Of a stretch of 64,000 bases of DNA, positions 1 to 64,000 are shown piece by piece (position 1 is the first letter of the stretch; each line of letters begins with the position of its first letter). The notes under the pieces were generated by a model. The model had not been told where the DNA came from. It saw only the letters and a list, made by a program, of their open reading frames with translations, and did not search any database. The translations under genes were made by a program, and so were the position numbers. The stretch lies in NCBI GenBank assembly GCA_963693365.1, contig CAVNZM010000012.1:7568001-7632000 (forward strand). Reading direction: 5' to 3'. The stretch comes from Amoebidium appalachense (taxonomy: Eukaryota > Protista > Ichthyosporea).

Positions 1-578
1 GGAGAGAGACAGAGAGAGGGGGGGGGGAGGAAGGGGGGGAGATGGGGAGAGGGGGGAAGAGGGGGGGGGGGGGGGGGGTGGGGGAGGCTGAGAGAGAGAG
101 AGAGAGAGAGAGAGAAGGGGGGAGGGGGAGGGGGGGGGGGGGGGGGGAGGATGGAGAGAGAACACAGGTTCCAAGTTAGCAAAGTACGAAAGTCTACCTA
201 TGCTCCTAATACGGCACCATATATCCTTGCTGTGCACGTGGGCAGTGCATGCAGTGTGCAGGTGTAATTCTATCCCCTTGATCCCCTTGTTGCTTACGTT
301 GTCTGCATGTGGCAAGCTGTGTGTGAGTGCGCACTCCTGCACGCGTGCGTTCTAGGTGGTTGCGCACACACGCATGTATGTGTGTATGTGTACGCATGCA
401 CGTTTGGTCAGATACGATTCTCGATGGATGCTGTGTGTAGGCGGTGTGGGTGCTTGTGCTTGAATATGTGTGCGCGCAAGCGTGTGCATGTGCATACATA
501 CGTTATTACCCACACATGTAGGCTGGCGGGGCTGTGTAACTAAGTTGGCATGGGTTGCTCGTGTGTGTCACTGTGTGT

Positions 579-618
<40 letters not shown>

Positions 619-759
619 GTGTGCGCGCATGCGTGTGTGTGTGTGTGCGCGCGCGATAATGTGTGTGTGTGTGTGCCGCTTCTTTGGTTTCTTCGCCGGT
701 GCATGTACACCCTTATGCATGTAACTGTTCCACAAACCGGCCCCATACCCACCCGTATC

Positions 760-1006
760 CCCACATTTGCACTGACACCGTCTGTGTGGCTGGGAGAATA
801 TCAGCCATTCACCTCACCTTCCAGAACATACACCTGAACTTGCTATTAGTTTTCATGAGCTTTGCTTGGTTTTGTTACTGTGTCCACGCCTCTCCCCTTC
901 TCTCTTGCAGAGTTGGAGCCGTACTTGAATTCTTTCTGTCTCTCTTGTTTCTTTCTTATTCTTCTTCTCCTCTTTTGTGTGTGCGTGTGTGTTGTGTGTG
1001 TGCGTG

Positions 1007-1065
<59 letters not shown>

Positions 1066-1074
1066 ATGTGTGTG

Positions 1075-1112
<38 letters not shown>

Positions 1113-1378
1113 TGTGTGTATGTTAGGGGGGGGGGGGGGGGAGGGGGCGTGCACCAAGGCTTAAATCACTCAGGTAGTCTGTTACATAGTCGTGCAGATG
1201 CAAGGCCATGTGGTAGCTGATAGACACGGCCCAATCACCGTTCAGCTTGTGATATTCCTCGCGGTGCTTCTAAAGCAGGTCCCACAGCACAATGCTGTCG
1301 TTGGGGAGATACGACCGCAGGGCATTGTCCACAGCCGAGAGAAGAAGCTGGCACCAAGCACATGTCAGTACCTGACCC
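760..1378 (-). pseudogene. Decayed DNA-transposon (CMC/EnSpm-like) transposase fragment, apparently in two exon-like pieces
   Basis: Minus frame 1378-1150 reads VLTCAWCQLLLSAVDNALRSYLPNDSIVLWDLL*KHREEYHKLNGDWAVSISYHMALHLHDYVTDYL with an in-frame TAG at 1270-1272. A downstream piece after a CAG near 833 reads CMFWKVR*MADIL. Together these resemble the 'H..LHL..V....W.F.FER' region of CMC-type transposases. Recognised by eye only. Confidence 0.4.
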
Positions 1379-1680
1379 ATCTGAATGACCGGGCTAAAAA
1401 AAAGTGTCAGGTCTCGGAGTCCAGGCTTTGCTGACCAATTTTTCCAGTACCGAGTATGATCGATCAGATGCACGACGTTTTTTTTGGTTTTGTTTCTAGT
1501 TCCCCCATTTTGTTTTGCCTTTCCTGTCATTTCTTTCTTTCTTTCTTCTTTTTTTTTTTTTTTTTGGTGGGTGGGTGGGGTGGGTGGGGGAGGCGGTTGG
1601 AGGGGGGGGGGGGGGAGGGGGGGGGGAGGGGGGATTCCTCAAAACAGAATGATTGTGATGCCTTTCCTTTCCATAATACC

Positions 1681-1741
<61 letters not shown>

Positions 1742-1906
1742 GACACACACACACACACACAAAAAAAAAACAAAAAAAAAAACTTACACATATCCCCATA
1801 CACACGCAAGCACCTAAACCACCACATACACGCGTGCGCAGGGGAGTGAGATAGGAAGAACGGAGGTGTGTGTGTGTGTGTGGGGGGGGGGGGGGGGATG
1901 GAGGGG

Positions 1907-2033
<127 letters not shown>

Positions 2034-2325
2034 CAGGAAAAGGGGGGGGGGGGGGGAGGAGTAAATGAGCAAGTGTGCAAGTGGGATATTCGAGAACCAG
2101 TGGCGGCGGTGGCGAAGAAGGGTGTTCGGTGGGGGGAAGGCGGGGGGGGGGGGGGGGGGGGGGGGGTGTCTTATAAAACAGAGTAATTTTTCTTTTTCTT
2201 TTGACTGGATTTATATAACGGACGGATATGCAAGTATGCACGGCGAGTAATTTCAATAACGTTTTTCGATAACACCTTCACTCCCCCCCCCCCCCCCTCC
2301 CCCTCCCCCCCTTCCCCCTTCCCCC

Positions 2326-2356
<31 letters not shown>

Positions 2357-3009
2357 ACACCACCACCAACCCTTCCACCCCCCTTCCTCCCCCCCCCCCC
2401 ACACACACACACACACGCCCCCCCCCCCCCCCCCCCACCCACACACACAAAAAACAAAAAAAACAAAAAAGAAACCACACACATCCGCATACACCAGCGC
2501 ACCTAAACCCATCGGACATGTGAGCGCGCACACACGAGAGTGTGATGGGATGAATGGGCGCGGGGGGAAGGGGGGGGGGGATGGGGTGAGGGGGAGGGGG
2601 GACACACAGAGATAAAGCACAGGGAGGGAGGAGGGGGGGGGGAGGGGGGAGGGGGGGAGGGGGGAGGAAGTAAATAAGTGAATGTGCAAGTGGAAGAAAC
2701 CGAGACTCGGGACGCGGGGCGGCGCGGGGAGGGAGGGGGAGGGGGGAGGTAGGGGGGGGGGGGGGAGGGGGGGGAGGGTCACTGCATGTAGCCTTTGTGT
2801 TTGGGTGTGTGGGAACACTCAATAAACGGCTAAACGATTGTGTATAAGGAATTCCGGTTAAACAGAAATGGCAAGAGGTGTATGTGTATGGTGGTGGCAG
2901 CAGGGCTGTGTGGCAGTGGGGGGCCAAGAGGGTGGTATACACCGGTATCGCAAGAATAAGCCTTGCCGCAGTCAGGGTGCAAGTTTGTTGCAGACAACAT
3001 TATCAAGTG

Positions 3010-3100
<91 letters not shown>

Positions 3101-3534
3101 TGTGCGTGTGTGTGTGTGTGTGTGTATGTGTGTTGCCTTCCAGGGATGTGTGTCACTGCAAACGCACGTGCGCATTTTCGCACTGTTTACTATTTTTTGC
3201 CCGACTGATATATGTTTTTTACTTTATCGTTTGGCAATGCAGGCACACTGTGCCCATGCATGGGTAGTAGGAGAATCTCATGACATTTGTATCGCTCATT
3301 ATGACTTGTACCAACGGATCATGCATATTCCGAAACAGCTCTTGTTTCACCATATAAAAAATATAGCTTTGGAAACAAAGGGAAAAAAGGAAAAGAAAAG
3401 AAAAGAAAGAGGAAAATTGAGCTCAAACAAGCCAAAGCCATGGTGCTTTTGTGTAGGCACAGAGACGGGGGATAGGGTGAAGAGGGAAGACACAAGTTTT
3501 TGAGTTCGTTCTAGAGCAAGGAAGAGGGAGAGAA

Positions 3535-3600
<66 letters not shown>

Positions 3601-3938
3601 CGTGAGTGTGCCTGAGTGTGTGTGTGCCGGAGCATGTACGTTGTGTCTACGAACTTGGCCCAAAAAAGAAGTCTAAGGTATAGTGACACAAATGGTATTT
3701 AATGTAACATTTTCTTTTCGCGCATGCTATTATATGCCTTTCCTAACACTCAATACAAGCTACTTTGCAACTCCCGCTAGCCAAGTGACAACGCACCCGA
3801 AATCAGAATCACTGCTTCCGAAATCATTTAAGTGCAAAAATACTAGTGGAAGATAGTTGAGACGTGTGTGTGGTCAAGGTCAAATAGTGTGTCTGTGTGT
3901 GTTTGAGGGAGTGTGTGTGTGTGTGTGTGTGTGTGTGA

Positions 3939-4039
<101 letters not shown>

Positions 4040-4077
4040 GGGTACATGTGTGTGTGTGTGTGTGTGTGTGCCGGCGC

Positions 4078-4133
<56 letters not shown>

Positions 4134-4460
4134 CGGCGCATGTGTGTGTGCGTGTGCACCAGAGCTAATATATTAGCTTCGGCAAATGGCTTCGGTATGC
4201 ACATATGTGTGTGTGTGTGTGGTGTGAGCACACGTGTTACTTACTAATATCATACTCATCAAAACCAGAAGCGCAAGACACATGTACTACATTTTCCACT
4301 GCTCTCTACCATATATCCAAATAAGGCAAAAACAAATACATCCAGTCCGCACATTTTGAAAGCACACACAGAGTGCTTTCCCGTGACTTCAAAGAGAGTA
4401 AAAATTGAACAAGTGATTCCGTATGTCTTTCACATAGTACCTCCGGCTTCTACACAGCAG

Positions 4461-15225
<10,765 letters not shown>

Positions 15226-16807
15226 GGCCTTTCCCTAGATATCAACCCACCCAAGCCCTTTGGGGCACCCGCGTAAGCGGGAGAAAGACGTGACCTCTTT
15301 GCCTTCATAAGCAGTTGTGGTTTTGAGTGGCTAAACCCTGACCCGGAAACCCCAACTGAAGCTGAAAGGTGGAAAACGCCGATGAAATAAGACAAAAAAA
15401 AAGGTATGCCACCGCAAGCTTTCAATTGTTAGAAGTGCAAAATAGTTGAAAAACAACGGACAAAGATCCAGCTTGTGACCCGACTATCTAGTTATTGCTG
15501 AAGAGGTGAGGGAGGGTAACCCTCCAATATGTTTTCCCGCCTGCACTGCCAAAGAGCACAAACTCCGCTAGCAAACGTTATACTTATTTATCTGCAGTAG
15601 TTTGCTAAAAAAAAAAAGGTTTTGTTTACGATATAGCGATAACATCGAAGACTTGTTTCAAGCTCAGTGATTGTATATATCTTTGAAGTGAAAGGGCCTC
15701 CTGGTCGAAAGCTCTTTTGCGGAGTGCTTTTTCGTTCACTACAAACACATCCCTTAGTGAAATTATAAAGCAGTTTTAAGGCGACTATAAGACGCATATG
15801 AATCGTGTATCTTCTTTCATAACGCTTTAATGTGCATCCATTGGTGTAATGTCACTTCTTAGATCATAAAGGCGGCCCTACAGGCTACACTCTGACTCAC
15901 AGCCGCAAGTTGACCAAAGAGATGAGTGGCATAACTTCCCAGCAGTGCTGAGACGGTCCTCGTTACGTTGCAAGAGCTTGCTACCTCTACAAGAATTGCA
16001 TAGTATAGGAGGACTTGTCCGTACACGTTCTTCCTCCTCCCCTTCTATCCCGGAGCACCCGGTCCCCCCGCCCTCCTTACTCAGCCCGGGGCCCTCCCGG
16101 CGGCCGGAGGCTCGAGATCAACCCCCCCCCCCCCCCCCCTCCCCCTCCCCCCCTCCCTCCAAAACCCCCCTCCATACTCTCCGGATCCCTCCATATGTCC
16201 CTCACCCATATGCCTTGATAATGATGCATACACAGCTCGCAAGTACGAATACGTAAGTCGATAGACAGTGTAGCCGAGCCCTCTTCATCCTGAAAGTAGC
16301 TACTCTCAGCTCTGTCTCGATCTCTTTCTCTCTCACCGCCCCCCCCCCCCCCCCCCCCCCCCCCCTCTCGCCTCCCCGGCCCCCCCACCCCCCCCCCCTC
16401 CCCCAATCCCCACCCCTTCCTTCCCCGGGGGTCCCGCCGACTAGCTCAGGTAGCCTTCTGCCCTTTTGCTCCAGAGGCAGTCTCACACAATTTAGACTTT
16501 CCGTAAGTATTATGTAAATCGAACATATCCAACCATATCCACATACAACTGTTGGGAGAGGACCTTAGCGTCCATCATGATGCCTCCCGTTGCGTTTCCC
16601 GCGTTACAGCAGCTTTTGATTCCTAATCCATTTAGAACTTCTGTAGTTGCATGTCTTACAGATTTGCCACTCCGCGGCTGTGGCTTGATGTGCTGGCCTA
16701 CGGTGTATGCACGCCAACTGCGCACCTGCAGGCCTGGCATCTACATTCCAGTTTAGAGCAATGCCTTCAGTCCTCTTTATCAAACGACCTCCCCCCCCCT
16801 CCCCGGA

Positions 16808-16841
<34 letters not shown>

Positions 16842-17737
16842 CGCCTCCCCTTTCCACGAACATGCCCCTTAGCTACCTGTAGATCTTTTTAACTAATACA
16901 TGGGCGCCGGCTTCTTCCAGTTCCTAAGAATAGGAAAAGCTGCCAAAGTGCTCAGATAGTATGACTCACGTGCCTCTGTTTTTTCCTACTTGCGTATGAT
17001 CACGCTGAGTGACAGCTCATGCTACACTGGATCTTCAGTGAGAAGGGCCGTCTAGCGCACTGTTTTGGTTCTTTTTGTACTAAGTCTTGCTCCATCCTGC
17101 AGCAGGCACCCTATTACAATCACGCGATGGGAAGCAAAAAGTAAACTCTTCGGAGGCTCTCTCTAGCACACACACACACACACACACTTCCCCAACCATC
17201 CAGCACTCTCTACCTACCCATCATCTCGTTCCAACCCTCTTCGCCCTTCCAACAATCTTTTACACCAAACCCAACCAACCATTTACTTTCTTACACACAC
17301 AGACACACACTCTCTCTCTCCCCCAGGGAGCAAGGGGAGGGGGTGGTGGTGGGGGGGGGGGGGGGGAGATTCACAACTTGCGAACCGTTTTCTGGCGCAG
17401 ATGCTACAGAATACTTAGCCAGCCAAGGCTTAACGTGTAGGTGTATATATTCATGCAGCAAAAATCAGTAGCGAAGCCGTTTTTCGTTACTTGCTCTATT
17501 AGAAAAAAGTGTCCTCACAAGTGCAGGTATTGTATCCAGGTGTGTAAGTTGTGTATCTAACAGGCATGCTTTCCATTATGTCTGGCGAAAAAACGGCGGG
17601 TAGCTCAAGGGCTCTCTTTCACTTACATCTGCCCACATATGATACAGAGCTTAGAAGCTCGCTCTCTTCACCAAAGCTTCATGACACCTCCTTTCTGTGT
17701 TTTGTTTGCATTCTTCTGATTTCAACAAGAATCACAA

Positions 17738-17932
17738 CTATTTCCCAACCTCAGTCACTGGTGGCGGCCTTGACGGAATAACCTCGTCATCGAAGTCTCC
17801 GCTGTCGGTCGTGTCTGCCTGGGGGATGTTCATACTGTCAAAGCGCGCCTTGAAAGCTTCAAGCAGTTTCTTGTTGACGTGGTCTGTTTGTGTGGGTTGC
17901 CAGGTGCCATTTTCTGGTGTTTGGGCATCCAT
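17738..17932 (-). CDS. Small 64-aa acidic protein of unknown function
   Basis: MDAQTPENGTWQPTQTDHVNKKLLEAFKARFDSMNIPQADTTDSGDFDDEVIPSRPPPVTEVGK*. Non-repetitive, preceded by a probable 5'-UTR acceptor (ttttttacag ACAGCAAAGATG). The TQTDHxNKKLL..F segment looks like a conserved helix. Confidence 0.6.
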   Translation of the reverse strand: MDAQTPENGTWQPTQTDHVNKKLLEAFKARFDSMNIPQADTTDSGDFDDEVIPSRPPPVTEVGK

Positions 17933-18468
17933 CTTTGCTGTCTGTAAAAAATAGTCCACTGAAAGGACCAGCAAGGGAAAACCTGTGGATGTTTTGCTTA
18001 GAGATTTTTCAATATAGGTGCCACCGTTTTCTTTAAACTTGAATCTTTTCAAAGGGGGGCAGAAAAAAAAAATGAAGCTGGCAAAGAAGCTGCACTGAGC
18101 TCGATCCTGAATCGCCAGATCGGTTGTAATCGGCAACTCGGCCTACGATTGCTAGGTTCATTCGCTGTAGATCATGTATAGTGCTTGCCGCATACCTGTC
18201 TGCGGGCAATTTGATTGGCAGATACAGCTTCACGTTCGCCACATATTTCGATTCGAACAGGCAACGGCACATGCACTTGTACAAGTCTTTCCGGGATTAC
18301 ATGTTTTTTTGTTTTTAAGGGGTTTTTTGTTTTACGAGTTCCCGTCGTTTCCAAACAACGCCGCCTGGTATGGTGTTGTAATAGAAGCTAGTAAAGTATT
18401 GGGTCAGAACATATATAGGGTGATTCGTTCTGTACACGCTCGTAATGTTGATGTAGCAGAACCACAAA
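17933..18468. promoter_or_regulatory. Probable bidirectional promoter/5'-UTR region
   Basis: About 540 bp free of microsatellites between the divergent starts of the small protein (-) and NUS1 (+). Confidence 0.4.
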
Positions 18469-18976
18469 ATGGATGGTCTAGCAAAGAGAATCCTCGGCTT
18501 TGTCCTTCTCTCCTTGTTTCACATGTATGACAACGTTAGGAGATTATGGGATTATTGGTGCGAACGCGCCGTGTGGAGTTTTGTGTGGGCTTCTGGTGCA
18601 GCTGACCCAACACATCAACACATAAAAGATACAACACGACCATTCGGCAAGCTTCCAAAGCACATGGGTATCATTTTAGCTTCTGATGACGAAGCAGCCA
18701 AATTCCCTGCAGAAGATCTTGCGCGCGTGGTGACGTGGTGCATGGTTCACGACGTTCAATGTCTTTCAATTTATGATTGCAGTGGTATGATCCCTCCTCC
18801 CCCCCTCCAGCAGTTGTCCCAAGGCATGTGCAAGCGCTTGGAGATCGACAAAAAGACGCAGTACAAAACACAAACACGCATGCATTCGGGGACACAGATA
18901 GATACACATACACACACACACACGCACACGCACACGCACACACGCACACACGCACACACACACATCACACACAGTT

Positions 18977-19019
<43 letters not shown>

Positions 19020-19035
19020 GCCACACGCATACACA

Positions 19036-19069
<34 letters not shown>

Positions 19070-19463
19070 GACACAAAGGCAAGAACACACACACATGCGG
19101 ATTCGCCTGGATGCTCGCATACCAGATGAGGGGTTGCAGGTGTGTACGCAAGTCATCATAGTTACATACACATACTTTGGTTTACGAATATGCAGGGAGA
19201 AGTTCGGCAACCGGTGTACAGACACACTTCCACCCATACATGGCACACACACAAGCCCTGTAACCGGACATGCACATTCAATTATGCAAAAACAGACTTG
19301 TTTAGAAGACGAATCACACTCTCTGAGCAAAATGACACAACAAACAAACATCAGAGCAGTGGCTGGTATAACCCAGGTATATTGCTACCCCTGTGTATGG
19401 CTATGCTGGATAGGATACCCACCCATAGACCTGCCCGCCTCAGCCCCTCTCCTAATCCCCCCC

Positions 19464-19494
<31 letters not shown>

Positions 19495-20051
19495 CCAACA
19501 CCCACACACACCACCACCACCACCACGACCGCACCCTCACAACTCCCCCCCCCCCCCCCCCCCTCCCTCCCTTGATACGCACACTTCCATGACCTCCTCC
19601 ATTTACCCATCTTCAAGCCCTGGCATCTTTTTTACACCTCTTTCCTCCCCCTCTACCCTCATGTCCGAGTATGTTAAGTGCAAGCCTTTACTCACTCGGC
19701 AACGTATGCCTTCGACAGGGAATGTGAAGCGCAATCATCACATTTTGGAGAAAGAGCTGGCAGCCAGACACGCATTCTTTTTTGGCAAAAACACTGCAGA
19801 ACACAGTTACACAGTACTTTCGCGTGTTGAGGAGTTGCCAAGTTTGGCATTCGATGGGAAAGCCACAGAGCAACATAAGGTTTTGCTCCTGTCGGCAGAC
19901 AATGGGAGGAACGATGTTGTAGCGGCTGCACGGAGACTGTGTGTGGCCGTAGAGAGGAAGGAGTGCACAGCCGAGAGTATTACGAGGCAGATGATTGAGA
20001 AGAATCTGGCAGGTACGTGGATGTTGCCCCCCCCCGCCCCCTTTTCTAATG

Positions 20052-20082
<31 letters not shown>

Positions 20083-20203
20083 GGGGGGGGGAGCAGGGGG
20101 AGGGGGGGGGGGGGAGACGGACGAGGGGACGTGGCTGGGAGGGGGGGCGAGAAAAGGGATGGGGGAAGGGTGGGCAGAGTGTCGTGTTGTGTGTGTGATT
20201 TTT

Positions 20204-20234
<31 letters not shown>

Positions 20235-20926
20235 GGGGGAGGGGAGGGTGGGGGGGGGGGGGGGGGAGGATGTGTGATAGTGGTAGTGGTGGTGGTTGAG
20301 GAAGGTTGGGAAGGGGAAAGGGGGAGGATGGATCATACACATACACTACATACAAAAGACACACGCTTAATCACTCACTCTCGATCGATCTCGTTCCCCC
20401 ACCTACCCCCCCCCCCCCCCCCCCTCCGACCTTCTGTCTCTCTCTCTCTCTCTCTCTCTCTCCCCCCCCCCCCCCCCCCCCCCCCCTCCCGCCCGGGGGC
20501 TTCTCCTTCCCTGCCCCCCCCTTTTCTGCCCACATACACACGCGTGTATACACATACACAAACACACGCACACACCTCCCCGTCACTCTTTCCTCCATTC
20601 CCTCTGCCAGCCTCTCCTGCTTACTCTCTCACACGTTCTGTTCTGAGATATCAGCTCATGCCCCAGTACCCACACACCCCTCCACACCACCTTAACTGCG
20701 GCAGCCTTTGTTTTCGTTCCTCTGAGTTTATGAACACACATTCACTATTCCTCTTTCGTTCGTCGTGTCCTTATGCGGAATTAGGGTCTCTACATTTACA
20801 CAATCTATATAAATATAATTCGGTGTCCAATGCATGACCATCACAACCAAAATTGATAACCCTTTTACTTGTTCCCACTTCACATCAATCCCGGCAAACC
20901 CCCTTCACACCATCTCCCCCCCCCCC

Positions 20927-20977
<51 letters not shown>

Positions 20978-21065
20978 CGAGAGACCATCCCCCCCCCCCC
21001 CCCCCCCCCAAGTTTTTGTTGTCTATGTTAACCAACACAAGTACCATTGGCGTACAGCTTTCTAA

Positions 21066-21158
<93 letters not shown>

Positions 21159-21222
21159 GTGCATCAAAAGGACCTACGTTATTATTTGCATTCACAGGCA
21201 TGCGACACACGCCCACGCGCAG

Positions 21223-21275
<53 letters not shown>

Positions 21276-21360
21276 GGACCTACGTTATTATCTGCATTCA
21301 CAGGCATGCGACACACGCACACACACACACACGCACACACACAACACACGCACACAACCA

Positions 21361-21433
<73 letters not shown>

Positions 21434-22560
21434 CTACTGCCGGTCTACCCGACCCAGAGGTGGCCTTGGTTCTCGGACCCGTCAAATCGTTGGATGGGTT
21501 TTTGCCTTGGCAGAGCCGCCTGACTGAAATCTAGTACGTACTCCACTATAATGGATACCCCACTGTATAGCACTTACTCCATTGTATAATGTTTACCCCA
21601 CTGCATAGTACATACCCCTCTGCATATGACGTACCCCACTCTATGATACATGCCCCACCAAATCATATTACCTACCCCGCTGCATGTGACGTACACTGTA
21701 TATTGCGTGCCCAACTGGTTGATACATATCACATTGTATAAAATGACCCCACGGTATACTACCTCCCCACTGTCTACTACGTACCCCGCAATACGTATGC
21801 ATTGCATGCTCGTGCACCTGACGTATGCTTCTGCTCCCGTGACTGTACGACCACATTATACGAGTGCCCCCACCTCCCCTCCCCCTCCTGGGTCCCCATC
21901 CCTTCCGACCTATCCCCTTTCCAAACTCACTCGGCTGATCACAATCCCAATACATTATACAAGGTGCAGCATGTATAGCTCTGCACGATGTCATTCACAC
22001 ACACACTCTCTCTCTCTCTCTCTCTCTTCCACACACGCACACACACACACACACACACACTCCCTCTCTCGCTCTCTCCTCCCCCCCCCCCCCCCCCCCC
22101 TCTCTCCTTTCTTTCTCTCTCTCTCTTCCCCACCCCCCCCCCTCTCTTCCTCCCCCCCCCCCCTTTCTCTCTGTGTGTGTGTGTGTGCCTCTCTCTCTGT
22201 GTGTGTGTGCCTGTCTGTCCGTCTGTCTACCCTCCTTCCGCCCTCTCCTCTCCCTCACCCCTCCCTCCCCCTCCCTCCCTTCTTCCCCAAACCCACCCAC
22301 CCATCTGCCCGTTTCCTCCCCCCGTCCCGTCCTCCATCCCACATTCCCACCCCCGCAAATATGTCGTTATAATAATCCTAATCTTGGTACATAACCAGCC
22401 TGGTTTTTGTGTTGCCCTAATCGTAAATGATCGTGCCGTTTTCTAAACTTATGCTTTCTGTTTCTACAGCCAGCTACCCAGGCTTCGGGGGCTACCATAC
22501 ACGTCATTCTTGGCGGCGTTGCAGGCGTACGACAGATGCGTGCAACGTCTCGGAAAATAG
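18469..22560 (+). CDS. NUS1: NUS1/Nogo-B receptor, cis-prenyltransferase subunit (4 exons)
   Basis: Exons 18469-18784, 19719-20012, 21434-21533 and 22470-22560. Motifs: KLPKHMGIIL, LSIYDCSG, LLSADNGRNDVV, LPDPEVALVLG..LDGFLPWQSRLTEIY, terminal QRLGK* (RxG motif). Confidence 0.93.
21167..21320 (+). repeat. Direct duplication of about 46 bp between CA arrays
   Basis: AAAGGACCTACGTTATTAT(T/C)TGCATTCACAGGCATGCGACACACGC at about 21167 and 21273. Confidence 0.85.
21534..21800 (+). repeat. Degenerate minisatellite of about 19 bp in NUS1 intron 3
   Basis: Recurring TAC(C/T)CCACT...ATA units starting at the donor site. Confidence 0.7.
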
Positions 22561-23573
22561 ACCGGTGCACCCCACACGACATTTGTCAGTGTACGTGTGT
22601 GTGTGTGTGTGCACGTTCTTGTGTTTTGACTTTCGTCTTATTCGTGATTGATAGCATTTATGGATCGTTGAGTTCATTTGTCTGTTTAGAGTTATTGGCT
22701 GAGAATGTGCATCGATGTGTAGGTTTGTGGGTGCATTTTGTTGAGATAGTCCCTGGGGATGGGGGGGGAAGGCAGGCCGGGGTGGGGCCCGGGTTGGGCC
22801 CCCAGGGAGGGGGGGGGGGGGGGGGGGGGGCTGGCTTTCACCATAGACATGTACATGGCAGGTTTTATATGCCATCGTGCTTTCATAATAGTTATTGTGT
22901 TTCCATAATTATTAGACTAATTGACGTGCTAAGCCACATAATTGCATGTTGATGTCGCTCACTGCTGGGGAGTCTCTGAAAGGAAAAAATCTTACAAAAA
23001 GAAATCTAGATATAAAAACTCTACTTCCTCTTTTCTATTTTGGAATGTAAACTGGTAGAATTTCTTAAAGGGCCTGCCCAGATTTAGCTTAGCCTCTGAG
23101 CAGGAACCGCACAATTGTTGATTGACACTTTTTCTTCTCTGATGCACGAATGATGGGACATCATTTCGAGACACAAACGGATTCACGTGATATGTGCAAA
23201 GCATTAGGTTATTGATATCAATATTTCAGTTCCACCAGTGTGCTATTTGAGTTTGAGGAATAGTTAGGTGAGATGTTAGCGTAGGGGGCTAATTTATTGA
23301 ATTCTCTTAGGGGTGTTTAGTGTTCGTTTATTATTACTGTATTACTGTCCGTGTTCCCTGTTTTCGTCCCTTTAGGTTCTGAGTTTTGTTTTGCATCCCA
23401 CTTTGCGAGGTTTCTGTTTGCTTATGTGTGCATATTTTCGTTCGAAAATGTATGCTAATTTGGAGTCCTGGTGGCTCAATAAAATGTTCAGTAATTCATA
23501 AGTGAAGAAGAAAGGGATTGAATTGGCTAGAGGGACGGGCATAAATATGCATCATCAAATCACTCCCCCCCCT

Positions 23574-23617
<44 letters not shown>

Positions 23618-24738
23618 TTCCCCCCTTCCCCCCGGGGGTCGCGCAATTACACTGCCGCAAACACAGAGTGAAACCGAAGGAACGTAATAATAACAAGAAT
23701 CTAAGGATATTTGTGTAATTACGCGGACACACCGTGCCGGGCTGGGTCACACCTGGGCCTACCGTAAAAGGTGCATTCGAACGAGTTTTTTTTCTTTCCT
23801 TTTTGAGGCCTGTAAGGTCATACAAAAAAATCTGACTCATGTAGTGTCCAGGGCTATGTACCCACTGGCTTACGTTAGTGGCCGGGCACTACTACGCTAC
23901 AGGACTGCGGCAACAACAACAACAAAAAAAAAAAAAAAAAAAAAAAAAAAGTGCACGCCGTCTGTGGTGTGAACATGAACAGCATGTCAGCCACGTCAAT
24001 GACGTAATATTGGGTGTGCGCGCGGGAAGATCAACGATTGGTGGACGTAAAAGACCCTTATCGCCTATGCGGCGTTACAATTTTAGTGTTAAGCTTTAAA
24101 ACAGTTAAAATGCTCATCAATCGTCTTGCACAACTTCTTTGAAAGCTTTTAGATCGCTTATATCAGGCATATGTATTGGCAGATGTAAAAAAAACCCATC
24201 AGCCAGTGAGCCAATCACACGCTATGTCCAATCGCAACATCGCGGCACACGAATTCGGAGTCCACCGCGCCGCCAATAAACTCTTTATTTCTCTTGTCTG
24301 TGTGAGGTTTTCTTCACGCTCAGCTGTGTTCGTGTTTTGGAAGTTCGTGTTTTGAAAGTTGACTTTTCATGTTACAGAGACACGTTAATGGCTTGCAATT
24401 GTATGGACAAAAGACCTGTTTCCAAGAACGCAAGAAGTCTCAGAGTCTATATGATTGTTTGACTTGATACAACTCAAATTTGATTAGCAAGAGTCTGCGA
24501 GTACACCAAAGCAAACTGCTTTGAAGTGTCTATGACTCCATGAAAATCGAACGTAGCACAAATATCAGGCATTAAGAGACGCGAGGAATAGTTATTGAGT
24601 TCTCGAATTGTAAGTTGCAGTCATACAACACGCGCGCAGGGCCCCTACCCGACACCGTGTGAGACGAGGTCCACCTACGAGGAGATGGGTTTTGATCCGA
24701 CGCTCACTGACGGTATGCATATATGGCCGTGAAAGTGT

Positions 24739-24820
<82 letters not shown>

Positions 24821-25199
24821 TGCGTGTGTGTGTGTGTGTGCGCGCTTGCGTGTGTGTGTGTGCGTGTGTGTGCGTGCGTGCGTGTGTGTGTGTATGCGTG
24901 TGTGTGTGTGTGTGTGTGCACGTGTGTATGTGTGTGTGTGTGTGTGTGTGTGGTGTGCGTGTGTGCGTGCGTTCGCGTGCGCGTGCGCGTGTGTCTGTGT
25001 GTGTGTGTGTGTTACGGTGTGTGTGTGTGTGCGTGTGTGTGTGGGTGTGTGTTGAGTGTGCGTGCGTGTGCGTGTGTGCGCTTGTGTACACGTTTTTGTT
25101 TATGTGTGTGCGTGTGCGTGCGTGTGTTTCACGGTGTGCGTGTGTAGGTCACAACTTGTGTTTGTGTATGTGTGTGTGTGTGCGTGCGTGTGTGCGTGT

Positions 25200-25244
<45 letters not shown>

Positions 25245-25341
25245 ACGTGATGTGTGTAACAATAAATGTGTGCCGGTGTGTGCACGTGCGGGTCTGTGTG
25301 TGTGTATATAGCATGTAAATGTGTGTGTATCTGTGCGCATG

Positions 25342-25393
<52 letters not shown>

Positions 25394-25397
25394 TTCG

Positions 25398-25433
<36 letters not shown>

Positions 25434-26512
25434 GGGGATGAGCATGTGTATGTGCAGTGTGCGTTATGTGGGTACTTTTGTTTGGCAGTGTCTTTGCAAC
25501 CGTAAAGTGTGCAAGGACGTGGTATGCCATAGTGCATGTGCAGTGTGTGTTGTAGTGTGTATGTTTGTGACACTGTGTTGTGCGTGCATGTCGCTTGGGT
25601 GTGTGCGTGCGTGTGTGTGCGGTGTGCCTCGGTGCGTTGATGCGTGTATGTGCGTGTCTGTGCTACGTGTGCATTTGTTAAGCGTATACACGGGTGGGTC
25701 CACTCTTTCCATTTTGTGTACAGGTCCTGTGGGTGTGTATTAAAATTCAGGCCGGAGTGGCCTCTGTGTGTTTGTGGGTTCAGGCACAGTAAAAGTGTGT
25801 ATATCCATTTGTTTGTGTTTGTGTGTGTGCATATACGGTGTCACGGTTTGTGCGTGTGTGTGTGTGTGTGTATTTATGTGGTACCCGGCTGTATGTGTGT
25901 GTGTATGTGTGCATGTGTGCGTGTGTGTGTGTGCGTGTGTGTGTGTGTGTGTGTGCGCACAGGCGCACGCGTTGGCGTTTGTGTGTGTGTATTTGTGTGT
26001 GTCTGTGTGTGTGCGTGTGTGCGTGCGTGCGCATATGTGCATGTTTCTGTGTGTGTGTGCGCGCGCGCATGTATACATGTGCGAGTACGTGCGCATGAGT
26101 GCAAATGTGTGTTTGTAGCTTCTATGTGTCTGTGATGCGGTATACCGGGATGTGTGTGTCGGTGTGTGTGTGTCGGTGTGTGTTTCGTTGTGAGGGTATG
26201 TGTCTGTGAAGGTGCCGGGTATGCATTCTAGAAGTGACTACTGAATGCTTCCCGGTTAAGTCATTGGACTCTGAGTGTCCAGTTGCCCCCCCCCCCCCCC
26301 CCCCCTCCCTCCGTCCGTCCCTCCCTTCATCTCTTATCTACCCCCCCCCCCCTCCCCCCCCCCCCATCCTCTTCTCCTTCTTTAAAGCCAAAAGGGGAAA
26401 CACCAATCTATCACGAAGGGTAAAACAATGGAAAACAATAACAATAACAACAATAAATGGCCAATGCAAATAAAAGCTTTGCTAAGACTATTTTCATTTT
26501 CCAGGGGTCATT

Positions 26513-37514
<11,002 letters not shown>

Positions 37515-37704
37515 TGCCGCCAATCTTGCTTGCAAGATGTGTATTCAATCGATGATGTCTTTTAACTCTTTTAACGCTTCACACTCTGTACGGTTTTTCC
37601 CGCGAACTGTGTCCGTGTCCTTGCCTCTGCAGTGTACGGCATTCTGACCCCCTGCCCCCCCCCCCCCCCCTCCCCCCCCCCCCCTTCCTCATCCCACAAG
37701 ACGA

Positions 37705-37819
<115 letters not shown>

Positions 37820-38247
37820 AACCGCTGCCATCGCAAGAAAGAAAGGCTGACCTCGTATGAACATTTTGACAGGTTCGTAGGATGAGCAAAGCTGCAAAAT
37901 GTATATATTCATGCGCGAAGTTTTGAGAACGGATAGATATATAGAAACCGATCGTGGAATTTCAGTCAGCCCGGGTCGCGGTTAATGTACAGGAATAGAA
38001 AATTTCCCTGCGCTGAGTCAAATTTCCACCATTGGGCAGGAGAGTTAAGGCCAACTCATTTGTACAGAAAATTACAGAAAAAAGATGTAAATACTTAATT
38101 AAAGTATGTAAATACTGTACTTGTATTTGATTTGGATGTTTCCTAGAATGAGACTGTACATTATATACCACTGCAACACTGATTTTTTTGGGGGGGGTTT
38201 CTTTTGACCCATTAATGCATCAACTTCATTGTGTGTTTTTTTTTTGT

Positions 38248-38284
<37 letters not shown>

Positions 38285-38818
38285 TGGCATAAACTCAGAA
38301 TAAGAAGTAGCTCGAAGGACTTGGTTTGTACCTATACTATTCAATGAGGCTGTGTTCTGTTCGTGTATATTAAAGTTAGCCCCGGCCTTTCGATATTACG
38401 ATGTGGATTTTGATGGTTGGGTTTGCCTATATATGGGGAAGTAAGAATCGTATTTGAGCATCACCAATCATGGCGCTATATATAATGGTCGGGCCCGGAA
38501 AAGTAAAAAAAGTTGTCATGAAGCTAGGTATGGTGCTTTTGCCTTTGCAGCATCAAAGTATTTGATTATTGCCTTTTTTGGAAGTTCGTTGTTACCACCT
38601 GTATTGCATTTTTCTTTTTTCTTTCCTGGTTGCCTTAAACCATACTTTCACAAGTACTTGTACGTGTGCTGTACATTTGGTCGGTGTACATGATGACCGT
38701 GTACATGTGCACTAACTTTGAAATAAAACAACACATGGTGGTCAATCAGTCCATATGTATGCGCACACGTGTCAAATTTATTCGGTTGTTCGTATGTATG
38801 CACATTACGCATGCGCAT

Positions 38819-38912
38819 AAGTGGTACTGCAGACTTATTCAGTGCACTCGTGCTCTCTCTCTCAGCCTCACACACCTACACACACACACTCCCTCTCTCC
38901 CTTCCTCCCTGC

Positions 38913-38955
<43 letters not shown>

Positions 38956-39403
38956 TCTCTCTCTGTCTCTCCCTCTCTCTCTCTCTCCCCGGATCTCTCT
39001 CGAGCTCGCTCTCGAGCTCTCTCTCTCTCCCACTCACTCTTCCGCCCCCACACCCCTTCCCTCTCTCATATCTCCTTCCCCCCAGGGCCCCAGATCTCTC
39101 TCTCTCTCTCTATCTCTGTCTCTCTCTATTTCTCTCCCTATCTCTCTCTCTGCCTCTCTCTCTCTCTCCCCCCCCCACTCTGCCCCCTCCCCCTCTCTCT
39201 CTCCCCCCCCTCTGTCCTAGCTAGATCTCTCTCTCTCTTGCTCGCTTTCTCCCCTCCCCCTTCTCTCTCGGCCCCGGCCGAGCTCTCCCTTCCCCCCTCC
39301 CCCCGCCCCCTCTTAGAAAGCCACCACCGTGGCACCACCCATGCACGCACACATGCACAAGGGACCCACGCACGCCCTATGTAGGCCTGGGGCCCTACCA
39401 CTG
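38819..39403. mobile_element. Possible decayed hAT-like MITE filled with (CT)n
   Basis: Ends AAGTGGTA... and ...TACCACTG form an imperfect terminal inverted repeat. Flanks ATGCGCAT and (T)TTGCGCAT resemble an 8-bp TSD. Confidence 0.3.
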
Positions 39404-39708
39404 TTTGCGCATGTTACAATTTCCCCAAGTTGAAAGGAAACCAGTTGTTACACGGAGCACATGGGCGTCGGCCGGGTTTGGTGCATAATATTAATAACTT
39501 TTTTGTTTCGTGTTGAACGAGTGTACACTTGTGAATACTGTATGCCCGCGCCAGAAGCAGCGGAAGAAAAATATATATGGGGTCGTCTAAGCCAGTGCAG
39601 ACGCACCGAGGTGTATTTGGCTCAAATAATCGAGAAAACATTACTTTCTGCAGCTGAGGCGTGAGGCTGCGTAAAATAGCTGCATGTAGCCCATGTATGT
39701 ACCAGTTG

Positions 39709-39780
39709 GGTGAACTTGCCATGGCACAACGGGTGAATCCTGCAATGGCACAATGGGTGAATCCTGCAATGGCACAATGC
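39709..39780 (+). repeat. 24-bp minisatellite, about 3 copies
   Basis: GGTGAATCCTGCAATGGCACAATG units. Confidence 0.85.
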
Positions 39781-40516
39781 ATTGTGCATCCTGAATTCGA
39801 AATGGCACGATGGCACAGACGCAATGGCATCTTTATTCAATGCATTGGCAGGCACTCTTGTCATTTTAAAGGTATAGAAAGAAATTAAAGGGATAAAAGA
39901 GTCTTGCCATGGTACCATCAAACAAAGATAGTATGCATGTGTATCTTTACCGTACCGGTACCGTACATGTTATATATGTCGTGCACCACGTGTGACGTAC
40001 GGTACTGTGACGTACGTACAAGCGACATAGCAGGCGGATCTATGATGTGACGTCATACGCAGCATGTGGTCCAGATCCACCAATAAAGCAGCTCTGAGTT
40101 TTATGTTAGTAGCTTTAGCAAAGTGCCAGACAATAAATACTATCGCGCATCTCAAAACATTTTTATTGATTTACAAATAGCTTATAGGTATATTTCAATT
40201 AAAAGAGCTGTTTTTTTGTCCCTTTAATGTTATCATATTTGCTACTTATTAATCGCCAAACCGGCCCAGTTTGCCCCCTTCTTGCAGCACTCTCAAAGGA
40301 CCAGTCATGAAGACTTTTTACACGCCGATATGATTGGTTGATCTGCCAGTTTCGCGGATTTTCAAGCCCTGCTCTTCGCTTCAATTTGCAAAATTGTTAG
40401 ACAGGCAAACGTAGAAAGAGAACCAAACTTTGTTTCTCAAGTTTTGACAGCCAGTTATAGGCAGCGTGCAACGGTTTGGCTATTGCATAGGTGGAAAACG
40501 TTAGTTATACGCAAAA

Positions 40517-41209
40517 ATGACTGCTGAAGTACTTGGACGGCTCAGCTTCCAGAAGCAGAGCATTGAAGATTCGTACGCTGAACCCGCAAATTTTTTGGAG
40601 ATCGATGTTGTGAATCCCATTACTCATGGCGAGGGAAGGAACAGATATACGGACTATGAGGTTCGCTTCAGGGTATGTTGTGTGTTTGTGTGTGTGTGTG
40701 CGTGTGCGTGCGAGAGCGCGTGTGTGTGTGTGTGCGTGCGTGTGTATGTGTCTGTCTGTGTGTGCATGTGTGTGTGTCTGTGTTTCTGTGTGCATGCGTG
40801 CTTGTGTGTGTTCGTGTCTGTGCGTGTGCGTATGCGTGTTTGTGCGTGTGTTTGTGTGCCTGTTTTTCGCACGTGCCCGTGTGTGTGTCTCGTGTGTGCG
40901 TGTGTGTGCGCGCGTGCGTGTGTATTTGTGTGCTTGTGCATGCGTGTGCGCATGTGTGCTTGGGTGTTCGTGTGTGTGTGTGTGTGTGTTTGAACCTGGG
41001 TGATTTTGTTGGTGTGTGGGTGATTGGGTGGGTGGATGGGTGGGCTGGTGTGTGTGTGTGGCTGTGGCTGTGGATGGGTGGGCGGTTGGGTGGGTTTAGG
41101 TGTGTTTTTTGTGTGCGTGTGCTTGTGTGTGTGTGTTGCTTGCCGGTGCGTGCTGTTTTTTAGGGGTGTGTGCTTGCATGAGTTTGTGTGTGTGTGTGTG
41201 TGTGCGTGC

Positions 41210-41245
<36 letters not shown>

Positions 41246-42668
41246 ATGTGTATGCGTGTTATGAAGAGAGGGCGGGGGGGGGGGGGGGGGAGGGGGGGGA
41301 GGGGGGCGGCGGGGCAAAGAGCACGTCTTGTGTCGTGTTCCGTGCCGTGTCTTCCTTGACATAATGGTGTTCTTCGGTGCTTTCCATGTGTTCTGCTTCC
41401 AACTGGCAATGCACCTAACTGCTCAAACCCATCTTGTGTGGACAGTTATGTGTACGCACACGGGGCCTCACGCTGCCTCTATCAGTGTGTGCTTCTGTTG
41501 TGGGTTGAAAAGGGGATTGCCCGTGCGTCGTGCCATTTTGTTTTGAGATGTGTTTGTTGTGAGCGTCTGGATATCTTTATATGGGGTTGTGCCGGTCCTG
41601 TTGGTGGCAGCAGTGGTGTGGATGGTTGGGGGGAGTAGAGGGGGAGGGGGGGATGGTGGAGGTAGAAGGGGGGGAGGGGGGAGGGGGGAGGGTTGTGAAA
41701 GGGGAGCTTGTAGGAGGGGGCTGGTGTGTGTGGTGCACGGAGATCAAGGGGGGTGGGATTGAAGGGGATAGGGGGAGAGTAGCAAGTTTTAGGTTTGAAT
41801 GTATATCTGTGGGTTGGCCGGGGGGTTGGAGGGGCGGGAGGGGGAGAGGGATATTAAGGTTACGATCGGTTCCATGGCTGACCATTTTTGGAACTTGATT
41901 GTTTCATTTTGCCTCTTTTTCTCTCTCGTAGTTTGTGCTTAACCGGGAGCGAGGGGAGGGGGAAAAGTGGGGTAGAGGGGGGCGTTTGGGGGAGAGGGGG
42001 GGGGGGGGGGGGGGGGGGGAGGGGGGTGTCAGTGCAGCTCGTAGATTTATGCCCCGGGTTGAGTGTGGGTCAGTTGAGGACCCGGGAGGAGTGGGGGTGG
42101 GGGGGGAAAAGAGAGAGAGAGAAAGGGGGGGGGGGGGGGGGGGGAGGGGGGGGTATCATGTTCGTATATTTCCACACCACCTTGAAGATTCGACCCTAAT
42201 ATTACACGTTTGCATTTACGGCAAGAATAGAGCCACGACCACACCCGTAGCCTCCCCGCCCCCCCCCCCCCCTCCCCCCCCCCCCCCCCCCCCCCCCCTT
42301 AGAAGCCCGGCTTATGGTCTACTTCTCTGCTTGTTTTCCTTGTTTTTGTCTGCTTGCAGTTTTTGTAGGCTCTGTTTTCTTAGATTGCTGCTCCTTGAAC
42401 AGCCCTGCTAGTCTTTGGCCAAGACGGGTGGACTCGCCTATTGCTGTTGAAACAAAGTATGGGTCGGGAACCACGCGTGAGAGGTTAAAGAGTCGAAACC
42501 CATGCTTTTGTGGAGGCATAGGAACCCCCATGATGATGGGCTCTGTTCAAGTGTCTTCTGCCTGCACCCTTAATTTGTTTGATTTTGGATTTCCCACTTT
42601 TTTGACGTTTTGTTGTTGCTCTTTGTTGTCTGCTCCATATTTCCAACCCTCTAACACATACATCACCT

Positions 42669-42700
<32 letters not shown>

Positions 42701-44389
42701 CCTCCCCCTCCCCCTCCCCCTCTCTCCCCCACCTATGATGCATACTCATTGTGTGATCTGCATCGTGCTGTCCGTCATGAATGTGTTCTTCTTCGTACTC
42801 TCTTAACACATCCCTCCTCCCCGCCCCCCGTCTCTCAGGAGCACACACACACCCGCGCGCGCGCGCAGACACACACGCACACACACACAGAAGATAAACA
42901 CAAGAGATAAGCTAGGAAAGATACTCGGGTGGTGATCTGTTTCACACCCTGGGACATACGGGTCATTCATTTTATCTATCTTCCACCCCCTCCTCTTCTC
43001 CCCCCCCTCTCCCTCCCCCCCCCCCCCCCCCCTCTCCGCCTCCCTCCCTCCCTCTGCCTCCGGGGTCCTTCCCCCCCATGCCCCAATGATCCGGGGTAAC
43101 ATCTAATGAAAATTTGTGCTTTCTATAACACTGTTTCTTCCACACTGCTAACCCAAAACCAAACACCCACAGACTAACCTCCCCATATTCAAGAACAAAG
43201 AGTTTGTATGCCGCCGTCGTTTCAGCGACTTTGAGTGGCTAAAATTGGAGCTCGAACGTGATGGGAAGATTGTTGTTCCCCAGCTTCCAAGCAAAGCCAT
43301 TTCCAAGCAGATGAGTTTTTGGGCCAAGGATGATGGTATTTTCGATGAGGCGTTTGTTGAGCGCAGAATGCACGCACTGGAGGAATTCATTAACAAGTGA
43401 GTCTTCAAGTTCCCCCCTGTCCCCCCCCCCCCCCCCCCTCCCCCCCCCCCCCCCCTTCTCCCCCCACTACCAACACCACCACCACCATCGCACACACACA
43501 CAGACACAGACACAGACACAGACACACACACACACACACACACACATACATGCGCGCACATACAACACATGCACCTCCCTCTCGCATTCTCTCTCTTACG
43601 TACCACCAGCTCCCGTCCCCTCTCCCCCCAATCCTATGCCTGAGAGAGGTGGGGTCTTTTTTTTTGGGGGGGGGGGGGGGGGGGGAGGGGGGAGGGGGGG
43701 GGAACGTACCACCATCCCCCAACCCCCACCCCGAGAGAGAGGTCGGGAGGGGGAGAATGGAGGCAGGTGGGTCACTGTGTTGGTGTGGGTGGTGGTTTTT
43801 GTGGGTGTTTGCCAACGGTGTTGGCGTGGGTGGGTGGGGGAGGGGGGAATGGGAGATGAAAGGGAGGGAGGAGCTCTGCAAGCATTACTGAAGGTAGGGA
43901 CGCCAAGTGTTGGCCGTGAATTTTGTGGGTATAGAATTACTGTGGTTATAGTCTCTTAACCGGGGCCAAACAATAGTAGCATGGGTTTTTGTTTCCCCTG
44001 ACCCGGAAACCCGCTTGCTGACAAGGTGAATGCTTCTGAATATCAGCTGATGGTTACGTAAAGGGGGGCTTGCAGACGCACATGTTCCTGTGCTGGCATC
44101 AAATCCGCTCCACGGTTGCTATGGTGTCAACCATTAGTATCACACTATTCCGGCGGTTCTCTGATTCTACCATCAACCGATACGCCTCCTACCACAACAG
44201 ACATAGTTCGCCCACACAGCATATGCATTTTCCTACACTCGCCTAAGCATTACAGCCATCATTCTTACATGCCTCTCTCTTCTCAGGATTGCCGGTCACC
44301 CGCTTGCCCAGAATGAAAAGTGTTTGCACATGTTCTTGAACGAAAAGATGATCAACAAGAACTACACCCCCGGAAAGGTCCGGAACTGA
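40517..44389 (+). CDS. SNX3: Sorting nexin 3/12 (PX-only SNX), 3 exons
   Basis: Exons 40517-40672, 43173-43396 and 44287-44389. [84 protein letters not shown]. Confidence 0.96.
42401..42668 (+). ncRNA. Hammerhead element, subfamily B, with a canonical GUC cleavage triplet
   Basis: AAAGTATGGG-T-C^GGG (42454-42468), AGAGTC-GAAA-CCCATGCTTT (42489-42508), CCC-aTGATGA-TG-GGCTCT (42527-42544). Has a C3 lesion here; the 55326 copy has CTGATGA. Same 5' hairpin as subfamily A and ends at poly-C. Confidence 0.72.
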
Positions 44390-45648
44390 ACATGGACTTC
44401 TACTTTCCCCACAAACACACATGCACACGTGCACGCACACGCGCTCGCACACACACACACACACACATGCGCGCGCGCGCGCGCGCGCACGCGCGCACAC
44501 ACACACACATGCATGCGCAAACAAGCGCATAGTTATATCTTTCTACCCAATCTCATCCCGATAAGAATTGTCATTGCTAGCTGGAACCGCACTTATGGTT
44601 TATATCATTGAAATGGAGTTTGTAGCATGTCACCCTCCTGTTTTGGGCAGGCACACCTATAGGGACCGTTTTAGCTATCATCTTAGCAACCGTGTTCCAC
44701 GTGAAACATATAACACATGAAAATGGGACACATGCGCACATGCACACACACACGGATACGCGTGGGCGCAAGCGCGCGCACGCACACACACACACACACA
44801 CACACAAACACAAGTGCCGTATACCTGGGCCTATTTATGTGGTTTTTGTTTTCTCTCTATTAGGAGAGTTGACGAAGTTTAGCCGGGGGCGTTTTGTGAG
44901 GGAGTTTCACCGTTGTGCAGTGTATATTCATGCTTGTAGGACAAACAGATCTAGAGGACATGGCAAGGGATTTATTTTTATTTTAAAAGAAATGTAGACT
45001 GTACAGTATTGATAGGTTCCGAATGCTAGCGGTAAGGGTTTATCAGTCGTTTGTTGAGTTGTGTTTGTGTCTTTCCTCTGTGGCCTGTGTTTATCTGCAT
45101 CTGGTTTCGAATTAGGCAACAATAAAAATCACAATAATAATGTTGCAGGCAGGAGCCTTGCTGTCCCCCCCCCCTCTGCCCGCGAGATTCCTGCCCCGCT
45201 CTTTCCTAGGCCTCCCGTCATCAGCCTCCGTCGTCCACGGCAGCAAGCAAAATATCGTTCACATAATCAAACCTTCAGTCCCGTTAACATTCCTACTTTT
45301 TTTTTGTTTATTGCACCCATACCCGTTGACCTTCATATCCCTATTCCCCCCCCCCCCCCCCCCCCCCCGGCTTTCCCCCCTGCTTCCGCCGCTTCAATGG
45401 TTGCTCTTGGCGTGCCGACCTGAATGGGGGCCTGCCGACCTGGATGTTTAAGGTGAGGCAATTGATGAACTACACATGGGCCTTCCCCCCCCCTCCCGGA
45501 CACCCCCCCTCTCCCACTTATGATCTTTCACGTTCCCTCACACTTATTGGCAAGTACAAAAACCGTACTTATGATGCGTACACTCATGCATATTGAGCTG
45601 CGCAAAAAATTGCCAATGAATGTAGACCCCCTTCCCCTCGCCCCTCTC

Positions 45649-45687
<39 letters not shown>

Positions 45688-46213
45688 CCTCCGATGGGGG
45701 GGGGGGGGGGGGGGGGGGGGGCTGGGGGTGCAGGGCCTACGGGCCAACACGAAGCATGCACACACGTACACAACCATGCACAGAAACACGGTGCGACCAT
45801 CAGCCATTCAAGGACACTAAACTTGGTTAGCTGGTTGCTTGGGCATTTACATAACAAGCGAAGGTCATGCATTAACGTTATGTATAATATTGGCCCAAGT
45901 TGCAATAGGTTCTAATAATTATTAGTGCACTCACGAGCGAGATCATGGACCAGTTTGAACTTTCGTGAAGGGTCTTATTTATCTGTACTACCAGCAGCTA
46001 TCATTCTAAAAGCTATAAACAGTCGCCGTGGCAAATTCAGTCAAATTGCACTCGTGAGTTTGTGAGTTATTATGTTTTTCGTCGTCACTATGTCTTTGAA
46101 CTCGTAGTTTGTCTCGCACAAACTATTTTGCGCAGGTGCGGCACTGCTATGGTTTGTTATTATCGCATATGTATTTATTGGTGCAGGTGTGTCATCAGGT
46201 TACCAATGAAGCG

Positions 46214-47715
46214 TTAATAACCAGTGCAGTTTCTGAGCTCTTCGAGCAGCGCAGACTTACTAAGGAAGCTACGTTTGTGTGTGCTTGTATTTTCTTTCTC
46301 GGGCACATCCTTTTCCGTAGGCTTGTGCACATCATGCTGAGTCACTGTGGCTACACCAACACTAGCGCTTGGGCGATGTCTGCGAAGAAGTTGTTTCAGT
46401 TGTGGAGAAATATAAGGGGAAACAGCCGAAGTGTTCTTTGGGCGCATCTTGTTAATGATTTCTCTCAGCGGGTCTTTCGTTTTCGTTTCCTTTCCCTTCT
46501 TCCCGGAGCTGCCACGACCCCGTTTCTTCCTTGGAAAGTTCATTTGGGGGCCTTCGTGATTTGGGGAATCAGCGGCAAAGATTTCCTCTTGACTGTCACG
46601 GTTTGCGCCGGGTTTTTCCTCAGAAAAAGCTGTTTCTTGTTTTCTTTCCTGGGTCGTTATTCTGGGCATGTTAAGTGACTCACTCTGGTGTTCAGGTTCG
46701 CCCGGTTCGTCCTGCACTGTTGGAAGGAGGGTAAGCGGATCCATCTCCCCAGCAGCATGGCATAAGCAATGTCAGGATCGAGTTCAGGCCCAACGAGAAC
46801 ATCAGCCGTTTCTGGAGGCACATCGGCACCAAAAGGCTCTAAGGGGATTGTGGTGTTCGTTACAGGATCGAAAACTCGCTGGTGATGGAAGATGTGAACG
46901 GCAGCGAGCGCGCATGTTTCGTAACCCCTCGATACTGTTTCTGGACGAGTTTTCCTAAGTTGGTCCAAAGCTCCAGCCAAACCCCCGAACGTGTTAATTA
47001 GGTTGAATGCCGTTTTGGCTGCGACACCCGCTATCCCCGGACAGTAATCGCACCCAGCAAGGACACACATCTCTACAAACTGCTTGGCGCTCCATCCACG
47101 AAACTCATTCTCCAGCTTGTCACGATTGTATACCTCGACGTGCCCATCCTTGTCAAGTTTGTATAGAATAGTGCCACATCCGTATGCGATGAGGTCCGAA
47201 TCCTCCGTGATGATGGCATCTATCACACCCGTTCGTTCCAAATAGGCGAGCTGAGCATCCGACTCGTATGGAGCCACAAGGAAGGGAACACGGAGGTCAT
47301 TACACAGATTCTGCAGTTTCACAACCTCTGATCGTGGGATGCTGATGCCGCTCTGTGCGTGTTTCCAAGCCGCTTTGGTGTCTCCTGCCTCGAGGCTCTC
47401 TCGGCACTTCTCTCGTGCTTTCTCGCGTGTTTTCTTTCTTTCTTTGTCAGTCTCGCTTTTGGCGGGTAAGGGCCGACCGTCGAAGACAAGAAGGGGCTTG
47501 ATATCGTTTTCCAAGAGAAGTTCCAAACGTCGTCTGCAGAAACCTTTCAGCTTTTCTGTGGGCTCTCCTGTTAATAGCTCCAAAGCACACGAATAAGCAC
47601 CTTTGTAGAGCCATCCCATAGCATCAACCCCAAGCGTCTTGCCACTAAAATCAGAGATGTTACCATTCTTGTCAAGGGTTTCTGGAAGGAGGGGGAGCAG
47701 GCCCTTTATCCCCAT
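46214..47715 (-). pseudogene. EXO1: Intronless exonuclease 1 (XPG/RAD2 family) with a 1-nt frameshift
   Basis: MGIKGLLPLL, GVDAMGWLYKGAYSCA, VFDGRPLPAK, VAPYESDAQLAYL, ITEDSDLIAYG, MCVLAGCDY, FHHQRVFDP. Adding one base at 46757/46756 restores IAYAIAAGEMDPLTL and joins ORF 46214-46744. Either a pseudogene or an assembly indel. Confidence 0.8.
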
Positions 47716-47887
47716 TATGTTGAGCCTAAGGAAGTGCAAGTGAAAGCTCCATGCAGGTAAACAGGAAGACGAACAGTCCTACTATGGGTAATGTGCCGGT
47801 TTACAAGAACCAAATAATGGCCAACTTGGGAAATTTAAAAACGGTTTCCTTCCAACCCAAGTGATTAACGAGCCACAGGTATTATCT

Positions 47888-50060
47888 TAGACTCTGATAA
47901 GTATTTCTCGGAACTGTTTAAAGATAGGACCCCCGCTCAGAAACCTATTGTGTGGCCTGTAGACCCATCTATCCCCATAGAATCGATCCTCCCCTTTTTC
48001 AGTCCCGATGCCATATGGTCTGTGATATCTAGTTATAGCTCTAGTAAGTCTTGTGGACCTGATGGACTCCCTGCTGGGTTTCTTAAAATCCTTGTTCCCT
48101 CCTACCCACAAAAGGAAAGTGATCGTGCTATTAAACCTGATCTTACTATCATGTTAAGCTCTCTCTTTTCTTGGTGTGTTGAATGTGGACATGTCCCGTC
48201 ATCTTGGTTAGATACCTTAGTGATCCCCATAGTTAAGAAGGACTCTGAGGGCCCCATATCATCCTTTCGCCCCATTACACTAACCCAGGTTGTTCGTAGA
48301 TTCTTTGAAGCTTGCTTACTTAGGTTATTTGCACATCACCCTAGGTTTCAATCTATTCTTCACATACACCCATGCCAATCCGCTTTTCGTAAAAACAATT
48401 CATGTTATGTTCAAATAATGGCACTGCACGATTCTATGCAAGTTGGTGCACAATATGTTGGCTTTATTGATTGGAAAACTGCTTACGATTCTGTCTCCCC
48501 TGGTCTCCTATGGGAAAAGCTTGCTGCACGGGGTGTACCACACTGCATTGGTGTTCTGTTAGAAGCACTCTTGTCTCAAACCTATGGTAGAGCTGTGGTT
48601 AATGGGCATCTTTCATATGGTTTTGCTCGTACTAGAGGTCTCTTGCAGGGTTCATTGCTTAGCCCCTTTTTGTTTAACCTATTTATAGATGATTTGGCTG
48701 TCAAGATTTACGCCGAAAACGATGACCCTATTAATAACTTTCCGCCTGCACTTCTCTATGCTGATGATCTGTCCCTCCTTGCCCGTACCCCTAGACGCCT
48801 GCAAAGATTGTTCGATGTAGTGTCAGAGTGGTGCAAGGCAAACCTTATGATCCTTAACATAGACAAATGTGGTGTTCTTGTACCTGATATAGCTAACAAT
48901 TTACACACATTTACATTATCATCTAAACCTGTACCTATAGTTCCAGAATACAAATATCTTGGTGTTCCGGTTGATTCTGTTGGTGTTATGTTTCCCCATA
49001 TGGTCGAAAAGAGGGTAGAGTTGGCTCGTAAGCGGTTAGCTTTCTTCTCGGCTAATATTTTTAAAGACACACCCCTCCATCCTTCTATTAGACTTACATT
49101 TATTCGCACTTTTGTCTTCCCGGCATGTGAATATGGTTTACCCCTTCTCGCCGCTTGGATCAAGAAAGAGAGAACTAGAGCGCTTAAACCCTTGGCAAAT
49201 TTCCTTGAAGCAGAAGTTGCCTCCTTTCTATCTAACAACTGTTGTAAACCTGGGCCTGTAACGCTCTCGATATATGGTCTGGTCCCAATAGCTGCTAGAG
49301 TATCCTATCTCGCGCTGAAATTCAATAAGCACATAAGCCGCTTAAAGAAGTATTTGCCCTCCCACCCTCTCTTCTCTATCCGACCTGTCCCCTCCTCACC
49401 TCTCCCCTCTTTCCTCCCCTCTCTCTCCCCTTCTCCCCTGGGCACAAATACAAATAAACCCCGCAATAGTGTGTGTGTGACTTTGGACTGCCACTTACTT
49501 ATTAAACATGTACACAATCACAAGATAATCACGCAATATAACAAATGGAAAAAGATACCACACGACACTAGACCCGATGAAAGCATACACCTTGAAAAAC
49601 TAAGCCTTATGTCTCGTTTTATATATACTGACCGCCTCAACCATATTGCCAAATATGGCACTCGCAAGTGTATAACACCTAAATACATATTACCTTCCTG
49701 TAGAACTGGTCTTTCTCTAGCTGATGGTATTATTGATCAATTACCACGCTTTTACTGTACACGTGCTATACAGTGGAGATCTAATAAGTATAAGGTGGCA
49801 TCATTTGCATGCCCAAACAACACACACACACACCAGTTTAACCGGTCATGTATCGCCAAATGTAGTTTGATAGACCACATAATACCGCAACACACACACG
49901 TCACATTCACAACAGACACCCAGAAAGATAGCCTACCTGTAAATTACAACATCCTTGATTTTATACTAAACACGCGTAACTACGACCTGTTTATTAGGTG
50001 TATTGATTGGCTTGAGAAACACATCACTACAAAATTATAGCGCACGCGCACACACACACA

Positions 50061-50111
<51 letters not shown>

Positions 50112-50143
50112 CCAGCTGATACCGAGTGTCCCGAGGGGAGCCC

Positions 50144-50205
<62 letters not shown>

Positions 50206-50399
50206 GGGGAACCCCAACTAATTGATTTCTCCTTGTAGTCTTTATGGTGTCTCGTAGAGAAAGTAAACCCTGATATATAGTCACCACCCGACATCTATGT
50301 ACGTGATCATGATATACCGCTGAGGGGATATTCCGAGCAAAACCCCCCCCCCCATACCTGAGACTGGTTCTCTTTGCCTCGAGTAAACAGCGTAAACCC
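47888..50399 (+). mobile_element. 5'-truncated non-LTR retrotransposon
   Basis: Long RT reading frame, (CA)n, A57 tract at 50148-50204, and a candidate TSD CAGGTATTATCT at 47876-47887 and 50400-50411. Confidence 0.8.
47950..50040 (+). CDS. Non-LTR reverse transcriptase ORF2 remnant (no endonuclease domain present)
   Basis: KSCGPDG, FRPITL, QSAFRK, FIDWKTAYDSV, RGLLQGSLLSPFLFNLFIDDL, LLYADD, YKYLGV and a Cys/His-rich C-terminus. The frame is open from about 47869 with no ATG near its 5' end, consistent with truncation. Confidence 0.9.
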   Translation: MWPVDPSIPIESILPFFSPDAIWSVISSYSSSKSCGPDGLPAGFLKILVPSYPQKESDRAIKPDLTIMLSSLFSWCVECGHVPSSWLDTLVIPIVKKDSEGPISSFRPITLTQVVRRFFEACLLRLFAHHPRFQSILHIHPCQSAFRKNNSCYVQIMALHDSMQVGAQYVGFIDWKTAYDSVSPGLLWEKLAARGVPHCIGVLLEALLSQTYGRAVVNGHLSYGFARTRGLLQGSLLSPFLFNLFIDDLAVKIYAENDDPINNFPPALLYADDLSLLARTPRRLQRLFDVVSEWCKANLMILNIDKCGVLVPDIANNLHTFTLSSKPVPIVPEYKYLGVPVDSVGVMFPHMVEKRVELARKRLAFFSANIFKDTPLHPSIRLTFIRTFVFPACEYGLPLLAAWIKKERTRALKPLANFLEAEVASFLSNNCCKPGPVTLSIYGLVPIAARVSYLALKFNKHISRLKKYLPSHPLFSIRPVPSSPLPSFLPSLSPSPLGTNTNKPRNSVCVTLDCHLLIKHVHNHKIITQYNKWKKIPHDTRPDESIHLEKLSLMSRFIYTDRLNHIAKYGTRKCITPKYILPSCRTGLSLADGIIDQLPRFYCTRAIQWRSNKYKVASFACPNNTHTHQFNRSCIAKCSLIDHIIPQHTHVTFTTDTQKDSLPVNYNILDFILNTRNYDLFIRCIDWLEKHITTKL

Positions 50400-51856
50400 C
50401 AGGTATTATCTCAAGTTCAATTGTGTTACCGATGTCACATAGCATTCAAGTCTCGGGTATTCGTAGCTTTAACACCTTATATTATTTTCAGATCTACTTG
50501 TCAAACTTTTTGTGCCCGGTTGTACGCATTTCAATGTTTTCTCTTCAGTCGCTTTTTCCTCCCGGGCCCTCCCTCAGCTCCCTCCCTCCCGATCGATCAC
50601 GTACGGCGGCGCGAGAAAATGCCCAGGTTGAGGCGTGATGTCATTCACAGGTCCCAAGCAAGTCATCATGAGATAAAAAACATAGCTTGGGAGTACATTG
50701 GTAGACTAAAAAGAGAGGGTGCGGGGACAGCCAATCGAATTGGCGATCCGGATTTTTCGCATTCATGACACGGGGTTTGAAAAAAAGACTCGAGAGAGAT
50801 AAGGCGTGGGCTCACGCTGCAAAGTGCACAGCCCACTGGTTTCATCACACAAACGGACCATGCATTATGGCTCCATAATTCAGAATACCTGTTATCTATA
50901 TAACGCTTTATATACTGAAAGCTCGCTCTTTCAAACGCTGGAAGGTATCACTAGCTGATCCATCACCTTGCGTGACCATCTGGATCACTCACATACCAAG
51001 CTAAAAATACGGTAGTGACAAGTAGTGATTCCTCTTGCGATAAGCTTAGTTTACATTTTATAATTTCTATTATAAATATACAATCCTATATACTGTTTTT
51101 AAGTGGTTCATTTTATCACCCTCTCCTCCTTTGGTTGCCGCCGTGTCGTTACGCTGCCATCATGTTTCTGTGACTGTCTGTTTCTTGCAAGGCCTCCCTT
51201 TCTTGCCAGGCATACAGCAGAGGTGCTTTCTCAGCAAGAAGTTGTGTTTGGAAATTTCAGAATTGTTCAATATTTTGTTAGAGATCAAACCAGCCCAAAA
51301 TCTCTCTACCCGAAAATCAAAACGTTATACAGCACAAACTCTGATGCATGACGGGTTGATGCATGTCATGACCAAAACGTTTGGAAGCTATCTCACCCGA
51401 CCAGTCTTGCCTCTGAAGCACATGTGCAAGCCAAGCAAGTAACAGCGAGCTTTTTCATCATTTGTACGCAAACAGCTGTAAGTGTTAACCGTATATCACC
51501 CAATGTACTGCCTCTGCAAGCCCTTGCCCCCTCCCCCCTCCCCCCCCCCCCCCTTCCCCCCCCCCCCTCCCCCCCAAAACACACGTGCACACACGCACGC
51601 GCACACACACACACACCCCACCACCACCACCACCACCAACCCCGAGCGAGGGTATTGTCAGTATCGTTCGAGCCAGGCTCTTCTATATTCCTGCTTAGAT
51701 ACGGTCTTCCACCTTCTGTTTCGATTGAAACGTGGACCTTGCACGTTTCTAGCCGTCTCTGAATCCTCGCTTAGCCTACGATCTGCTGATGTGTTTAAAA
51801 CACGTGGGGTGAAAACGTCTAAAGTGCACAGCTTCCCCATAATGGTCATATTGTCA

Positions 51857-52007
<151 letters not shown>

Positions 52008-53043
52008 AGCGCAAGCGTAAGCGTACACAGAAAGACGCGCGCGCGCACACACACACACACACACATACGCGCACGCGCACACGCAAACGCCTACCCACAC
52101 TTGGATATCTTCTACACGACTGCCACAAGCGGACACTCCAAAAATCCCCCTTCCCCCTCCCTTCCCCTCCCTCCCCCCCCCACCACCTCGCCCCTTTCCA
52201 CTATATACAATACACACAAACACACATGCGATCCCCTGTGCCCCCCCCCCCCCCCCCCCCCCCCTCTCACCCCCCACCCCCTTCCCCCCCCCCCCCGTCC
52301 CCCCCCCCCCCACCCCCATCCCTTCACCCATCGTCGGGCAGGTACACACACGATGATGGTAAGAAGCAAAATGCAAAGAGTTACACGTGGAGCATCTTTG
52401 CTTCCCCTTCCACCCCCTCCCTCCCCCCCCGCCCCACACACGCACAAAAAAAGTAATGAAATAAAATAAAATAGTAAATAAAATAGTAAATAAACCACTG
52501 CTCCCCAACACTTTTCCCTCAGGGACATGCACTTGAGACCAATAGACACGTAAAGGAGTGAGCGGGGGAGGAAGAAAGAAAAGGCAGAGAAAGGCAGATA
52601 TCGAGAGTTGATTACCAAAAGAGTTTTGGTAGGGAGAGAGAGATCGTGGAGACAAGTCGTGCATACGTCGTTCAGAAGCTACCATAGAAGGGGGGTGTTT
52701 TTTTCTGATGAAAGATCACATTCCCTCTACTCCTCGTAAATCACTCTCCCCACAAATACCGGATATCCCCCCACTGCCGAGGCTGGGGTGTACACCCTGA
52801 GCTAAGTGCGTACTAGTGGTTGGGTCTGGTAACGGTGTATTAGCCTAGCTTATTGCACCTGTAGCATCTTTAATAGGGTACAGTCATGCTGTGTGGAAGA
52901 CGGTAGTTTCTATGAGGACCCTTGGGGGTCCTTCTGGGAACAAAACGGGATAACATAAAATAAAATAAAAAAACGGAAACACCCAATATACTCAACACTC
53001 ATCCACCCCACTTCTATGCCACAGGTATCTGGCAGGGCCAAAA

Positions 53044-54690
53044 ATGGAACCGTTGTTCCGCACTCTATTTTTGGCGCTTTTCGCCGCCCGTGCAACTGTG
53101 GCTGCCACATCCATGTACCAAACCGGCCGGGGGGAATACCAAGTAATCAGCGAGTTGCGAGATATGCCCCAGGGAGCCAATGAAAACGCTTCGTTGGCCA
53201 CCCACGTGAACGTGTTCTATCCAATGGGGGATGGCCCGTTCCCGCTGCTGGCGTTCGGGCACGGGGTTGGGAGAGGTGCGTGAGATTTCCTTCTTATTCT
53301 TTTTTTCTTCCTTTTTTTAATTTCTTTTTTTTGTTTGTTTGCTTGTTTGTTTGTTTGTTTGTTGTTTGTTTGTTACATTCTCTCCCATGCTCATTTTTGT
53401 TCCGTTTTTGAGTCCTTTCACTCACCATCAGCTGTAGATAAAAGTTTCTGGCACCGTTCATGCTTTGTTGTCACCCCGGGGAAGGATGGGGTGTGTTGTG
53501 AGTGAGTGTGGGGGATGGGGAAGGTGTGTGGGGGGGGGGGGGGGGGGAGGAGGGGGGCAGGGGCATTGAGAGATCAGTGGCTGTGTGTTCATACACGTGT
53601 ACATGTTATTCTCTCATGGGCGATCTTGCACACGTCTTACTCTCCCCCCACCACCCCTCTCCTGCTCCACCCTCCCTACCCCCTTCCTCACCCCCTTCTC
53701 TTCTCACACACACCCACCCGTGTGTTGATTTGAGTTCCCTGTTATGTGGTTTTGTTGATGTGTTTTGCTTCGCTCATTTTCCTACCATCTAATGCATATC
53801 CCCCTCCTTACCCCCCCCCCCCATCCCCTCCCAGAAAAAAAAAAATGCACACACAAACATGCAAGCCCCCCCCCCCAAAAGAAAATACATATATGTATAC
53901 AAACAGCACAGACACACACATACACTCACACACCACTCACAAACACATACACACACACCACACATCACAGACACCCCCACACCCCCATACTCGCACACAT
54001 TCCCCCCTCCTCCTCCCCCCCCCCCCCCCCCCAAACACCTACTCATCCGCCCACCAGCAAACCCATTCCCCCCCCCCCCCCCCCCCCCCCAACACACACA
54101 CAGGTGGTGATGCTCTAGAGCGTGACTATGGCGAAATGCTCGAATCCATTGCTTCGTTCGGGTTTGTGGTTGTTGCAACTCAGGCGTGCCCCACCAATTA
54201 CTGCCCCAATTTTGCGGACGAGATCTTAAAGTCGATCGAACTTGCGCGAGATCTGACTCAGGCTGATGATATGGTTTTTGACCGGGTTTTCTTAAAGAAC
54301 GTGGGTGTGTTTGGTCATTCGATGGGTGGCACTGCCGCTGTAACCAAGTATGGTTACTTCCCCCGCCCTCCCCCCCATTCCACCCCACAAACACACACAC
54401 ACACACACCCAAACACACACGCACACGCAGAAAAAAAACAAAAAAAAATTGAAATAAAAGGGGCGAAAAAAACCCAGCAGCAAAAGTGTTTGTGACGACG
54501 TGTTTCCTCTCTCCCTCCATCCCCCTCGTGTCTGTTCTCACACGGCAGTCGTGGTCGTTCGGAGGCGCGGGAGAGAGAGGGGGAGGGAGGGGAAGGGGGG
54601 GGAGGGGGGGGGGGAGGGAGGTGAGTGAGGGGGCTGGGGAAGGGGGGAGGGAGGGCGGTGAGGGAGGGAGGAGGTGAGGGAGGAAGGGAG

Positions 54691-54732
<42 letters not shown>

Positions 54733-55937
54733 GGCTGGATGAGATGAGGGGACAGAGTGAAGAAAGGGGAAAAAGGAAATGAAGTAAGTTTGTAGTATGG
54801 TAGGTGTGCAAAGTGAATGGGGGAAGAGAGATAAAAGATCGCCCCTCTCCCAAACCCCCCTCCCCCCTCCCCCCTCTTCCTCCCCCCAACCCCCCGCCCT
54901 CTCCCCCGCCCTCCTCCCTCCCCTCCCCCCCCCCCCCCCCCCCAAAAAAAAAAAAATCAAAAAAAATCACCCCTTATCTCAAGACTTTTGCCCCAGACTC
55001 GAATATTCAATCTAGCATGTGTATGGTGCACCCTTTTGTCTAGTCGATCGACACTGCGTCCCCCCCCCCCCCCCCCCTTCTGTCCGACCACCAGCAACCA
55101 CAGCTGGCACATTTCTTTTTTTAGTGTCACGTCACTCTGTCACCGGGTTATGTTACCATTTTCCCGTGTTCTGTTCTTTACTTATTCTTTACTTAGCTGT
55201 CGCCTCTTCTTTTCTCCCTTTTTTCCTCCCCCATTGAACACATCTATTCCATTATCTTCTCCCCGCTTTCCTTTCTTTGTTTTTCCACTTTTCCCTTCTT
55301 TTTTGCCCACAACCCAGGAACCCCCCTGATGATGGGCTCTGTTCAAGTGTCTTCTGCCTGCACGCTTAAATTGTTTGATTTTGGATTTCTCACTTTTGTG
55401 ACGTTTTGTTGCTCTTTGTTGTCTCTTCCATATTTCCAACCCTCCAACGCATACATCCCCCCCCCCCCCCCCACCACCACCACCACCCCCCCCCCCCTTC
55501 CCCCCCAGCACCTTCTGATGTATATACCCCCTCCACCCCCAGCCTACGTGTATCAGACCAGTATTCCATTCTTGCCTCAGCCCCCCTCTTTCCCTGTGTG
55601 GATGGACTGTCTGACTCCGTAAACCTGCCTGTCATGTATATCACTGGTAAATCTTCCCCATCCCTCCCCCCCTCACACGACACACACACCCCTCCCCCTT
55701 CCCCTATCCCTGAAGAAAAAGATGTGTATGTTTCTGTGTGTGTGGTGGTGGTGGTGGTGGTGGTGGGGTTGAGGGAGGGGGGGTTGGGAGGGCGGAGGGG
55801 GGAGAAGAAAGGAAACCCCACCCCTCCTCACCCCTCTCTGCACTTATCTCTTTTTTCTGGATTTTGTGTGTTTGTGGTATTTTGTCTTTTGTCTTTTGAT
55901 GTCTTTTTTTCAATAACTCCAACCATAGAATACATAG

Positions 55938-55977
<40 letters not shown>

Positions 55978-57624
55978 ATGTATCCTCTCTTGCTAGCACT
56001 ATTTGTTTCTAATTCTCATTTTGTAGTTTTGGAAATGCTTTTCTACCGTCTTTGCCCCTTCCCCCCCCCCCCCCCCCCCCCCCCCCCACACACACACGCT
56101 CATTCTTCACACCCACCTGTATGCAGTTGCTATCACTTGCACTTGCATTTGCAAATACCCCCCCCCCCCCCCCTTTCCCCCCCTTCACCCCTTTCCCATT
56201 TCTCCCCCTCCGTTCCACCCCCCCGTCTACCCAGGTGTTGTTCCAGTTAAGTCAAACAACCTCTATCTGGATTGTCTTCTCTTGAGTCCTCTGCTATCTA
56301 AGCATATTTCGTGTCCCTCTAGAATATATCCTAGAATATATCCTAGAATATTTCCTAGAATATTTCCTCGAATATTTCCTAGAATAATTCCGCCTATGTC
56401 GTGCCCATCTATAGGTTGAATCTCGCAAAAGAAATCAAGGTGACGGCTTCTAAGAGCCTGGGCAAGCAAAAGGTGATAGGGTGGGGAGAGGGGGAGGGGA
56501 AAGGGAGGGGGAGAGGGAGGGGGGGGGGGGGGGGCAAGGAGGGGAGGGGGGGGGGGGGAGGGGGGGGTGCCAACGGAATGGGGATGGTGTGTGATGCCTT
56601 GTAGAACTGATACTTTTGGAACCATTAGCCAAACTCAACCTCCCCCCTCCCCCCCTCCGTCCTCCTCCCCCCCAAAACACACACACACACACACACACAC
56701 ATTCATCCTCACCTTCCAACCCCTCACGAGGTCAATTACTCCCTCATATGTGAGCACAATCACACACGCCCCACTGACACCCCAATTTACCTTCCTCCCT
56801 CTCTGTTCTCCCCCCCCCCCCCCCCTCCTACCCTGCCTCCCCCCCCCCCCCCTCTCCACCCCAGCCCGCCCCCACCCGCTCACCTGACCACACACCGACA
56901 CCACCCCTTCCCACCCTATCATACACACACACACACACACACATGCCCCTGTGCCTCCCCTCCCCTCCCCCCCCCCTCCCCCCCCCCTCCCCCGATTCCT
57001 CTGAGGATATTTCTGCACACATACTACCTGTTGCTGATGTTGCATACTTAATACGATTGATTGTGCATGTGCCCTGCACTTTATTTCTCACGGTGTAGTT
57101 CTGTGTTGTACCATGTACCCAATTCTAAAACCCCCCCGCCCTCCTTTTACCCCAACAGGAGAAGCAGATCGCATATGCAACCACGACTCAGTCTACCAAT
57201 TCTTCACCCGCAACACCCCATCGCCCGTCGCGTCCTTCCTCAACATGAAACACACAGACCACAACGGCCCCGTTGTAAAATCACAAACAATGCCCCCATG
57301 GGTAGGCGCAGTAGCCGCGTTTTTCAAGTGCCATTTGGTGCGAAGCGAGAGCGCGTGCGAATATGTTTATGGGCTGGAGGATAACATATGCGATTTGGAT
57401 AAGTTGTTGACTGTTACTTCGGGTTGTCAGACTAGAGGGACACCTGCTCCCCCCGGTATGTGTCATGCCCCCCCCCCCCCCCTCCCTCCCCCCCCCCCCC
57501 CCCCCCCCCGGCTCTTCCCCCTTGACTCTTCCCCCACGTCCTGTCTCTCTCTCTCTCTCTCTCTCTCTCCCCCCCCCCCCCGCCTACCCACCCACCCACA
57601 CACCCAGACCACCTACCCTCCTCC

Positions 57625-57676
<52 letters not shown>

Positions 57677-58913
57677 AAATGGCTCACCCATCTCCGATAT
57701 GATATTGCATACTGCTTTACACTGGTTCCCTTTTCATATCCGCAATAAGTAGGCAGAATATATTGGCTGTGTGTGGGAGTACATTTATATCCCTCGTTGC
57801 CAAAGTCCCCCTACGGCCTGCCCTTCTCTGGCACACATATCCAATATCACATGCTCTGTCCATTCCTCCCCCCCCCCCCCCCCCTCCCTCTTTCTTTCCC
57901 CCCCTCCCCCCTCCGTCCCCTCCTCCTCCTCCTTCCCCTTCCACGGGGGTTTTTGGCGCTATGTCTGTGCCTTCCATCACATGGGCATTGCGTGGGTGGC
58001 TTGAATTTGTATGGGAGAGAGAGAGGGGGGGGGGGGGGGGGGGGAGGGATGGGGAAAGATGCAGAGAGATAGGCAGGCAGGCGGACAGACAGACAGACAG
58101 ACAGACAAACAGGCTAACAGGCACAGAGACAGGCAGGCAGACAGGCAGACAGAGAGAGAAAAAAAGAGAGAGAGATAGTGTGTGTGTGTCTTCCTTACCG
58201 CTTGATTTGGCGGTGAATGGGGCAGGGCAGCCGCCAAAAAAAAACCCAAAGGTACCTCTAAAAATTAACCAATAAAAACTAAAATCAAGGGAAGCTGGGG
58301 AGGCGGGGTGGGAGGAGGGTTGCCAGCATGCACACACCTTTCCCCACGCATTTCTCATTTTCACATCTAACCATGTCCACCCACTCACCTCTCCACAGAG
58401 GTACAAAGCGGAACCGCTCTCCCCGTTATCCAACACCCCCTCCTACGTCTCGACAACTCAACCATGCCCCCTCCCCCCGGCGTCGCCCCCACATACACCC
58501 CCTCACCAGACACCAACCCACAAGACGCTACCGCGGATTCTGTAAACACTACACCAATGTCCATGGGACTTCTTATCTCGTTGATTCTATTGGCTATTTC
58601 CATTTTGACTTTATGCTGTGTCGTTCTCGGAGGGATGTTTTTGACTTTTATGCAGCAACAGACGCGAAAACGCCATCGTGCCACCGCGCCCGTTTTTGGA
58701 AATTCAAACGCTTCTATGCTAGCATCTTCAACGGTTATGACTGCACATCTACTTTCGCACACGCAAGAAAGCGAAATTGGGGTGAGTGTTGTCGATGGTG
58801 ACGGGATGATTGCACCCGCTACACCTCCGGTGGAGAAATTGGAGAAAAGACCAACGGAAACGGAAGTGGAAGAAGGGGTGGGTGCCTTAGGACGCATGGA
58901 GGCACACGTTTAA
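53044..58913 (+). CDS. Type I membrane alpha/beta hydrolase (chlorophyllase/cutinase-like), 5 exons
   Basis: Exons 53044-53275, 54104-54347, 55543-55646, 57159-57455 and 58399-58913. Signal peptide, VFYP..GPFPLLAFGHG, IASFGFVVVA, nucleophile GHSMGG, PVMYITGEAD (Asp), HTDHNGP (His), Pro/Thr stalk and a C-terminal TM helix. Confidence 0.85.
55316..55457 (+). repeat. 5'-truncated subfamily B hammerhead element
   Basis: AGGAACCCCC-CTGATGA (55326-55332)-TGGGCTCTGTTCAAGTGTCTTCTGCCTGCAC... closely matches 42520-42663 and ends at poly-C. Confidence 0.85.
56319..56391 (+). repeat. 12-bp minisatellite, about 6 copies
   Basis: CTAGAATAT(A/T)TC units. Confidence 0.9.
57019..57131 (+). repeat. Diverged 3' fragment of the subfamily A element
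   Basis: ACATACT..TTGCTGATGTTGCATA..TGCATGTG.CCTGCAC..TTCTC..GTACC.TGT aligns with 30351-30460 and ends at a C-run just before an acceptor. Confidence 0.55.
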
Positions 58914-59111
58914 TCGGAATTTCACGATTCTCATCTGCTCCCCCTCCCCCCCCCCCCCCCCCCTCCCTCCCCGTCCCCCCCCTCCCCCCCCCCCCTCCTC
59001 CCCAGATTCCGTTTAGACTCACCCACGTCCACATACACACAGACACACACACGCACACACCATGCGCACGCGCATGCACACACCCACGGTCATACACGCA
59101 CGCGCGCGCGT

Positions 59112-59184
<73 letters not shown>

Positions 59185-59836
59185 CACACACGCCCACACA
59201 CACACAACAAAACCAAACCAAACCAAATAAAACCAAACGAAACCATAGGTGTAGTTTTACAGCACTCACTTGTCCCCCCCCCTTTTTTTCATGGTTTGTT
59301 ATACCACCAAGTATGGATCAAGTTATTCTTTGATGCCGGGGGATGAGTTCGGAAAAAGCTCTACTTGTGCAGTGTCATTTAGTAGAGTTTTTTTTTTATT
59401 TGTTTGTTCGGGCAGGCATGTGAGGAACAAGGAAGGCACGCATACGCTGGAATATATTTTTGGTTCACTCTATATCTCTCTCCAATTAAAAGTAAACAAT
59501 CGGCATCCGCAATTTTGTATTGTTGTTCACGAAATCATTCAGTTCCAAGTTCCCTTTTACTAATAATGTCGCCTGTGCCCTAGTAGTGAACCAGAATCAT
59601 GGACAAAATCCCCCTATTGTATTTTTCTTTCAAGACTTTCTGTAGTAAGTTGCAGTTTGTTTACAAGTACGTATAGCATAAACTTTCGACAGAGAAATCA
59701 TTGTCACATATTCAGACCCTGCAATTTGCAGTGGAATAAATCAAAGAAAAAAGAAAAACCTGCATGCAATAAATCAGATCAGACCCGGCGCCGCCGCCGG
59801 CGGGCTGTCTCGGACCCTCCTCCTCCTCCTCCTCCC

Positions 59837-59872
<36 letters not shown>

Positions 59873-60141
59873 CCCCGGAGTCCCTCTCACCCAAATACAC
59901 AGACACACACACACACATACACAGACACACACACACACACGCACACACACACACATGCATATGTGCACACACATACACACCAACACACGCTTCCCCGCCC
60001 CTCCGGCATCGATACGCAGTTGTCCACCGTTCGGCCCCGCCGCGGTACCCCCATGGCCTCCCCGGCTTGCAATTGGCACCCCACCCTCCCCTCAGTAGTA
60101 TGATCAAGTAGCTCAACGTTGACCCCGGGGTCATTAACTCC

Positions 60142-60195
<54 letters not shown>

Positions 60196-60539
60196 ACACG
60201 GGGCGGCTCCCCGGGTGACCACTAGGCTGGCACCACCAGCCATCGATCCACCAGGTGCACAGTGGAGCCCCGCCCCCCCCCCCCCCCCCCCCCCCCCTCC
60301 CTCCCCCCCCCCCCCCCCCCCCCCCACCCCCACCCCACCCCACCCCACGTGCACTCCCGCCCACCCGCCCACAGGCCTCCACGTGCACCCCCCCACGGCG
60401 ATGTCTTTAGTACTGGTAGGATGTAGAAACAGCTCAACGGCAGCTGCATCGATCGTAACTTACGTATGTAAAGGGTAATTACTTCGTGGGGTGCCACGGA
60501 GGGGAGGGGGGAAGGGGGGGAGGGAGAGGGGGGGGGGGG

Positions 60540-60573
<34 letters not shown>

Positions 60574-61920
60574 GGGGTCGCCGTCTGTGATACCAGCACT
60601 CACACACTGGGCCGGTGGCGCCGTTTTAGTCAGAGTAACTGCTAATTCGTGTGCACCCCACGGCCGGCTGCAGATTTTCAGGCGTGCGCGGCCGTCGAAG
60701 TGTCAGTAGCTATAATATTAGTAGCCATGAGTTGTATACGTTGTCCCCAGAATTGCACGCATGTTTTTTTCCACGGTGTGTGTACGGTACTGTCACACGG
60801 TGTTTGTGCGTGTATGTGTGTGTGTGTGTGTGTGAACGTTCTGTTGACTGTTCAGCCATGGCCACGAATCGGTTCACATGTATCTGTGAAACGATTGGCT
60901 GTTTCAGTCAGCTGTTTTCTTATTGGCTTACATAAATCTCCCGTGGTTCCCCCAGCTGATCATGAGTCATTGCCATTCAGCGGCTGGTGATTTGGATTAT
61001 TCACAGAAGATTTTTATACGTAGTTTTTCTGCAAGGCATCTCCCCTTTAAATTTTCTCATTTCCCCTCCCTTTTTCCATGAAAAAAAGGGGATATTCGGG
61101 TAACATGCATGCTGTCCCCGACCGCCGGTCAAGGAATCTGTGGCATGCGCCCCCACATACAACATCTTTAGATTTTCCGCAATCAAGAAATAATATACGG
61201 CCTCGGCCCACCCCGGTCCCGCCGTCCCATGGCCAGGGGGCAGGTGGTGTAGCGCATGTTTCCATTCTGCAGCTCGCTGCTTAGCATAAAGGTAAAATAG
61301 CAGTTAATTCACAACATTGCAAGAAATAACAGAGTTTCTCGGTGGTCATTTAGTGTCACTAGAGTGTCTAAATGAATGTCAATGGATCATGAAAAAATTT
61401 ATGAGACCCATTTTACTGCAACATTTCAAAACCCTGTAAATTTGGGTAATGGAGGTTAATTTGCCTGAAGTGCCGAACCGTTGCTGGAAACACCACAGTC
61501 TTGTGTGCGCTGTTCAGCCTTGTTGTAGCAGAACTTACGTTGCTGGATGGCTGCTCTTAGGTTGCATTACAGTTACGTATACATACAATAATTAAATAAA
61601 TCTACATTTACAGACACTAGTAACATATGTGGGTGGAGTGGAAGTAGCTAGCACCTGGCCACCTTTCTTTCTTTCTAAATTCTGCCGACAAAAAATAGGC
61701 GCACAAATAACTCATAAAGCCCGTACGGTGGCCTGCATGCACGAGCAGGAAATCGTTCGGGCACGGTGGCTTGGGCCCTACAAACAGGCATCAAACTAAT
61801 AGCACATGTTATAATGACAGGCATACGGTAACCGGCTTTTTTTTTCCAGCTTTCCAGGCACCCACGCGCACAGACACAGCCTCAGCACATCACTAAACCG
61901 ATCCTGGAAAAACCGTTATT

Positions 61921-63737
61921 ATGTCCGTTTTGAATAAGCAGCGAAGCCCATCACCGGGCTTCCTGCGACCCGGCCACCTCCGGTCGTTGATCCTCAATGC
62001 AACTCTTCTAGCCTGTGTAGTTTCTTTCTTCTTTGGCCACGGCCCATTTTTGTGGGTGATGAATGTTTTCGCCTACCAAATACCAAGTTTTCCTGGTGTT
62101 GATTTGCTACGAAGCACACCACCTTTGCAAAACACAATAACAACGCTAACACAATTACCACACACAGTTCAGTCACCATTCCAATCGGGTGTGAGTAGGA
62201 GCACAGACCCTGCTTCTGTCACCACACCACCCTTTTCTGAAACAACAATTTTCACACGCACGACACCACCACCACCACCACCAACCAAAGCACCATCACA
62301 ACCCGGTGTTTACTCTCAGACGGTGCCAGCGCAAAACACATCCACACCAACAACAAAACTGGGTTCCTCCTCCGTTTCGAGTAAACAGAGCAAATATGCC
62401 ATCACTATTTCCACTACTATTCCACACTCTCCATCCCAACTACCACCTCCGAATGATACCTCGACTGACGGAAGGGTCGAGATATCCAAGGAAAATTCCG
62501 TTTATGGAAAATCTACGTGCCGATATTTGTATGGGACAGGTGAAAATATCTGCAATATGATTGATCGTGTGGGTAAGATCGCTTTAGCTACAAATACATC
62601 TGGGGCGAGCGAATACAACAAGGGTGAATGGGTGCGAAATTGCAATGCGGAAATCCTATCCCGCGTATATCCAAATAACACGGTCAGCCCGGTTGAAGCA
62701 TGGAGATATGCATACAATATATCCAGAAACGAAACTCGGTATGCGCTTTTCACTGAGGGAGGGGTAAGATATCATTTCCCATGTTTCAATGAGAGCGACA
62801 AGACGCGATCTGCGCAAAAGGCCGACACGTTGAATTTCTATTGGCAGCCGGATTCGTGCGGGCTTCATTCATTTGACGCTCAAAACATGCAAAGAATATT
62901 TGCAAACCACAACATTTTGTTTGTGGGTGATTCACTTTTGGGCCAACTAGCACGCAGTATCCGCGAACTTTCGGGCCTGTCTGAGTATATCGAAAGGCCG
63001 AATATCAACAGTGCGGGGGGATCCTTTATCGCCAAACGTGGAGATTCGACGATGCGATTCATCAAATCGTTCACTCTCATAAACCACAGAAATCTGCAAG
63101 TCATGCCCCCAGACATCTACGAGTTATGCGCGAGCAAGGAACCAAGGCTGTTGCGAGATTTTCCCGGGGGGGGAACCAAACGGAAATTGAAGCGGAAAAT
63201 GGTCGAATCAGGCAGCTTCAAAAGCGAAGGAATGATTACTGCCCACCACGGCACGACCACAAGCATTTATTGAGCCACGCCAGCTGGGCGCGAAATTTGA
63301 CCGGGGTCGATGTGTTAATTTTCAACACCGGGCACCATTGGAACAGGGAGGGGTTTGATAACTACAAGAAGATGGTGCATAATGTTGTGAAATATCTCGC
63401 TGAAAATTTCAGCGGGAAAGTGGTTTTTATGTCAACCAGCCCCGGCCATGTAGAGTGTATGAAGTATAGGGAGCCAACTGCGAAACCAATACCAAACCCT
63501 TCTCTTTTGGATGTATACCATTGGGAGGGACCGAAGGAGCACGAGAGCATATGGGGTCGTGAATTTGCACAGACCCCGCTTGTGTCAAATTTCACGTATT
63601 TTCATGTTGACGGTATGAGTTTGCTTAGGCCGGATGGTCACCCGACGGAACAAGACTGTTTGCATTATTGTGTCCCGGGGGTGCCTGACACGTGGTCACA
63701 GGCACTGTATAATTTGCTGTTGCAGTTTTTGGCATGA
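61921..63737 (+). CDS. Intronless TBL/PC-esterase family (polysaccharide O-acetyltransferase-like) type II membrane protein, frameshift probably at a G8 run
   Basis: N-terminal TM, Ser/Thr/Pro stalk, WQPDSCGLHSFD..ILFVGDSL, DVLIFNTGHHW, RPDGHP..DCLHYCVPGVPDTWSQAL. One extra G in the run at 63166-63173 fuses the two ORFs. Confidence 0.85.
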
Positions 63738-64000
63738 TTTAGCGTGAGTCTTCGAACTCAGTAAAACTTTGCGGTGATGATTAGATTAGTTCAGTGTATG
63801 CATTATATGAATTCCCGGCCTATCTATATTAGCATGTAACCACTGAATTTAGTTACGGGTATTAGTGGCCAGTACGGCATGATAGTGTATTAGTTGGGGC
63901 TGTGCAAAATTTAATAGTATTGATCACTGTTCTCGTATAGAGGGCGCGAAAGTGTGCAATTGAAGTCACCCCATCAATCGGTCCCACCTCCCCCTCCCTC

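Follow-up and report, generated by a model that had tools for sequence, protein, structure and literature searches.

A repeat of Amoebidium appalachense with hammerhead blocks in a rearranged order: a probable four-piece ribozyme at the presumed 3' end of a Naiad/Chlamys-group Penelope-like element

Introduction

Why does a short dispersed repeat of the ichthyosporean Amoebidium appalachense carry the strands of a hammerhead ribozyme in an order that belongs to none of types I, II and III, how would these strands build the second stem of the fold, and what kind of element do they end? The question arises in a stretch of 64,000 nucleotides (the window, in whose coordinates all positions are given), where an initial annotation had proposed a natural, non-circularly permuted hammerhead at 42401. 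The A. appalachense assembly comprises 202 Mb, about half of it transposable elements (PMC11244446).

Hammerheads with the block order S-G-C have been published as type SGC (HRIMA-1 and SGC variants; Eckert et al. 2023, PMC10085705); five natural examples were shown to cleave, all members came from metatranscriptomes, and the type was described as absent from the genomes of known organisms (PMC10085705). Among Penelope-like retroelements, the Naiad and most Chlamys elements are described as being without canonical hammerheads, some of them keeping an 'HHR_core' or 'half_core'. The preferred targets are (TA)n for the Naiads, which occur in animals, and (C)n and (CA)n for the Chlamys elements (PMC8557442).

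Here we describe a repeat of 270-370 nt that contains hammerhead blocks ordered S-G-C. It probably forms the 3' terminus of a retroelement of the Penelope-like type, non-autonomous and belonging to the Naiad/Chlamys group, with a hammerhead that is predicted to assemble from four pieces (II'-S-G-C) and to self-cleave behind its NUH triplet. A broader proposition, to which we give slightly less than an even chance, is that a four-piece hammerhead without the A9-G10.1 link is active and is the overlooked 3' ribozyme of Penelope-like elements with an N-terminal endonuclease, older than animals and present in tens of thousands of Amoebidium copies in (C)n.

Results

The window is eukaryotic, with about 50% G+C and abundant (C)n and (CA)n tracts. 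The queried exon of a protein kinase A-like gene (Table 1) was 100% identical to protein P0001, and a PC-esterase frame matched P0007 at 100%; both are EukProt accessions labelled Amoebidium parasiticum, which makes the host an Amoebidium, an ichthyosporean and not an animal. An XPG/FEN1-family nuclease frame lies head to head with a non-LTR reverse transcriptase frame, with 90 nt between the two; intronless in an intron-rich genome, the nuclease could be viral or belong to the non-LTR element. A Pfam scan of 152 window frames (5 + 147; 156 frames of at least 60 aa passed the filter) gave no GIY-YIG domain and no second reverse transcriptase. An autonomous partner of the Naiad/Chlamys type would encode an N-terminal GIY-YIG domain with a telomerase-like reverse transcriptase, so this negative result counts against a Penelope-like assignment.

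Table 1. Features of the window, grouped as ribozyme parts, repeat copies and host or other frames.
Feature	Position	Strand	Remarks
P0 5' strand	42394..42405	+	pairs with 42543-42551 (9 bp) and, through CCC, with 42538-42540
Hairpin H1	42407..42429	+	within the UGCU-hairpin-GGU motif
Upstream stem II strand II'	42431..42435	+	pairs with 42490-42494
P4 5' strand	42437..42444	+	pairs with 42516-42522; joins far ends of stems I and II
Block S	42454..42468	+	stem III strand, U16.1 at 42464, C17 at 42465, stem I strand
Predicted cut, 42401 copy	after 42465	+	after C17
Linker, 20 nt	42469..42488	+	4-bp stem, 42469-42472 with 42483-42486
Block G	42489..42508	+	stem II strand, GAAA 42495-42498, stem III strand
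P4 3' strand	42516..42522	+	
Block C	42527..42536	+	stem I strand and core 42530-42536; A replaces C3 at 42530
UG and P0 3' strand	42537..42551	+	42539-42544 is the alternative downstream stem II strand
II' in 12k copy	12269-12264	-	
Predicted cut, 12k copy	between 12233 and 12232	-	
42401 copy	42300..42666	+	U-rich 5' part, ribozyme domain, 3' tail; from sequence, BLAST and nhmmer
12k copy, best preserved	12050..12322	-	core 12167-12161 and 12201-12198 intact; GUU site
29772 copy, second subfamily	29761..30027	+	block G decayed
30173 copy, 12k subfamily	30168..30459	+	changes in GAAA and core
42401-subfamily fragment, decayed	30547..30630	+	similarity begins about 4 nt past the predicted cut
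42401-subfamily copy, decayed	27860..27980	+	
42401-subfamily partial copy	55303..55456	+	C3 intact
3' fragment	5731..5836	-	ends in C tract
3' fragment, weak	7277..7325	-	E 0.035
3' fragment	10804..10846	-	ends in C tract
3' fragment, weak	42750..42811	+	E 0.032
3' half, decayed	57000..57130	+	block C remnant
Protein kinase A-like gene	15225-4464	-	nine exons, which match protein P0001
NUS1-like exon	18457-19158	+	likeness by eye only
PX-domain exon	43152-43397	+	
XPG/FEN1-family nuclease frame	46660-47778	-	373 aa, unbroken
Non-LTR reverse transcriptase frame	47869-50037	+	723 aa; followed by (CA)n and poly(A)
Chlorophyllase/PETase-like hydrolase exons	52969-54492	+	scores under curated cut-offs
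PC-esterase gene	61897-63734	+	

Twelve copies or fragments of the repeat were found in the window, ten by nhmmer (E <0.05; five of the ten matches were seeds, and the best match on the reversed window had an E of 7.3) and two more by BLAST (27936 and 57031). Four are near full length, two are internally decayed and six consist of the 3' part only. The 42401 copy, whose 5' boundary is approximate, sits between two C tracts; three same-strand copies follow one another at 29761-30630 with C tracts between them, an arrangement that may or may not correspond to the pseudo-LTRs which partial tandem copies of Naiad/Chlamys elements form; and at least 7 C were present within about 40 nt of the 3' end for seven of the eight ends checked, as against 7.5% of random places. 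Insertion into microsatellites, a common 3' end and 5' truncation (six 3'-anchored fragments) thus occur together, and such 3' ends in C runs with 5' truncation fit a non-autonomous element of the Naiad/Chlamys type. The copies are dispersed and ordered S-G-C, and not tandem units with a type I hammerhead as in a non-LTR retrozyme. Four copies or fragments lie inside introns of the protein kinase A-like gene, all on its coding strand. The fragment at 30547-30630, a single case, stands behind a (CA)n tract and could be a copy of the 3' cleavage product.

The family extends well beyond the window. At 80% likeness, the 12k copy was matched by 7,036 contigs of DNA run X1 and 8,274 of DNA run X3, and by 186 and 10 contigs of X14 and X19, runs that are RNA only by our guess. 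Scaled from 12 per 64 kb, in a window that may be atypical, the 202 Mb would hold roughly 38,000 pieces. Loose ends in the runs reveal another subfamily, in which block G is intact and to which the 29772 copy belongs. Upstream of 12315 and 29761, contigs of X3, X14 and X19 continue with common sequence that looks like the 3' end of the element itself and is followed by a short C run. In one X19 contig of 898 nt, block C lies close to the end. The element may therefore also exist in tandem or in a longer form.

The three hammerhead strands that the initial annotation had listed in the order A-B-C are indeed present, as S-G-C, so that the circular order of types I, II and III (CGS, GSC and SCG) is not found here. 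Its stem III was recovered in the 42401 copy (42454-42464 with 42498-42508, 11 bp including one G-U) and in the minus-strand 12k copy (12242-12234 with 12198-12190, 9 bp), as were the cleavage triplets (GUC with H17 at 42465; GUU with H17 at 12233), a stem I of 3 bp in the 42401 copy and 4 bp in the 12k copy, and an N7 position that varies between copies. The 12k copy has the full core, with CUGAnGA, GAAA and an NUH triplet with A15.1-U16.1, although by the NUH rules its GUU is a weak site. The core is incomplete in the 42401 copy, whose annotated C3 lesion is real (A at 42530), in the 30173 copy, where it is altered, and in the 29772 copy, which had been offered as a further hammerhead example; the GAAA block of the latter is gone, and it keeps an outer helix of the P4 type. 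C3 pairs with G8 in the hammerhead core (PMC11300833, PMC3088659), so the 42401 copy is likely dead; the C3>A change together with predicted misfolding indicates that it is probably inactive. Its sister copy at 55303-55456, the one copy compared with it at this position, has C at C3, so the A may be private to the 42401 copy.

Among the 7,036 contigs of X1 and the 8,274 of X3, no core position showed a difference in 3 or more of 100, and the 17 differences from the 12k copy listed for the run contigs, at 15 places, all lie outside the core. A descriptor of the S-G-C layout, written after the copies had been seen, matched the 12k copy alone when CUGAnGA was required to be intact; C3 had to be relaxed for it to match the 42401 copy. 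Across 200 shuffled windows (500-nt blocks), any S-G-C match arose in nine and one with a good upstream stem II in none, so that the layout is not a product of chance. An Rfam scan of the window returned no hammerhead among 103 matches with E up to 1, all of which fell below gathering scores and on simple repeats.

Around this core we identified a wider fold. The annotated outer helix, kept with unrelated sequence, was found again as P4 in four copies, directly after II' and before the stem I strand; the enclosing helix P0, the hairpin H1 and the short stem within the linker are additions to the initial annotation. P0 shows two-sided changes in three of eight pairs between copies. In an alignment (A1) of the four near-full copies, which as related sequences can be supportive only, a 45-pair model had 89.8% of its cells paired and 8 of its 45 pairs changed on both sides, a number reached by 3 of 500 shuffles, with 0-3 in slid controls; two-sided changes were found in stems I, III and II, the last with an upstream partner. 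Single-sequence folding, which is blind to pseudoknots, gave mean pair probabilities in the 12k copy of 0.98 for P0, 0.96 for H1, 0.76 for P4 and 0.79 for stem III; freeing the stem I and II strands costs 6.3 kcal/mol in this copy, where block C can form a hairpin of its own, and 13.6 kcal/mol in the 42401 copy, whose best fold destroys the frame. Folding z-scores from a crude shuffle were -2.2 (12k copy) and -2.7 (42401 copy), and -0.6 and -0.1 for two damaged copies.

The loop region of H1 (42415-42421; 12285-12279) is self-complementary in all four copies, its palindrome surviving a double change from UGAUCA to UGGCCA, and the linker loops are palindromic as well; the H1 and linker loops possibly serve as a dimer contact. 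The Naiad H1 loops examined are not palindromic.

The initial annotation had paired block G with GGCUCU downstream of the core and had read the UG after A9 as a constant insertion. On that reading the repeat would be a type-SGC hammerhead of the usual three blocks into which two nucleotides, UG, are inserted, and the upstream strand would compete or inhibit. Such a downstream stem can form 5-6 bp (6 bp in both the 12k and 42401 copies), and on cells paired over the four copies it reaches 91.7%, the upstream model 87.5%; moreover, one- or two-nucleotide insertions after CUGAnGA are allowed by Eckert et al. (PMC10085705), and Penelope-like hammerheads usually have a base between positions 9 and 10.1 (PMC4209133). 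An unbroken block C can thus be drawn with the 2-nt insertion, but none of the six downstream pairs changes on both sides, and three of the six are G-U in the best copy. The covariation claimed in the initial annotation is thus seen in stems I and III and in stem II with II', but not in the downstream stem II. Against block G, II' shows a two-sided change in one of six pairs among the four window copies and more in the run contigs.

Since the two models nearly tie on the window copies, it is the run variants and the Naiad relatives that decide between them. II' and block G read GACCCU/GGGGUC in the 12k copy and GACUC/GAGUC in the 42401 copy, a C-G to U-A change between them, and the II' of the 29772 copy, GACCCA, stands opposite a surviving UGG. 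Two loose ends of run X19, likely neighbouring contigs, supply the pair GACCUA/UAGGUC. The A and G variants at 12264 are complemented by UGGGUC and CGGGUC, which occur in loose ends of X3 and X1; of these run variants, only the X19 pair is plausibly in phase. No variant of the downstream strand appeared among the listed run-contig differences. Duplex energies favour II' over the downstream strand in three of four variants: -8.7 vs -5.1 kcal/mol in the 12k copy, -8.7 vs -5.3 in a further variant and -6.7 vs -2.2 in the X19 variant, where only 4 bp remain downstream; in the 42401 copy the downstream strand is stronger by 1 kcal/mol (-6.0 vs -5.0 for II').

The Naiad relatives point the same way. 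In the Naiad consensus file of PMC8557442 (File S5), all 19 CUGAUGA places were judged by eye, cores with other N7 bases being covered where TG follows. Twelve of the 19 fall in 3' tails, and eight of these twelve (Beroe, three Acropora, two Octopus and two further) show by eye the order P0-H1-II'-P4-S-G-P4-C-P0, with an upstream stem II of 6 bp that has one mismatch in one tail. In the Acropora tails and the two further ones, P0 follows directly after A9 and the downstream stem II strand is missing, which argues against the three-block reading. Altogether the upstream strand is better supported: stem II is most likely formed with the fourth strand II' and not with the downstream GGCUCU, the UG is more probably the start of P0 (its G could also compete for C11.1), and the chain would be open between A9 and G10.1. 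We regard the three-block hammerhead as unlikely.

Apart from layout, the Amoebidium repeat shares with the Beroe and Acropora Naiad tails a UGCU-hairpin-GGU motif directly before II', which argues for common descent, and in Naiad tails as in the repeat the ribozyme lies about 100-200 nt from the 3' end. Fold and motif are thus common to a ctenophore, to corals and to an ichthyosporean, hence the suggestion that they are older than animals. There are also differences, as Naiads have animal hosts and (TA)n targets, whereas the repeat has an ichthyosporean host, a (C)n end and no coding part in view. The remaining four of the twelve tails comprise two nematode tails of three-block type CSG and two that could not be parsed; nematode and spider Naiad tails, as three-block type CSG, are unlike the repeat. 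By eye, the tails of Naiad-3_Nbra, Naiad_Hcon and Naiad_Smim look like three-block type-CSG hammerheads, a type of which PMC10085705 had only two examples. Chlamys elements resemble the repeat in their (C)n insertion and frequent 5' truncation, and Chlamys-1 and -2 of Chlamydomonas, classed as (C)n-inserting, share its AACCCC 3' end. However, none of the CUGAUGA places in the Chlamys file fits the four-piece layout, two Chlamydomonas Chlamys tails examined in full have no such core, and the Chara and spike-moss Chlamys families differ from the repeat in carrying type I hammerheads.

Discussion

From block order, paired changes and relatives we infer a fold, a mechanism and a role in transposition for the four-piece hammerhead. 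P0, H1, P4 and stem III would build a nested frame, within which the tip loop of stem III would turn back to the foot of P4 and pair there with block C (stem I) on one side and II' (stem II) on the other. A9 would continue into P0 rather than into stem II, with the P0/H1 junction holding the gap shut, so that the molecule would amount to a type SGC opened at A9-G10.1 and rejoined. Cleavage after H17 would cut long or tandem transcripts to unit length, a trimming proposed by analogy with other Penelope-like hammerheads (PMC4209133), and the RNA would be copied from its 3' end into C-rich microsatellites, through target-primed reverse transcription, by the borrowed enzyme of an autonomous element. 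The cut halves would stay clamped by P0, P4 and stem III; held by more than 20 base pairs, they may be able to rejoin, which could explain the four copies that span the cut site.

Strong cutting is not what the best copy would lead us to expect, given its GUU site, its 4-bp stem I, its block C hairpin and its sense position in intron 2 of the protein kinase A-like gene. That four copies span the cut and the best copy lies in sense in a host intron suggests that cutting is slow, reversible or conditional. The same facts, together with the self-complementary H1 loop and the many Penelope-like hammerheads that cut poorly and as dimers (PMC4209133), also suit a real, selected fold that does not cut autonomously, being instead a structure for recognition or packaging by the reverse transcriptase, or one whose cutting requires dimerisation or a protein. 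We hold this to be about as improbable as the three-block hammerhead: the core bases are all kept across thousands of contigs, as selection for chemistry predicts, distant Naiad tails keep the core with an NUH site, and there are known cases of hammerheads in introns that cleave in vitro (PMC3088659). Less probable still is an origin unrelated to Penelope-like elements, either as a SINE-like repeat mobilised by a non-LTR element such as that encoded at 47869-50037, or as a viroid-like RNA that became integrated together with its SGC ribozyme, viroid-like RNAs being the published source of that type (PMC10085705). The neighbouring non-LTR element ends in poly(A) and has no sequence in common with the repeat, at the 3' end or elsewhere, whereas the repeat ends in C runs and shares UGCU-hairpin-GGU-II' with Naiad tails. 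Pattern searches, moreover, gave no family member in viruses (77 matches to a 16-letter block C pattern, in none of which block G or H1 preceded it; 0 to H1) or metagenomes (0 matches to H1; 7 to a 20-letter block C pattern, all judged by eye to lack the fold).

The four-piece hammerhead is related to published molecules without coinciding with any of them. Like type SGC, it has the order S-G-C, the full core and distal ends of stems I and II connected by a short link, and the type-SGC helix 'I' that joins the other distal ends corresponds to P4; unlike type SGC, in which block C carries its own stem II strand, it most likely uses an upstream fourth strand, and it adds P0 and H1, which would close the gap after A9, and a high-copy nuclear setting. 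Thus the natural, non-circularly permuted hammerhead fold of the initial annotation stands, as a permutation already in print, while its assignments of stem II and UG do not. In the crystal structure of the pseudoknot hammerhead of Zhan et al. 2024 (PMC11300833), a helix made with another strand takes the place of helix II and the core still cuts, but A9-G10.1 is continuous, G10.1-C11.1 closes the loop and the blocks are not rearranged. Non-LTR retrozymes and minimal type I hammerheads (PMC4209133; 10.64898/2026.07.22.740005) are likewise short, non-coding and dependent on Penelope-like elements, but have the circular order, stand in tandem and belong to animals, whereas the repeat is dispersed, pseudoknotted and four-piece.

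The four-piece layout is not described in the available parts of 10.64898/2026.07.22.740005 or PMC13725137, and the literature examined contained no natural hammerhead broken at A9-G10.1 and shown to cut. A literature search that covered little subscription material returned one type-SGC paper, three for Naiad with hammerhead and, for Amoebidium with hammerhead, only an irrelevant one; Penelope, ribozyme and SINE are absent from the main text of the Amoebidium genome paper, and Penelope, Naiad, Chlamys and ribozyme from two of its supplementary files. The chemistry and the block order are therefore known, the four-piece build is unreported, and the host is outside those listed for these elements; a non-animal host and a C-tract family are what is newly added.

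If the preferred reading is true, non-circularly permuted hammerheads would no longer be confined to viroid-like RNAs but would also include a nuclear repeat of high copy number, and the rule assumed in PMC10085705, that block C is uninterruptible, would be broken. It would explain the apparent absence of hammerheads from Naiad elements and would place a Penelope-like family beyond the hosts given in PMC8557442, one in which a ribozyme like that of Naiads goes together with (C)n targeting like that of Chlamys elements. The role of the ribozyme in Penelope-like transposition would then be testable in an organism that grows axenically.
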